From Bacilli bacterium (GTDB taxonomy: Bacteria; Bacillota_I; Bacilli_A; ML615J-28; CAG-698), in contig JBMNLZ010000001.1 of NCBI GenBank assembly GCA_050953065.1, forward strand, positions 128,001 to 192,000: DNA of 64,000 nt, given 5' to 3'. The translations under genes were made by a program, and so were the position numbers. Below are positions 1 through 64,000 of the stretch, one piece after another; the first letter of the stretch is position 1, and every line of letters begins with the position of its first letter. The notes under the pieces were generated by a model. It saw only the letters and a program-made list of their open reading frames with translations, ran no database searches and was not told where the DNA came from.

Positions 1-1241
1 CAAAAGAAAACATAGAGGAATTAATAAAAATGGGGGTGCCTTTTGATGTTGATGAAAAGGGACAAATTCTTTTAACAAAAGAAGGGGGGCATTCCTCAAG
101 AAGAATTTTACATGCTGGTGGTGATGCAACAGGTAAAAATATAATGGATACGTTAAAAAATCACGTACTTTCAAGACAAAATATAGAGATCATTGAAAAT
201 TATATGGCTTATAATTTAATTTACAAGGATAATGTTTGTTGCGGAGCAAAAATCATTTCTAATGAAAATGATTATGGTTATATTTTTGCAGCAAAAACAG
301 TAATTGCAACTGGTGGAATTGGTGCAGTTTATAAAGATTCTACTAACTCACATGGAGCAACAGGTGATGGAATAGCAATGTCACATAGAGCAAATGTTCG
401 AATTAAAGATATGGAATTTGTTCAATTCCATCCTACGGTTTTTTATAATGTTAAAGAAACAACACCAGGTCAAAAATTTTTAATTAGTGAAGCTGTACGT
501 GGTGAAGGAGCTTACCTGGTTAACAGTGAAGGAATTCGCTTTATGGATAAATATCATGTAGATAAAGAATTAGCTCCTAGAGATATAGTATCTCAAAGTA
601 TATATAGAGAAATGTATGATACATGGAGTGAATGCGTTTATATTGATGCAAGACATCTAGATAAAGAATATTTGGAAAAAAGATTTCCTACAATTTATTC
701 AAAATGCTTAGTAAATGGTTTAGATATGAGTAAGGACTTAATTCCAGTTGCTCCTGTTGAACACTTTGGCATAGGTGGTATTGCTATTGATTTAGATGGT
801 AAAACTTCCATGGAAAATTTATATGCTAATGGTGAATGTGCAAGTTCAGGGGTTCATGGAGCTAATCGACTTGCCAGTAATTCTTTGTTAGAATGTATTG
901 TATTTGGAAAAAGAATCGCAAATAGTATCAATTCTAGCAAACTACATATAACTGAACTTGAAATTAAAGAACCTTTCATAAATACTAGTAATTTTAGCTA
1001 TCATAATGTTAGAACTGATGTTAGAAATTTAATGGATAAGTATGTAGGAGTTGTTAGAACTAAAGAAGGTCTTGAAATTGCGTTAAATATAATTAATAAA
1101 CATTATGAAAACATTATTAAACATCCTTTTTTAACTTATGATTATTTTAGAGCATTGAATGTAATTACTGTTGCTAAACTAATAACAGAAGCAGCCTTAA
1201 AAAGGGATCAATCTATGGGCTGTCATTATAGAGTAAACTAG
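1..1241 (+). CDS. nadB: L-aspartate oxidase (5'-truncated by the window edge)
   Basis: EGGHSSRRILH, DMEFVQFHPT, LISEAVRGEGA, ELAPRDIVS and GVHGANRLASNSLLEC motifs; frame is open back to the window start; directly upstream of nadC. Confidence 0.95.
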   Translation, partial: KENIEELIKMGVPFDVDEKGQILLTKEGGHSSRRILHAGGDATGKNIMDTLKNHVLSRQNIEIIENYMAYNLIYKDNVCCGAKIISNENDYGYIFAAKTVIATGGIGAVYKDSTNSHGATGDGIAMSHRANVRIKDMEFVQFHPTVFYNVKETTPGQKFLISEAVRGEGAYLVNSEGIRFMDKYHVDKELAPRDIVSQSIYREMYDTWSECVYIDARHLDKEYLEKRFPTIYSKCLVNGLDMSKDLIPVAPVEHFGIGGIAIDLDGKTSMENLYANGECASSGVHGANRLASNSLLECIVFGKRIANSINSSKLHITELEIKEPFINTSNFSYHNVRTDVRNLMDKYVGVVRTKEGLEIALNIINKHYENIIKHPFLTYDYFRALNVITVAKLITEAALKRDQSMGCHYRVN

Positions 1242-1249
1242 GAGGAAAA

Positions 1250-2083
1250 ATGAACGAAATTATAATTGAAAGAAAAATAGAAGAGAGTATAATTGAAGAT
1301 ATTAATAGTTATGATATTACTACTGACAATATTTTTGATGATAGCTATATTAGTAAGGCATTTTTTCTTGCTAAAGAAGCTGGGGTAATTTCAGGTATTA
1401 ATATTGTTAGAATGGTCTTTTCTATTATAGATAAAAACGTTAAGTTTTGTGCGTTTGTTCATGATGGAGATAAAGTACCAGAAGGCACACTTATTTCAAC
1501 TGTAGAAGGCCCTACTAAATCAATCTTAAAAGGAGAACGAGTAGCATTAAATTTTATTCAACGCATGAGTGGAATTGCTTCCTTAACTTCAATGTATGTT
1601 GATGAAGTGAGTGAATATGATGCTTTAATAGTTGATACTAGGAAAACTACTCCTTTAAATAGAGTTTTTGAAAAACAAGCTGTTAGAGATGGTGGTGGTT
1701 TAAATCACAGGTTTAACTTAAGCGATGGTGTAATGTTGAAAGACAATCATATAAAAGCGATTGGTTCAATTAAGGATGCTGTAAGAAAAGTAAAATCAAA
1801 AGTAGGTTTAATGGTAAAAATTGAGGTTGAAGTTGACAATATTGAAGATTTCAAAGAAGCTCTTGATACTGAAGTTGATATTATTATGTTAGATAATATG
1901 TCAACAGAGGATATGAGAGAGTGTGTTGTATTAAATAACAAGAAAAAAATATTAGAGGCTAGTGGTAACATGACTTTGAGTAGAGTGAAAGAAGTAGCAG
2001 CAACTGGAGTTGATTATATCTCTGTAGGGGCTTTAACTCATTCATTTAAATCATTGGATATTAGTTTAAAATTTGAAAAATAG
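1250..2083 (+). CDS. nadC: Nicotinate-nucleotide pyrophosphorylase (carboxylating)
   Basis: DTRKTTP, HRFNLSD, LKDNH, IMLDNM and EASGN motifs; GGAGG RBS. Confidence 0.96.
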   Translation: MNEIIIERKIEESIIEDINSYDITTDNIFDDSYISKAFFLAKEAGVISGINIVRMVFSIIDKNVKFCAFVHDGDKVPEGTLISTVEGPTKSILKGERVALNFIQRMSGIASLTSMYVDEVSEYDALIVDTRKTTPLNRVFEKQAVRDGGGLNHRFNLSDGVMLKDNHIKAIGSIKDAVRKVKSKVGLMVKIEVEVDNIEDFKEALDTEVDIIMLDNMSTEDMRECVVLNNKKKILEASGNMTLSRVKEVAATGVDYISVGALTHSFKSLDISLKFEK

Positions 2084-2092
2084 AGGTGTAAA

Positions 2093-2605
2093 ATGAATTT
2101 AAAAAATTATATCAAAGATATTCCAGATTTTCCAGAAAAAGGTATTTTATTTAGAGATATTACTCCATTATTACAAAGTCCAGAAGCATTACAATATACT
2201 TGCGATGTTTTAGCGGATTATGCTAAAGATAAAGGCGCAGATGTCATAGTAGGTCCAGAATCTAGAGGTTTTATTTTTGGAACACCTGTTGCTTGTAGAA
2301 TAGGTAAAGGTTTCATTCCAGTAAGAAAACCTAATAAACTTCCAAGAGAAACAATAGGTGTTGAATATGATCTTGAATATGGTTCAAACTACCTTTATAT
2401 GCATAAAGATGCAATTACAAAAGGCCAAAAAGTAGTTATAATAGATGACTTGCTTGCTACAGGTGGAACTATTTCTGCAGTAATAGAATTAGTTGAAAAA
2501 TTAGGTGGAATTGTTGTTGGAATAGCGTTTGTTATCGAATTAAAAGATTTAAACGGATATGAAAGATTAAAAAAATATAATGTGTTTTCATTAATCGAAT
2601 ATTAA
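2093..2605 (+). CDS. apt: Adenine phosphoribosyltransferase
   Basis: [18 protein letters not shown] and PRPP loop [11 protein letters not shown]; apt-rel-dtd synteny. Confidence 0.97.
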
Positions 2606-2629
2606 ATGTTATAAAAAGGAGGTTAATAT

Positions 2630-4813
2630 ATGTATTGTCATGTAAATATTGAAAATGTCTTGGCAGAAGCTGAAAAGTACTTAAAACAAGAGAAAAATCT
2701 TGCTTTAATTAAGGAAGCTTATGAGTTTGCAAACCTTAAACATCAAGGTCAATTTCGCATGTCAAATGATCCATATATTCAACATCCTTTAGAAGTTGCT
2801 TTTATGTTGGCTTCATTAAGAACAGGACCAGCAACAATTGTAGCGGGTATTTTACATGATATATTAGAAGATACTGATACAACTAAAGAAGAGTTAGAGG
2901 CAAAATTTGGTTCTGATGTAGCTAATATAGTTGACGGTGTTACAAAAATAGGCCGCTTAAAATATATGACCGAAGCTAAAGTACTAGCTAAAAACCATCA
3001 AAAAATACTTTTAGCTATGGCTAAGGATATAAGGGTTGTAATAGTAAAATTAGTTGATAGAATCCACAATATGAGAACATTAGAATTTCTCCCAGTTGAG
3101 AATCAAAAAAGAATCGCTCAAGAGACTCTTGATTTGTATGCTCCTTTAGCTCATAGAATAGGTATGTATAGAATAAAAGCTGAATTAGAAGATTTAAGTT
3201 TTAAATATTTAAATTATGAAAAATATAAAGAAATTTCAGATTTTATTTTAGAACAAAGAAGTTCTAGAGAAGAAGATTTAAATAAAATGAAAGAACGAAT
3301 AGCTGAAATTTTAAATGATAATGCTATTGGAAAATATGAGTTAAAAGGTCGAGTTAAAAATATTTATAGCGTTTATAAAAAAATGACTCAAAAAAATTTA
3401 ATTTTCGAACAAATATATGATTTGGTTGCGTTAAGAATTATTGTAAAAACTATTGAAGATTGTTATCAAGTATTAGGATTAATTCACGGTGAGTTTTCAC
3501 CACTTCCAGGAAGATTTAAAGATTATATTGCTATGCCTAAGCCAAATCTTTATCAATCTTTACATACAACAATTGTGGGATATTCTGGGAAAATGTATGA
3601 AATTCAAATCAGAACTAAAGAAATGGATGAAGTGGCTGAACTAGGAGTTGCTGCACATTGGGCCTATAAAGAAGAAGCTTCCTTTAACCACGAAAAAGAA
3701 CAAACTGAAATTAGTAACAAGTTAAAGTGGTATAGAGATTTAATGACATATATAGAAATGGGTGAAGGCGCAGACGAAGATCCGTTTGAAAATGTAAGAG
3801 AAGATATCTTTAGTGCAAACGTTTATGTTTTTACACCAAAAGGTGATGTATTTGACTTCCCAACAGGTGCAACTCCGTTAGATTTTGCTTATCGTATTCA
3901 TACAGAGATTGGTAATAAAACAACTGGAGCGATTGTAAACGGAAAAATTGTTCCTTTAACATATAAATTAAAAACTGGTGATGTTGTAGAAATAAAAACA
4001 TCTAAAAATTTTGATGGTCCTAATGAGTCATGGATTAAAATTGTAAAAACTTCACATGCAAAACATAAAATTAATTCTATATTAAATAAAAAGAAAAAAG
4101 ATAATTTAATTTTAAAAGGAAAAGAAGAATTTACTACACATGCAAAAAATGAAAATTATCCTCTAAGTAAATTGGATGATAAGGCTGTATATGATCAATT
4201 TTCAAAATATAATATAACCAATGTTGACGATTTCTTTTTTGAAATTGGAAAAGGAGTATTGTCCGCTAAAGGAGCACTTACTAAATTGATGGGTGGTCCT
4301 GAAAAAATTGATGATGCTGCTTTAATTAAACAATACGAAGAAACATCTGTTAAAAGAAAGAAATTCAATGAATTTGGTATTATTATTGAAGGAATTGACA
4401 AAGCTCCTATTAGATTAGGCAATTGTTGTCATCCTGTGAAGGGTGATAATATAGTTGGTTACATTGCCAAAACTGCAGGAGTTGTAATACACAGAATGGA
4501 ATGTTCAAATGTTAGTAATTTGGATAATGAAAGATTTATTGAAGTAATTTGGGATGATGAATTTACTAAGAAAAACTTTGAAACTGTCTTATATATTATT
4601 TCCTATGATAGAAAGAATATAGTTGCTGAAATTATAAACGTAATTAATAGTTGTACCGTTAATATAGTTTCAATGTCATCAAGCAAAAATAAAGAAGGTG
4701 ATTTACTTACAAAGGTTAAAATCTTAGTGCATGATTTAGAAGGTGTTCAGAATGTGATTTCCAACTTACAAAAGATTCCTGATGTTTTTAGTATTGAAAG
4801 AAAAATAAAGTAG
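2630..4813 (+). CDS. relA: Bifunctional (p)ppGpp synthetase/hydrolase
   Basis: HD domain LHDILEDT; synthetase motifs RFKDYIAMPKPNLYQSLHT and EIQIRT; TGS, CC and ACT domains. Confidence 0.97.
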   Translation: MYCHVNIENVLAEAEKYLKQEKNLALIKEAYEFANLKHQGQFRMSNDPYIQHPLEVAFMLASLRTGPATIVAGILHDILEDTDTTKEELEAKFGSDVANIVDGVTKIGRLKYMTEAKVLAKNHQKILLAMAKDIRVVIVKLVDRIHNMRTLEFLPVENQKRIAQETLDLYAPLAHRIGMYRIKAELEDLSFKYLNYEKYKEISDFILEQRSSREEDLNKMKERIAEILNDNAIGKYELKGRVKNIYSVYKKMTQKNLIFEQIYDLVALRIIVKTIEDCYQVLGLIHGEFSPLPGRFKDYIAMPKPNLYQSLHTTIVGYSGKMYEIQIRTKEMDEVAELGVAAHWAYKEEASFNHEKEQTEISNKLKWYRDLMTYIEMGEGADEDPFENVREDIFSANVYVFTPKGDVFDFPTGATPLDFAYRIHTEIGNKTTGAIVNGKIVPLTYKLKTGDVVEIKTSKNFDGPNESWIKIVKTSHAKHKINSILNKKKKDNLILKGKEEFTTHAKNENYPLSKLDDKAVYDQFSKYNITNVDDFFFEIGKGVLSAKGALTKLMGGPEKIDDAALIKQYEETSVKRKKFNEFGIIIEGIDKAPIRLGNCCHPVKGDNIVGYIAKTAGVVIHRMECSNVSNLDNERFIEVIWDDEFTKKNFETVLYIISYDRKNIVAEIINVINSCTVNIVSMSSSKNKEGDLLTKVKILVHDLEGVQNVISNLQKIPDVFSIERKIK

Positions 4814-4821
4814 GTGAAAAA

Positions 4822-5268
4822 ATGCGAGTTATATTACAAAGAGTATCTCGAGCATCTGTTAAAGTAGATGATAAAATTGTTGGTTCTATAAAAAACGGTT
4901 TATTATTGTTAGTAGGTGTAACAAAGGATGATGATTATTCAGATGCTGAATATATGGTAAAAAAAATTCTTAATCTACGAATTTTTACAGATGAAAATGA
5001 TAAGATGAATAAATCATTGTTAGATAATAATTTTGAAATATTAAGTATTTCTCAATTTACTTTGTTTGCGAATACTAGCAAAGGAAATCGTCCAAGTTTC
5101 ACTGATGCTGCTCCTCCTGAACACGCCAAAGAAATATATGAATTCTTTAATCAAAAAATTAAAAATATGAAAATAAGAATCGAGACTGGAATCTTTGCAG
5201 CATCTATGCAAGTTGAATTAATAAATGATGGTCCAGTAACGATATTGTTAGATTCAAAAAATAGATAG
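4822..5268 (+). CDS. dtd: D-aminoacyl-tRNA deacylase
   Basis: MRVILQRV, SQFTL and NDGPVT motifs. Confidence 0.97.
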   Translation: MRVILQRVSRASVKVDDKIVGSIKNGLLLLVGVTKDDDYSDAEYMVKKILNLRIFTDENDKMNKSLLDNNFEILSISQFTLFANTSKGNRPSFTDAAPPEHAKEIYEFFNQKIKNMKIRIETGIFAASMQVELINDGPVTILLDSKNR

Positions 5269-5276
5269 TTTTAAAA

Positions 5277-5334
5277 CAGCACTTATTTATTAAGATACAA
5301 TTATAATTGTTCTTAAACAAAAGTGCTGATTTTT
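5277..5334 (+). terminator. Long imperfect hairpin followed by a T-tract; probable terminator after dtd
   Basis: Outer stem CAGCACTT/AAGTGCTG, inner stem TAAGATACAATT/AATTGTTCTTA, then ATTTTT. Confidence 0.65.
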
Positions 5335-5488
5335 ATTATTATATCTAAATATTAACAATTTGAAAGTTTTTATTTCTAAAAAACAACATTTAGAAAAAAT
5401 ATATTCGTTAATTAAAATTTAACTTAACAATTTATGAAAAATGTAGTATAATAAAGAAGTATATGAGAAAGGAGTATCTCACTTTCTA

Positions 5489-8482
5489 GTGGGTATAATT
5501 GTTATGAATTTAAGAGGTAAATATAATAGTTTGTTAGCACAAAGAAAAAACTTTGAATCTCCAAATGAAATCATTGAATTTAGAAACTTATGTAAAACTC
5601 AGCAAAATCAAGAATATATGTATCTCGCAGATATTCTTTTAGCTGACTATTATATAGATAAAAATAATTTAGAAGATGCTTTAAAAATAATTATTAAAAG
5701 TATAGAAAACATAGACTTTTCTATTTTTAATGCTGTATATGTAGCCCTTTTAGAAAGAGCTATCTATATACATATACAAAACAGAAATTTTAGAAGTGCT
5801 TATAGATACGCAGTAAAAAAACGTAATCAAATTAATTCTAACAAGGTTGAAGAATTAAATAGATGGAACCTTGAAATAGCATATATTTATGCTGAGCTTG
5901 ATAGAAAAGAAAAAGCTTTAGAAAAACTAGAGGAAATACTTAATACTTCTCCAGAAAAAGACTTAAAATCTTTAGTGCTTAGTAATATGACAAAATTGTA
6001 TATTGATCTTGGCAAGATTGAAAAAGCTAAAACAACTTTAGATGAATGTACTATATTAGCAAATAATCTTGAAGACAAAGAGGCATTAATGTATTGCAAT
6101 TACCTTAATGCGAAAATATATGCAAATGAAGGTAACGTGAGATTTGCCAAGAAAATTTACGTTGATATTTTTAATAATATAAAAAAATTAACTGATCATT
6201 ATTTACCAATAGCTAATGAATATTTAGAATTACTTATAGAAAATAATGACTTTAGAGAAGCAAATGAATTTTTGAAAGATTATAAAGATGAATTTGAAAA
6301 AACAAATGATTTATTCGTAAAAAAAGATTATTATAAAAATGTTTTGAGACTATCAATTAAAAGAAATTCTGATTTAAAGAACGAACTTTCGGAAACACTG
6401 AAAAAAATTGAAACAATTGAGAAAGAAATCGCTGAAACCAAAGAGTTTAATTTAGATTCAAATCTACAAGATGAAAAAAATGAAGAAGTAAGTATTAAAC
6501 TTCAAGAAATAATTAATAAAGTTGAAAAAACCATAAATCTTATCGGAATATCAATATTAAATGATGGTGAAAGAGATATTTTATTAGAATTTTCAGTTAG
6601 ACTTGAAGAAATATTAAAATTCGATGAAGCATTATATGTCTTTTTTAGCCGAGCAAATTATGAAGTTTTTCCTGAGTTTACTGATTTTATAAATTCTGTA
6701 AATACTTTTCAATATAAAAAAGAAAGATTATATGAAAGAAGAGTTGCTTATAGCAGTTTAAATAATAGTATAGTTGAAATGATGATGACATCTCCTCAAG
6801 AAATAACTATTGATTTTAATGATACTTCTTTAGGTATAAAAGATATATTTAATGATAAAAAATATAGCGAAAATGGTATAAGATATTTAGTTGCTTTACC
6901 GCTAAAACAAGATAACGATATGTTTGCTATGTGCATTTTTACAGCTAAAAACATTGATTTAACTGCTTCTGAAAACGTGGTTTTATTAAAAATTGCCACT
7001 AAGTTAATTGAATTTAAATTAGTAACTACATTCTATCAAGAAAGTTTAAGATCTCAAAAAAACATTTTAGAAGTATCACTAGATGGTTTGCAAGAAGGAC
7101 TGTACTATTATCATCCTCAAACTAATCAAATTTCTTTAACGGATCAATTTGCAAGATTTACTGGTATTAACAAAGCAATATGTGATAAAGCTAAATATCT
7201 TGAATTAATGAATAAAGATGACTTAAAGAGATATTTAAAAGTTGTAAATGAAGCTGTTTCAACGATTAAACCTTACAAAATAAGATATAGTTTAAATGCA
7301 ACTGGGCAAGTTGTTTTGGTTAGCGAACAAGGAACTCCTTATATTACTAAACAAGGTGCTTTGAGATGTTATATATGTTCAATTAATAAAGTTACTGATG
7401 ATGAACAAATTATTACAAAGAAAATTATGCCTTTAGAAGATGAGTTCAATATTGCTGAAATTAATGCTAAAGCTAAAAAGTTAGAATATAAATATTCGCT
7501 GTTAAGATTTAAAATTAAAAACTTGGATATGTATACTGACAATTTATTACTTAAAAATAAAGTAATTGAAAACACTTTTGAAAATATTAAATTAGTATTT
7601 GAAAACTTACCTTATTTATTTGATGATGAAACTTTTGTATTAATTTTAGAAAATAATATAGATAAAGAAAAAATTCAAAAGAAAATTGATAATTTCTTTT
7701 CTATAATTGAACCAGGCTTTGTTTATTGTGGTGTTAATATAAAAGTAGAAGTTACTTGTAGTATAACTAGATACCCAAAAGATGCAGTTGGAACAAAAGA
7801 AATGCTTGAGTTTTCTTTAATGGGGTTGAATGAAAAAGTAGATTATCAATTTTTTGATGATGAAATTTTCAAAAACTATATAAAAAAAGAAACTATTAAC
7901 AATTGTATAGTAGCTGAATCGGATTTCGGATTACTATTTGTAGAAATTGCTAAATCTGATAATAAAAAAATGTATGAACTTAGAGGCAATATAAGTGGAA
8001 TTAAACCTGGTGAAAATATATTTGATGATATTAAACCAGAAAATAGACTTAAATATGAACAGATAATTTTTAATAAAATTTCTACTTTAAATACAAAAGG
8101 ATTTACTTTTGCTTTGAATACATCAACTTCTACGATTCATCAAACTGTAAAATTTGTAGAAAAAGACAAATCTAATATTTTTAAAAATGGAATTGTTATT
8201 TTTAGTGATTGTGATAAAAGTGTATTTTCAGAAATCAAGAAACTGAAAGATTGTGGAATTAAAATTTATATTAATTTCTCTGCTTTCAAAAAATGCCCTT
8301 TTGAATCTTTAGCAACATCATTTTTTGATGGTATCAAAATGGATGTGAAACCTACTGAAGATGAGATTAAATTTTTAGAAACTTTAAAACTTGATGTTTT
8401 AACATTAGATCAAGAAGATATTAAGAAAAACTTTTATTATACTAAAAAAATATATGATTCTTTAGATTTAATCGAGGACTAG
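5489..8482 (+). CDS. TPR + GAF/PAS + degenerate GGDEF/EAL-like signalling protein (start may be ATG at 5504)
   Basis: N-terminal TPR-like helices; GAF-like segment YLVALPLKQDNDMFAMCIF; PAS-like segment; GGDEF-like fold with FDDETF in place of GGDEF; eroded EAL-like tail. Confidence 0.6.
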   Translation: MGIIVMNLRGKYNSLLAQRKNFESPNEIIEFRNLCKTQQNQEYMYLADILLADYYIDKNNLEDALKIIIKSIENIDFSIFNAVYVALLERAIYIHIQNRNFRSAYRYAVKKRNQINSNKVEELNRWNLEIAYIYAELDRKEKALEKLEEILNTSPEKDLKSLVLSNMTKLYIDLGKIEKAKTTLDECTILANNLEDKEALMYCNYLNAKIYANEGNVRFAKKIYVDIFNNIKKLTDHYLPIANEYLELLIENNDFREANEFLKDYKDEFEKTNDLFVKKDYYKNVLRLSIKRNSDLKNELSETLKKIETIEKEIAETKEFNLDSNLQDEKNEEVSIKLQEIINKVEKTINLIGISILNDGERDILLEFSVRLEEILKFDEALYVFFSRANYEVFPEFTDFINSVNTFQYKKERLYERRVAYSSLNNSIVEMMMTSPQEITIDFNDTSLGIKDIFNDKKYSENGIRYLVALPLKQDNDMFAMCIFTAKNIDLTASENVVLLKIATKLIEFKLVTTFYQESLRSQKNILEVSLDGLQEGLYYYHPQTNQISLTDQFARFTGINKAICDKAKYLELMNKDDLKRYLKVVNEAVSTIKPYKIRYSLNATGQVVLVSEQGTPYITKQGALRCYICSINKVTDDEQIITKKIMPLEDEFNIAEINAKAKKLEYKYSLLRFKIKNLDMYTDNLLLKNKVIENTFENIKLVFENLPYLFDDETFVLILENNIDKEKIQKKIDNFFSIIEPGFVYCGVNIKVEVTCSITRYPKDAVGTKEMLEFSLMGLNEKVDYQFFDDEIFKNYIKKETINNCIVAESDFGLLFVEIAKSDNKKMYELRGNISGIKPGENIFDDIKPENRLKYEQIIFNKISTLNTKGFTFALNTSTSTIHQTVKFVEKDKSNIFKNGIVIFSDCDKSVFSEIKKLKDCGIKIYINFSAFKKCPFESLATSFFDGIKMDVKPTEDEIKFLETLKLDVLTLDQEDIKKNFYYTKKIYDSLDLIED

Positions 8483-8483
8483 A

Positions 8484-9614
8484 ATGGATTTCTTAGATAT
8501 CAACTATGAATATGTTGAAAAATTACTAAAAAAAATTGAAGTTCGTTCTTTTGCGTATATAATTTTTAAAAATACTTTTTCTGAAACAATGTTTAAAGCT
8601 AGTTGTAACACTATTAAAAACTCTAATTTAATTTTAGATGCTTATCAAAAAAATATTGATTCAAGTACAGGAAAAGGTGAAAAACTACTTTTGATTTTTG
8701 GAGTTCTTCAAAGTTTATTTACATCGATTGATGCTTTGTATAATTTAGGAAGATCATTATTAATTGATAAATTAATGATAAATATAAACCAAAATGAGGA
8801 ATTACGTGAAATTAAATATATAAGAAATGACGTTGTAGGACACCCTACCTATAGATATTATGATGACAAGCAAGTAGGTTTTTGTATTTTACATGAAGAT
8901 GATATATTTGATGAAAATTTCCATTATTCTGTTTATACGTTTCCAAAAAATACAATGAAAATTGAAAAACATAATGTTGATTTATATAAAATAATAGAGA
9001 ATTATAAGACAGAAAGTATCAATATCATTAAACAAACAACTAATTTTTTAGAATTAATGGAATCAGCTCCTGACACTACATTATTAGTAAAAATTTATAA
9101 GCTTACTGATGAATATAGTAAAGGTATTAAAAAAATTGATTTGTTAAATGAAATAAAAGAAGACTTTTGCACCCTTCTAGGTGTTGAAGCAGATTCAAAT
9201 AATAGATTTTTATGGCGAATCAGGCTGATTTCTATGCTTTTTGAACAAGAGAATAATAAATATATTGATTTTTTGATATTTGCTGAATTGAAAAAATTAT
9301 ATTCATTAGCTTATAAATTAACTTTAAGATTAAATCCAAAAATTAAATATAAATTTATTCATTACAAAATTCCAAAAGATTTTATAATGCTATCTAACTT
9401 ACTTGTTAAAAATAAAAGAATCGATTTGAACATTTTAAAAGATAGTCACCACCCTTTATTTTCAAGCATGTATAGCACTGTGATTACAGAATACCAAAAT
9501 AACGAAAAATTAGCGCCTTTAATACAGTGGATTAAGGAAAATTTAGATGCTAACAATCATGATATGCTGTATTTAATTGGCTCACAATTAAAAAAATATA
9601 AGAATAATAAGTAG
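8484..9614 (+). CDS. Hypothetical protein with a HEPN-like RNxxxxH motif
   Basis: 376-aa helical ORF starting 1 nt after the upstream stop; contains IRNDVVGHP. Confidence 0.55.
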   Translation: MDFLDINYEYVEKLLKKIEVRSFAYIIFKNTFSETMFKASCNTIKNSNLILDAYQKNIDSSTGKGEKLLLIFGVLQSLFTSIDALYNLGRSLLIDKLMININQNEELREIKYIRNDVVGHPTYRYYDDKQVGFCILHEDDIFDENFHYSVYTFPKNTMKIEKHNVDLYKIIENYKTESINIIKQTTNFLELMESAPDTTLLVKIYKLTDEYSKGIKKIDLLNEIKEDFCTLLGVEADSNNRFLWRIRLISMLFEQENNKYIDFLIFAELKKLYSLAYKLTLRLNPKIKYKFIHYKIPKDFIMLSNLLVKNKRIDLNILKDSHHPLFSSMYSTVITEYQNNEKLAPLIQWIKENLDANNHDMLYLIGSQLKKYKNNK

Positions 9615-9621
9615 GACAATT

Positions 9622-10599
9622 ATGAAAATTTTAAAATTTTTAAAAATATTCGTTTCGCCTTTAAGAATGGCACGATATAGAAATATGAGTTTGCTAATCA
9701 GTATCAGTTTGTGGTTGTTTTTAGCTGGCAATATTATTTCTATTCCATCTGTTGTATATTATAAAAATCACATATATGAAACTGTTGAAAAAAATCAAAA
9801 TGATACTTTATTAGATTTTGATGTATTATCAAGTATCCCTGAAGAAGATACTACATTTCAAACTTTCTTTACAGAATGGAATTGTTCAGTAAATAATAAT
9901 ATTTTTTCATGCAATAATTACATTGAACACCCTATGACTGTAATTAGTTTTAGTAAACCTAATTCAAATGATGAGTTAATAAATTATAATATCAAATTAA
10001 TTATAGATATATTACCAGAAAGCGAAGAAGTAGATGTTAGATTTCCTGTATCAGATGCTTTTGTAGATTTACCTGAAACTGATCAAAACTATCTTTTTGT
10101 TTTTTATGAGACTAGTTTTTTGTATAAAATTCCAAAAAGCAGTTCAGTCGGAGCTGTAAAAAGTAATACAAGATTTGAAGTCCCATATTCAAAAGCTAAT
10201 GGCGATGGAGCTTTTTCAATAACTGGATTTGGTGAGAATTCTCATAGTGCAGGAATATATTTAACCAGAAGATTATCAGAAACTGTTTTCTATGAATTGT
10301 TAAAATTGAACTTAACTTTAATGGGTTTTATTGTTTGTTTCTTTTGGCCATTATTACTAACATTAATTTTATGGATTTTATTTAAAAAATCTGGAAAACT
10401 TGAAACATACAAAGAATTTTACAATATAGCAACTTTAAGTTCTATAGTTCCTATATTATTAGTTTTTACAATAACATGGTTTTATCCTGGAGCATTAGAT
10501 TACTTTATTCCTATATATTCTTTCTACACAATGTTTGTAATATATAAAATTAATAACTCATCTACAGCAACAAATGATGATATGTTAATCTCACCATAA
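9622..10599 (+). CDS. Membrane protein (DUF1189-like topology)
   Basis: One N-terminal TM helix, a soluble loop, and about 3 C-terminal TM helices. Confidence 0.6.
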   Translation: MKILKFLKIFVSPLRMARYRNMSLLISISLWLFLAGNIISIPSVVYYKNHIYETVEKNQNDTLLDFDVLSSIPEEDTTFQTFFTEWNCSVNNNIFSCNNYIEHPMTVISFSKPNSNDELINYNIKLIIDILPESEEVDVRFPVSDAFVDLPETDQNYLFVFYETSFLYKIPKSSSVGAVKSNTRFEVPYSKANGDGAFSITGFGENSHSAGIYLTRRLSETVFYELLKLNLTLMGFIVCFFWPLLLTLILWILFKKSGKLETYKEFYNIATLSSIVPILLVFTITWFYPGALDYFIPIYSFYTMFVIYKINNSSTATNDDMLISP

Positions 10600-10613
10600 G
10601 GTGAGATTTTTTT
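10587..10613 (+). terminator. Intrinsic terminator
   Basis: AATCTCACC-ATAA-GGTGAGATT plus T-tract. Confidence 0.8.
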
Positions 10614-10637
10614 ATAAAAATGAGAAAACCCTTTTTC

Positions 10638-10666
10638 TTGATTTAAAACGAAATTTAGTATATAAT
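10638..10666 (+). promoter_or_regulatory. SigA-type promoter for the nusB operon
   Basis: TTGATT-N17-TATAAT. Confidence 0.7.
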
Positions 10667-10692
10667 AAAAAAAGTAAATATGAGGTATCTAT

Positions 10693-11097
10693 ATGAAAAG
10701 AACTATAAGTAGGATAAGAGCAATGATATATTTATATAATTTTGATTTACTTAATGAAGAGGATATAACATTAAATACTACTTTAGAATCTGATTTAGAT
10801 TATGATATTAACTTTTTTAATGAATTAATTAATGGAGTAATAAAAAATTATAAAGAAATTGATAAAATTATTAGTATTAATTTAACAAATTGGACAATCG
10901 ATCGATTAAGTTACATAGATAGAAACCTAATAAGAATCGGAGTATATGAATTAAAGTATTTGAAAACTCCTAAAAATATCGTTATAAATGAAATAATAGA
11001 AATAAGTAAAGAATATAGTCAAACGGAAGATTATCTAACTTCTAAATTTAATAATGCACTATTAGAAAGAATTGCTGGTTATATTGATGGAAAATAG
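10693..11097 (+). CDS. nusB: Transcription antitermination factor NusB
   Basis: WTIDRLSYIDRNLIRIGVYEL and VINEIIEISKEY motifs; nusB-xseA synteny. Confidence 0.93.
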   Translation: MKRTISRIRAMIYLYNFDLLNEEDITLNTTLESDLDYDINFFNELINGVIKNYKEIDKIISINLTNWTIDRLSYIDRNLIRIGVYELKYLKTPKNIVINEIIEISKEYSQTEDYLTSKFNNALLERIAGYIDGK

Positions 11098-12415
11098 AAT
11101 TTTAACTGTAAAAGCACTAAATGAATATTTATCATATAAAATAACTTCGGATATTAATTTAAGAAGAATTTTTATTAAAGGCGAAATTTCAAATGTAAGA
11201 ATTTCAAGAGGACATTATTATTTTGTCTTAAAAGATGATGATTCGGAAGTAAGTGCAATAATGTTTGAAAATTATGCTAAGAACTTAAATTTTACTCCAA
11301 TTGATGGAATGTCAGTTCTAATTGAAGGGAGTATTAATGTTTACACTAAAAAAGGTACTTATAATATAAATTGCTTTGAAATGCAGGAAACAGGATTAGG
11401 AGAAATATATTTAAGATTTCTAAAACTTAAAGAAAAACTTTCAAAAGAAGGTGTTTTTGATACCGAAAAAAAACTTTCACTTCCTGAAAAAATCGAAAAA
11501 ATAGGTATAATTACTAGTCCTACAGGTGAGGCCTTACACGATATAATAAGCACTATAAATAAAAGATATCCACTAGTAGAAGTTTTTTTATATCCTTCAT
11601 TAGTACAAGGAGCTGATGCTCCTCAAAGTTTGATAAAATCACTTAAAAGGGCTATTTCTGAAAAATTAGTAGATGTTATAATTATTGGAAGAGGTGGTGG
11701 CTCTATGGAAGACTTATCTTGTTTTAATGATGAAGAATTAGCAAGACTTGTTGCTACATCACCAATTCCTACAATTAGTGCTGTTGGACATGAAATGGAT
11801 TATACAATAATAGATTTCGCAGCTTCATATAGAGCACCAACACCTACCGCTGCTGCAACAAAGGTAACTCCAAACAATAAAATAGATTTACTTAGTGATA
11901 TAGAAATATACGAGGGACGCTTAAAAAATCAAATTAAAAGACTGTTAACTGAAAAATTTAATAAATATGATATTTTAATCAATAGTTATGGATTGAAAAA
12001 TTTTATTAATATAATCAATGTCAAAGAAGAATATTTAAATAATCTTACCTTTAATTTGAAAAGCTTATCGCCTATCCAAATAATCGATAAAAAACTTGAA
12101 TATTTAGATAGCTTAATTCATAGAATTAACTTATATGATTTAGAAAATAAAATAAATGAAAATCTATCTAACATTGATAATTATGTAAAAAAAATTAATT
12201 ACTATATAAATATGAATTTTAAAGAAAAAGAAAATAAGTTAAATGAACTTTTAGAAAAAGTAAATTTAGTTAATCCACATAATATATTAAAAAGAGGATA
12301 TGCTTTAGTTTATAAAGATAATAAAATAATTAAATCTTCAAATTCAATAGATGAAAATTCAGAATTTGAAGTTAAATTTTATGACAGTTCATTAACTGCT
12401 AAAAAAGTGAGGTAA
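11087..12415 (+). CDS. xseA: Exodeoxyribonuclease VII large subunit
   Basis: GEISN, GHYYFVLKD, GRGGGSMEDL, SAVGHE and RAPTPTAAA motifs; start moved to the ATG at 11087. Confidence 0.95.
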   Translation: MENRILTVKALNEYLSYKITSDINLRRIFIKGEISNVRISRGHYYFVLKDDDSEVSAIMFENYAKNLNFTPIDGMSVLIEGSINVYTKKGTYNINCFEMQETGLGEIYLRFLKLKEKLSKEGVFDTEKKLSLPEKIEKIGIITSPTGEALHDIISTINKRYPLVEVFLYPSLVQGADAPQSLIKSLKRAISEKLVDVIIIGRGGGSMEDLSCFNDEELARLVATSPIPTISAVGHEMDYTIIDFAASYRAPTPTAAATKVTPNNKIDLLSDIEIYEGRLKNQIKRLLTEKFNKYDILINSYGLKNFINIINVKEEYLNNLTFNLKSLSPIQIIDKKLEYLDSLIHRINLYDLENKINENLSNIDNYVKKINYYINMNFKEKENKLNELLEKVNLVNPHNILKRGYALVYKDNKIIKSSNSIDENSEFEVKFYDSSLTAKKVR

Positions 12416-12417
12416 AT

Positions 12418-12618
12418 ATGAAAGAAAAATTTGAAGTATTATTAAAAGAACTTGAAGAAATTATTAATAAACTTGAAGAAGGCAATCTAGATTTAGATGA
12501 AGCTATTGTAAAATATCAAAGAGGTATTGATTTAGCAAAAAAGTGTAAAAAGCAATTACAAGATGCTAAAGAAATTGTAGTTAATAAAATGAGTGAAAAA
12601 GATTCTAATGATAACTAA
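12418..12618 (+). CDS. xseB: Exodeoxyribonuclease VII small subunit
   Basis: FE..L.ELEEII.KLE.G.L.LDEAI..YQRG pattern; follows xseA. Confidence 0.93.
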   Translation: MKEKFEVLLKELEEIINKLEEGNLDLDEAIVKYQRGIDLAKKCKKQLQDAKEIVVNKMSEKDSNDN

Positions 12619-13438
12619 TAAATACTTAGATTTAATAGAAAATAATTTAAATAAAATATTAAACTCATATCATAATGAATTTAGAAAACCTATAACATAT
12701 TCCTTGTTTGGAGGGAAAATGCTTAGAGGCCAATTATTACTAATTGGTTTAAATGATTTGAAAATTAATATACAATTAGGGGTAGATATAGCTTGTGCTT
12801 TAGAGATGATTCAAGCTTATACTTTAGTTCATGATGATTTGCCAGGAATGGATGATGATGATTATAGAAGAGGTAAACTTTCTAACCATAAAGTTTACGG
12901 TGAAGGTATTGCCATTTTAGTGGGCGACACACTTTTAAATGATGCTATTAATTTAATCTCTAATATTAATTATATTGAAAAAAATATATTGTTGGATATA
13001 ATTAAAATTATTACATCTAAACTTGGTGGCAATGGCATGATTTTAGGCCAATATCTTGATTTAACAACTAAAGGATCTATGGTTAATACTTTTGAAGTGA
13101 CCAATATAAGACAATTAAAAACTGTAAATTTTTTTGAATTGGTTTTCATTATCATAGGTCTTTTATCAAATGTTGAAAAAAACGAAATATCCCAATTAGA
13201 AAAAATTGGGAACTTAATAGGCCATGCTTTTCAAATCAAAGATGATTTAGATGACCATATTAATGAAAAAAAGAGCGATATAATTAATAATAGACCTACT
13301 ATAACTCGTGTTGATTCACTAGAAAATATTAAAAAAACATTATCAAAAATCAAAAATGAGTGTATTAATGAGATAATAACTTTTTTTGGTCAAGGTGAAA
13401 TTTTAACTTTATTTGAAAGGATGTTCTATGAATATTGA
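12608..13438 (+). CDS. ispA: Polyprenyl (farnesyl) diphosphate synthase
   Basis: GGKMLR, HDDLPGMDDDDYRRGK, GQYLDL and FQIKDDLDD motifs. Confidence 0.9.
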   Translation: MITNKYLDLIENNLNKILNSYHNEFRKPITYSLFGGKMLRGQLLLIGLNDLKINIQLGVDIACALEMIQAYTLVHDDLPGMDDDDYRRGKLSNHKVYGEGIAILVGDTLLNDAINLISNINYIEKNILLDIIKIITSKLGGNGMILGQYLDLTTKGSMVNTFEVTNIRQLKTVNFFELVFIIIGLLSNVEKNEISQLEKIGNLIGHAFQIKDDLDDHINEKKSDIINNRPTITRVDSLENIKKTLSKIKNECINEIITFFGQGEILTLFERMFYEY

Positions 13439-15245
13439 TTTAAAAGAAATTAAATCACCCGATTTTTTAAAAAAACTAACTGTTAAAGAATTGACGAAAT
13501 TATCAGATGAAGTTAGAAGTTTTCTGATTGATTCAATTAGTCAAACCGGTGGACACCTTTCTTCAAATTTAGGAGTGGTTGAACTTACAATTGCTTTACA
13601 TTATGTTTTTGATTCGCCTTTTGATAAATTAATTTTTGATGTTGGTCATCAAAGTTACACCCATAAAATATTAACTGGAAGAGGAAAGGATTTCTCTACA
13701 CTTAGAAAATATAATGGCTTAAGTGGTTTTATGAAATATAGTGAAAGTGAACATGATGTTTGGGAGGCTGGTCATAGTTCAACATCTCTTTCTGCAGCTG
13801 CTGGATTTTTAGAAGCAAAAAAGAATAGTAGTAATAAAATTGGTGAAGTAATTACAATTATTGGTGACGGAGCAATTGAAAATGGATTATCATTTGAAGC
13901 CTTAAATTATTTAAGCAATTTAAAAACTGTTAAACCAATTATAGTTTTAAATGATAATGAAATGAGTATTTCAAAAAACGTTGGTTTTTTGGCAAAAAAA
14001 TGTAATAAAATAAGGATTAGACGCTCTTACAATCTACTTAAAAAATTAACTCCTAGTTTTCTACATAGATTTTTAGCGAGAATAAAAAGTTCTCTTCGTC
14101 AATTGATTTATGGTAATAATATTTTTTCTTCATTAGGATACAAATATTTTGGCCCTATTGATGGTCATAATATTAAAGATTTAATAATGTATTTAAATTA
14201 TGCAAAAAAAAGTCAATCACCTGTCTTAATTCATGTAAAAACAATTAAAGGCAAGGGATATAAATATGCAGAAAGTGACAGCAAAGGAGTTTGGCATGGT
14301 GTTAATTCTTTTGAAATAGATTCAGGAAAAACAATTACTAAAAACAATGAAAATAAAATTAGTTGGAGTCTTGGTGTAAGCAATATAGTAACTAAGTATG
14401 CTCTTTCCAATCCTAATATTAAAATCATTTGTCCTGCAACAATGCCAGGCTCTTCATTTGATATCACTCAAGAATTAATTCCAAACCAGATTATAGATGT
14501 AGGTATTGCTGAAGAACATGCAGTTGTAATGGCAGCAGCAATGGCACGAAATGGAATAATACCGATTGTATCAATGTATTCAACATTTATTCAAAGAGCT
14601 TATGATCAAATTAATCATGATGTTTGTAGAAATTCTAATCACGTAATTTTTTTAATAGATAGAGCTGGGATAGTAGGAGGCGACGGAGATACTCATCAAG
14701 GTGTTTTTGATATATCTTTTTTGTCTCATTTGCCTAATATGATAATAGCAATGCCTAAAAATTTATCTGAATTTGAAAAGATTTTTCAAATCGCTTTAGA
14801 AAAAAAACAACCTTTTGCTATAAGATATCCTAGAGGAGATGTTGAAAATACTACTATATCTAGCACATTTGAGTTCAAAGAATGGGAAGAAGTGATACCG
14901 ATTTCAAAAAGGAATATAGTTACATATGGTGACAATATTAATGCGTTTGAGAAACAGATAAAAGAATTAAAACTTAACTTTGGTTTAATTAATGCTAGAT
15001 TTATAAAACCGATAGATTTAAATATGCTAAATAAACTTAATGATAGTGAAATAATTGTTTATGAAGAGGTTATAAAGACTGGATCTTTGTTTACTCAAAT
15101 TTTACAAGAAATTAATAATAATAATTTAGGTATTAAATGTAAAAGTTACTCTATAGATAATGAATATGTAACTCATGGTGACATTTCTTCAGTTAAAAAA
15201 GATTTAAACCTAGATATTATAAAAATATTAAAAGGTGAAATATGA
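13428..15245 (+). CDS. dxs: 1-deoxy-D-xylulose-5-phosphate synthase
   Basis: GGHLSSNLG, DVGHQSY, GHSSTS, GDGA..NDN, GIAEEH and DGDTHQG motifs. Confidence 0.96.
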   Translation: MNIDLKEIKSPDFLKKLTVKELTKLSDEVRSFLIDSISQTGGHLSSNLGVVELTIALHYVFDSPFDKLIFDVGHQSYTHKILTGRGKDFSTLRKYNGLSGFMKYSESEHDVWEAGHSSTSLSAAAGFLEAKKNSSNKIGEVITIIGDGAIENGLSFEALNYLSNLKTVKPIIVLNDNEMSISKNVGFLAKKCNKIRIRRSYNLLKKLTPSFLHRFLARIKSSLRQLIYGNNIFSSLGYKYFGPIDGHNIKDLIMYLNYAKKSQSPVLIHVKTIKGKGYKYAESDSKGVWHGVNSFEIDSGKTITKNNENKISWSLGVSNIVTKYALSNPNIKIICPATMPGSSFDITQELIPNQIIDVGIAEEHAVVMAAAMARNGIIPIVSMYSTFIQRAYDQINHDVCRNSNHVIFLIDRAGIVGGDGDTHQGVFDISFLSHLPNMIIAMPKNLSEFEKIFQIALEKKQPFAIRYPRGDVENTTISSTFEFKEWEEVIPISKRNIVTYGDNINAFEKQIKELKLNFGLINARFIKPIDLNMLNKLNDSEIIVYEEVIKTGSLFTQILQEINNNNLGIKCKSYSIDNEYVTHGDISSVKKDLNLDIIKILKGEI

Positions 15246-16879
15246 TAATATTTTTAAGTGTTAAAAACTTAGCCATTATAGAAAACTTAGAAATTGATTT
15301 TAAAGATAAAATGACCGTTCTTACTGGAGAAACTGGTACAGGAAAAACATTAATAATTGATGCGATAAGTTACCTTTTTGGCGAAAAAACTTCTAAAGAT
15401 ATAATCCGTACCGGCGAAGAAAAAGCTGAAATTGAAGGAATTTTTACTAATAATTCTAAATTGCTTGAAGATAAATTAAAATCTTTAGGTGTTGAAATAG
15501 ATGACCAGATAATTGTTAGAAGAGAAGTTTCTAACAATTATAAAAATATCTGTAGAATTAATGGTGTTTCAATCAGTTTAAATAAATTAACTGAAATTGC
15601 TGAATACTTTGGTGATATTCATCAACAAAATGATACTTTGAAATTGATAAATCCTAAAAATTATTTAGAGTTTATCGATTCTAATATTGATAATCAAATA
15701 TTCAATGAATATCAAAATATGTTTGCTTTGTTGAAAGATAAAAAAATAGAGTTGCAAACTTTAATCGATAGACAAAAACAATTTAGTGAACAAGAAGATT
15801 TTTTAAGATATCAGTTGATGGAGTTAGAAAATTCTAAATTAAATGTTAAAGAAGAAGAAGAACTTTTAGAAAAAATTAAAAGAGTTAATAATTCAGAAAA
15901 AATCAATATAATAGTTAATGATTTCAAATCAATCTACAATAACGATGAAATTTTAGATAAACTTTACCTTTCAATCGAGTATTTGAAAAGTTTAGAAAAA
16001 TTTCTTCCAAAAATTAAAAATGATATAGTTGATTTAGAAGATTGCTATTATCGTATAGAAGATATTATTTCTAGAATTAAAAATACTAACATTGATATTG
16101 TAGATAACAATGAAATTAACTTTATAAATGAAAGATTATATATTTACAGTAATTTGCAAAAAAAATATAAAAGAAAAACAGTAGAACTGGTTGAACTAAA
16201 GGAAGAATTATTAGCAAAAGTAAACAGTTTAGAAAATTTTGACTTTGATTTAAAAGAAAAAGAGAAAGAAATTTTAATTATAGAATCAAAAGTTAAAAAA
16301 ATAGCTGATTTGATTAGTGAAAAACGTAAAGCAGTAGCTTTAGAGATTGAAGAAACTACTAATTCTCATTTGAAAGAACTTCATTTAAATAATACTTTAT
16401 TTAAAATTAGTTTTGAAAAAACTTCAATTACTAAAACTGGATGTGATATAGTTGATTTCCTTGTTTCTTTTAACAAAGGTGAAGAATTAAAACAACTATC
16501 TAAAGTTGCTTCTGGTGGAGAATTATCTAGATTTATGTTGGCCTTAAAAACTTCAATTAATTCAAAATTAAATTCACAACTTTTTATTTTTGATGAAATT
16601 GATCAAGGAGTAAGTGGTGTTGTAGCTCAAAGTATAGCACTTAAACTTAAGACCATTTCTAAAGATAATCAAGTTTTATGTATTTCACATTTACCACAAG
16701 TCGCAGCGATTGCTGACAATCATTTAAAAATAAATAAAGAAATAAAAGACAATAGAACGATTACAACAATTAAATATTTATCTTTTGACGAAAGAGTATA
16801 TGAAATAGCCAGTATGATTTCCAAAAATAAAGTTACAGAAAGTAGTATTGCTTTAGCAAAAGAATTATTAAAAAAATAA
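15242..16879 (+). CDS. recN: DNA repair protein RecN
   Basis: Walker A TGETGTGKT; coiled coil; ASGGELSR, FDEIDQG and SHLPQVAA motifs. Confidence 0.95.
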   Translation: MIIFLSVKNLAIIENLEIDFKDKMTVLTGETGTGKTLIIDAISYLFGEKTSKDIIRTGEEKAEIEGIFTNNSKLLEDKLKSLGVEIDDQIIVRREVSNNYKNICRINGVSISLNKLTEIAEYFGDIHQQNDTLKLINPKNYLEFIDSNIDNQIFNEYQNMFALLKDKKIELQTLIDRQKQFSEQEDFLRYQLMELENSKLNVKEEEELLEKIKRVNNSEKINIIVNDFKSIYNNDEILDKLYLSIEYLKSLEKFLPKIKNDIVDLEDCYYRIEDIISRIKNTNIDIVDNNEINFINERLYIYSNLQKKYKRKTVELVELKEELLAKVNSLENFDFDLKEKEKEILIIESKVKKIADLISEKRKAVALEIEETTNSHLKELHLNNTLFKISFEKTSITKTGCDIVDFLVSFNKGEELKQLSKVASGGELSRFMLALKTSINSKLNSQLFIFDEIDQGVSGVVAQSIALKLKTISKDNQVLCISHLPQVAAIADNHLKINKEIKDNRTITTIKYLSFDERVYEIASMISKNKVTESSIALAKELLKK

Positions 16880-16910
16880 AATTTAAGAAATTCTTAAATT
16901 TTATTTTTTT
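16871..16910 (+). terminator. Probable intrinsic terminator
   Basis: AAAATAAAATTTAAGAA/TTCTTAAATTTTATTTT inverted repeat plus T-tract. Confidence 0.6.
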
Positions 16911-16928
16911 ATGTATTATGATTGTTTG

Positions 16929-16957
16929 TTGCATTTTTTATAAAAATTTGGTAAAAT
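16929..16957 (+). promoter_or_regulatory. SigA-type promoter for mutSL
   Basis: TTGCAT-N17-TAAAAT with an extended -10 TGn. Confidence 0.6.
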
Positions 16958-16978
16958 TGTATAGTATTAGGTGATATT

Positions 16979-19549
16979 ATGTATGAAAAAATAGACAAAA
17001 TGCAATATACTCCAATGATGAGACAATATTTAGAAATCAAAGAACAATATAAAGATACTTTAATTTTTTTTAGGTTAGGTGATTTCTATGAAATGTTTTT
17101 TAATGATGCTATATTAGCTTCAAAAGAACTTGAAATAGTATTAACTGGAAGAGATGCAGGAGCTAGCGAAAGAGTTCCTATGTGTGGCGTTCCATATCAT
17201 AGTGTAGATTCATATATAGATAAATTGACAGAAAAAGGATATAAAATTGCCATCGTAGAACAAGTAGAAAACCCCAAAGAAGCTGTGGGAATAGTTAAAA
17301 GGGAAGTAGTTAGAATAATTACACCTGGAACTGTTATGTCAGGTGCTAATTTTGATGAGAAAAGCAATGTTTTTATTGCTTCAATTTCTATAGAAAAAGA
17401 AAAATATATTTTATGTTATGCAGATTTATCAACGGGTGAAACACATCTAATGAATTTACCTCTTAATGAAGAATTACTACAAACTGAAATTATTAAATTA
17501 AATATAAAAGAATTAGTAGTTTCTGAAGATTTCAATTACATATATTTACCTTATTTAAAAAACATGCTAGCTATTACCATATCCTATGAAACAAATGATT
17601 CTATTATTGATTACTTGAAGAACTTATCTGAAGGATTAGATAAAGATGAAGAAAAAACTTTTTACAGACTATTAAATTATTTAATTAAAACTCAAAAAAG
17701 AGTGCTGTTACATTTACAAAAAGTTAACAAAATTTCTAGTGCTAATTTTTTAAAAATTGATTTTTCATCAAGAAGAAATCTAGAATTACTTGAAACTTTA
17801 AGATTTCAAAATAAGAAAAACACTCTATTAACTGTTTTAGATAAGTGCCAAACAGCAATGGGAAGTAGATATTTAAAACAATCAATTATGTTTCCATTAG
17901 TTTCTATTGATGAAATTAATCAAAGGTATGATGTAATTGATATTTTTAAGAAAAATTTCATTGAAACTTTAGAGATTCGAGATTTACTATCATCAATTTA
18001 TGATCTTGAAAGAATTAGTGGTAAGATTGCTTATGAAAGTGCAAATCCAAGAGATTTGATACAATTAAAAAAATCACTTGAAGTTTTACCTAAAATTATT
18101 CAGTTGATTAATAAATTAAAAATTAGAAAGTTTTCTAAAATAAATAATTATCAAAACACTGTATCCACTATATATAATCTTTTGAATACATCAATATCAG
18201 AGGATGCACCAATTTCTTTGAAAGATGGGAATATAATTAAAAGTGGATTTAATCCAGAATTAGATGAATTAAAAAAAATTAGCTTTGAAAGCAAAGAATA
18301 TTTAGTAACTTTAGAAAATAAAGAACGTCAAAAAACAGGTATAAAAAATTTAAAAGTTGGTTATAATAGAGTCTTTGGTTATTACATTGAAATTTCTAAA
18401 GGAAATGCTCAAAATGTAAAAAAAGAGTTTGGATATATTAGAAAACAAACATTAAGTAATGCTGAAAGATATATTACAGAGGAATTAAAAGAAAAGGAAT
18501 CAATGATATTAAGAGCTGAAGAAAAAATGCTTGAATTAGAATACAAAGTTTTTTCTAATGTTAGAAATCAATGTAAGTTATATATCAATGATTTTCAAAA
18601 TTTATCTAAAATAGTTTCTGAAATTGATATGATGCAATCATTTACTAAAGTAAGTAATGAAAATAATTATACAAGACCATCTTTAAATACTGATAATGTG
18701 ATTGATATAAAAGAAGGTAGGCACCCTGTAATTGAAAAATTTCTAACTGAAGCTAAATTTAAACCAAACGATTTAATAATGAATCAAAATGATTCAATTT
18801 TGTTGATTACAGGTCCAAATATGAGTGGAAAATCTACTTATATGAGACAGATTGCTTTAATATCAATAATGGCACAAATCGGTTGTTTTGTAAGTGCTAA
18901 AAAAGCCAATATTCCTATTTTTGATCAAATATTTACACGAATAGGAGCTGCTGATGACATAGTGGGTGGTCAATCAACTTTTATGGTGGAAATGAGTGAA
19001 GTGAATAACGCATTAAAATATGCTACTCAAAACAGTTTGATACTGTTTGATGAAATAGGTAGAGGAACTGCGACTTACGATGGTATAGCACTTGCACAAG
19101 CTATTATTGAATTTATTCATGAAAAAATAAAATGCAAAACTTTGTTCTCTACACATTATCATGAAATTACGGTTTTAGAGAATGATTTAGAAAATCTTAA
19201 AAATGTCCATGTTTCAATCCATGAAGAGAAAGGCGAAATAATTTTTGTTCACAAAGTTTTAGACGGACCTGCAGATAAAAGTTATGGTATTAATGTCGCT
19301 AAATTAGCTAAACTTCCAATAGAAGTAACGTTAAGAGCTAATGACCTACTTAATAAATTGGAAGATACTACTAGTTTTAATCATAAAAAGTTTTCTATAA
19401 AAAATTATCAACAACCTTTAATTTATGATTCTACCACTGAAATAGAATCAGAAATTTTAAATGAAATAAAAACCCTTGATTTAAACCACATTAATCCACT
19501 TGATGCATTAAACAAATTATCTGAACTACAGAAAAAAATAAGAAAATGA
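16979..19549 (+). CDS. mutS: DNA mismatch repair protein MutS
   Basis: TPMMRQY, FRLGDFYEMF, TGPNMSGKS, STFMVEM and DEIGRGT motifs. Confidence 0.98.
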   Translation: MYEKIDKMQYTPMMRQYLEIKEQYKDTLIFFRLGDFYEMFFNDAILASKELEIVLTGRDAGASERVPMCGVPYHSVDSYIDKLTEKGYKIAIVEQVENPKEAVGIVKREVVRIITPGTVMSGANFDEKSNVFIASISIEKEKYILCYADLSTGETHLMNLPLNEELLQTEIIKLNIKELVVSEDFNYIYLPYLKNMLAITISYETNDSIIDYLKNLSEGLDKDEEKTFYRLLNYLIKTQKRVLLHLQKVNKISSANFLKIDFSSRRNLELLETLRFQNKKNTLLTVLDKCQTAMGSRYLKQSIMFPLVSIDEINQRYDVIDIFKKNFIETLEIRDLLSSIYDLERISGKIAYESANPRDLIQLKKSLEVLPKIIQLINKLKIRKFSKINNYQNTVSTIYNLLNTSISEDAPISLKDGNIIKSGFNPELDELKKISFESKEYLVTLENKERQKTGIKNLKVGYNRVFGYYIEISKGNAQNVKKEFGYIRKQTLSNAERYITEELKEKESMILRAEEKMLELEYKVFSNVRNQCKLYINDFQNLSKIVSEIDMMQSFTKVSNENNYTRPSLNTDNVIDIKEGRHPVIEKFLTEAKFKPNDLIMNQNDSILLITGPNMSGKSTYMRQIALISIMAQIGCFVSAKKANIPIFDQIFTRIGAADDIVGGQSTFMVEMSEVNNALKYATQNSLILFDEIGRGTATYDGIALAQAIIEFIHEKIKCKTLFSTHYHEITVLENDLENLKNVHVSIHEEKGEIIFVHKVLDGPADKSYGINVAKLAKLPIEVTLRANDLLNKLEDTTSFNHKKFSIKNYQQPLIYDSTTEIESEILNEIKTLDLNHINPLDALNKLSELQKKIRK

Positions 19550-19556
19550 GGAAAAT

Positions 19557-21350
19557 ATGGCTAAAATTCATAAATTAGATCAACATATGACAAATTTAAT
19601 TGCAGCTGGAGAAGTTATTGAAAGAGCATCTTCCGTTGTGAAAGAATTGGTTGAAAATTCAATAGATGCTGAAGCTAAAAATATCACCGTTTCTTTAACT
19701 GATTCTGGAATTAAAGAAATAATAGTTTCAGATGATGGTATAGGAATGGATTTTGAAGATGCTAAATTATCTATTCAACCACATGCAACTAGCAAGATTA
19801 AAGAAGCGAGAGATTTAAATGCTATAAAATCACTTGGTTTTAGAGGTGAAGCTTTGCCAAGCATTGTTTCTATATCTAATTTTAATTTAAAAACAAGTAC
19901 TGACGGTATAAAAGGACATATATTTTCTTATAAAGGGGGGAACTTTGTTTCTGAAGGAATAATATCACATCCAAAAGGCACAGAAATTAGTGTTAAAAAT
20001 TTATTTTTTAATACCCCTGCGAGACTTCAAAATATTCAATCATTAAGTGTTGAATTAAGTTATATAGTTGATTTTATAAATAAAATAGCTCTAGCTAATC
20101 CTGAAATTGCTTTTAAATTAACTAATAATGATAAAACTATTATACAAACTAATGGAAATGGTAAAATATTAGAAGTTATTTCAAATATATATGGATATGA
20201 AATTGCTAAAAACATGCTTGATATTTTTGATGCCGATGGTTATTTTAGAGTTTATGGATTTACTTCAAATTTAGATATAACAAGATCTAATAGATCTCAA
20301 ATAAATATTCTAGTTAATAATAGAAATGTTAGAAATTTCTCAGTTATAAATGCTGTTGTAAATGGATATGAAGATAAATTGATGAAGGGCAGATATCCTA
20401 TTTCTGTAATTAAAATCGAAGTTGACCCTTCTTTAGTTGATGTAAATATTCATCCTACCAAAGCAGAAGTTAGATTTACTGATGAAGCCAAATTGCTAGA
20501 ATTAATTAAAACAGCTATAAAAAGAGCCTTAAATAGAGTTAGTTTAATTATTGATAAAAGTACTGATAATGAATCAAAAATCGATCTGAAACAAGATAAT
20601 AACACAACCCAAGAAGAAATATTTCAAGAAGAAGAATTGAAATATATTTCTGATTTAAAAAAAGAAGAAAAACAAGAACCAGTAATAGTTACTGAAAAAG
20701 AAACTGAAAACTTCAAATTTCTACAAGAAGAAATTACTTTATATAATCATGATATTGAAGAAAAGTCAAAAATACCAAAAATGTATTATATAGGTCAGCT
20801 TTTTGGAACATATATTTTAGCACAAAACGAAGAAATTTTTTATTTGATTGATCAACATGCAGCAATGGAAAGAATTAATTATGAAAAAATCATCTTTGAA
20901 ATGAGTAAAGAAAAATTAATGACACAAGAACTAATGGTTCCAATTAAAATTGATTTTAGTTTGAGCGAAGAAATTTTAATAGAAAATAAAATAAATGATC
21001 TTAACGACCTAGGTATAGAGATTGAAAATTTTGGAAGTGGTTCTTTTTTAGTTAGACAAATTCCAACATGGATTATAAAAAATCATGAAAAAGAATTTGT
21101 AGAAGAAATTATTAATAATTTAATAAATAATAGAAAAAAAACTAAAATTGAATTTATTGAATTTATTGCTAAATCTCTTGCGTGTAAAGAATCTTTAAAA
21201 GCTAACACCTATATTAATGCCTCAGAAGTAGAAGCATTACTTAATCAACTTGGAAAATGTGATAATCCAAATACATGTCCACACGGAAGACCTATTATTA
21301 TAAGTTTAAATCAAAAAGAAATAGAAAAATGGTTTAAAAGAATTGTATGA
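19557..21350 (+). CDS. mutL: DNA mismatch repair endonuclease MutL
   Basis: IAAGEVIER, GFRGEAL, DQHAAMER, ACK and CPHGRP motifs. Confidence 0.98.
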   Translation: MAKIHKLDQHMTNLIAAGEVIERASSVVKELVENSIDAEAKNITVSLTDSGIKEIIVSDDGIGMDFEDAKLSIQPHATSKIKEARDLNAIKSLGFRGEALPSIVSISNFNLKTSTDGIKGHIFSYKGGNFVSEGIISHPKGTEISVKNLFFNTPARLQNIQSLSVELSYIVDFINKIALANPEIAFKLTNNDKTIIQTNGNGKILEVISNIYGYEIAKNMLDIFDADGYFRVYGFTSNLDITRSNRSQINILVNNRNVRNFSVINAVVNGYEDKLMKGRYPISVIKIEVDPSLVDVNIHPTKAEVRFTDEAKLLELIKTAIKRALNRVSLIIDKSTDNESKIDLKQDNNTTQEEIFQEEELKYISDLKKEEKQEPVIVTEKETENFKFLQEEITLYNHDIEEKSKIPKMYYIGQLFGTYILAQNEEIFYLIDQHAAMERINYEKIIFEMSKEKLMTQELMVPIKIDFSLSEEILIENKINDLNDLGIEIENFGSGSFLVRQIPTWIIKNHEKEFVEEIINNLINNRKKTKIEFIEFIAKSLACKESLKANTYINASEVEALLNQLGKCDNPNTCPHGRPIIISLNQKEIEKWFKRIV

Positions 21351-22237
21351 AAGTAATAGTTATAACAGGTCCTACGGGAATTGGTAAAACTGAAATATCA
21401 ATTCAAGTAGCGAAAAGATTGAATGGCATTATTATAAATGCAGATGCATCTCAGTTTAAAAAAGATTTAAATATAGGGACTGCAAAAATAAACAAGGAAG
21501 AGCGATTAAAAGTTAAACATGAAATGTTAGATTTTCTAGATATAGATAAAAAATTCAGTATTTATAATTACCAAAAAAAGGTTCGCCCCTTAATTAAAGA
21601 ATGTTTTAAAAAACAAATTTTTCCAATTTTAGTTGGTGGTTCAGGATTGTATATAAAATCTACTCTTTTTGATTATAAATTAACTGCTGAATCTAGAGAT
21701 CATGATTTTGAAAAAAAATATTTAGGATTTTCTAATCAAGAATTGTATGATATCTTAACAAAACTAGATAAACTATCAAGTGAAAGAATTCATCCAAACA
21801 ATAGGCGAAGGGTACTAAGAGCACTAGAAATCTCTGAAGGCGAAAATAAACAAAATCAAAGAAAAAATGAACCTAAAATTTTGTATGAAACCATCTTCAT
21901 AAATTTAACTACCGATAGAGCAAATTTATATACAAGAATTAATCAAAGATTTGAAAAAATGATTTCGAATGGTTGGATAGAAGAAGTAAAAACATTAAAA
22001 GAAAAAAAAGTTAATTTTAATAATATAACAGAAATAGGTTACAAGGAGTTAAATGATTATTTAGACGGAAATTTAAATTATGATGATTGTGCAAACATTA
22101 TCAAACAAAAAACAAGGAATTATGCAAAAAGACAAATTACATGGATAAAAAATCAATTTGCTTGTGAAAACATTGAAGTAAATTATGATGATTTAGAAGA
22201 AACTGTTTTAAAGATTATTAATATTATAAAAAAATGA
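21347..22237 (+). CDS. miaA: tRNA dimethylallyltransferase
   Basis: GPTGIGKT, IGTAK, VGGSGLY and TRNYAKRQITW motifs. Confidence 0.96.
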   Translation: MKVIVITGPTGIGKTEISIQVAKRLNGIIINADASQFKKDLNIGTAKINKEERLKVKHEMLDFLDIDKKFSIYNYQKKVRPLIKECFKKQIFPILVGGSGLYIKSTLFDYKLTAESRDHDFEKKYLGFSNQELYDILTKLDKLSSERIHPNNRRRVLRALEISEGENKQNQRKNEPKILYETIFINLTTDRANLYTRINQRFEKMISNGWIEEVKTLKEKKVNFNNITEIGYKELNDYLDGNLNYDDCANIIKQKTRNYAKRQITWIKNQFACENIEVNYDDLEETVLKIINIIKK

Positions 22238-22253
22238 TAGAAAGTGTGTAAAA

Positions 22254-22775
22254 ATGCCAAGAATAGATATTATTAGTTATAAACATAACGGAGAACTCCA
22301 TAGAGTTTGGAAAAATGCTTTTAAGTTTTTTGAAGATGCTGAAAAAATTATTGTTTTAAATAATAAAGTAGAAGTTATAGATGGAGATGGTAGAAAATGG
22401 AAAACACGAGAACCAGCCATTTGCTTTTTTTATAAAAAACTATGGTTCAACGTTATTTGTATGATAAAAAATAATACTAATGAAATTTATTATTATTGCA
22501 ATTTAAGTTCACCTTTCGTTGAAGATATAGAGGGGGTAAAATATATAGACTATGATCTAGACGTAAAGCTTTATCCTAATGGTGATGTTGTTGTTCTTGA
22601 TCGTGATGAATATGAATTTAATATAGTTGATTTAAATTATCCTACAGAAATTTCAGAAATTATTGAAAAAACTTTAACAATAGTTTTAGAAAAAATCAAA
22701 AAAAAAGAGGAACCTTTTAATAATGAAAAAGTTCTAAAATGGTATGAAAAATATCAAAATGGAGTTAAATTATGA
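22254..22775 (+). CDS. DUF402 family (YgaC-like) nucleoside di/triphosphate phosphatase
   Basis: SYKHNGELHRVW, TREPAI, YYYCNLSSP and YIDYDLDVK motifs. Confidence 0.88.
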   Translation: MPRIDIISYKHNGELHRVWKNAFKFFEDAEKIIVLNNKVEVIDGDGRKWKTREPAICFFYKKLWFNVICMIKNNTNEIYYYCNLSSPFVEDIEGVKYIDYDLDVKLYPNGDVVVLDRDEYEFNIVDLNYPTEISEIIEKTLTIVLEKIKKKEEPFNNEKVLKWYEKYQNGVKL

Positions 22776-23881
22776 AAAGTGAAAAAATTTTAGAATTATC
22801 ACGACTAATTGTTAATTACTCAATTAAGATGAAAGAAAATGAAAATGTATTGATTAAAGCTGATATTGACAGTATCCCTTTAGTAAAAGCACTTATAAAA
22901 ACAATTCACTCAAATAAAGGAATCCCTTATGTTCAACTTAGAGATGAGGATATTATTAGAGAGCTTATGATAGATGCTAAAGAACAATACTTTGATAAAC
23001 TGTCATTATGGAATGAAACGATTAATAAAAGTATTGATTCATGCATTAGTATATATGCTGAAAAAAATGATAGTTATTTAGAAGATGTTTCAATAGAAAT
23101 TAAAAAAATGGCAGCTGTAAAATTAAGAAAATCTTCTGATATAATAATTGATCAAAAAAAATGGGTTTTGCTAAATTATCCAACATATGGACTTGCTCAA
23201 AAAGCTAATATGAGTTATGATAGATTTTTTAATTATCTTTTAGATGTTTGTACAGTTAATTATGAAGAAATGGAAAAAAACTTACAGCCACTAAAAGAAT
23301 TAATGGAAAAAACTGACAAAGTTAGAATTGTTGGTGATGAAACAGATTTAACTTTTTCCATTAAAGGAATTCCAGCCATTATTTGTGCAGGAACTGCAAA
23401 TCTACCAGATGGTGAGATATATACCGCTCCCATAAAAACTTCGGTTAATGGCACTATAAAATACAATACGACTAGTTCCTATCAAGGTGTAGTATTCAAA
23501 AACATAAAATTAAAATTTGAAAATGGAAAAATTATAGAAGCAACTGCCGACAATAATGTTGATAAATTAAATCAAATATTAGATACTGATGAAGGAGCTA
23601 GATATATCGGAGAATTTGCTTTAGGTGTAAATCCTTTAATTTTCCATCCAATGGGTGATATCTTATTTGATGAAAAAATAGCAGGCAGTCTACATTTTAC
23701 ACCAGGGCAATGTTATAAGGGTGAAGCAGAAAATGGAAATGATTCATCAATTCATTGGGATTTAGTTTTAATCCAACGACCTGAGTACGGTGGTGGTGAG
23801 ATATATTTTGATGAGGTTTTAATTAGAAAAAACGGTATATTTTTAGATGATAAATTAAAAAAATTAAACTTCAAGCAATAA
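22772..23881 (+). CDS. Aminopeptidase, M29 family (AmpS/PepS-like)
   Basis: NLPDGEIYTAP, GEFALG, LFDEKIAGSLH and SSIHWD motifs. Confidence 0.92.
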   Translation: MKSEKILELSRLIVNYSIKMKENENVLIKADIDSIPLVKALIKTIHSNKGIPYVQLRDEDIIRELMIDAKEQYFDKLSLWNETINKSIDSCISIYAEKNDSYLEDVSIEIKKMAAVKLRKSSDIIIDQKKWVLLNYPTYGLAQKANMSYDRFFNYLLDVCTVNYEEMEKNLQPLKELMEKTDKVRIVGDETDLTFSIKGIPAIICAGTANLPDGEIYTAPIKTSVNGTIKYNTTSSYQGVVFKNIKLKFENGKIIEATADNNVDKLNQILDTDEGARYIGEFALGVNPLIFHPMGDILFDEKIAGSLHFTPGQCYKGEAENGNDSSIHWDLVLIQRPEYGGGEIYFDEVLIRKNGIFLDDKLKKLNFKQ

Positions 23882-23891
23882 ATTGCTTGAA
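23870..23891. terminator. Hairpin at the aminopeptidase stop
   Basis: TTCAAGCAAT-AA-ATTGCTTGAA; overlaps a TTGAAT-N16-TATAAT promoter candidate. Confidence 0.5.
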
Positions 23892-23956
23892 TAAATACAT
23901 TTTTTGTGTATAATATGTTATGTAGATAAACAATTTAGAAATAGAGGTGTTGTTTT

Positions 23957-25327
23957 TTGGTCCCACTCACGATAATGATTAATGCAATAATATTAAATAG
24001 TTTGCTTGCTAATGTTCCTTTTTTTATTGCAATAATATTTTTATTAATTTTATCCGCATTCTTTTCCGCTAATGAAACAGCTTATTCTAGTGTTAATATC
24101 ATAAGAATAAAAAAATATCAAGAAGATAAAGTTAAAGGCGCTAATAAAGCGGTTTATATCGCTGAAAAATTTGATTTAACTTTGACTACAATTTTGGTTG
24201 CTAATAATATCGTAAATATTAGTGCTGCGACTATTTCTACTATTATATTTAGCAATTTAATAGTTAATCCAACTATTTCAAATATATTAAGTACTTTAGT
24301 CATGACTTTTATAGTACTTATTTTCGGAGAAATTTTACCTAAATCAACAACAAAATGGAATCCAGAAAAAGTAGTTTTAAGATACTCAGGAATTATGTAT
24401 TTTTTTATTAAATTCATGTTTCCAATAACATTTTTTTTCTTAAAATTAAGTAAAGTGTTATCATCTTCAAAAAAGAAACCAACTAATCCAATGGTTACTG
24501 AAAACGAACTAGAATCAATCATAGATGTTATGGAAACTGAAGGAGTGATTGATGAAGAGGATGCAGATTTAATTCAAAGTGCTATTTCATTAAATACTAG
24601 ATCTGTATATGATATTATGACACCAAGAGTTGATATGGTGGCTATAAATATCAAGGATCCAATCGAAAAAATAAAAGAAACTTTCTTTAAATATCAATTT
24701 TCAAGAGTTCCTGTTTACGAAAATGATAAAGATAATATAGTAGGAGTATTAAGCGAAAGAGAATTTTTTACATATTTATTGAAAAACAAACAAATAAAAT
24801 TGTCTGAGTTGCTTGTTTCTCCATTATTTGTTTTAGAAACTACCAAAGTAGATGACCTAATTCGTGAAATGCAAAAACAAAAGAAACATTTTGCTATAGT
24901 ACTTGATGAATATGGTGGTACTAGTGGTATTGTAACAATGGAAGATGCTTTAGAAGAACTTGTTGGTGAAATTTACGATGAATATGATGATGAAGAAGAT
25001 GGCGAAAAAATTACGGAGATTGAACCAAATAAATACTTAATCTCTAGTGAAACTTCATTAGAAGAAATATTTGAAGATTTGAAAGTTGGAAAGATTCCTG
25101 ATGCAAAATATACGAATGTAGGCGGATTTTTATATGAAATTTCTGATGAGGTTCCTTATGAGGGAAAAGTTATAAAATATATTTCTTCTTATGAAGAACA
25201 TGACATAGAAAACCCTGTATATAAAGAATATGAGCTTATTTTTACTATTTCCAAAGTTGATCATCGTAGAATTAGAACAATTTTATTAGAAGTAGTTGAG
25301 TTAAAAAAAGACGAATCAATAGAATAA
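23957..25327 (+). CDS. CNNM/CBS/CorC (hemolysin-family) transporter-like protein
   Basis: SAFFSANETA, IFGEILPK, IMTPRVDM, SRVPVY and DEYGGTSGIVTMEDALEELVGEI motifs. Confidence 0.92.
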   Translation: MVPLTIMINAIILNSLLANVPFFIAIIFLLILSAFFSANETAYSSVNIIRIKKYQEDKVKGANKAVYIAEKFDLTLTTILVANNIVNISAATISTIIFSNLIVNPTISNILSTLVMTFIVLIFGEILPKSTTKWNPEKVVLRYSGIMYFFIKFMFPITFFFLKLSKVLSSSKKKPTNPMVTENELESIIDVMETEGVIDEEDADLIQSAISLNTRSVYDIMTPRVDMVAINIKDPIEKIKETFFKYQFSRVPVYENDKDNIVGVLSEREFFTYLLKNKQIKLSELLVSPLFVLETTKVDDLIREMQKQKKHFAIVLDEYGGTSGIVTMEDALEELVGEIYDEYDDEEDGEKITEIEPNKYLISSETSLEEIFEDLKVGKIPDAKYTNVGGFLYEISDEVPYEGKVIKYISSYEEHDIENPVYKEYELIFTISKVDHRRIRTILLEVVELKKDESIE

Positions 25328-25331
25328 ATCA

Positions 25332-25364
25332 AAAGCACCTAGATTTAATCTAGGTGCTTTCTTT
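25332..25364 (+). terminator. Intrinsic terminator
   Basis: AAAGCACCTAGAT-TTA-ATCTAGGTGCTTT followed by CTTT. Confidence 0.85.
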
Positions 25365-25424
25365 AAGTAATAATAATTGTTTTTTTACTTTGATTATGGT
25401 AAAATATTTTAGGAATGGTGAAAA

Positions 25425-26144
25425 ATGGAACGATTACAAAAAGTTATTGCTCAAGCAGGGATTGCTTCGCGAAGAAAAGCAGAAGAATTAATAGCTTCTA
25501 ATCGAGTAAAAGTTAATGATGTAATAGTAAATACTATGGGATATAAAGTTTCAAAGACTGATGTTGTCAAAGTAGATGATATAGTTATTGAAAAACAAAC
25601 TTTGAAGTATTATGTTTTAAATAAACCTAGATATATTATTTCATCAACTACCGATGATAAAAACAGGGATACTATAATTTCGTTTCTACCAAAAGAATTA
25701 CAACAATATAATTTGTTTCCAGTAGGAAGGTTAGACTATGATACAAAAGGAGTTATTATCCTTACAAACGATGGTGAATTAGCAAATTTATTAATTGGAC
25801 CAACATCATTTGTTGAAAAAGAATATTTAGTTAGAGTAGATGGTATACCTAATAAAGAAACGCTAAGAAAACTTGCAACAGGAGTTAACATAGATGGTTA
25901 TACTACTAGAAAATGCAAAGTAAAAATAAATTCAATTGATAGCACAAATAATTCTAGTTTAATTAATATTGTTATAAGTGAGGGAAAATACCATCAAATC
26001 AAAAGAATGTTTGAATCTGTAGGACATAAAGTTAAAAGATTAAGTAGGATTAGATTTGGTTGTGTAAAAATCAATAATTTAAAAGAAGGCGAAGTAAGAG
26101 AATTAACTTTTCATGAAGTTAAGCAACTTTATTCATTAAAATAA
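25425..26144 (+). CDS. rluB: 23S rRNA pseudouridine synthase (RluB/RsuA family)
   Basis: S4 domain ERLQKVIA..SRRKAE; GRLDYDT catalytic motif; rluB-cmk synteny. Confidence 0.85.
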   Translation: MERLQKVIAQAGIASRRKAEELIASNRVKVNDVIVNTMGYKVSKTDVVKVDDIVIEKQTLKYYVLNKPRYIISSTTDDKNRDTIISFLPKELQQYNLFPVGRLDYDTKGVIILTNDGELANLLIGPTSFVEKEYLVRVDGIPNKETLRKLATGVNIDGYTTRKCKVKINSIDSTNNSSLINIVISEGKYHQIKRMFESVGHKVKRLSRIRFGCVKINNLKEGEVRELTFHEVKQLYSLK

Positions 26145-26173
26145 TAATAAATAATAAGTTAATCAAATTAATA

Positions 26174-26202
26174 TTGAAGTTTTTTTATATTTATGATATA
26201 AT
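26174..26202 (+). promoter_or_regulatory. SigA-type promoter for cmk-rpsA
   Basis: TTGAAG-N17-TATAAT with TGn. Confidence 0.7.
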
Positions 26203-26227
26203 TATAGAGTATTTTTGAGGTGATTAC

Positions 26228-28387
26228 ATGGGGTGGCAAATTGCAATCGATGGTCCAGCTAGTGCAGGTAAAAGTACCATTGCTAATGCATTGTCTAAAA
26301 AATTAAATTTCACATATTTAGATACAGGTGCTATGTATAGGGCTATTACGTTAAAAGCATTAAACGAAAAAATAGACCTATCAAACGAAAGCGAATATGC
26401 TTTTTTAGAAAACACAGACATATCTTTCAAAAAAGAAAAAATCTTTTTAGATGGTGTTGATGTTAGTGATGAAATCAGGTCGGTTGAAGTTACTGAAAAT
26501 GTTTCTTTAGTATCTACTTTCAAAACTGTAAGAACTAAACTTGTTGAAATGCAAAGAAAATTCGCATCAGATAACAATATAGTAATGGATGGTAGAGATA
26601 TTGGGACAGTGGTACTACCCAATGCAAATCTAAAAATATATTTAGATGCAACAGTTGAGGAAAGAGCCAATCGAAGAAGACTTGAACGTCTGAAAAAAAG
26701 CAATTTAGATATATCGTTAGAAAAAACAATCACCGAAATCACCGAAAGAGATTATAAAGATTCAAACAGAAAAATTAGCCCACTAAAACAAGCAGATGAT
26801 GCTATAAGAATAGATACAACTGATTTAGAGATTAATGAAGTTTTACAAAAGGTAATAGAATTAGCAATAGAAAGAGGTTTCAATATGGAAAATGAAAAAG
26901 ATTTATTAGAAAAAGAAGTTACAATCAAGGAAGAAGAGAAAGATAGTAAATCTTTAAACGAAGAAGATACTACACCATCTGAAAAAAGTTCAGTTCCAAC
27001 TAAATTAAAAAACTTACAACAAGTTGAAGGAATTGTAAAAGAAGTTACAAAAGCTAAACAAAAACCAAATGGAACTTTAACTGAAGAAAAAGTAATATTT
27101 GTTTTTGAAAATGGCCAAGAAGGTATTTTATCATTAAGTGACACTACACTAGAAGCTAACGAAAGCTTATTTGATTACTTTTTCGAAGATGAAAAATATA
27201 CAGTGGTTGTAAAAAGAACTTTACCAAATAATAAAGTATTAGTTTCAACTAAATTAGTTGAAAAACGTAAAGAACTTGCTAAATATGAAGAAAAAATAAA
27301 AAATCATGAAATAATTACTGCAAAAGTGGTAAAAATAATTCCTGAAGGACTACTTTTAAAGCATGATGATTTTTCATGCTTGCTACCTTCTTCCCAAATC
27401 GATTTAAAAGAAGAAGAGTTTGAAAAAATATTGAATGAAGAACTTGAAGTAGCTCCGATTCGTTTAGACTTTACAAGAATTCGTTTGATAGTTAGCCATA
27501 ATGTTGCAAAATCAATTAAATATAAAGCAAACAAAGAAGAATTCTTTAAAAACATCAAAGTTGGAGATGTTATTGAAGGGACTGTAAAAAGCATTAAAGA
27601 ATATGGTGCTTTTGTAGAACTTGAACCTGGAATTGAAGGATTATTACATATTTCAGAAGTTGCACATAATCGTGTTAATATAAATGATTGCTTAACTGTT
27701 GGTAATAAAGTAGAAGTACAAGTTATAAAAATTGAAAATAATCAAATAGGTCTTTCAAGGAAGTCCATTGTACCCGATATGTGGATAGAATTTAGTGAAA
27801 AAAATGATGTTGGTAATATATTAAATGTAACTGTTACTGAAATTAATAAATCAGGTGTTGTTGTAAATATAAATGATGAGTTATCAGGTTTTATTCCCAA
27901 AAGTGAATTCGCATGGGAAAAAGCAGTTTATATCAATGATTTAGTAAAAATAGGTGACAAGATTGATGCTAAAATTATTGAAATTGATTCTTCAAAAAGA
28001 CGTATAATACTGTCACGTAAACAATGTCAAGAAAATCCTTGGGAACTTCTAAAAATAAAGCAAAATGACACTGTAAAAGGCGTTATTGCTGTTGTGTTAA
28101 AAGATGGCATAAAAGTAAAAGTTGATGGTGTATTGGGATATGCTTCAAAAAGAAGTTTAGGCAATACTAATATGACTAATTATAAAGTAGGCGATGAAAT
28201 AGAATTAGTAGTTAGAGTATTTGATAAAAATGAAATGAAATTAATCCTAGCTTCTCAAAACCAAGGCGATTTCTTAACTAACACAAGCAAAGGTACAGAT
28301 AAAGAAATCTCAAAAGCTCTAAAAGAACAAAAGAAAATGCTGAATACTTTTGGAGATCTTGCTGATTTAAATAAATGGCAAAAATAA
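26228..28387 (+). CDS. cmk: Cytidylate kinase fused to S1-domain ribosomal protein (Cmk-RpsA)
   Basis: IAIDGPASAGKST, YLDTGAMYR and MDGRDIGT in aa 1-219; several S1 repeats follow (YGAFVEL..GIEGLLHISE). Confidence 0.92.
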   Translation: MGWQIAIDGPASAGKSTIANALSKKLNFTYLDTGAMYRAITLKALNEKIDLSNESEYAFLENTDISFKKEKIFLDGVDVSDEIRSVEVTENVSLVSTFKTVRTKLVEMQRKFASDNNIVMDGRDIGTVVLPNANLKIYLDATVEERANRRRLERLKKSNLDISLEKTITEITERDYKDSNRKISPLKQADDAIRIDTTDLEINEVLQKVIELAIERGFNMENEKDLLEKEVTIKEEEKDSKSLNEEDTTPSEKSSVPTKLKNLQQVEGIVKEVTKAKQKPNGTLTEEKVIFVFENGQEGILSLSDTTLEANESLFDYFFEDEKYTVVVKRTLPNNKVLVSTKLVEKRKELAKYEEKIKNHEIITAKVVKIIPEGLLLKHDDFSCLLPSSQIDLKEEEFEKILNEELEVAPIRLDFTRIRLIVSHNVAKSIKYKANKEEFFKNIKVGDVIEGTVKSIKEYGAFVELEPGIEGLLHISEVAHNRVNINDCLTVGNKVEVQVIKIENNQIGLSRKSIVPDMWIEFSEKNDVGNILNVTVTEINKSGVVVNINDELSGFIPKSEFAWEKAVYINDLVKIGDKIDAKIIEIDSSKRRIILSRKQCQENPWELLKIKQNDTVKGVIAVVLKDGIKVKVDGVLGYASKRSLGNTNMTNYKVGDEIELVVRVFDKNEMKLILASQNQGDFLTNTSKGTDKEISKALKEQKKMLNTFGDLADLNKWQK

Positions 28388-28399
28388 ATAGGTGAAAGA

Positions 28400-29707
28400 A
28401 TGAATGAAGTTGTAGCGATTGTAGGTAGGCCTAATGTTGGTAAATCTAGTTTATTTAATAGAATAATAGGAGAAAGAAAATCTATTACTGATGATGCTAG
28501 TGGTGTGACCAGAGATCGAATATATGCTAGAACTTCGTGGCTAGATCAAAAATTTTCGATTATTGATACAGGGGGGATCATCTTAAAAGATGAACCCTTT
28601 TCAAAAGAAATTAGAATGCAAGCTGAATTAGCAATTGCAGAAGCCGATTTAATTATAATGATAGTAGATGTAAGAGTAGGAATTATTCAAGAAGATATAG
28701 ATGTCGCTAATATATTAAGAAAATCAAACAAACCTATAATTTTAGCTGTTAATAAAGTCGATGATAATAGTTTCAAAGACCAAATTTATGATTTTTATAG
28801 TTTAGGCATTGAAAACTTAGTTCCAATTAGTTCTTTACACGGTATAGGTATAGGCGATTTGTTGGATTTGGTTATAAAATTGTTACCTAAAAAAAGTGTC
28901 ATAGAGCAAGATCCTCAAAAAATATATTTTTCAATTGTAGGTCAACCTAATGTTGGAAAATCTACCTTACTTAATTCATTAGCAGGGGAGAATAGAGTAA
29001 TTGTCAGTCCGACACCTAATACAACAAGAGATGCTATAGACATTGAATTTGAAAAAAATGGTACACACTTTGTAGCTATTGATACTGCTGGTATTAGAAA
29101 ACAAAATAAAGTTTTTGAAAGAGCAGAAAAGTATAGTATTTTACGAGCAATTACTGCCATTGAAAAAAGTGATATTGTTCTATTAGTTCTAGATGGAACT
29201 GAAGAAATCAATGAGCAAGATAAAAGAATAGTTGGCTATGCACTTGATTATAACAGAGCATTAATTATAGTAGTAAACAAATGGGACGCAGTTGAAAAAG
29301 ATAGTAAAAGTATGAATAATATAGCAAATATAATCAAAACACAATTCCAATTTTTGGAATATGTTCCAATTATTTTTATTAGTGCTCTTAATAATAAACG
29401 TATTCATATTCTAACCGATGCTATTAAAAATGTTTATGAAAATTATACTAGATTTGTTCAAACAAATGTATTAAATGATATTATTACGGATGCTTGTCTA
29501 TTAAATCAGCCACCTATCTTTAATGGCAATAGGTTAAAAGTATCGTATGCTACACAAAGCGATATAAAACCTCCGACTTTTGTGTTATTTGTAAACGATG
29601 AAAAACATATGCATTTTTCATATTTAAGATATCTTGAAAATAAAATTAGAGAAAATTTTAATTTTGAAGGAAGTCCAATAAAAATAATTTTAAGGAAGAA
29701 AGAATAA
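28400..29707 (+). CDS. der: Ribosome biogenesis GTPase Der/EngA
   Basis: Two GTPase domains (GRPNVGKS, GQPNVGKS, DTAG, NKWD) and a KH-like C-terminus. Confidence 0.97.
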   Translation: MNEVVAIVGRPNVGKSSLFNRIIGERKSITDDASGVTRDRIYARTSWLDQKFSIIDTGGIILKDEPFSKEIRMQAELAIAEADLIIMIVDVRVGIIQEDIDVANILRKSNKPIILAVNKVDDNSFKDQIYDFYSLGIENLVPISSLHGIGIGDLLDLVIKLLPKKSVIEQDPQKIYFSIVGQPNVGKSTLLNSLAGENRVIVSPTPNTTRDAIDIEFEKNGTHFVAIDTAGIRKQNKVFERAEKYSILRAITAIEKSDIVLLVLDGTEEINEQDKRIVGYALDYNRALIIVVNKWDAVEKDSKSMNNIANIIKTQFQFLEYVPIIFISALNNKRIHILTDAIKNVYENYTRFVQTNVLNDIITDACLLNQPPIFNGNRLKVSYATQSDIKPPTFVLFVNDEKHMHFSYLRYLENKIRENFNFEGSPIKIILRKKE

Positions 29708-30711
29708 TGAAATATAATGTATCTATCATTGGAGCTGGTAGTTGGGGATCAGCCCAGTCAAGAATATTAGCAGATAATGGTCATAATGTTTTATTGTTTG
29801 ATGTTGATCTTGATACAGTTTTAGAGATTAACACTAAACATACAAATATTTCAAAACTAAATGATGCAAAAATTCCTGAATCTGTAAAAGCAACTTCATC
29901 GATAGAAGAAGCAATTAATTTTTCTGATATTATAGTTTTAGTAGTCCCAACTGCTGTTATGAGAAAATGTTTAATTAGCATTTCTGAAGTAATAAAATCT
30001 CCTAAACTATTTGTAAATGCTAGCAAAGGAATTGAACCCAACACTTTCAAAAGAGTTAGTGAAATAGTTTATGAAGAAATTGATATAAAGTATATTAAAG
30101 GTTTTGTAGCTTTAACTGGACCAAGTCATGCAGAAGAAGTAATTTTAAAATTACCTACAGCAATTTGCGCTGCAAGTGAAAGTTTAGAAAATGCACAACT
30201 TATTCAAAAAATATACAGCAACAATTCTTATTTTAGAGTTTATACTCTGCTTGATTTAATAGGTGCAGAACTAGGTGGCTCACTTAAAAATATAATAGCT
30301 ATTGCTTCTGGAATGATAACTGGTCTTGGCTATGGAGATAATGCAAAAGCTGCTTTGATAACTAGAGGTTTGACTGAAATGATTAAAATATCAACAGCAT
30401 TAGGTGCAAAAAAAGAAACATTATATGGATTAAGTGGTCTAGGTGATTTGTTTGTAACAACAATGAGCGAGCATAGTAGAAATTTTCAAGCTGGTAAAAA
30501 AATTGCACAAGGTAAGAATTTAAAACAATCATTAAGTGAAATGACTATGGTTGTAGAAGGCGCACGAAGTGCAATGGCAGCTTATCAATTAGTGAAAGAA
30601 AAAAATATAGATGCACCAATAATTGAAGCAATCTATGATGTATTATACAATTTTAAAGATCCCAAAATAGCAATGAGCGATTTAATGAATAGAAAATTAA
30701 AAGCAGAATAA
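29707..30711 (+). CDS. gpsA: NAD(P)H-dependent glycerol-3-phosphate dehydrogenase
   Basis: GAGSWG, SKGIE, GPSHAEEV, LKNIIAI, GLGDL and SRN motifs. Confidence 0.96.
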   Translation: MKYNVSIIGAGSWGSAQSRILADNGHNVLLFDVDLDTVLEINTKHTNISKLNDAKIPESVKATSSIEEAINFSDIIVLVVPTAVMRKCLISISEVIKSPKLFVNASKGIEPNTFKRVSEIVYEEIDIKYIKGFVALTGPSHAEEVILKLPTAICAASESLENAQLIQKIYSNNSYFRVYTLLDLIGAELGGSLKNIIAIASGMITGLGYGDNAKAALITRGLTEMIKISTALGAKKETLYGLSGLGDLFVTTMSEHSRNFQAGKKIAQGKNLKQSLSEMTMVVEGARSAMAAYQLVKEKNIDAPIIEAIYDVLYNFKDPKIAMSDLMNRKLKAE

Positions 30712-30738
30712 AAGAAGGTTATTTTAACCTTCTTTTTT
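30710..30738. terminator. Bidirectional terminator between gpsA and recU
   Basis: AAAAGAAGGTT-ATTTT-AACCTTCTTTT between convergent stop codons. Confidence 0.8.
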
Positions 30739-31299
30739 GTTGAAATACAAATAATCTATAGTTTTTAAATAATTAATCATTGGAGTATAACCAGTTTCTA
30801 CTTTTTCTCCAACTTTAGATATTTTAGTAAGACTAATACTTTTACATCCTGAATCAATTAAATTCATAAGAGAAGTGATATCTAGTATAAAAACTTCATT
30901 TACTGTCTTAAAATAAATAATTAAAAAAGCAATTCCTCCCATTTGGTGTACATTTATTAAATGTTTTATTTGATGTTCAGAAATATTTTTAAATGGAAAT
31001 AAGTTAGAATTTGTTTCTTTTGCTTCAAAATCAATATATTTTCCTTTATAGATACCATTATAATCAGTAGTAGAAGCTGTTCTATAATAAGCCTCAGTAA
31101 TCTTAGCGCGTTCTCTTTTTGGATATTCAACTTTAACAACTTGAATAGGCGTAGGTTTTTTATGAATATTAGCTATGTTATTAATTAAGTAATATTCATT
31201 TGACAAGTTAATTTGATTTTCAAAAAGCATTCCTAAGGACCTAATTTTTGTTGGGTTGACAATATTTTTTTTAGTACTATTTGCATAATTTATTTTCAT
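30724..31299 (-). CDS. recU: Holliday junction resolvase RecU
   Basis: HKKPTPIQVVKV, STTDYNGIYKG, DFEAKET and HQI motifs. Confidence 0.96.
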   Translation of the reverse strand: MKINYANSTKKNIVNPTKIRSLGMLFENQINLSNEYYLINNIANIHKKPTPIQVVKVEYPKRERAKITEAYYRTASTTDYNGIYKGKYIDFEAKETNSNLFPFKNISEHQIKHLINVHQMGGIAFLIIYFKTVNEVFILDITSLMNLIDSGCKSISLTKISKVGEKVETGYTPMINYLKTIDYLYFNKKEG

Positions 31300-31332
31300 C
31301 GTTCACCTCGTTAATATATTAGCAACATAGTA

Positions 31333-32577
31333 TTAATTTACTTGTATCTCTTTTTCTTTAGGTTCTACTACAACAGGTTTCTTTTCTTTTTTTGTTATAA
31401 TAATTTCACCAGCTTTTACAAGAGAAATTTTTGTAATTACTGGGCCAACTAATTCGTAGAATAAAGTAGCACATAAAACAACGGTCATTACTTCAGATGC
31501 ATAAATAGGTATATCAGTTGTCGCTAATTGTGCCATACCGATAGCAACACCTGCTTGAGGTAATAACCCAAACCCTAAATATTTTTTAATTTTAGGATCG
31601 CTTTTTGTTATACTAGCAGCAAAATATGTTCCAAAATATTTTCCAAAAGACCTACATATAATATATACCACACCAATTATGCCAATTGAAGGTATAACAT
31701 AAAAATTTAGTTCCGCACTAGATAAAATAAAAAAAACCATAAAAACTGGCGGAGTCCACTTTTCAATTCCTTCCATAATTTCAGTTGCATTATCTCGTAA
31801 ATTACAAAAAATAATTCCTATTGACATGCATGTTAGTAATGATGATATTGCAAATGGAGTTTCTGAAGATATTAATTCGCACAATCCTACCCCTGCTAAA
31901 ACCATTGTAATCATTAATATTAATCTATTTGCTCTTGATTTAAACCATTTAGTTGCAAATACCAAAATTAATCCAAGTAGTCCTCCAAGAATTAGTGAGA
32001 ACGTAATCTCTAAAAGAGGAATAATAAAAGTATTATAAAATGACATAGCTAAATTATCAATTAAAGTTTTAGCAATCGCTACTAGTATTGCATATACCAT
32101 TAAACCTAAAGCATCATCAAATGCTACAACTGGTAATAAGGCATCAGTTACTGGTCCTTGAGCTTTATATTGTCTTACTACAAGCAATGTTGCAGCTGGA
32201 GCTGTTGCTGTAGCAATTGCTCCTAAAACTAAAGCTAATGCAAGAGGAACTTTAAAAATTATTAGGCCTACTATAACAAAAAAAGCTGCTGCTAAAGCTT
32301 GTATTACAGTGATAACAACAATTTTTCCACCGATAGCTTTAATATTTGATAGTTTGAACTCGCCTCCAATTGAAAAAGCTACAAATCCAAGTGCAATTGG
32401 AATTAAAATTTTTAAACTTTCTATATTCTCTAATGTAACAAAATTTAAACAATACGGTCCAATAAGTACACCAGCTATTAAATAGCCAGTTACATTAGGC
32501 AAATTAAAAATCTTTACTATTCTTGTAAGAAGCAAGCCAGACACTAAAATTAATGTTAAAACAAGTATAATATTCAT
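31333..32577 (-). CDS. Cation:proton antiporter (CPA2-like)
   Basis: About 12 TM helices; LPNVTGYL, ATAPAAT, VAFDDA and PQAGVAIG motifs. Confidence 0.9.
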   Translation of the reverse strand: MNIILVLTLILVSGLLLTRIVKIFNLPNVTGYLIAGVLIGPYCLNFVTLENIESLKILIPIALGFVAFSIGGEFKLSNIKAIGGKIVVITVIQALAAAFFVIVGLIIFKVPLALALVLGAIATATAPAATLLVVRQYKAQGPVTDALLPVVAFDDALGLMVYAILVAIAKTLIDNLAMSFYNTFIIPLLEITFSLILGGLLGLILVFATKWFKSRANRLILMITMVLAGVGLCELISSETPFAISSLLTCMSIGIIFCNLRDNATEIMEGIEKWTPPVFMVFFILSSAELNFYVIPSIGIIGVVYIICRSFGKYFGTYFAASITKSDPKIKKYLGFGLLPQAGVAIGMAQLATTDIPIYASEVMTVVLCATLFYELVGPVITKISLVKAGEIIITKKEKKPVVVEPKEKEIQVN

Positions 32578-32913
32578 TTATATATCAATTCCTTCTACAA
32601 AAGAAATTGGAAATGCGTACATAAAACCTTTTGATTTAATTCCATCTAAAGTTTCATTAACTAATTTTTTTAAAACATTAATTTTTTCTTCATTTTTTAA
32701 AATTATAAACAAAGCAGGGTGTTGCGGAGGATTACTGTCAACTATTTTACTTAAACTACCAAATATAGGGGCTGGTTCATCTTGAGAACTAAGCAACGAA
32801 CTCCTTAATCCTTGAGTTGGCAACATACTACCTCTATACCCATTTTCATAAACTGTTTTCATTAATTTGTGCATGTTTTCATTACTATAAAGTATCGTTA
32901 CAAATATATACAT
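32578..32913 (-). CDS. P-II/GlnB-like small protein
   Basis: 111 aa from the ATG at 32913 (GGAAGGTG RBS); PIFGSL and C-terminal GFMYAFPISFVEG pattern typical of P-II-like proteins; its stop abuts the antiporter start. Confidence 0.65.
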   Translation of the reverse strand: MYIFVTILYSNENMHKLMKTVYENGYRGSMLPTQGLRSSLLSSQDEPAPIFGSLSKIVDSNPPQHPALFIILKNEEKINVLKKLVNETLDGIKSKGFMYAFPISFVEGIDI

Positions 32914-33050
32914 ATCAATCACCTTCCTAACGATAATTATACTACTAAAACGACCTTTTTTCAATGCTAAGATTTCTTTATTAGGTAGTTATTTTCTTGA
33001 TTTAATTATAAAAATATTGTAAAATAATTAAGATAGATGGAGAAGAACTA

Positions 33051-34877
33051 ATGATTAATAAAAATGAACTTTTAAAACAACAACAATTCATACGAAATTT
33101 TTGTATTATTGCACACATAGATCATGGTAAATCTACGTTAGCAGATAGAATCATTGAAATGACTCAAACTGTAAGTTCAAGAGAAATGAAAGATCAATTA
33201 CTTGATTCAATGGATATAGAAAGAGAAAGAGGCATAACGATTAAATTAAACGCTATTGAGCTTTATTATAAATCAAAAAAAGGCGAAACATATACTTTCC
33301 ATTTAATCGATACTCCAGGACATGTTGACTTTGCTTACGAAGTATCACGTTCACTTGCAGCTTGTGAAGGTGCTATCTTAGTAATTGATGCTGCACAAGG
33401 TATCGAAGCACAAACTTTAGCAAATGCATATTTAGCAATTGATAACAATCTTGAAATAATTCCTCTAATTAATAAAATAGATTTACCAAGTGCTGATATA
33501 GAATACGTTAAAGAAGAAATTGAAACAATTATAGGGTTAGACTCTTCTAGGGCTATTTTAGCTAGTGCTAAACAAGGCATAGGAATAGAAGATTTATTAG
33601 AAGAAATTATCGTTAGAATACCAGCTCCTAAAGGGGATCCAAGCGCTCCACTACAAGCCTTAATATTTGATTCATATTATGACCAATATAGAGGTGTAAT
33701 TCCATTAATAAGAATAGTTAATGGAACTGTACAAAAAGGTGATATTATTTATATGATGTCAACTAATACATCTTTTGAAGTTATAGAAGTAGGTATTTAT
33801 AATCCTACTGAAGTTAAAAAACCTTTTCTTACTACTGGAGATGTAGGTTATATTGTTGCAAATATTAGAGATATTCAATATGTTAGAGTTGGAGATACGA
33901 TAACAGATGTTAATAATAAAGCAGCCAAACCTTTACCTGGATATAGAGTACTTAATCCAATGGTTTATTGTGGTATGTTTCCGGTGGATAATGCAAAATA
34001 TCAAGACTTACATGATGCTTTAGATAAATTAAAACTGAATGATGCTTCTTTAGTTTATGAATTAGAAACTTCTCAAGCATTAGGTTTTGGGTTTAGAGTT
34101 GGTTTTTTAGGAATGTTACATATGGATATAATTCAAGAAAGAATCGAAAGAGAATTTGGATTAGACTTAATAGCTACCGCTCCAAGCGTAATTTATAAAG
34201 TTTGTTTAGAAAATGGCTCTATAATAAACATAGATAACCCTTCAAAATTACCAGATTCCAATAAAATCAAATATATTGAAGAACCTTATGTTAAAGCTAG
34301 CATAATGACTCCTAATGAATATGTTGGAAGTGTTATGGAACTTTGCCAAAACAAACGTGGAATATATATAGATTTGAAATATCTTGATGCAAATCGAGTT
34401 GAAGTAATGTATGAAGTTCCATTATCTGAAATCATTTTTGATTTTTTTGACAAATTAAAATCCTACACTAAAGGTTATGCTTCCCTTGATTACCAACTTT
34501 CTAAATATAGACAATCAAACCTTGTAAGAATGGATATTTTACTAAATGGTGAAAAAATAGATGCTTTAAGTGTTATCATCCATAAAGATTTTGCTTATAA
34601 AAGAGCAACAGTAATCACTAGTAAATTAAAAAAATTAATACCTAGACAACTTTTTGAAATACCTGTACAAGCCGCTATTGGAAATAAAATAATAGCTAGA
34701 TGTAATATTAAAGCGGTGCGTAAAGATGTACTTGCTAAATGTTATGGTGGGGATATAAGTCGAAAAAAGAAATTGCTTTCTAAACAAAAGGAAGGGAAAA
34801 AAAGAATGAAATCAGTTGGAAGCGTCGAAATTCCACAATCTGCTTTTCTTTCAGTACTATCAATTGATGATGACTGA
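33051..34877 (+). CDS. lepA: Elongation factor 4
   Basis: [31 protein letters not shown] and [14 protein letters not shown] motifs. Confidence 0.98.
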
Positions 34878-36003
34878 ACATCCGAATGTAAAAGGGCTTT
34901 ATATTCACATACCTTTTTGTAATAAGATATGTAATTATTGTGATTTTTTTAAAATAGTAGCTAGTGAAAAATTTATTAATGAATATTGCAAATATTTAAT
35001 TAAAGAACTTGAATCAAAAAAAGAATTTTTTAAAAAATTAAAAACTATTTATATTGGTGGTGGGACACCCAGTTCTTTAAGTAAAGAAAATCTAAGTAGA
35101 ATTTTCGAAAAATTACAAGAAATAATTGATTTTAATAACATTATTGAATTTACTATAGAAGCAAACCCTCTTGACATCACCTTATCTTTTTTAGACCTAC
35201 TAATAGTAAATAAAGTTACCAGATTAAGCATTGGCGTTCAAAGTTTTGACAATTACAAATTATCTGTACTAGGAAGAAAACATACCTTTAATGATTTATT
35301 TAAAATGTTTAATTTATTAAGAAAGAAAAAACTTAAAATTAGTTGTGATTTAATTTATGGTTTAAAAAAAGATAATTTTAAAAACTTTAAAAAAGACATA
35401 GTTTATCTGCTAAAAAATAGAGTAAAGCATATTTCCTTATACGCACTATCTTTGGAGGAAAAAACAATTTTTATGAAAGAATTTGAAAAAAAGAATTTTG
35501 AAATTCTTTCAGATGATGATTTATTTAAAATATATCAAAAATCTAGCAATTTTTTAAAGAAAAAGGGATTTATTCACTATGAAATCAGTAATTTTGGAAA
35601 GAAAGAACATTTTTCTGAACATAATTTACTCTATTGGAATAATGAAAATTACCTTGGAATTGGTTGTGCTGCAAGTTCTCATCTTGATTTAGTTAGATAT
35701 ACAAATCCTAAAAAATTTAAAGATTACTATGAAATAATAGAGTTTAATTCTTCAAAATACTACGAATATGAAAACTTAACAGTAGAAGAATCAATGAAAG
35801 AAGAAGTAATCTTAAATTTAAGAAAAAGAACTGGTATAGATACAGTAGCTTTTTATAATAAATATAAAAAAAATATATTTATGATATTTCCTAATATAAA
35901 TAAAATCATTCAGGAAAAATTATTAACATATAAAAATAATCACATTTTTATCCCTGAATCAAAATTTTATATCTCAAATTATATTATAAATATGATTATT
36001 TAA
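34867..36003 (+). CDS. hemW: Radical SAM heme chaperone HemW (HemN-like)
   Basis: [16 protein letters not shown] (CxxxCxxC), GGGTPS, YEISNF and HNLLYW motifs; lepA-hemW synteny. Confidence 0.9.
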
Positions 36004-36011
36004 GGAGAAAT

Positions 36012-36908
36012 ATGTTAGAAAATCTATTTTCAGAATATAAATATTACCTAGAAGGTGAAAGCAATTTAAGTATAAGCTCTATAAAATCTTACTTAAAAGA
36101 CGTATCTCAATATACAACTTATTTATCAAAGTACCGTAATATATCTTTCCCTGAAAAAATTACAGTTGATGACATAAGATCGTTTTTAGGTAGTCTAAAT
36201 CGAAAAGGGCTTTCTAGTTTATCTCAAGCACGGAAAATTTCAAGTATTAAATCATTTCATAAATTCTTGATGCTTGAAAAAATTACTTCTACAAATGTTG
36301 CTAAATTAATCTCTAACCCTAAAATCGAGAAAAAACTCCCTGTAACGTTTTCTATACAAGAAATTGATTTGCTTTTAGAACAATTTAAACCTGATTCTCC
36401 TTTAGGTATAAGAGATAGAGCTGTTGTAGAGTTGCTTTATTCATCAGGATTAAGAATTTCAGAATTAGTAAATTTAAAGTTAGAGGACCTACATTTGGAA
36501 CTTAATTTTATTAAAATTACTGGAAAAGGGAACAAAGAAAGGATTGTTCCTGTGGGCGAAATTGCGATAGATTATTTAAACAAATATTTATCTGAATCAA
36601 GACCTTTTTTAAACAAAAAACATAATAACTGGGTATTTCTTAGTAAAAATGGTAGTCAAATTAACAGACAAACCATTTTTACTACCTTAAAAGAAAAAGC
36701 AAAACAAGCAAATTTAAGCGAATCCATCTCACCACACAAACTTAGACATTCTTTTGCATCACATTTACTAGAACAAGGGACCGATTTAAGATTAATTCAA
36801 GAACTTTTAGGACATGAAGATATTTCAACGACTGAAATATATACTCATGTAAATGATTCAAAATTGAAAGAAACTTATTTAAAATCACATCCAAGGTCTA
36901 AAAAATGA
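36012..36908 (+). CDS. xerD: Tyrosine recombinase XerD (RipX-like)
   Basis: LYSSGLRISE, GKGNKER, HKLRHSFASH and LGHEDISTTEIY motifs; xerD-deoB order as in Bacillus ripX-drm; dif 2.4 kb away. Confidence 0.88.
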   Translation: MLENLFSEYKYYLEGESNLSISSIKSYLKDVSQYTTYLSKYRNISFPEKITVDDIRSFLGSLNRKGLSSLSQARKISSIKSFHKFLMLEKITSTNVAKLISNPKIEKKLPVTFSIQEIDLLLEQFKPDSPLGIRDRAVVELLYSSGLRISELVNLKLEDLHLELNFIKITGKGNKERIVPVGEIAIDYLNKYLSESRPFLNKKHNNWVFLSKNGSQINRQTIFTTLKEKAKQANLSESISPHKLRHSFASHLLEQGTDLRLIQELLGHEDISTTEIYTHVNDSKLKETYLKSHPRSKK

Positions 36909-36918
36909 AAGGATTTAT

Positions 36919-38100
36919 ATGTATAAAAGAATATTTTTGATAGTTTTAGATTCTTTAGGCGTTGGTGCTTTACCAGATGCTGATTTATATGGTGATTCTA
37001 ATACTAATACTTTGAAAAATTTAAGTTTTTCAAAAAAAGATTTTAATATACCTAATCTTTTTAAATTAGGAATAGGATCAATAACTAAAGTTAATAATAC
37101 TCCTTTAAATAGTGTTCCCGTTGCATCTTTTGGGAAAATGAACGAAGCAAGTTATGGAAAAGATACCTTAACAGGGCACTGGGAATTAATGGGAATTATC
37201 ACAAAAACCCCCTTTAAAGTCTTTGATAAAGAAGGTTTTCCAAAAGAATTAATCAAAACTATTGAAAAAATCTCTGGTTTTAAATTAATTGGTAATTATG
37301 CATCTAGTGGCACTGAAATTATAGAGGTTTTAGGCGAACAACATATAAAAACTAAAAAACCAATTATTTACACATCTGTAGATTCTGTTTTACAAATAGC
37401 TGCACATGAAGAGATTTTCGGTTTGGAAAATTTATATAAATTGTGTGAAATTTCTAGAAAAATAACGCTAGAAAATCCTAAATGGAAAGTCGGTCGAATA
37501 ATAGCTAGACCTTTTTTAGGTGATAAACCTGGACATTTTTATAGAACGCCTAATAGAAGGGATTATTCAGTATCTCCACCAGAAACAACTGTCCTAGATA
37601 TTTTGAAAAATAACGATTATGATGTTATTTCTATAGGTAAAATTAGCGATATTTTTAATAATCGAGGAATAACTAAAAAAATCAAAACTAAATCAAATGA
37701 TGATGGAATAAATAAGCTAATAGAAATTCAAAAAAAAGATTTTACAGGCTTATGTTTTGTTAATTTAGTTGACTTTGATGCAAATTATGGACATAGAAGA
37801 GATGCATATGGATATGCTTTAGCTATGGAAGCTTTTGACAAAAAACTAAGCGAAATTTTTAAAAACTTACTATCGGATGATTTAATTATCTTCACTGCTG
37901 ATCATGGAAATGATCCAACACACGACGGAACTGATCATACTAGGGAATATGTCCCTCTATTAGTATATGGAAAAAAAGTAAGAAATATTAATTTAGGAAC
38001 AAGAGAAAGTTTTGCTGATGTGGGGGCTACCATCTTAGAGAACTTTAAACTTTCTGATTCTAAAAAAGGAAAAAGTTTCCTTAATGACATAAAAAAATAA
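36919..38100 (+). CDS. deoB: Phosphopentomutase
   Basis: LDSLGVG, GKDTLTGHWE, NLVDFD..YGHRRD and ADHGNDP..GTDHTRE motifs. Confidence 0.96.
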   Translation: MYKRIFLIVLDSLGVGALPDADLYGDSNTNTLKNLSFSKKDFNIPNLFKLGIGSITKVNNTPLNSVPVASFGKMNEASYGKDTLTGHWELMGIITKTPFKVFDKEGFPKELIKTIEKISGFKLIGNYASSGTEIIEVLGEQHIKTKKPIIYTSVDSVLQIAAHEEIFGLENLYKLCEISRKITLENPKWKVGRIIARPFLGDKPGHFYRTPNRRDYSVSPPETTVLDILKNNDYDVISIGKISDIFNNRGITKKIKTKSNDDGINKLIEIQKKDFTGLCFVNLVDFDANYGHRRDAYGYALAMEAFDKKLSEIFKNLLSDDLIIFTADHGNDPTHDGTDHTREYVPLLVYGKKVRNINLGTRESFADVGATILENFKLSDSKKGKSFLNDIKK

Positions 38101-38261
38101 AATATATTTAATCAGCAATAATAGAGAGCTCGTACAAAACGATTATCTTTTTAAATGGGCAAATTATAAAGTTAAAGTTTTCTAACAGCCTCTAATCAGC
38201 CTTTTTTCAGGCGTTTTTCTCAAAAAAACTAATATTTTTAATAAATAATCGGAGGAATATA

Positions 38262-38678
38262 ATGAAAAGTTTTAGAAAAGAATTGATTATTAACACAGCA
38301 AGTAGAAGAACTTTTATTAATATAACTAGGCAAGTAAATGATGCACTTAAAGAAAGCCAAATTAAAGAAGGTATTTTGCTATGTAACGCAATGCACATAA
38401 CTGCTAGTGTTTTCATAAATGATGATGAATCTGGTCTCCATCAGGATTTTGAAGTTTGGCTAGAAAAATTAGCTCCTGAAAAACCATATTCACAATATAA
38501 ACATAATAGCTATGAAGACAACGGAGATGCACATCTAAAAAGATCTGTTATGGGAAGAGAAGTTGTTGTTGCTATTACTAATGGAGAATTAGATTTTGGT
38601 CCATGGGAACAAATTTTTTATGGTGAGTTTGATGGTAAAAGAAACAAAAGAATTCTTATTAAAATCATAGGGGAATAA
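38262..38678 (+). CDS. yjbQ: YjbQ/UPF0047 family protein
   Basis: [19 protein letters not shown] and [13 protein letters not shown] motifs. Confidence 0.92.
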
Positions 38679-38710
38679 TAAAAAACGCCCTAAAACAAGG
38701 CGAAAAGTGT

Positions 38711-38736
38711 TCTGTGAGAAGATTATCTTTTTTAAG
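38711..38736 (+). repeat. 26-bp inverted repeat, left copy
   Basis: TCTGTGAGAAGATTATCTTTTTTAAG; 25/26 identical to the reverse complement of 39625-39650. Confidence 0.9.
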
Positions 38737-38866
38737 ATAGTGAATTATACATAACCTTTTTATAAGAGACTTATATACATAACTTTAAAATAAATTTTAT
38801 CTTTTTTTATTTTAATAATTTAAAATATTAAACGAAGTAATTATTTGATTCATAAAAATAATTCCT

Positions 38867-38892
38867 AACTGCTTTCAAAAGCAGTTTTTTTT
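38867..38892 (+). terminator. Intrinsic terminator inside the terminus intergenic region
   Basis: AACTGCTTT-CA-AAAGCAGTT plus T-tract. Confidence 0.7.
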
Positions 38893-39341
38893 ATTTTTTT
38901 ATTATATCCATTTTTATATATAGAAGAAGATTTATTTTTTTAAAGAAAATTTACAAGTTTAAAATTCTTTAAAAACTAAACTTATTCAATTTAAAAAGGA
39001 TAGCGTTATCTAAAGTCATTATATAAACATTGATATATAAAAAGATATTCGCTGGAATATAGAAAAAAACAAAGTTATGACAACAATAATGTTAAATTAA
39101 CTTTAAAAACTGTTTTATTAATTATCATATTAACATACTCAAATCCTAATATGGCTATATTTAACGCTCTTCAAGTTGTTCTGCATCATAAAACATCACT
39201 TATAAAAGTACTCATTCGCTTAAAGCGAGATTTTTTTAACAAAAAAACCACAATATTAACTTTTTTAAAAAAGCCCAAAAAGCAAGTTATCAACAGTTAT
39301 CAACGGTTGTTATTTATTAGCGTTTTACGTACATTATTCTT

Positions 39342-39369
39342 ATTTAACATAATATATATTATAGGAAGT
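39342..39369 (-). other. dif: dif site (Xer chromosome dimer resolution site)
   Basis: Minus strand reads ACTTCCTATAA-TATATA-TTATGTTAAAT, matching the Bacillota XerC arm, a 6-bp spacer and the XerD arm; located at the switch in gene orientation. Confidence 0.93.
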
Positions 39370-39624
39370 TGAATAAGAATCAAAACGAACTAAGAATTAA
39401 AGGCAGAATATGTGACTTTAACTAAATCAATACTTATTCTTCTATTGCTTTAGTTATGCTTTATAATGGGTGTTTTTCCCCCTAGAATCGATTTTAATAG
39501 TTTTTATCAATATAATTACGAACTATATATATTACCAAAATAAGCAATTTTTTAAGTTTGTTTTTTTCATGCTTATATAGGATATATAAAGTTTGTTTAA
39601 ACCTTTTTAATTTACTTCCCATTG

Positions 39625-39650
39625 CTTAAAAAAGATAATCCTCTCACAGA
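39625..39650 (-). repeat. 26-bp inverted repeat, right copy
   Basis: Minus strand reads TCTGTGAGAGGATTATCTTTTTTAAG. Confidence 0.9.
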
Positions 39651-39682
39651 GCGAACAAATTTTATAAGTTTGTTTGAAATAT

Positions 39683-39711
39683 AAAAAAATAGGGATTTTT
39701 TCCCCTATTTT
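39683..39711 (-). terminator. Terminator of the parE-parC-fic operon
   Basis: ATAGGG/CCCTAT stem with an A-tract on the left. Confidence 0.7.
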
Positions 39712-40710
39712 AATTTTCTCCATTTTGCGGATCTGCCTTTACCTATCGGCTTGATTACTCCAGCCTCTTTCATTTTAATCAAACTTCTATTTATAGTAGA
39801 TTCGCTAATGTATGGATAGAGTTCTCTCAAATCGTCTTTTGAAAAAATGCTCCCCATATTTAAAATACTGTTTTCTAAATTTTCTGACTTGTTCATCCTA
39901 CGGTCAAACTCATAATTTTTAACCAACTCTTCAGTTTGTTTGTATGCTGCAAGCGACAAATTTAAAATAAAGTTAACAAAAACAATCGGCTGTGCATAAC
40001 CTTCTTTCCAATTAAAACTAGCATCTTTTAAATTGTTCTCATAATCATCAAAATTATCAAGTAGTAACTCAAAAAAACTAACATATTTAAATGCATTAAC
40101 TTCGCTTTTTAAAACCGTCAAATATAGTAATAAATAAGCTATTGTTTCATTTTTATCAGTAAAAGGAGCTAAATTATAAAAATCTATAAAATAATGAGTA
40201 TATAAAATAATAGATTCAACTGTAGATTTTTGAATGTTTTCAGTTAGAAAATCATGATATGAGTTTAACATGGAACGCTTATTTACCATTTCTTGGCTTT
40301 TTAAAGATATTCTTTTGCTAGAGGCCATCATAGCATATTTTATTTCAGATTTATATATATAATTAACCATATTTAGTAAATCATTGCTTTGAATAGCTAC
40401 TGTGTTAGTTTTTTTTTTGACAAATCGTGATTATTTCTTTTAAATTATATAATATAGATTCTTCTTTGTTTCTAGGATGAGAATCTTTAGTAATAATTAG
40501 TCTCATTCTTTGATCACTAATATTTAATTTTAACAATACAGCCAAAAAATATGTGTCTTTTTCAATAGTAGCTTCTACTGCTTTATCATTGTCACTTCTC
40601 AACACGTCTTCATAGTGTTTGTTTTTCCCAATGCATTTATAAACTTGAGCAATATTATAAATTACATCGTTTGGAATTATTAATCGATTTATATTTTCTA
40701 TAGAACTCAT
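39705..40710 (-). pseudogene. Fic-fold + C-terminal wHTH protein with a degenerate active site, split by a frameshift in an A10 tract
   Basis: ORFs 40405-40710 and 39705-40370 join into one 334-aa frame if one base of T10 at 40409-40418 is removed; Fic-like motif APFTDKNETIAY; wHTH tail ISESTINRSL..MKEAGVIKPIGKGRSAKW. Confidence 0.75.
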
Positions 40711-40719
40711 TTTTTCCTC

Positions 40720-43191
40720 CTAAATATCGTTATTATTACGAAGAATAACTAACTTTTCAGGTTTACCTAAATTAGCTTTCAACGGCGTTTTTTTACCGTT
40801 ACTTGGAGTAGAAGATTTCAAAATACTATATTCGATTGGTAAAAAACCTTTTGTGCAAGCAATATAGCAATCTAATTCTTCAGAGATATTCTTTCTTCTA
40901 ATAACACAAGCATCTAAAATGTAGTTTTGTCCACCCTTTGATTGCTCTAGGTACAATTTACCTACATTATTTTTTTTGCCTTTTGATATTTCGTCAACTT
41001 TTAATCGTTTTATAGCGCCTTTTGATGTTAATAAAGTAACAATATCTCTTTTATCAACATACCTACCAGCGACAACCTCATCATGAACTCTGTTCTTCAA
41101 TTCTATTGATTTAACACCAAACGAAGCAGGAGCCATAATAGAAATCTCATCAGCATCGTATTTATTAATGTATCCTTCTTTAGTTATTACAACTACTTCA
41201 GCATCTTTTGCAGGACATATATCTACACTTACTAAAGCATCGCCTTTTCTTATTTTAGTTGCTCTTAAGGCTCTAGAATATCTATCTGCCACTAAATCTG
41301 AGATAGGTGTACGTTTAATCAAACCATTTTTAGTAGCAAAAATTACATATATATCACTATTAAAATCACTAATTGGAACTGAAAAAATAATTTTTTCATC
41401 TAAATCAATTTTTACCAAAGTACTAACATGATATCCTAAATCTTTATGTTTTACTTCAGGAATTTTTTGAACTGGTAAATAAACATAATTTCCTTTATTA
41501 GTAAACAATAAGAATGTATCTAAAGTTGTAGCATCGAATTTTGCGATTATTATGTCTTCTTCTTTTAGTTTTGTAGGCTCCGGAGTATTATATGACCTCA
41601 ATGAAAGCCTTTTAATATATCCATCATTTGTTAATAACAAGACTACATCTTCTTTTGCGATTAATTCGTTTACTTCAACTTTGACTTCTTCTATTTCATG
41701 CTCAATAACTGATTTTCTATCTTGTTTTAAAACATCTAAAGTCTTTAATAATTCTTTTTTAATCAAAGAGAACAAAGCAGTTTCATTTGAAAGAATTTGT
41801 TGTAACTTCTTTATATAGTCCTCTAATTTTCCTTTTTCATCTCTTAAAGCATAAATATCAGTATTAGTAAGTCTATATAATTGTAGCATTACAATAGCTT
41901 CAGCTTGTTCTTCGGTAAAATCATATTTTGCAACTAAGTTGTCTTTTGCGTCTTTTTTATTAGCAGAACTTCTAATAGTTTGAATTACTGCATCTAGAAT
42001 AGAAATCATAGCTATTAAACCATCTACTATATGTAATCTTTTTTGAGAAAACTTTAACTCATAATTAGAACGGTTAGTAAAGATTTGTTTTTCATGCTCA
42101 ATATAAGCATCTAACATATCCAGCAATCCCATACTCATTGGTTTTTTTTGATTAATTGCTACCATATTAAAATTATAATTAATTTGTAAATCAGTAGCTT
42201 TAAAGAAAAAATTGCGAATAAACTCAGGATTAGCATCTTTTTTAATATCTACAACTATTCTTAAACCACTTCTATCTGATTCATCTCTAATATCAATAAT
42301 TCCATCCACGTTTTTAGCAACATAAACATCACTCATTTTCTTAACAAGAATACCTTTGTTAACATCATAAGGAATCTCGGTAATAATTATTTTATTAAGG
42401 TTCTTCTCTTCAACAATTTCCGTTTTTGCTTTTAAAATTATTTTCCCTCTACCAGTTTTATAAGCAGCTTTTATTCCTTCAAGCCCCTGAACTATTCCAC
42501 CAGTCGGAAAATCTGGCCCCTGAACTATTTGCATTATATCTTCTAGAGTACATTTTGGATTATTAATTCGATATATTACAGCATTAATAATCTCAGTAAT
42601 ATTGTGTGGAGGAATATCTGTTGCATAACCAGCTGATATTCCAGTAGCTCCATTTACTAAAAGATTTGGATATTTTGCAGGCAAAACGGTTGGCTCATAT
42701 TCTTCATCATCAAAATTAGGTACAAATCCCACAGTCTTTTTGTTTATATCACTTAATAAATATTCTGCATATTTACTTAGTCTAACTTCTGTATACCTCA
42801 TAGCTGCAGCAGGATCGCCATCAATACTACCATTATTACCATGCATTTCTATAAGTGGTAAACGATATTTAAAATCCTGTGACATCCTTACCATGGCATC
42901 ATATACTGATGTATCACCATGCGGATGATATTTACCAATAACCTCACCAACGATTCTAGCCGATTTCTTAAAAGGTTTGTTTGAAAATATGCCTAATTTA
43001 TACATCGCAAACAAAATTCTTCTTTGAACAGGTTTTAAACCATCTCTAGCATCAGGAATCGCTCTATCTTGAATAATATAGCGAGAATATCGACCAAATC
43101 GCTCACTAACAATATCTTCTAAATTTTCTTGAATAATAGATTCTTCAACATGATCTGAGATTTTTTTAGCTATTTCACTCTTTTTCTTCAT
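40720..43191 (-). CDS. parC: DNA topoisomerase IV subunit A
   Basis: [33 protein letters not shown] and AAMRYTE motifs; follows parE. Confidence 0.95.
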
Positions 43192-45127
43192 AAGAATCTA
43201 CCTCCTCAAGCGTAAAATTATCTTCATAATCAAAAGATACATTATTATCTATCCATTCACGACGTGGTTCTACATCATCTCCCATTAAAATTGAAATTCT
43301 TGAATCAGCATCTCCAAAATCTTCAATTTTAACTTGAATTAGTGTTCGTGTTTCAGGGTTCATAGTAGTATCCCAAAGTTGGTCAGAATTCATTTCACCA
43401 AGCCCCTTAAATCTTTGAATCATAACATTCTTTTTGTTTCCAACTTTTTCTTTTAATTCATCATCAGACCAAGCATATTCATAATCATTTTTAGAAGTTG
43501 TTATCTTATAAAGTGGTGGCATTGCAATGTAAACTTTTCCACTTTCAATTAATCCCCTCATGTATCTAAAAAAGAAAGTCAAGAGTAAAACTTGAATATG
43601 AGCACCATCTGTATCAGCATCAGTCATAATGATTACTTTATTATAATTACTTTTTGAAGCATTAAAGTTTCTACCAAAACCAGCACCTATTGAAAAAATC
43701 ATCGACATAATTTCTTCATTTTTAAGCAATTCTTCTGTTTTAGTTTTTTCAGAATTTATTATTTTTCCTCTTAAAGGTAGGATTGCCTGGAATGTACGAT
43801 CCCTTCCTTGTTTGGCAGATCCACCCGCTGAATCTCCTTCAACAATAAATAACTCATTTTTATTAGGATTTTTATCTTGAGTAGGAGAAAGTTTTCCTGC
43901 TAAATTTGCCGACTTTGTTTTAGTTTCTTTAATCATCCTAACTTCATCTCTTGCTTTTCTAGCTGCTTCTCTTGCTTTAGAAGCCTTAATTGCATTTTGA
44001 GTTAGTAAAGTAGCAATCTCTCCATTTTCAGCTAAGTAAAATTTTAATTTTTCACTTATTACCATTTCAACAGCAGTTTTTGCATCAGCTGTACCTAATT
44101 TAGCCTTTGTTTGCCCTTCAAATTGAAGTAATTTTTCTGGTATTCTAATAGATAAAACTGCCGTCATTCCTTCCCTTATATCTATCCCCTCTAAGTTCTC
44201 ATCTCTTTCTTTTAATAAACCTTTCATTCTAGCATAGTCATTAAAAGCTCTAGTTAAAGCAGATCTAAATCCAGTTTCATGTGTTCCACCATCTCTTGTT
44301 CGAATATTATTAACAAACGACAATAATGTTTCAGTATAAGATTTTTTTGTATATTGTAAAACAGCTTCTACTTGAATTTCATCGTATGTGCCTTCTAAAA
44401 CAACTGGTTCATTGATTATTTCTTTATCTTGATTAAGTGATTTAATGTATTCTACAATTCCTTCATTAAATTGAAAAACATCTCTTTGATTAGTTCTTTC
44501 ATCAATTAATTCTACTTTAAGTCCTTTAATAAGATATGCTGCTTCTTTTAACCTTTGTGCACAAAGTTTATAATCTATTATAGTAGTTGAAAAAATATTT
44601 GCATCTGGTTTAAAATGAACTGTTGTACCAGTCTTTTTAGTTTCACCCAGATTTTTAGGTTTTTCAATAATTTTACCACCGTTTGCATATCTTTGATAAT
44701 ATATTTTATTATCACGATGAATAGTTAATTCAACCCATTCGCATAAAGCGTTAACTACACTGGCACCTACTCCGTGAAGTCCACCAGCTACCTTATAAGC
44801 ACCACTGCCATCAAATTTTCCTCCAGCATGTAAAAGGTTATAAACGACCTCTGGTGTAGGTCGCCCTTTTTCATGCATACCAGTAGGTATGCCTCTTCCG
44901 TTATCTTGCACTTCTACTGAATTGCCTTCGTGTATTATTACTCTAACATTATTTGCATATCCAGCTAAAACTTCATCAACACCATTGTCAACAATCTCCC
45001 ATATTAATTGGTGTAATCCTTTTGAATCTGTTGACCCAACATACATACCTGGTCTTTTTCTAACCGCTTCTAAACCTTCTAAAATTTGAATTGATTTTTC
45101 ATCATATTTTTTAATCATTTTCGCCAT
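43175..45127 (-). CDS. parE: DNA topoisomerase IV subunit B
   Basis: [38 protein letters not shown] and VEPRREWI motifs; divergent from plsY as in Bacillota parEC; AGGTGG RBS before the ATG at 45127. Confidence 0.94.
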
Positions 45128-45317
45128 TTCAACCACCTATATATAATATTATATCATATATTAAATCAAATTTCAATCAATAAAATAGATGTTTAAATTG
45201 CCTCATTAGGTGCATATGAGTATATTAAAGTTTTAAAAAAACAAAAAAATTGTTTAGTTTTTTATGTTTGCTTTTAATCAAATATTATTATATAATATAG
45301 AATACGGAGTTGAGTAT

Positions 45318-45953
45318 ATGGTTACAACAATTAGAATCGGTATCTTAATAGCGGCATATTTAATCGGATCTATTCCTTTTGGTTTTATTATTGGGAAATT
45401 AAAGGGTGTAGATATCCGAGAACAAGGAAGTAAAAACATAGGAGCTACAAATGTAGGTCGCGTTTTAGGATATCGTTATGCAGTGTACACTTATTTATGT
45501 GATTTTGCAAAAGGCGCTTTTATAGTTGCTTTATTTACTTTAAAAATCTTACCTAACGATTACGCACTTTTTAACCCGCTTTTTTATGGCGTAATTACAT
45601 GTGTAGGACACTCTTATTCTGTTTATTTAGATTTTAATGGTGGTAAATCTGTCGCTAGTGCTAGCGGAGTAATTTTTGCTTATAGTTGGTGGATTTTTTT
45701 AATCGCTATTGGTATATTTGCTTTAATTGTCCTTATCAGCAAAATGGTATCTTTAGGTTCCATCGTTGCAGCTTCTTGTATTTTTTTACTTTCAATATTT
45801 TTAACTATTTTTACAGACAACCCACATTACGATATTTACTTCCCAGTTTCAATGTGTTTAATGGTTGCAATTATTTTTATAAGACATAAAAGTAATATCA
45901 AAAAAATAATTGCTAATGAAGAAAACAAAGTTAAATGGTTAGAAAAAAAATAA
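45318..45953 (+). CDS. plsY: Glycerol-3-phosphate acyltransferase PlsY
   Basis: YLIGSIPFG, GSKNIGATN, GH..S..L.FNGGK and RHKSNI motifs. Confidence 0.95.
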   Translation: MVTTIRIGILIAAYLIGSIPFGFIIGKLKGVDIREQGSKNIGATNVGRVLGYRYAVYTYLCDFAKGAFIVALFTLKILPNDYALFNPLFYGVITCVGHSYSVYLDFNGGKSVASASGVIFAYSWWIFLIAIGIFALIVLISKMVSLGSIVAASCIFLLSIFLTIFTDNPHYDIYFPVSMCLMVAIIFIRHKSNIKKIIANEENKVKWLEKK

Positions 45954-45977
45954 AACCTCAATATGAGGTTTTATTTT
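45947..45977. terminator. Bidirectional terminator between plsY and yneF
   Basis: AAAATAAAACCTCA-ATA-TGAGGTTTTATTTT. Confidence 0.8.
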
Positions 45978-46201
45978 GTTTTTGCTTGATTCATTTGCGC
46001 CATTATTTGTCGCACTTGTTTTTCAGATGGTGTTCTTCCCATTTGTTGCATCATTACTCTAATCATTTTTTCATTAATAGGAGGATTTTTTTCTAAATAT
46101 TTAGTAATAATTACTCTTGCGATAAAAAACCCTATTACAGCCCCTACTATTAAAACACCTATTATTATTAATATAAATGCCCAAATTGCTAATTTTATCA
46201 T
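45971..46201 (-). CDS. yneF: YneF/UPF0154 family membrane protein
   Basis: TM helix followed by YLEKNPPINEKMIRVMMQQMGRTPSEKQVRQ. Confidence 0.93.
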   Translation of the reverse strand: MIKLAIWAFILIIIGVLIVGAVIGFFIARVIITKYLEKNPPINEKMIRVMMQQMGRTPSEKQVRQIMAQMNQAKTK

Positions 46202-46350
46202 GTAATCATTCCTTTCTTGCTTATTAATTTTACTACATCAAGCATAAAAAATCAATGCTTTTTTGTAATACCACCAAAAAAATGAAAGCGTTTTATTGTT
46301 TTACTGTTTTTGTTTTATGATATAATGTACCCATCAAGGAGGTACTGAAT

Positions 46351-46518
46351 ATGCCAAAATTTATTACTGATGCTTGTATAGCTTGTGGCGCTTGTGCAGC
46401 TGAATGTCCTGTTGATTGTATTTCAGAAGGAGATATTTATGAAATCAACCCTGAAGTATGCATTGATTGTGGTAACTGTACAGAAGTTTGTCCTGTTCAA
46501 GCGATTATAGACAAATAA
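46351..46518 (+). CDS. Clostridial-type 2[4Fe-4S] ferredoxin (55 aa; absent from the ORF track)
   Basis: MPKFITDACIACGACAAECPVDCISEGDIYEINPEVCIDCGNCTEVCPVQAIIDK; two CxxCxxCxxxCP motifs; AAGGAGG RBS; TGATATAAT upstream. Confidence 0.97.
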   Translation: MPKFITDACIACGACAAECPVDCISEGDIYEINPEVCIDCGNCTEVCPVQAIIDK

Positions 46519-46530
46519 TTAACAAGTAAC

Positions 46531-46558
46531 AAGGAGAGATTTAAAAATCTCTCCTTTT
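46531..46558. terminator. Bidirectional terminator
   Basis: AAGGAGAGATTT-AA-AAATCTCTCCTT between the ferredoxin and small peptide B. Confidence 0.85.
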
Positions 46559-46561
46559 AAT

Positions 46562-46675
46562 TTAATTAGCTGTATAACATTCTATGACTGAAGAATTCTC
46601 TTCACCAGATGTGCTTAATTTTTCGATTATTTCTAATTTAATTACTTCAACTGTAGGTTTTTCATATTTTTTCAT
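46562..46675 (-). CDS. Small YxxP-leader peptide B (37 aa), RiPP-precursor-like
   Basis: MKKYEKPTVEVIKLEIIEKLSTSGEENSSVIECYTAN; GGAG RBS; leader paralogous to peptide A. Confidence 0.8.
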   Translation of the reverse strand: MKKYEKPTVEVIKLEIIEKLSTSGEENSSVIECYTAN

Positions 46676-46694
46676 TATTTTTCTCCAATTCTAA

Positions 46695-46829
46695 TTATAT
46701 TAAATTTTCCATTTGGTTGTAACATAGCATTGGTGTTGATGTGCATTCAAAACTAACAGATGTACAAAACGCTTCTGTTTGAAACTTAATTATTTGAATA
46801 GTAGGCTTTTCGTATTTTTTAGTCATCAT
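46695..46829 (-). CDS. Small YxxP-leader peptide A (44 aa), RiPP-precursor-like
   Basis: MMTKKYEKPTIQIIKFQTEAFCTSVSFECTSTPMLCYNQMENLI; GAGGTG RBS; own promoter upstream. Confidence 0.8.
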   Translation of the reverse strand: MMTKKYEKPTIQIIKFQTEAFCTSVSFECTSTPMLCYNQMENLI

Positions 46830-46849
46830 ATTAAGCACCTCACACTGTA

Positions 46850-46878
46850 ATTATACAATAATTACTATTAAAAAACAA
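46850..46878 (-). promoter_or_regulatory. SigA-type promoter for the peptide pair
   Basis: Minus strand TTGTTT-N17-TATAAT. Confidence 0.6.
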
Positions 46879-46904
46879 GTATTTAAAAGGGTTTTAAGAT
46901 TAGT

Positions 46905-47573
46905 TTATGAATTAAAACTTTCAATTTTTTCGTTTAAAATTTGTATTTTTCTATCAATAATTTCAATTTCTTTATTTTTAAAAAGGCTTTCTTTTATTGT
47001 ATTGTATTTTTTTAACTCACTTATACAGTACTCGTACATTGTTAAAGATGTGTCTTTTTTTAATTTCATTCCTAAATATAAATCTATAAAGTCATATTTT
47101 CTTATCTCTTTAGTTTTCCTTAAAAGCATTATTTGATAAAAATACGATCTTTCAAAAATAATCTTCTCAGAAACGGGATATATAGAGTTATCATATAGAA
47201 ATTTCCTTAATTTTTCAAGATTATTGTTTGCTTGAATAATCAAACTTTTATTTTCAATTCTGTGAAAATTTTTTTTAATAATATCTTTTATTAAAAGTCC
47301 TCCCATCCCTGCCAGCACAATTGTATCAACTTTAGGGTTTAATTCATCTAAACCATTAGACAAAGTATAATCAACATTTAAATCTATGTTTTTCAAATTA
47401 CTTTTTGCTTTTTCTAGAGGTTTAATCTTATTATCAATTAATTGAGCATATAAAATTTTCTTAGATGATAAAGCCTCCAAAATTAAGTAGCCATGATCAC
47501 ACCCTATGTCAGCTACTTTACTGTTCAAATCAATATACTTGCAAATCTCTTTAATTCTTTTTGAAACAGCCAT
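46905..47573 (-). CDS. trmK: tRNA (adenine22-N1)-methyltransferase
   Basis: SKRI, ADIGCDHGYL and LAGMGG motifs; sigA-trmK synteny. Confidence 0.93.
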   Translation of the reverse strand: MAVSKRIKEICKYIDLNSKVADIGCDHGYLILEALSSKKILYAQLIDNKIKPLEKAKSNLKNIDLNVDYTLSNGLDELNPKVDTIVLAGMGGLLIKDIIKKNFHRIENKSLIIQANNNLEKLRKFLYDNSIYPVSEKIIFERSYFYQIMLLRKTKEIRKYDFIDLYLGMKLKKDTSLTMYEYCISELKKYNTIKESLFKNKEIEIIDRKIQILNEKIESFNS

Positions 47574-47652
47574 TTAAACCACCTTTATTTTTAGTTTTAA
47601 CATAGGAAATCAGCCCTATAATCGTTATTTAAACTTCTTTTTGATTATTACA

Positions 47653-47688
47653 CAAAAACACATTATCACCAAAATAATGTGTTTTTTT
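47653..47688 (-). terminator. Terminator after sigA
   Basis: AAAAACACATTAT/ATAATGTGTTTTT inverted repeat. Confidence 0.7.
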
Positions 47689-47694
47689 GCGTTT

Positions 47695-48960
47695 TTAAGA
47701 GAGATTTTTAAATTGGCTTAATCGTTTTTGTCTTGTTGGATGTTTAAGCCTTCTGATTGCTTTTGATTCAATTTGTCTTATTCTTTCACGTGTAACTCCG
47801 AATTCTTTTCCAACTTCTTCAAGAGTGTGAGGTTTACCATCTGAAAGGCCATATCTTAATCTTAAAACTTTTTCTTCTCTTGGAGTTAGTGTTTTCAAGA
47901 CGGTATCAATCTCTTCTTTGTATTTTTCACTCAATGTATAATCTAAAGGATTAGGCAATTCCGTATCATGAACAAAATCACCTAAAGTCGAATCATCTTC
48001 TTCTCCTACCGGCGTTTCTAGAGAAACTGGTTCTTGAGCAATCTTTAAAATTTGTTGCACTTTTTCTGAAGAAATTTTCATTTCAGCTCCAATTTCTTCA
48101 GGAGTTGGTTCCCTTCTTAATTCTTGAGTAAGTTTCCTCTGAGTTCTCACTAACTTATTAATTGTTTCAACCATGTGAACTGGAACTCTTATAGTTCTAG
48201 CTTGGTCTGCAATTGCTCTAGTAATAGCTTGACGAATCCACCAAGTAGCATATGTTGAAAATTTAAAGCCTTTTGTATGGTCAAATTTAGATACTGCTTT
48301 CATTAGTCCCATATTCCCTTCTTGAATAAGGTCTTGAAATTGCATTCCTCTACCTAAATATTTTTTAGCTATCGATACAACTAATCTAAGATTTGATTCA
48401 ATTAAAACATCTCTTGCATGCTCGCCAATTTTCACATCTTCATGAATTTGTTCAATTTGTTCTTTTGAAAATTCAAATTCAATTTTATCTTTATTAGCAA
48501 TAATATCTTCCGCTAATATTCCTTGTTGAACTTCACTTGAAAGACGTATTTCTTGGTCAGTAGTCAATAAAGGGATTTGTCCTATTTCTCTTAAATACAT
48601 TTTAATTGGATCGTCAGTTTGATTAGGAGAGACAGAAGAAACAATGTCATCTATGTCTTTGTTTTTTAAATCATTTTCTATTTCATTTGTAAACTCATTA
48701 AACTCTGGATCTGATTCCATATCAGCAAATGGATCTAGGTCATCTTCTAATTCACCATCAACTTCAAAGTCACCATTTTCTTCAAGTTCTTCTTTTACTA
48801 AATCAATACCTTCTAACTCTATTCTTTTTATAAATTCATCAAAGTGTTCGCTGTCTTCATCAAGTAATTCAAGAATTTTATTAAAATTAATATACCCTTT
48901 TTTCTTACCTTCAGCAATTAATTCTTCTAACTTTAAAGTTTTATCTTCCATATCATACAT
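47695..48960 (-). CDS. rpoD: Primary RNA polymerase sigma factor SigA/RpoD (exact start uncertain)
   Basis: [47 protein letters not shown] and TRERIRQIE motifs. Confidence 0.97.
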
Positions 48961-49128
48961 AATCAATTAATCTTTTTTGAAATCTTATTGATTAACTCCC
49001 TTCTTCTTGTTTAATTAGTTACGACTTTAATATTTTTTTTGTTTAAACTATTTTTTAAAATTGACTAGACAGTTTTTGTCTTTTACTCTTAGCTAGCAAT
49101 TTGTCTAACTACATAACCTTATCTTTCA

Positions 49129-50898
49129 TTATCTTCTTTTTTTAATTATTTTTTTTATCTGAACTGTTCTTTCAATTTCAGACAAACTATCATCATTATA
49201 AATTTTTTCTGCTACATTATATTGTATAACATGATCAATCAATTTATCTATTTTATCTCTTGAAATTCTAGTTTCTTTAGATTTTTCTTGGTTTAAGTTA
49301 AAGTTTTCTATTATTTTTTCAAATTCATTCACTAGATTGGGATTTAAATATTTATTTACAAATTTAGTTTTATCCATAAACTTAAATAAATTCCAATAAT
49401 TTTCTATTTCACATAGAATTTCTCTATTTTTAGATATAACTTTTCGATTATCTAATTTTTGCATTATATAAGCACAATCATCTTTATGTGAAAACGCTAT
49501 AACAATTAAGTGCCTTTCAGAATTTGCACATCCTATTTTATATGACTCGAAATTGTGTAATTTCTTTAGAATTCTTTTTTCTGGTTCTTTTCTTTCAATT
49601 TTATAAGAACTATGTTTCCCAAAATCACTTGCAATAGTATTAAAATCTAAATTCAACAACTTGCTAATTTTTTTTACGTAAAATTCTGTTATTGTATTTG
49701 AATTATAGATTTTTAAAATCTCAAACATATTATTTTTAAATTTTTCGATTGAGTTAACATTATTATAATCTATATTATTAGCATAAATTTTAAATAAATA
49801 TTCTATAGCACTACTTTGCTCTTCCATTAAGATTTTCAATAATGCTTGCTTACCATATTTTTTTAAATAATCATCCGGATCTAAGCCATCTGGAATTAAT
49901 ACTGCATTAATTTCAAAATTAGCATCATTAAATACTTTGATTGCTTTTTTTGTTGCATTAATGCCTGCTTCATCGCCATCAAAACAAAGTGTTACAACAT
50001 TAGTTATTTTCTTAAGATTATAAACATGTTCTTTAGTTAAAGCCGTCCCCATAGAAGCAACCGAATGATTAATACCTGCTTTATAAGCAGCAATTACATC
50101 CATAAAACCTTCAAATATAAAAACATTTTTTTTGATCCTTATCTCATTACTGGCTTCGTAAAAATTATATAAAATATTACTTTTTTTAAAAATTGCTGTT
50201 TCAGGCGAATTTATATACTTGCTATCATTTTCTGAAAAGTTTTTATAAATTCTACCACTAAACCCTACAATTTTACCGTTATTATTAGTAAGCGGAAAAA
50301 TTATTCTATTTCGAAACAAGTCATAATATTCATTATTCTTTCTTGTTTTTATTAAACCAAGTTCAATTAAGTCCAATGGTAGTCTGTTTTTTTCGTTTGT
50401 TAGTGCATTAAAAAGCAAATTTTCTTTAGAAGGAGCAAGTCCAATATCAAATCTATCAATTATTTCTTTAGAAATTCCACGTTCATTTAAATAATTGAAA
50501 GCTTCTTTACCTTCAGTTGTATTATTTAAAACAACTCTATAGAAATTTTGAGCTTCTTGCATTATTTCAAAATATTTTTTTTCAACTAAATTTTCTTTGT
50601 GATCAATTATGTTTACTTCAACATTAGCCATTTCAGCCGTTTTTTTAACAGCTTCCATAAAAGAGATCTTTTCAAAATCACTAACAAACTTAATTACGTC
50701 GCCTTTTGCTCCACAACTAAAACATTTATAAAAGCGTTTTGATTGAGACACAGAAAGGGATGGATTATTATCATCATGAAAAGGACATTTACCAAAAAAA
50801 TTATTCCCTTTTTTTTCCAATCTAATATATTGGCCTATAACATCTACGATATTAAGTTTTTCTTTAATTTCGTTAATTATTTTTTCAGGTACAATCAA
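49129..50898 (-). CDS. dnaG: DNA primase
   Basis: Zn finger CPFH..CFSCG; KYINSPE, EGFMDVI, FDGDEAG and DPDD motifs; TTG start with AGGAG RBS. Confidence 0.96.
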   Translation of the reverse strand: MIVPEKIINEIKEKLNIVDVIGQYIRLEKKGNNFFGKCPFHDDNNPSLSVSQSKRFYKCFSCGAKGDVIKFVSDFEKISFMEAVKKTAEMANVEVNIIDHKENLVEKKYFEIMQEAQNFYRVVLNNTTEGKEAFNYLNERGISKEIIDRFDIGLAPSKENLLFNALTNEKNRLPLDLIELGLIKTRKNNEYYDLFRNRIIFPLTNNNGKIVGFSGRIYKNFSENDSKYINSPETAIFKKSNILYNFYEASNEIRIKKNVFIFEGFMDVIAAYKAGINHSVASMGTALTKEHVYNLKKITNVVTLCFDGDEAGINATKKAIKVFNDANFEINAVLIPDGLDPDDYLKKYGKQALLKILMEEQSSAIEYLFKIYANNIDYNNVNSIEKFKNNMFEILKIYNSNTITEFYVKKISKLLNLDFNTIASDFGKHSSYKIERKEPEKRILKKLHNFESYKIGCANSERHLIVIAFSHKDDCAYIMQKLDNRKVISKNREILCEIENYWNLFKFMDKTKFVNKYLNPNLVNEFEKIIENFNLNQEKSKETRISRDKIDKLIDHVIQYNVAEKIYNDDSLSEIERTVQIKKIIKKRR

Positions 50899-50914
50899 TA
50901 TATAATCTCCTAAA

Positions 50915-52285
50915 TTATTTTATTTTTTCGTTTATGTATTTCTCCAAATCAAAAACTTTTATTCTTTCTTGTTCCATAGAATCACGTTCTCTAATTGTAA
51001 CACATTCATCTTCTAAAGTTTGAAAATCAATTGTAATGCAGTAAGGAGTTCCAATAGCATCTTGTCTACGATATCTTTTACCGATTTTTCCACTGGTATC
51101 ATATGTTGCCATAAATGTTTTTGAAATATTTTGATATATTTCAAAAGCTTTATCATTTAGTTTATTAACCAAAGGTAATACAGCTACCTTATAAGGAGCA
51201 AGTGATGGTTTTAATCTAAGCACTTCTCTTATTTCGCCATCTTCTAGTTCTTCTTCATCATAAGCACTAGTTATCACAGCTAAAAACAGTCTTTCTACCC
51301 CTACAGACGGTTCAACTACATATGGTATATATTTAGAATTATCATCAGAATCAAAGTATTCTAAATTTTCTTTAGAGTAATCTTGATGAACCTTCAAATC
51401 ATAATCAGTTCTATCAGCTATTCCCCAAAGTTCGCCCCAACCAAAATAAAATAAAAATTCTATATCAGTAGTTGCTTTAGAATAAAAACTTAATTCATCC
51501 TTTCCATGATCTCTAAAACGAAGGCGCTTATTATCTAAGCCTATTTTTTCTAAAAAATCTACACAAGCATCTTTCCAATATCTAAACCATTCTAAATCGG
51601 TGTCTGGTTTGCAGAAAAATTCTAATTCCATTTGTTCAAATTCGCGAGTTCTGAAGATAAAGTTTCCTGGAGTAATTTCGTTTCTAAAACTTTTTCCAAT
51701 TTGAGCGATTCCAAATGGAATTTTTTTTCTCATTGTTCTTTGAACATTTTTAAAATTGACAAATATTCCTTGAGCAGTCTCAGGTCTTAAGTAAATAGTG
51801 TTTTTTTCATCTTCAATTACTCCCTGATTAGTTTTGAACATCAAATTAAATTTCCTGATATCAGTAAAATCACTATTTTCACAATTAGGACATTTGACTT
51901 TATTTTCTTTTAAATAATTTGATATCTCTTCTTCTTTCCAACCATCAGTTGTAATTTTACAAACTTCTTCGATTAATTTATCTGCCCTATATCTTACACC
52001 GCATTTTTTGCAATCAATCAACGGGTCACTAAAACTACTAACGTGTCCGCTAGCAACCCAAACATTCGGATTCATAAGTATTGCACTATCCATACCAACA
52101 TTATATATAGATTCTTGAACAAAATACTTCCACCATGCTTTTTTAATATTATTTTTTAATTCAGCACCCAAAGGTCCATAATCCCAGGAATTAGCAAGGC
52201 CACCATAAATTTCACTTCCTTGATACACAAACCCTTGATTTTTTAAAAAGGCAACTAATTTATCCATTGTCATATTTTTTTGCAT
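50915..52285 (-). CDS. glyQS: Glycine--tRNA ligase (alpha2 type)
   Basis: [43 protein letters not shown] and [14 protein letters not shown] motifs. Confidence 0.96.
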
Positions 52286-52324
52286 TTTATTCTCCTAAAT
52301 CATTTCAAAAATATAGTACTAATA

Positions 52325-52353
52325 ATTATACCATAAATTTATATTGCAGTCAA
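52325..52353 (-). promoter_or_regulatory. SigA-type promoter for glyQS-dnaG
   Basis: Minus strand TTGACT-N17-TATAAT with TGn. Confidence 0.75.
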
Positions 52354-52439
52354 TAAACTAAAATACCTTAAAAATAAAACTTTTCTAAAACTCTAAAACA
52401 ATCTTTTTAAATATTTTTAATTTTAAAAATTTAATTCTT

Positions 52440-52847
52440 TTATCTAAAATGTTTTTTAAACTCCTTTTCTTTTAGATTAACTTGTTGAGCATTTAACTTA
52501 TTCTCAAGTTGAGTCTTCACTTCTTCTGTTAGCTGTGAACCTTTTATTAATTGAAGTATTTTCTCGCTTTCTTGCTTAGTAAACTTATTACTTTCAAGAT
52601 AACATCCTTTACCTTTAACTATTTTTATTTGATAACCTGCAACTTTTAATATTTCAAGATGTCTGCCAATAGTCTTTCTATCACACCAAATATCAAGATT
52701 TAGTTTTCTCCCAATACTGTTCACCATTTTAACTAACTCTATTTGTTTAATTGGCTTAGATTCATCGCTCATTTGTTCAAGTGCTTTTAATACGAGTAAT
52801 AAAACAATTTTTTTATTTCCATGTTTATTATTATTTTTTAATTCCAT
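52440..52847 (-). CDS. wHTH protein resembling the N-terminal half of WYL-family regulators, with no WYL domain
   Basis: L..LEQMSDESKPI...DRKTIGRHLEIL...G.YL...F...E pattern; 135 aa from the ATG at 52847 with GAGGA RBS. Confidence 0.65.
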   Translation of the reverse strand: MELKNNNKHGNKKIVLLLVLKALEQMSDESKPIKQIELVKMVNSIGRKLNLDIWCDRKTIGRHLEILKVAGYQIKIVKGKGCYLESNKFTKQESEKILQLIKGSQLTEEVKTQLENKLNAQQVNLKEKEFKKHFR

Positions 52848-52958
52848 AGTTATTCCTCTTAATCTTATTTTAACATAATATATGTCCCAAAAAACGCCCA
52901 CATAGAAATTTTATCATTTTTTACTTCTTTTTACTACTCTTTTTATAAACCAATAATG

Positions 52959-52986
52959 AAAAAGTTAAGAATCTTATCTTAACTTT
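52959..52986 (-). terminator. Terminator after dapB
   Basis: AAAGTTAAGA/TCTTAACTTT inverted repeat. Confidence 0.6.
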
Positions 52987-52996
52987 AATCAAAAAA

Positions 52997-53719
52997 TTAT
53001 TTTATAGAGAGAACATCTCTCATATGATATAATCCTAATTCTTTTCCTTCCAAAAACTTAGCCGCGGCTAAAGCGCCGTTTATAAAGATCATTTTTGAAT
53101 GAGCTTCATGTTTAATTTCTATTACTTCATCTAATCCAGCATATATAACACTATGCTCTCCAGTAATAGTCCCCCCTCTAATAGAGTGAACTCCAATTTC
53201 TTTTCCTCTTTTAGATTCCCCTTTTCTTCCATATATAGGCTCATATTTTAAGTGAGAATTAATAGTATTAAGTAACATATTAGCTGTCCCACTTGGAGAA
53301 TCTACTTTTTTATTATGATGTTTTTCGATTATTTCTACATCAAAAGACTCTTTTACAATCGGAGTAATAATATCTGCTAACTTATTTAAAATAGCAACAC
53401 CTAAAGAAAAATTATAGGCTTGTAATACAGCGGTCTTAGTACCTAAAAATGCTATTCTTGTTAAATCTTCTTCTGTATAGCCTGTTGTACCAAAGATTAC
53501 TTTAACTTTTTCTTTTCTCACATATTCAAAAATTTCACCAAGCATAATTGGGCTAGAGAAATCAATAATCATATCTGGTTTTTCTGGTAAGTCATCAAAA
53601 GAATGAAAGCACCCTTCTTCAATGGCAACTACACCTATTAAAGTTAAAGATGGTCGCCTTTTAATTTCTTCAACTAATAATTTTCCCATTGTACCATAAC
53701 CAACTACAACTATTTTCAT
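52997..53719 (-). CDS. dapB: 4-hydroxy-tetrahydrodipicolinate reductase
   Basis: G.GTMG, IDFS, GTTG, EKHHNKKVDSPSGTA and RGG...GEH motifs. Confidence 0.96.
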   Translation of the reverse strand: MKIVVVGYGTMGKLLVEEIKRRPSLTLIGVVAIEEGCFHSFDDLPEKPDMIIDFSSPIMLGEIFEYVRKEKVKVIFGTTGYTEEDLTRIAFLGTKTAVLQAYNFSLGVAILNKLADIITPIVKESFDVEIIEKHHNKKVDSPSGTANMLLNTINSHLKYEPIYGRKGESKRGKEIGVHSIRGGTITGEHSVIYAGLDEVIEIKHEAHSKMIFINGALAAAKFLEGKELGLYHMRDVLSIK

Positions 53720-54597
53720 TTTTTACCTCCTAATATTGATAAAGACTTAATAAGAGTTTCTTTATTTTTTTTGTCCATATAAGTAAGTGGCAATCTATAT
53801 CCACCAACATTAAACCCTAAATAATTCATTGCTTCCTTAATAGGAATAGGATTTGTTTCTATGAATAAAGTGTTTATTAAATCTAGATACTTTAATTGAA
53901 TACTTAAGGCTTCCTTTGTTTTACCATTTAAATAATTCATAACCAATTCATGCATTTCATTAGGTAAAATATTAGCAGCTACACTGATAACACCTACTCC
54001 ACCCATAGATAAAACAGGAACAATCATATCATCATTTCCTGATAATAAACAAAAGTCATCATTAACATACTTAGCAATTTTTGCAATATAGCTGATGTTA
54101 CCGCTCGCTTCTTTAATCCCGACAATGTTTTTATGCTTAGATAACTCGCCAACAACATCAACATCTATATTGCAACCTGTCCTACCAGGAACATTATATA
54201 GAATAACTGGAATATTAACGTTGTCTGCAACTATAAGAAAATGATCTAACATTCCTTGCCTATTAGTTTTATTGTAATATGGTGAAATAACAAGTAATCC
54301 ATCTACACCTAACTTTTCAAATTTTTGACTTTGAACTTTAGCAACTTCTGAATTATTTGATCCACTTCCTGCAATTACCGGAATTCGCTTATTAACATGT
54401 TTAACAACAAATTCAACTATTTTTTCATCTTCTTCATGAGTTAAAGTTGCTGATTCCCCTGTTGTTCCTAATATTACTAATCCATCAGTCTTTTTTTCAA
54501 TGTGATACTCAATCAATCTCTCAAATTCATCAAAATTAATACTACCATCTTCATACATTGGTGTGACTAAAGCCACATAAGAACCTCTAATTTTCAT
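53716..54597 (-). CDS. dapA: 4-hydroxy-tetrahydrodipicolinate synthase
   Basis: GTTGES, PYYNK, YNVPGRT, GIKEASG and ETNPIPIK motifs. Confidence 0.97.
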   Translation of the reverse strand: MKIRGSYVALVTPMYEDGSINFDEFERLIEYHIEKKTDGLVILGTTGESATLTHEEDEKIVEFVVKHVNKRIPVIAGSGSNNSEVAKVQSQKFEKLGVDGLLVISPYYNKTNRQGMLDHFLIVADNVNIPVILYNVPGRTGCNIDVDVVGELSKHKNIVGIKEASGNISYIAKIAKYVNDDFCLLSGNDDMIVPVLSMGGVGVISVAANILPNEMHELVMNYLNGKTKEALSIQLKYLDLINTLFIETNPIPIKEAMNYLGFNVGGYRLPLTYMDKKNKETLIKSLSILGGKK

Positions 54598-54624
54598 TTT
54601 TTCCTCCAAAATAATCTATTAACT

Positions 54625-54651
54625 AAAAATAAAAGAACGCCAAAGGCGCTC
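54625..54651 (-). terminator. Expression-platform terminator of the riboswitch
   Basis: Minus strand GAGCGCC-TTT-GGCGTTC followed by TTTTATTTTT, just upstream of dapA. Confidence 0.75.
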
Positions 54652-54674
54652 ATTAATGCAATATAATTGACAGT

Positions 54675-54833
54675 AATAGCGCCACTACCCTATATGGGTA
54701 ATGAGTGTTATAGGTTTTTCCTATAACCCCACATATAGATTTCTCAAGTCTACACGTTCGGCGATGATTACCTTTCACATACTTCATCGAATGACTTCTC
54801 CATATATTACTATGATGCATCGCTACCTCTATT
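54675..54833 (-). ncRNA. Lysine riboswitch (L-box)
   Basis: Minus strand AATAGAGGTAGCG...GATGAAG...GAAAGG...CGCCGAA...GGGGTTATAGG-AAAAA-CCTATAAC...GCGCTATT, upstream of dapAB. Confidence 0.9.
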
Positions 54834-54884
54834 ATATTTAGTTTTTTTTATTATAACACGTAAAAATAAGTTTGTAAAGCATAA

Positions 54885-55973
54885 TTAAGCAATAATTATT
54901 TTTTTAAAGGTATTAAAACCTATTTCTAAAACATCCATATCAAAATCAAAATCATTTTTATGAAGATTGGTTTTGTCACCTATCCCTAAAAACATATACA
55001 AAGATTTTATCTTTTTTCCATAGAAAGAGAAGTCTTCAGATTGCATAGCCGGTTTTGTAAGCTCATACAAATCGATTATCTTTTTTGTTTTTGAAAATAA
55101 TTCATAATCGTTTTTAAGAGCTGGATATGCGGCTTGTAAACATATATCTATATGGCATTTAAACTCAGATTCAACAGATTTTTTGATTTCATCAATATTT
55201 TCCATTATTTTTTTAAAATCATTTTCGTCATAAGTCCTTAGGCTTCCCTTAATTAAAGTCATATCACTAATTGCATTTAGAACTTTACCACTTTGAAAAA
55301 CACCAAATTTTAAAATTTTATTCTCTTTAGTTTCACATTTTTCAATCATTTCATATAATCTATTGATCAAAACACAGCCTATATGTAAAGCGTCTATTCC
55401 TAAAAAATGATTAGCTATATGAATACTTTTACCAAAAATTTCTATATCTATTTCATTTGCTTGAGACATCATGTAGTTTGGTCTTGAAAAAATTTTTCCC
55501 TTTTCAAGATTTGGCCATAGATGAAGCCCATAAATTTCTACTACATTTAATTTAGATAATATGCCAGAATTAATAATTCCTTGAGATCCACCAATCGTTT
55601 CTTCAGCAGGTTGAAAAATTAACAAAATATTTTTTTTAATATTTTTAGAGTTATCATTAATATATTTGGCTAATACTAATAGAATTGCCATATGACCATC
55701 ATGGCCACAAGCATGCATACATCCATTAGTAGATGCGAATGGCAAATTTGTTTTTTCAAAAATTTTTAAAGCATCCATATCTGCTCTAAAAGCAATAGTT
55801 TCTCTATAACCTAAATCAAAGTATCCTAAAACAGAGGTTTCATAAACTTCATATATTTGACATTGATATTTTTTCAAAATATTTTTAATGTAATTGCTAG
55901 TTTTAAACTCCTTTAAAGCCAATTCAGGAATTTGATGTAAATCTATTCGATATTTTTTTAACAAATCTAACAT
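54885..55973 (-). CDS. M20D amidohydrolase (N-acetyl-diaminopimelate deacetylase-like)
   Basis: LHQIPEL, FRADMDAL, MHACGHDGH, FQPAEE and SEDFSFY motifs; adjacent to dapAB. Confidence 0.88.
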   Translation of the reverse strand: MLDLLKKYRIDLHQIPELALKEFKTSNYIKNILKKYQCQIYEVYETSVLGYFDLGYRETIAFRADMDALKIFEKTNLPFASTNGCMHACGHDGHMAILLVLAKYINDNSKNIKKNILLIFQPAEETIGGSQGIINSGILSKLNVVEIYGLHLWPNLEKGKIFSRPNYMMSQANEIDIEIFGKSIHIANHFLGIDALHIGCVLINRLYEMIEKCETKENKILKFGVFQSGKVLNAISDMTLIKGSLRTYDENDFKKIMENIDEIKKSVESEFKCHIDICLQAAYPALKNDYELFSKTKKIIDLYELTKPAMQSEDFSFYGKKIKSLYMFLGIGDKTNLHKNDFDFDMDVLEIGFNTFKKIIIA

Positions 55974-55982
55974 TTATTTGCT

Positions 55983-57119
55983 CTATTCTTTATTATCAAA
56001 ATTATATACAAAGCATCTTCTTCTTCTATGTTGACGAACATCAAACAACTTCCATTGAGCTTTCATAGGTTCATTCAATTCTAATTCAGGACCAGTTTCT
56101 GCTCTAATTACGCCATTTTTAAGAGCGGTATTAATAGCTTCATTTAATATTATCGCATTTACTCCTCTATTTTGATATTCAGGTCTTACTCCAATCAAAT
56201 AACAATCCAAAATTTTTTCATGCTTTAAAGCTCTTAAAATCTTTATAAATCCAAAAGGAAATAATCTCCCTTTACAAGATTGAAGAGCACGAGATAAAGA
56301 TGGCAATAATAAACCAAAACCTATCATTTCATTATTTTTATTTCTAACATCATAAAAATAATCTAAATTAACTAAAGGATAAAATTGCTTTGTATACTTT
56401 TTAATTTGATTATCTGTTAAGGGAACTACTCCATATAAATGCGCATATGATTCTTGAATAATATCAAAAAAATCTGGTATTATTTTCTTTAATTGTCTAC
56501 GTTTTGTATGTTTATGAAACTTAAAGCCATATTTTTCTTTAATTCCTTTGGTTAGTTTTTGAAGTCTTTCATTTGGTTCGCTAGGCGGAAATACTTGAAA
56601 CTCTATCCAATCAGCGTCTTTAACAAAGCCCAGTTTAGTCAAATGTTCAAAATAATATGGCGCATTATAAATTGTAACAAACATATCCAACTCTTCAAAC
56701 CCTTCAATTAACATCCCTTGCTTATCAAAATCACAAAATCCAATAGGTCCTATTATTGAATCAAGTCCAAGTTCTTTTGCCCAATTCTCTAATGCTTTAA
56801 ATAAAGCTTTGCTAACTTCAAAGTTATCGATAGTATCAAATCTAGAAAATCTTAACTGTTTTTTCTTAGTTTTTTCAATATGAGCTTTATTATATATACC
56901 AGCTATTCTTCCGACCACTTCTCCATTTATAAAAGCTAAATATAATTTAGTTTCACAATATTCATAAGCTGGGTTTTTCTTTGGAATAAACATACTTATT
57001 TCATCGCTGATTAAATCCGGAACAAAAAACTCATTTTCTTCATAAAGTTTATTGCAAAAACTAACAAAAGTTTTCAAATCTTTTTTGTTAACTACTTCTT
57101 TTAAAATAACTTCACTCAT
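55983..57119 (-). CDS. Tandem-GNAT (YghO-like) acyltransferase; candidate bacterial ceramide synthase
   Basis: NPAYEY, VVGRIA, GPIG, GMLIEGF, YNAPYY, GRLFPFG, IGVRPEYQNRG and ELELN motifs; in an operon with Spt. Confidence 0.75.
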   Translation of the reverse strand: MSEVILKEVVNKKDLKTFVSFCNKLYEENEFFVPDLISDEISMFIPKKNPAYEYCETKLYLAFINGEVVGRIAGIYNKAHIEKTKKKQLRFSRFDTIDNFEVSKALFKALENWAKELGLDSIIGPIGFCDFDKQGMLIEGFEELDMFVTIYNAPYYFEHLTKLGFVKDADWIEFQVFPPSEPNERLQKLTKGIKEKYGFKFHKHTKRRQLKKIIPDFFDIIQESYAHLYGVVPLTDNQIKKYTKQFYPLVNLDYFYDVRNKNNEMIGFGLLLPSLSRALQSCKGRLFPFGFIKILRALKHEKILDCYLIGVRPEYQNRGVNAIILNEAINTALKNGVIRAETGPELELNEPMKAQWKLFDVRQHRRRRCFVYNFDNKE

Positions 57120-57128
57120 AAAAACCTC

Positions 57129-57917
57129 TTATTTCGCATACATTTTATAAAGAACATATAAAACAAATCTGTTAGGTAAAAATTTCTTTAGAAAAACAAA
57201 TAGCTTATAACTAAAACCTACCGATTTTACTACTGGTGGATTTTTTTTCTTTATAATTTTATATATTACTTTAGATACTACAACAGGGCTCCCCCCATTT
57301 ATCTCATCTTTTTCCATTTTTTTAATAGACCTTTTAAATCTTTCGTAATACACAGAATCTTCTTCTTCTGATTTTGATCTATTTTCAGTAAAACTAGTTT
57401 TTGTATCTCCTGGCATAACACAAGTTACTTTAACTCCAAAAGGCTTAACTTCTAATGCTAGCCCTTCTGAAAAAGATAAAACTGCAGCTTTACTTAAAGA
57501 ATACATAGTTTGAAAAGGAATAGTAAGAACACCAGCAATACTTCCTATATTAATTATTTTTCCCTTTGTTTCTCTTAAATAAGGCAAACATGCTTGTGAC
57601 ATCCTAATCATAGATACTATATTTAAATCAATTGTTTTTTTTATATCTTCACAAGGTGTATTCTCAATAGATCCACTGACACCTATTCCAGCATTATTGA
57701 TTAGCACATCGATTCTTTTCTCATTAGAAACAATCACTGAAATAGCATTTAAAATCTCACTCTCATTAGTAATATCACACTGTAAATACTTTATGTTAGA
57801 TAATTTTCCAGTTCTTCTAGCAAGGCAATAAATATTATAATCTTTTTTTGCTAAATATTCTGCGGTTACTTGCCCTATTCCCGAAGTAGCACCTGTTATA
57901 ACTACTACTTTTTTCAT
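57129..57917 (-). CDS. Short-chain dehydrogenase/reductase; candidate 3-keto-sphingolipid reductase
   Basis: TGATSGIG, NNAG, catalytic S and YSLSK, PGDTKT; lies between spt and the GNAT gene. Confidence 0.85.
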   Translation of the reverse strand: MKKVVVITGATSGIGQVTAEYLAKKDYNIYCLARRTGKLSNIKYLQCDITNESEILNAISVIVSNEKRIDVLINNAGIGVSGSIENTPCEDIKKTIDLNIVSMIRMSQACLPYLRETKGKIINIGSIAGVLTIPFQTMYSLSKAAVLSFSEGLALEVKPFGVKVTCVMPGDTKTSFTENRSKSEEEDSVYYERFKRSIKKMEKDEINGGSPVVVSKVIYKIIKKKNPPVVKSVGFSYKLFVFLKKFLPNRFVLYVLYKMYAK

Positions 57918-57925
57918 ACTTATAC

Positions 57926-59107
57926 CTAAATAACCTCTAAAATTTCAAGTACTTCTTTTATTTTAGAAATTGCAAAATCCATCTGTTCCTTCGTATGAGT
58001 AGCTGTATAACTTGTTCTTAATAAACTCATTCCAACAGGTGTTGCAGGTGAAATTACTGGATTTACATAAACACCACGTTCCATTAATAATTTACAAGCT
58101 TGAAAAGTTTTAACATCATCATATGTATAAATAGGTATTATTGGTGTTTCGCTTTCAATAATGTTTATTCCAGCTTTTTTAAGGCCTTGCCTCATATAAT
58201 TACTAATTGATCTTAAATTTTCAATTCTTTCAGGTTCAGATTCAAGAATCTTCAATGCTTCTAATGCACTCGCAGCGCAGCCAGGAGTTATTGATGCACT
58301 AAAAATAAACGGTCTAGATGTATGTTTAACATATTCTATCACTTGTTTTTTAGCAGCCATATAACCACCTAAGCTAGCTAATGATTTTGAAAAAGTTCCC
58401 ATATAAATATCTACATCATCTTCAAGACCGAAATGTTCAGCTGTTCCTCGACCATGTTTACCTAAAACACCCAAACCATGAGCATCATCGACCATTACTC
58501 TAGCACCATATTCTTTAGCTAATCTCACAATTTCAGGCAAATTGCATATATCGCCCCCCATGCTGAAAACGCCATCAGTAACTATTAAAATTCCTTTATT
58601 TTGATCGATTGATTTTAAAATTTTTTCTAAATCTTCCATATCATTATGTTCATAACGTAATAATTTAGCATAGCTCAATCTACAAGCATCATATATGCTT
58701 GCATGATTTTCTTTATCACCAACTATAATATCATCACGACCACAAATTGCACTGATTATTCCCAAATTACTTTGAAAACCAGTACTAAAAGTTATAACTG
58801 CTTCTTTATTAAGAAATTTAGCTAAAGCCTTTTCTAATTTTACATGTAAATCTAGAGTTCCATTTAAAAATCTTGAACCAGAACATCCACTTCCATATTT
58901 TTCAATTGCTTCTATAGCAGCTTTCTTAACTCTTTTATCAGAAGTAAGTCCTAGATAGTTATTGGAACCAATCATAACTGTCTTCTTACCTTCAATAAAA
59001 ACCTCAGTATCTTGACCAGTTTCTAATTCATGAAAATAAGGATAAATTCCAGCAGCTTTAGTAGTTTCTACTTTTTCTAATTTTTCTGTTTTTTTAAATA
59101 AATCCAT
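57926..59107 (-). CDS. spt: PLP-dependent alpha-oxoamine synthase, serine palmitoyltransferase-like
   Basis: GIYPYF, QDTEV, MIGSNNYLGLT, GSRFLNGTLDLH, DDAHG, GTFSKS and RPFIFSAS motifs, which resemble Bacteroidota Spt more than BioF/Kbl. Confidence 0.75.
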   Translation of the reverse strand: MDLFKKTEKLEKVETTKAAGIYPYFHELETGQDTEVFIEGKKTVMIGSNNYLGLTSDKRVKKAAIEAIEKYGSGCSGSRFLNGTLDLHVKLEKALAKFLNKEAVITFSTGFQSNLGIISAICGRDDIIVGDKENHASIYDACRLSYAKLLRYEHNDMEDLEKILKSIDQNKGILIVTDGVFSMGGDICNLPEIVRLAKEYGARVMVDDAHGLGVLGKHGRGTAEHFGLEDDVDIYMGTFSKSLASLGGYMAAKKQVIEYVKHTSRPFIFSASITPGCAASALEALKILESEPERIENLRSISNYMRQGLKKAGINIIESETPIIPIYTYDDVKTFQACKLLMERGVYVNPVISPATPVGMSLLRTSYTATHTKEQMDFAISKIKEVLEILEVI

Positions 59108-59133
59108 TTTTTTCTCCTCGCATATTTTAGATT

Positions 59134-59865
59134 TTAAAAACCTATTATATTTCTTAATATGTAATATATAATTACTAGTAATAAAGATGGTAGCATATCA
59201 GCAATTCTAATTTTTTTATAACTCTCAATGTGTTCAAATAAAAAATTAATACCTATACACATGACAATGGTGTACCCTACCAAACAAAAAGCATTTAAAA
59301 AGTCCGTTTGAGTTAAAAAATCTTTTGCAAAAAAAGCAATTAATGTTAATACTCCCTGATAAATAAATACTGATATAGCCGCAAAAAGCACACCAAATCC
59401 TAAAGTTGCAGCCATTAACATCGCTGCTACACCATCAATTGCTGATTTTAAAAATAAGACATTATAATCACCCACTGAAGCTTGTACACTGCCAAAAATA
59501 GCCATAGCGCCAACGCACATTACTAAACTTGCTGTCACAAAGCCTTCTGAAAACGAGCCCTTATTTAGTTTAAGTTCTATGTAGTCGCCAAATCTTTTAA
59601 TATTTCCATCAATATTAAGAAAAGTTCCAAATAAAGTTCCTAAACTTAAACTTATTAGCAATAATAATTCAAATTGAGTTTTCAAAAGTCCATCTTCAAT
59701 AAAAAGCATTGACTTTAAAACACCTGCTAGTCCAATTATTAATACTACTATTCCTATAGTTTTAAGTAAACTATCACATATTTCTTTTTTTAGTTTTGAT
59801 TTTAATATTAAACCAATTAAACCACCTAGCAGAATAGCAAGTGCATTTACTACAGTAGCAATCAT
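59134..59865 (-). CDS. DUF554 family membrane protein
   Basis: TVVNALAI..GG, FSEGFVTASL..CVGAMAI.GS, LKSAIDG and YQG motifs. Confidence 0.88.
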   Translation of the reverse strand: MIATVVNALAILLGGLIGLILKSKLKKEICDSLLKTIGIVVLIIGLAGVLKSMLFIEDGLLKTQFELLLLISLSLGTLFGTFLNIDGNIKRFGDYIELKLNKGSFSEGFVTASLVMCVGAMAIFGSVQASVGDYNVLFLKSAIDGVAAMLMAATLGFGVLFAAISVFIYQGVLTLIAFFAKDFLTQTDFLNAFCLVGYTIVMCIGINFLFEHIESYKKIRIADMLPSLLLVIIYYILRNIIGF

Positions 59866-59952
59866 TTTATTACCTCATAACTTATTGTATTATACCACAT
59901 CTAAAAAATAAATAAAAGCAAAAACAATTCAATTACATTTAAAAAATAGTGC

Positions 59953-60255
59953 CTAAGCACTATTTTTTAATTGATCTATATATTCTTGTGCCTTCTTTTT
60001 TTGGTCACTAGATAAAGGTTTGCATTTGGATAAATCTCCATTATTAATAATTATATCTTCAGCCAAACCTTTACATCCTGCAAATCCACAACTTCCACAA
60101 TTATATCCTGGAAGCAAATTAACCAGTTCTTCTACTCTATTATCATCTTCAACATAAAAATACTTATTAAAGATAGCAATTAAAACTCCAAAAAAACTAC
60201 CTATGCCAGCTAAAATTAACGCTGGTAATATATAAACACTAAATATACTAATCAT
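59953..60255 (-). CDS. rnfB: Rnf complex subunit B, short form (TM + FeS domain only)
   Basis: FYVEDDNRVE..LLPGYNCGSCGFAGC; last gene of the rnfCDGEA cluster. Confidence 0.88.
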   Translation of the reverse strand: MISIFSVYILPALILAGIGSFFGVLIAIFNKYFYVEDDNRVEELVNLLPGYNCGSCGFAGCKGLAEDIIINNGDLSKCKPLSSDQKKKAQEYIDQLKNSA

Positions 60256-60830
60256 TATATTATCCCCGCAAATCTAACAAATATCATAGCCATAATACCG
60301 GCAGTAATTAAAGAAATAGGTACGCCTTTAAAACCTTCGGGAACTGGTGCAGCAGTAATTCTTTGTCTTACTGCTGAGAAAAGGAATAAAATTAATAGAA
60401 AACCAACTGATGTAGAAAAAGAATATACAAAAGCTTTCAATAACGTATATTCTTCAGAAGCAACAATTGTAGCTACCCCTAAAACAACACAGTTCGTAGT
60501 TATTAATGGTAAGTATATACCTAAAGAATTATAAAGAGATGGCGAAATTTTTTTAATAAAAATTTCCATAATTTGAACTAATCCAGCTATTACTAATATA
60601 AATACTATTGTCTTCATATAAACCATTTCGAAAGGAACTAGTATGAATGTATATAAAAGCCAAGCGACAACAGCTGAAATAGTAACCACAACAACAACCG
60701 CCAAACCCATTCCAACAGCAGATTTTTTACTGTTTGAAACCCCTAAAAATGGACATATTCCTAAAAAACTATATAGAATAACATTCTCAATTAATATAGC
60801 AGTTACTGCTAAAACAATTAATTCTTTCAT
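60255..60830 (-). CDS. rnfA: Rnf complex subunit A
   Basis: FLGICPFLG and LGIYLPLITTNCVVLG motifs. Confidence 0.95.
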   Translation of the reverse strand: MKELIVLAVTAILIENVILYSFLGICPFLGVSNSKKSAVGMGLAVVVVVTISAVVAWLLYTFILVPFEMVYMKTIVFILVIAGLVQIMEIFIKKISPSLYNSLGIYLPLITTNCVVLGVATIVASEEYTLLKAFVYSFSTSVGFLLILFLFSAVRQRITAAPVPEGFKGVPISLITAGIMAMIFVRFAGII

Positions 60831-61465
60831 ATTTGCTCACCCATTTTTTTCTTTCTATTGATTCTAATAGTAGTGATTGTCCCAAGTAATAAACCAAAAA
60901 CAATAAATGCCCCGCTTGGTTTTAAAAACAAATCAGAGAAAATCGGTAATACACCTTCTTTAATAAAAATCTTATTAATATCAATTACAAGATTTCCCCA
61001 AATAGTAATTGTTCCATTTCCAATAATCTCTCTTATCATTGATAAAATCATCAAGGCTAAAGTATAACCTAATCCCATTCCTAATCCATCCAAAAATGAA
61101 TTAAAAACAGAATTTTTTGAAGCATAACCTTCAGCTCTACCTAAAATGATACAGTTAACAACTATTAGTGGAATAAAAATTCCTAAACTTGCATGTAATT
61201 CAAACAAATATGCACACATTAGTACATCTACAATTGTTACTAATGTTGCAACTATAACTATATACATAGGAATTCTAATTTCATTAGGAATAATTTTTTT
61301 AAGTGCAGAGATTATAACATTAGAAAAAACAAGTACAAACGTTAACGCCAACCCCATACCAAGAGCATTTTCAATGCTAGTAGACAACGCTAAAACTGAA
61401 CACATGCCAAGTAAGCCAACAAAAACAGGATTCTCTACCCAAAGACCTTTAGTAAATTCTTTCAT
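60827..61465 (-). CDS. rnfE: Rnf complex subunit E
   Basis: ENPVFV.LLGMC, IRIP and LGIFIPLIVVNCIILGRAE motifs. Confidence 0.95.
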   Translation of the reverse strand: MKEFTKGLWVENPVFVGLLGMCSVLALSTSIENALGMGLALTFVLVFSNVIISALKKIIPNEIRIPMYIVIVATLVTIVDVLMCAYLFELHASLGIFIPLIVVNCIILGRAEGYASKNSVFNSFLDGLGMGLGYTLALMILSMIREIIGNGTITIWGNLVIDINKIFIKEGVLPIFSDLFLKPSGAFIVFGLLLGTITTIRINRKKKMGEQI

Positions 61466-62010
61466 TCAGCACCTCCTAGTATTTCTTTATATTGCACATA
61501 ATGAGTTGCAACAATATTGACTGCTTTTTTTATCGCTGTTGAGCTTATTGTAGCACCAGTTAAATTTACAAAAGCAAAACTATCAATTGATGCATCCACC
61601 AAATTATAATCACTATTAGAAACTTTCTCTAATTGTTCTTTAGCTTCTACTATTCTAAATTGACTAATCTTATCTGTTTCATAATCGATTGTCATTAAAA
61701 TTGATATTAATCCGTTTTGATAACCTTTTGTACTAATATAATATACAATAGCTTTTGTTGAAGCTCCATCAGAATATCGATAAACATGCTTAAATTGTGA
61801 TTTTTCAGGAACATCATCTAAAATATTTTCGCATTCTAAATCTTTAAATTGAGGTAATTCTTCATCTAAAACATTCATCATTTTATTAAACAAATTTTGC
61901 TCAATAGGTTTGGCTGTTAATTCATTAAAAAATGCCAATAAAAGTCCTGATATTAAACCTAACACTAACAAAGACAAAGAATAATGAAGCCATTGAGGTA
62001 TTTTTTTCAT
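61462..62010 (-). CDS. rnfG: Rnf complex subunit G
   Basis: N-terminal TM helix; KGY motif; FMN-binding TGATISS. Confidence 0.9.
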   Translation of the reverse strand: MKKIPQWLHYSLSLLVLGLISGLLLAFFNELTAKPIEQNLFNKMMNVLDEELPQFKDLECENILDDVPEKSQFKHVYRYSDGASTKAIVYYISTKGYQNGLISILMTIDYETDKISQFRIVEAKEQLEKVSNSDYNLVDASIDSFAFVNLTGATISSTAIKKAVNIVATHYVQYKEILGGAE

Positions 62011-62012
62011 TA

Positions 62013-63242
62013 TTATTGCCCTCCTAAAGTATAATTAATAAACGTAGTAAAAATCTCTTGTTCTTTAAAACCGCTGTTCATCTTCATAACTACGTAAAGA
62101 GAAATTCCAATAAAGAATAATACTATAATAGAGTAAGCAATTAATCTTTTTTTAACTAGAGGCTGAACTCTAATATTAGCACATATTTCATCTAATAAAA
62201 TTACTAAAAGATTCATTAATAAAATTGAAGTTGCAACGCCTTCAGGATAATTGCTTAAGAATCTAAACAATATTGTTAATATACCTAAAGAAATAGAAAA
62301 TAATACTTTACCATTTGGAGTTTTTGGACCGGTAACTGGTTCAGTCGCCATAAATACAGCTCCAAACATTAATCCGCCAGTAATAATATTAAAAATTGGA
62401 TATCTTATATCAAAACCATAACCTGTTGCCATACCAATAAAATAACTTAAAACAAAAACTGTTCCTACATAAATTACAGGAATTTTCCAATCAATTACTT
62501 TTCTTAAAGATAAATATACTCCCCCTAAAATACATAATAACGTAGAAGTTTCACCTAACACACCAGGTTTAAAACCCAAAAACATCTTAAACAAAGAGCC
62601 ATACGGAGAAATAATATCATCCATTGAAGCATATAAATTAGCTTTAAAATGAGTTAAAGGTGTAGCACCAGCAATAAGTTCGCTACTAAGTCGGGAACTA
62701 GTTAATATATTCAATTCTAAAGCATTTGGAAATCCACCCGCTTTAAGAATAACTCCATAATAAGCAGATAAAACAAAAACATAACCAACTAATGCAGGGT
62801 TAAATATATTATGTCCAAACCCACCAAACAATATTTTTACAACAATAGTTGCTATAAAACAACCTATAATTAAAATCCAAATTGGTGCGGCTAATGGCAT
62901 TAGTAAACCAAGCAAAATACCTGGAATTGCTGCTACATGCAATTGACTTAAAACATTTTTAATATTTTCTTTTTTTATATAAGCATAATATACAAACTCA
63001 ATTCCTGCACAAACAACAGCACCAGTGATTACTAAAACCAAAGGGTATATCATTTGCCAAAAATTAACTGGAACAACTACTTCATCTGAAAAATACGGCA
63101 TAAGTCCATTTTTATACCATGCAAATATGATTATTGGAATAAGCGCTATTATAAAATCCCACATCATAGTTGAAGTGTTTTCAAAATGATCTGCTTTTCT
63201 AATAAAAGGTTCTTTTCCTAATATAAATTTTCTTGAATTCAT
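62013..63242 (-). CDS. rnfD: Rnf complex subunit D
   Basis: FGGFGHNIFNPA, AGATPL (FMN), GETS and FMATEPVT motifs. Confidence 0.94.
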   Translation of the reverse strand: MNSRKFILGKEPFIRKADHFENTSTMMWDFIIALIPIIIFAWYKNGLMPYFSDEVVVPVNFWQMIYPLVLVITGAVVCAGIEFVYYAYIKKENIKNVLSQLHVAAIPGILLGLLMPLAAPIWILIIGCFIATIVVKILFGGFGHNIFNPALVGYVFVLSAYYGVILKAGGFPNALELNILTSSRLSSELIAGATPLTHFKANLYASMDDIISPYGSLFKMFLGFKPGVLGETSTLLCILGGVYLSLRKVIDWKIPVIYVGTVFVLSYFIGMATGYGFDIRYPIFNIITGGLMFGAVFMATEPVTGPKTPNGKVLFSISLGILTILFRFLSNYPEGVATSILLMNLLVILLDEICANIRVQPLVKKRLIAYSIIVLFFIGISLYVVMKMNSGFKEQEIFTTFINYTLGGQ

Positions 63243-63248
63243 TATATT

Positions 63249-64000
63249 TTACCTCTTTGCCAAATATTCTTTTGCTTTTACAACATTAACAGTTAAATCA
63301 ACTCTTGAGGGACAAATGTATGAACACAAACCACATGCAACACATTTATTAACAGCTAGTTTTTCTAATTGTTCTTTATTTTTCATTTTAAAAGCCGTAT
63401 TGATAAAAACTGGTGTTAAGTTAACCGGACAAACAGTCGCACACTTTCCGCACCCCATACATTCAGGATTGTTCTCTCTATCAGAAACTTCAAAAATTAC
63501 AATACTAGTCAATGCTCTATTAACAACCATTTCATCAGAAACTAAACTCTTTCCAGTAAATGGTCCACCAGCTACAAAATATAATTTTTCATAATCAATA
63601 TAACCACCATTTTTACGAACTATATCTGAGATTAACGTTCCAACTTTTACATGTACATTTCTTGGATTAACTATACCGTTTCCTGTTAATGATAATGTTC
63701 TACTTATTAACGGCATATTATTTTCAACCGCATCCTTCACAGCTAAAACAGTAGAAACATTGTTTACGATGACACCAACTTCGCTTGGTAAAAAATTGTA
63801 ATTCTTTTTTATTATTTTTTTAACTAAATATTTTTCCCAACCAGCCGGATATATATCTTTTACTAAAAATAATTTGATATTCCCCATTGGGTCAAGTTTT
63901 TTATTAATAATATCAATTAGTTCTTTTTTATTTTTCTTAATAGCTATATAAGCAGTCTTTGCAAGCGCAGCTTTTAATAGATATTGACAACCGATAATTA
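63249..64000 (-). CDS. rnfC: Rnf complex subunit C (5'-truncated by the window edge)
   Basis: YPAGWEK and GGPFTG motifs; two CxxCxxCxxxCP motifs; frame open to the window end. Confidence 0.93.
   Translation of the reverse strand, partial: IIGCQYLLKAALAKTAYIAIKKNKKELIDIINKKLDPMGNIKLFLVKDIYPAGWEKYLVKKIIKKNYNFLPSEVGVIVNNVSTVLAVKDAVENNMPLISRTLSLTGNGIVNPRNVHVKVGTLISDIVRKNGGYIDYEKLYFVAGGPFTGKSLVSDEMVVNRALTSIVIFEVSDRENNPECMGCGKCATVCPVNLTPVFINTAFKMKNKEQLEKLAVNKCVACGLCSYICPSRVDLTVNVVKAKEYLAKR

Follow-up and report, generated by a model that had tools for sequence, protein, structure and literature searches.

The closest solved relative of the protein studied here, which we call pseudo-Fic, is 8UQU, a Fic family protein from Bordetella bronchiseptica (profile E 3.1e-21; Foldseek TM 0.88 normalised to the target); a literature search for the code 8UQU found no paper. 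Architecture and fold are further shared with SoFic from Shewanella oneidensis (SO_4266; 3EQX, 3ZEC), CccR from Yersinia pseudotuberculosis and CbFic2 from Coxiella burnetii (8CIL), and 8cil matches pseudo-Fic also by sequence (E 0.03). According to the accessible parts of the reports, SoFic (bioRxiv 10.64898/2026.07.09.737422), CccR (PMC9755527) and CbFic2 (PMC10628234) bind DNA via their C-terminal domain, and dimers of CccR and of SoFic attach to the promoters of their own genes (PMC9755527; bioRxiv 10.64898/2026.07.09.737422). The same texts name EF-Tu, FtsZ and histone H3 as targets of these class II Fic proteins with a winged helix (bioRxiv 10.64898/2026.07.09.737422; PMC9755527; PMC10628234). 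The three proteins are active AMP-transferases or de-AMPylases and are accessory or secreted, whereas pseudo-Fic is the degenerate product of a core gene beside parEC and dif. The FicT toxins (VbhT, EcFicT, Fic-1) combine a Fic fold with a link to type II topoisomerases, as does the pseudo-Fic locus; the motif of EcFicT is termed 'somewhat degenerated' in the available text (PMC5033356). FicT toxins, however, belong to class I, are small, lack a winged helix and come with FicA as a separate antitoxin; they are also mobile and toxic, whereas the affinity of pseudo-Fic is with class II. No ficA-type antitoxin gene was found at the pseudo-Fic locus, where the upstream gene is parC.

Tus-Ter in E. 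coli and RTP with its Ter sites in Bacillus subtilis are replication terminator systems, and rtp has two inverted repeats beside it, directly before its start codon. RTP can be compared with the present locus in its manner of working only, as a gene for a winged-helix protein next to inverted and oriented sites on either side of the terminus; neither sequence nor fold is related past the generic winged helix, and the repeats described below are candidate sites only. For Firmicutes-type bacteria lacking MukB or MatP, no factor is known to us that would tie decatenation, dimer resolution and termination together. In E. coli, Topo IV activity at dif depends on XerCD/dif, which ties the action of the enzyme to the dif region (PMC4865107). 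In that species the tie is functional, without gene clustering or a dedicated adaptor, whereas parEC, the pseudo-Fic gene, dif and xerD are physically clustered here.

The window, that is the whole 64-kb stretch of DNA that was analysed, contains this cluster with the features listed in Table 1. The original prediction had the pseudo-Fic gene start 9 nt after the parC stop behind a GGAGG ribosome-binding site and share the operon terminator. The coordinates agree, with the ATG at 40710 on the minus strand, the parC stop TAG at 40722-40720, GGAGG at 40720-40716 and a terminator-like hairpin that overlaps the stop of the gene. What the prediction overlooked is a frameshift. It had treated 39705-40710 as a single gene, but in the present assembly this region is divided into one ORF of 101 aa (40405-40710) and another of 221 aa (39705-40370), which are offset by +1 inside an A10 run (T10 on the plus strand, 40409-40418). 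One four-base step at this run yields a 334-residue product that aligns end to end with homologues of 334-351 aa. Two contigs from other studies, X2 (depth 15.5) and X3 (depth 4.2), carry nine A, one base fewer at 40409, and hence an intact 334-aa gene; they are otherwise identical over the 680 and 600 bases, respectively, that they cover around the run. A third contig, X1, which was assembled independently and is a possible source of this DNA, carries ten A. Since the A9 allele occurs in otherwise identical contigs, the split in the present assembly is a sample-specific homopolymer length polymorphism or a read-level error rather than decay.

Table 1. Features of the parE-parC-pseudo-Fic operon and its surroundings, in window coordinates.
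Feature	Positions	Strand	Evidence or remark
parE (subunit B of topoisomerase IV), opens the operon	43175..45136	-	NCBIfam parE_Gpos 963.6 bits vs cut-off 900; Pfam domains
parC (subunit A of topoisomerase IV), overlapping with the parE end	40720..43191	-	NCBIfam parC_Gpos 954.7 bits vs cut-off 813; Pfam domains
pseudo-Fic, N-terminal piece, 101 aa	40405..40710	-	aligns to residues 1-100 of intact homologues
Homopolymer with +1 frameshift (A10 in the gene)	40409..40418		nine bases restore the 334-aa frame
pseudo-Fic, C-terminal piece, 221 aa (flap, Fic core, winged helix)	39705..40370	-	frame open from ~40412; profile match 8uqu_A E 3.1e-21; fold match
Degenerate Fic motif APFTDKNETIAY replacing HPFx(D/E)GNGRxxR	40134..40169	-	aligns to IHPFPDGNGRMS of 8uqu
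Winged-helix region	39717..39857	-	11/15 invariant columns; model helices/strands; PF22168 E 3e-4, under its cut-off
Terminator-like hairpin ending the operon	39686..39711	-	overlaps the pseudo-Fic stop at 39707-39705
Promoter-like site upstream of parE, TTGAAA-17-TATAAT with TG	45148..45176	-	11/12; consensus match only
dif-like site AACTTCCTATAATATATATTATGTTAAA	39343..39370	-	335 bp downstream of the pseudo-Fic stop; at the GC-skew switch; sole match in the 64-kb window
26-nt repeat arm TCTGTGAGAGGATTATCTTTTTTAAG	39625..39650	-	between terminator and dif, reads toward dif
Second 26-nt arm, inverted	38711..38736	+	25/26 identical; far side of dif, reads toward dif
xerD, convergent with the operon across dif	36012..36908	+	NCBIfam recomb_XerD 343.9 bits vs cut-off 329.6

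Neither the read-through product nor either of its pieces matched a Fic family in Pfam or NCBIfam at E values up to 10, and no Pfam family covers pseudo-Fic. The match of the family profile to the solved Fic protein 8uqu_A spans positions 22-335 and aligns PF..N to HPFPDGNGR. An AlphaFold model (pLDDT 90.2) contains the all-helical Fic core with a beta-hairpin flap, whose strands 127-129 and 141-143 precede the core helices. Foldseek assigned it a probability of 1.00 to 8uqu, 3eqx, 3zec, 7cb8, 4rgl, 8cil, 3cuc and FICD, so that SoFic, CbFic2 and BT_2513 are among the fold matches. Common to 8UQU and pseudo-Fic are the N-terminal helices, P(K/R)N..E, GW.EG and the winged helix with its GKGRxAKW wing; 8UQU, in contrast to pseudo-Fic, keeps IHPFPDGNGR and the SxxxEG inhibitory motif. 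The degeneracy of the catalytic motif HxFx(D/E)GNGRxxR, which the original prediction had noted for this one gene, extends to the whole family. Only P, F and N of the motif are conserved in alignments of 27 and 53 homologues, and the former active-site positions of His, D/E, two Gly and both Arg are variable. The inhibitory helix is present in the model, but its (S/T)xxxE(G/N) motif is lost; the Glu is replaced by Leu, as SNRLEG of 8uqu aligns to l-s-k-i-l-k of the family profile. Among 109 aligned representatives, degeneracy of the motif persists down to about E 7e-35, and below about E 3e-33 canonical HPFxDGNGR proteins of the same architecture prevail, with a few degenerate ones among them. 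Canonical relatives thus appear at the edge of the family only, and canonical paralogues in the same class do not adjoin parC.

The C-terminal winged helix, also part of the original prediction, was recovered in three ways: by a match to Pfam DIP2311-like_C (PF22168) that at E 3e-4 stays under the cut-off of that family, by a helix-turn-helix (helices 291-297 and 303-315) and beta-hairpin wing (strands 319-321 and 329-332) in the model, and through the C-terminal domains of 8uqu and 8cil, with which it aligns. Eleven of the 15 invariant columns of a 74-sequence alignment fall in this domain, and its recognition helix is nearly invariant in all family members. Alignments and model together indicate that pseudo-Fic descends from Fic enzymes and has kept their scaffold and DNA-binding domain, with loss of the catalytic His, the anion-hole glycines, the arginines and the autoinhibitory Glu.

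In total, 179 full-length homologues of pseudo-Fic were found, named 'hypothetical protein' in every source annotation met. In about ten families of wall-less-type Bacilli the gene is nearly always present (in 25/25, 23/23, 8/8, 11/12, 30/30, 23/23, 7/7, 21/22, 3/3 and 10/11 genomes), and as a single-copy gene it belongs to the core of Acholeplasma-, Anaeroplasma- and Izemoplasma-type bacteria. The ORF is intact at 74 of 80 related loci. NG86 dN/dS values of 0.025-0.12 (13 pairs), compared with 0.03-0.12 for ParC and 0.02-0.065 for ParE, denote strong purifying selection and lie far from the value near 1 that the original prediction had associated with a decaying pseudogene. No degenerate Fic gene within a parEC operon or next to dif is described in the titles and abstract openings of the literature searched.

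The synteny parE-parC-fic proposed for this locus holds across relatives: among 72 loci with upstream DNA, parC lies directly upstream of the gene in 60 and within 4.2 kb in 68, and the spacer, 9 nt here, measures at most 30 nt in about 23 loci. In some lineages the pseudo-Fic gene stands outside the parEC operon. Three loci (L048, L050 and L078) keep it together with a PHP gene, dif and xerD and lack parEC within 6 kb, and in loci of the Izemoplasma type parC is followed by a terminator-like hairpin and the pseudo-Fic gene is preceded by promoter-like sequence. The association with dif and the 26-nt repeat, likewise suggested at the outset, is real. A dif 28-mer (up to 6 mismatches) follows downstream, always in the same orientation, in 36 of the 80 related loci (median 1.03 kb), three of them certainly without parEC nearby, and has no match elsewhere within these 36 loci. 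A xerD homologue lies downstream on the opposite strand, across dif, in 27/80. The related loci are kin, and these counts therefore overstate the number of independent events. Moreover, dif is not adjacent in 23 of the 53 loci that have at least 5 kb of downstream DNA, and in three genomes checked it lies 6.8, 14.3 and 101 kb from the gene, so that its closeness to dif may in part be a matter of inherited gene order. Four complete genomes of the class that lack the pseudo-Fic gene have dif 56-615 kb from parC. A HisJ-family-like PHP gene directly follows the pseudo-Fic gene in 31/80 loci; it is absent from the present locus, and the PHP homologue of this genome is on another contig.

In the 1.55-Mb genome, near-perfect copies of the 20-nt core of the repeat occur only twice. 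Both flank dif, where they sit after the terminators of the convergent operons with no co-oriented gene downstream. Genome G407 has seven of its nine repeat matches (at most 1 mismatch) within 14 kb around dif; sites occupy every intergenic gap over 7 kb, and their orientation flips at dif. Further copies are found in the parC-gene spacer of about 10 loci, and in several relatives a GAGAAGATTATC repeat lies 70-85 bp upstream of the pseudo-Fic start codon; the repeat was found in the Acholeplasma-like half of the family only, which, with a recognition helix nearly invariant throughout the family, weighs against its being the binding site. The flip at dif has to be read with caution, as purine skew alone predicts such polarity. 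The strand counts of GAGAAGAT in this genome favour the leading strand by 77 to 17, and since purine-rich words are ~80-90% leading-strand genome-wide, we dropped repeat polarity as independent evidence. In single-sequence folds the spacer copies sit in long hairpins whose stem sequences differ yet still pair, and this retained pairing would suit a function as RNA or terminator no less than one as operator. Rfam gave no match in window positions 38000-41000 or in six related loci, and RNAalifold found no consensus structure in 15 spacers because the 3' arms were not aligned. Looking for a non-coding motif common to the Izemoplasma/Anaeroplasma-type loci yielded nothing but k-mers from the coding sequence of the pseudo-Fic gene. 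The bipartite pattern GATTATY-gap-GGATAAT was rejected, its specificity being no better than that of the control.

The possibility raised by the original prediction, that pseudo-Fic docks on Topo IV, either on the ATPase domain of ParE as FicT does or on ParC, and is either a stoichiometric subunit for its regulation or targeting or a decoy that draws off FicT-type toxins, appears distinctly unlikely. It would suit the tight coupling to parC, in spacing as in adjacency, and selection as strong as that on ParC and ParE, and VbhT is described in the accessible text as adenylylating gyrase and topoisomerase IV (PMC5033356). The FicT precedent is nevertheless weak, as pseudo-Fic sides with the class II group of 8UQU, SoFic, CbFic2 and CccR, whose targets named above are of another kind, and nothing supports a decoy role. 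Nor is the former active-site pocket conserved, and the three loci that retain the gene with dif and xerD but without parEC nearby, as well as the many genomes of the class that carry parEC without a pseudo-Fic gene, speak against it. Complex prediction with ParE 1-225, ParC 497-826 and whole pseudo-Fic of L005 (own alignments, without controls) gave 0.00 in both runs, where the mark is 0.32, and so weighs neither for nor against docking. We consider it very improbable that pseudo-Fic is still an enzyme with a non-canonical site, perhaps working with the neighbouring PHP phosphoesterase. Some invariant polar residues do fall outside the winged helix (e.g. K144/R145, D176/N179, T48/D52) and could form such a site, and the frequent PHP neighbour would fit; but every residue with a known part in nucleotide binding and transfer catalysis is lost or variable, the PHP linkage is missing here, and no precedent emerged from the papers searched.

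A role as transcription factor only, repressing its own gene or regulating parEC and the genes nearby, comparable to CccR as a repressor, with the place at the terminus due to inherited gene order, is doubtful, although the promoter binding described for CccR and SoFic (PMC9755527; bioRxiv 10.64898/2026.07.09.737422; both as far as accessible) and the hairpin and promoter-like sequence at Izemoplasma-type loci suit it. Against it stand the position of the two near-perfect repeats behind convergent terminators in the window, the filling of each intergenic gap in G407 with sites that change orientation at dif, and the linkage to dif and xerD that outlasts the loss of parEC linkage. Somewhat less improbable, if still on the unlikely side, is that the gene is dead in this strain, as a recent frameshift pseudogene of a family whose function is dispensable here. 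The A10 allele is present in both the window and the independently assembled X1 contig, and among the 150 matches listed in the class search G009, G099 and G117 have in-frame stops besides this genome. X1 is, however, possibly the source of the assembly and then not independent, the depth is only about 8, and the lack of other differences from the A9 contigs over 600-680 bases would make any inactivation very recent. Runs of 9-10 A invite sequencing errors as well as transcriptional slippage, by which the frame can be rescued.

We read pseudo-Fic as a new pseudo-enzyme variant of the DNA-binding Fic proteins that acts at the replication terminus. That it is a catalytically inert winged-helix DNA-binding factor, kept at the terminus as a regulator or architectural factor, has in our judgement about an even chance of being right. 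Its winged helix would bind DNA, probably as a dimer, and the Fic domain would act as a dimerisation or protein-docking scaffold rather than as an enzyme. Candidate binding sites are the 16-26-nt GAGAAGATTATC repeats clustered around dif, and the protein might thereby be a site-specific regulator or architectural factor of both the terminus region and the Topo IV operon. The position of the gene, which usually comes third in the operon behind parE and parC and is directed toward dif, on whose far side xerD lies, would fit such a role; the A10 allele breaks the frame here, and near-identical populations carry the intact A9. A more far-reaching version is rather unlikely, namely that binding to the dif-centred oriented repeats builds a nucleoprotein device at the terminus, either a third kind of fork trap besides Tus-Ter and RTP-Ter or an adaptor joining Topo IV and XerCD at dif, encoded in one cluster parE-parC-gene-dif-xerD.

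An enzyme fold has here apparently been turned into a pure DNA-binding or scaffold protein, which adds a conserved bacterial pseudo-enzyme to the Fic family. Its gene clusters with those of Topo IV, the decatenase, and of XerD and with dif, the site of dimer resolution, and pseudo-Fic and the repeats offer a concrete candidate protein and DNA site for coordination at the terminus, in a near-universal gene, under strong purifying selection, of a large group of wall-less and related low-GC bacteria.

In the window, the degenerate Fic gene 3' of parC, described in the original prediction as one gene, is split into two ORFs offset by +1. Its ATG lies on the minus strand 9 bases 3' of the parC stop with GGAGG in front, and plsY is divergent from parE at the other end of the unit. 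The frame of the C-terminal ORF extends back without a stop into a run of ten A, and a single four-base step at this run yields a pseudo-Fic product of 334 residues, alignable over full length with homologues of 334-351 aa.

Features of the window, and examples from related loci (L numbers)
Feature	Position	Strand	Remark
parE	43175-45136	-	above NCBIfam Gram-positive Topo IV equivalog cut-off; overlaps parC
parC	40720-43191	-	above NCBIfam Gram-positive Topo IV equivalog cut-off
Pseudo-Fic, N-terminal ORF	40405-40710	-	101 aa
Pseudo-Fic, C-terminal ORF	39705-40370	-	221 aa
A10 run in pseudo-Fic gene	40409-40418		T10 on + strand
Promoter-like site, best one	45176-45148	-	upstream of parE
Terminator-like hairpin	39711-39686	-	end of parE-parC-pseudo-Fic unit
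dif-like 28-mer	39343-39370		335 bp past pseudo-Fic stop; sole such site in window
26-nt repeat arms	38711-38736 and 39625-39650		either side of dif
recU	30724-31299		8 kb from dif, on the xerD side
PHP genes, examples	L005:7028-7795; L048:7038-7832		29 more loci
Repeat stretches in relatives	L022 5930-12240; L019 5931-12947		
Hairpin spacers	L027:5902-5985; L013:4232-4318; L034:5877-6003		nine other parC-gene spacers

The window derives from a 1.55-Mb genome in 3 contigs (completeness 93.9%), and the runs containing this stretch are metagenomes of anaerobic digester, bioreactor and sludge. The frame break was checked at 39500-41000 against contigs from four runs. The contig from X1, a possible source of the window DNA, has the ten-base run too, whereas in X2 (depth 15.5) and X3 (depth 4.2), which derive from two other studies, one base is missing at 40409 and the sequence is otherwise identical over the 680 and 600 bases covered, respectively; contigs from the fourth run, X17, stop at the A-run. 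Nine A restore the frame (...CQKKTNT...) in agreement with P0002, the closest homologue (80% identical, 334 aa). Hence we ascribe the split to a length polymorphism of the homopolymer or to a read-level error, in a single sample. Signs of decay are absent from the remainder of the gene. Runs of 9-10 A are prone to transcriptional slippage, and some full-length protein could be rescued. In X3, the A-run between GGAGG and the start codon (window 40709-40715) is one base longer, a second homopolymer length difference between populations.

No Fic model in Pfam or NCBIfam matched the protein even at E up to 10, and the sole match in these databases was a sub-threshold one to the winged-helix family PF22168 (E 3e-4). 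A profile of 53 homologues, on the other hand, found PDB 8uqu_A, a 'Fido domain-containing protein' of Bordetella bronchiseptica and the closest solved relative, with E 3.1e-21 over positions 22-335. In this alignment IHPFPDGNGRMS stands opposite lkPFteknetas of the family profile, and the Glu of the inhibitory SNRLEG of 8uqu is replaced by Leu in the aligned stretch of the family. The AlphaFold2 model of P0002, computed with the 53-homologue alignment (pLDDT 90.2), ends in a helix-turn-helix with a beta-hairpin wing, and Foldseek matched it to 8uqu (E 6e-9, TM 0.88 normalised to target) as well as to SoFic (3eqx, 3zec), 7cb8, 4rgl, Coxiella Fic2 (8cil), BT_2513 (3cuc) and FICD. On the evidence of profile, model and Foldseek, the Fic fold, dead motif and winged helix recognized in the original prediction are correct.

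The degeneracy of the motif extends across relatives: only P, F and N are kept in 27 and 53 aligned homologues, with variation at the His, at the acidic residue and at both Gly and both Arg positions. When 1.84 billion representatives were searched with the profile, 1107 proteins reached E 1e-3 or better, and 122 reached E 1e-30 or better. Of the best 150 matches, 109 were aligned, proteins of at least 300 aa being kept. The motif was degenerate in these as far as about E 7e-35; among weaker matches, from about E 3e-33 on, canonical HPFxDGNGR in the same architecture was dominant, with a few degenerate ones interspersed. Weak matches in other families of the class were canonical 350-aa enzymes, and no parC-sized long ORF was found beside these. 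Since canonical enzymes of the same architecture occur both at the edge of the family and in other families, the pseudo-Fic family is an offshoot of the class II Fic-wHTH group that consists of pseudo-enzymes. As judged from the alignments, the catalytic loss is family-wide and old.

Decay of the gene, for which a dN/dS near 1 would have spoken, is contradicted by NG86 values of 0.025-0.12 in 13 closely related pairs (dS was saturated in two additional ones), and comparison values were 0.03-0.12 for ParC and 0.02-0.065 for ParE. The gene is under purifying selection. Among the homologues listed out of 179, all are near full length, and every one shown is named 'hypothetical protein' at its source. 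The ORF is intact in 74 of 80 genomic loci, the remaining six being cut by contig ends, and of the 15 columns that are invariant among the 74 aligned sequences, 11 fall within the winged helix. Scoring of 399 genomes sampled from the class showed the gene in nearly all members of ten families (25/25, 23/23, 8/8, 11/12, 30/30, 23/23, 7/7, 21/22, 3/3 and 10/11 genomes), of which it is a core gene; outside these it is absent or represented by weak matches only. On all these counts the gene is functional.

The predicted parE-parC-fic synteny recurs in relatives. At least 1.5 kb of upstream DNA was available in 72 of the 80 loci, and in 60 of these parC ends at most 400 bp from the pseudo-Fic gene. 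Another eight have parC on the same strand at 0.5-4.2 kb upstream, separated from the gene by an inserted uridine-kinase-like gene (Anaeroplasma-type loci), IS, EamA transporter or Band 7 protein gene. No upstream parC was seen in 4/72 loci; three of them (L048, L050, L078) have the order rluB-PAP2-gene-PHP, and in the fourth, L073, the sequence upstream extends to no more than 3.5 kb. The inserted protein of the Anaeroplasma-type loci L058, L065, L067, L073 and L082 (545-566 aa, e.g. L082:4322-5959) has a C-terminal uridine-kinase-like domain and a weakly ThrRS-like N-terminal part. A gene for a HisJ-family-like PHP phosphoesterase (about 260 aa, below NCBIfam cut-offs) lies directly 3' of the pseudo-Fic gene or overlaps it in 31/80 loci; the homologue of the window's genome is on a different contig (C3:178857-179618). 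The spacer after parC does not exceed 30 nt in about 23 loci, the window among them; a dozen loci have one of 78-127 nt that contains a long hairpin. Izemoplasma-type spacers (117-139 nt) have a terminator-like hairpin after parC, then promoter-like sequence. The proposed 'third cistron' of the operon therefore holds for the window and many lineages but is not universal, the spacers being lineage-specific.

Cumulative GC skew in the window peaks at 36-40 kb. Across dif, convergent with the operon, lie UPF0047, a deoB-like gene and xerD (window 36012-38678), the last with a score that exceeds the cut-off of the XerD equivalog. On the minus strand at 39280-39303, about 50 bp from dif and inside the 1-kb intergenic region, lies the tandem direct repeat GTTGATAACT GTTGATAACT. 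When the 80 related loci (0.81 Mb) were searched with the same 28-mer and up to 6 mismatches, dif lay downstream of the pseudo-Fic gene in the same orientation in 36, and these loci gave no other match. Its distance from the gene has a median of 1.03 kb and is at most 415 bp at 16 sites. Of the 53 loci whose downstream DNA reaches 5 kb or more, 30 have dif, as have 4/4 loci without visible parC, and across it lie xerD (27/80) and deoB (24/80). In three genomes with no dif in the flank it was located 6.8, 14.3 and 101 kb downstream, again in the same orientation. Dif and parC are 56, 391, 475 and 615 kb apart in class genomes without the gene, a small sample of four complete genomes. The cluster parE-parC-gene-(PHP)-dif-deoB-xerD is therefore a feature of lineages having the pseudo-Fic gene. 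As the loci are kin, all these counts overstate independent events, the clearest single one being the clade that keeps gene-PHP-dif-xerD without parEC.

The 26-nt repeat noticed earlier is real, its arms being complementary at 25/26 positions and bracketing dif. The 20-nt core of the arms has no other copy with fewer than 3 mismatches in the 1.55-Mb genome; a third, weaker copy of the repeat lies 7.8 kb away within trmK. In related loci, the core TGAGAAGATTATCTTT had 38 matches with up to 2 mismatches, of which 30 lie in loci with a located dif and 8 in the rest; the reversed control, counted only in loci with dif, had 2. In several genomes a repeat of 16-26 nt with this core is almost confined to 10-25 kb around dif. 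Counted genome-wide with at most 1 mismatch, 7/9 matches in genome G407 fall within 14 kb around dif, 3/3 in G408 on the dif contig within 25 kb, and 5/7 in G406 on the dif contig; in L022, 7 sites in 7 kb fill successive intergenic gaps. Orientation flips at dif (in G407, + strand before and - strand after), but this polarity alone is not evidence, since purine-rich words lie about 80-90% on the leading strand in the window's genome (GAGAAGAT 77 to 17). A search of Izemoplasma- and Anaeroplasma-type loci gave no copy of the repeat.

In about ten loci a repeat copy 70-85 bp upstream of the pseudo-Fic start codon forms the 5' arm of the spacer hairpin. Hairpins formed in 12/12 spacers folded (z at or below -2.8 in 10/12), with a conserved inner GATTATC...GGATAAT and basal stems of 11-17 bp whose sequence varies between loci while pairing is kept. 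No Rfam family matched repeat or hairpins. The hairpins might serve as operator, as attenuator or as an RNA element of another kind.

SoFic, a class II Fic protein with C-terminal wHTH, dimerises, AMPylates EF-Tu and binds the promoter of its own gene no more than 100 bp from the start codon (bioRxiv 10.64898/2026.07.09.737422). CccR AMPylates FtsZ and represses its own promoter by binding palindromes as a dimer (PMC9755527), and DNA binding by the C-terminal HTH regulates CbFic2 (PMC10628234). VbhT adenylylates gyrase and Topo IV, and the EcFicT motif is somewhat degenerated (PMC5033356); PMC4865107 deals with where Topo IV binds and is active on the E. coli genome. No paper among those listed reports, in its title or the opening of its abstract, a degenerate Fic gene within a parEC operon or next to dif. 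By analogy with SoFic, CccR and CbFic2, which bind DNA via the C-terminal domain, the pseudo-Fic winged helix is predicted to do likewise, with the repeats as candidate binding sites. The protein would then be a regulator or architectural factor for the terminus region or the Topo IV operon. On the boldest reading, which we consider rather unlikely, the dead Fic scaffold would be a putative new Ter-like or Topo IV/Xer-positioning device.
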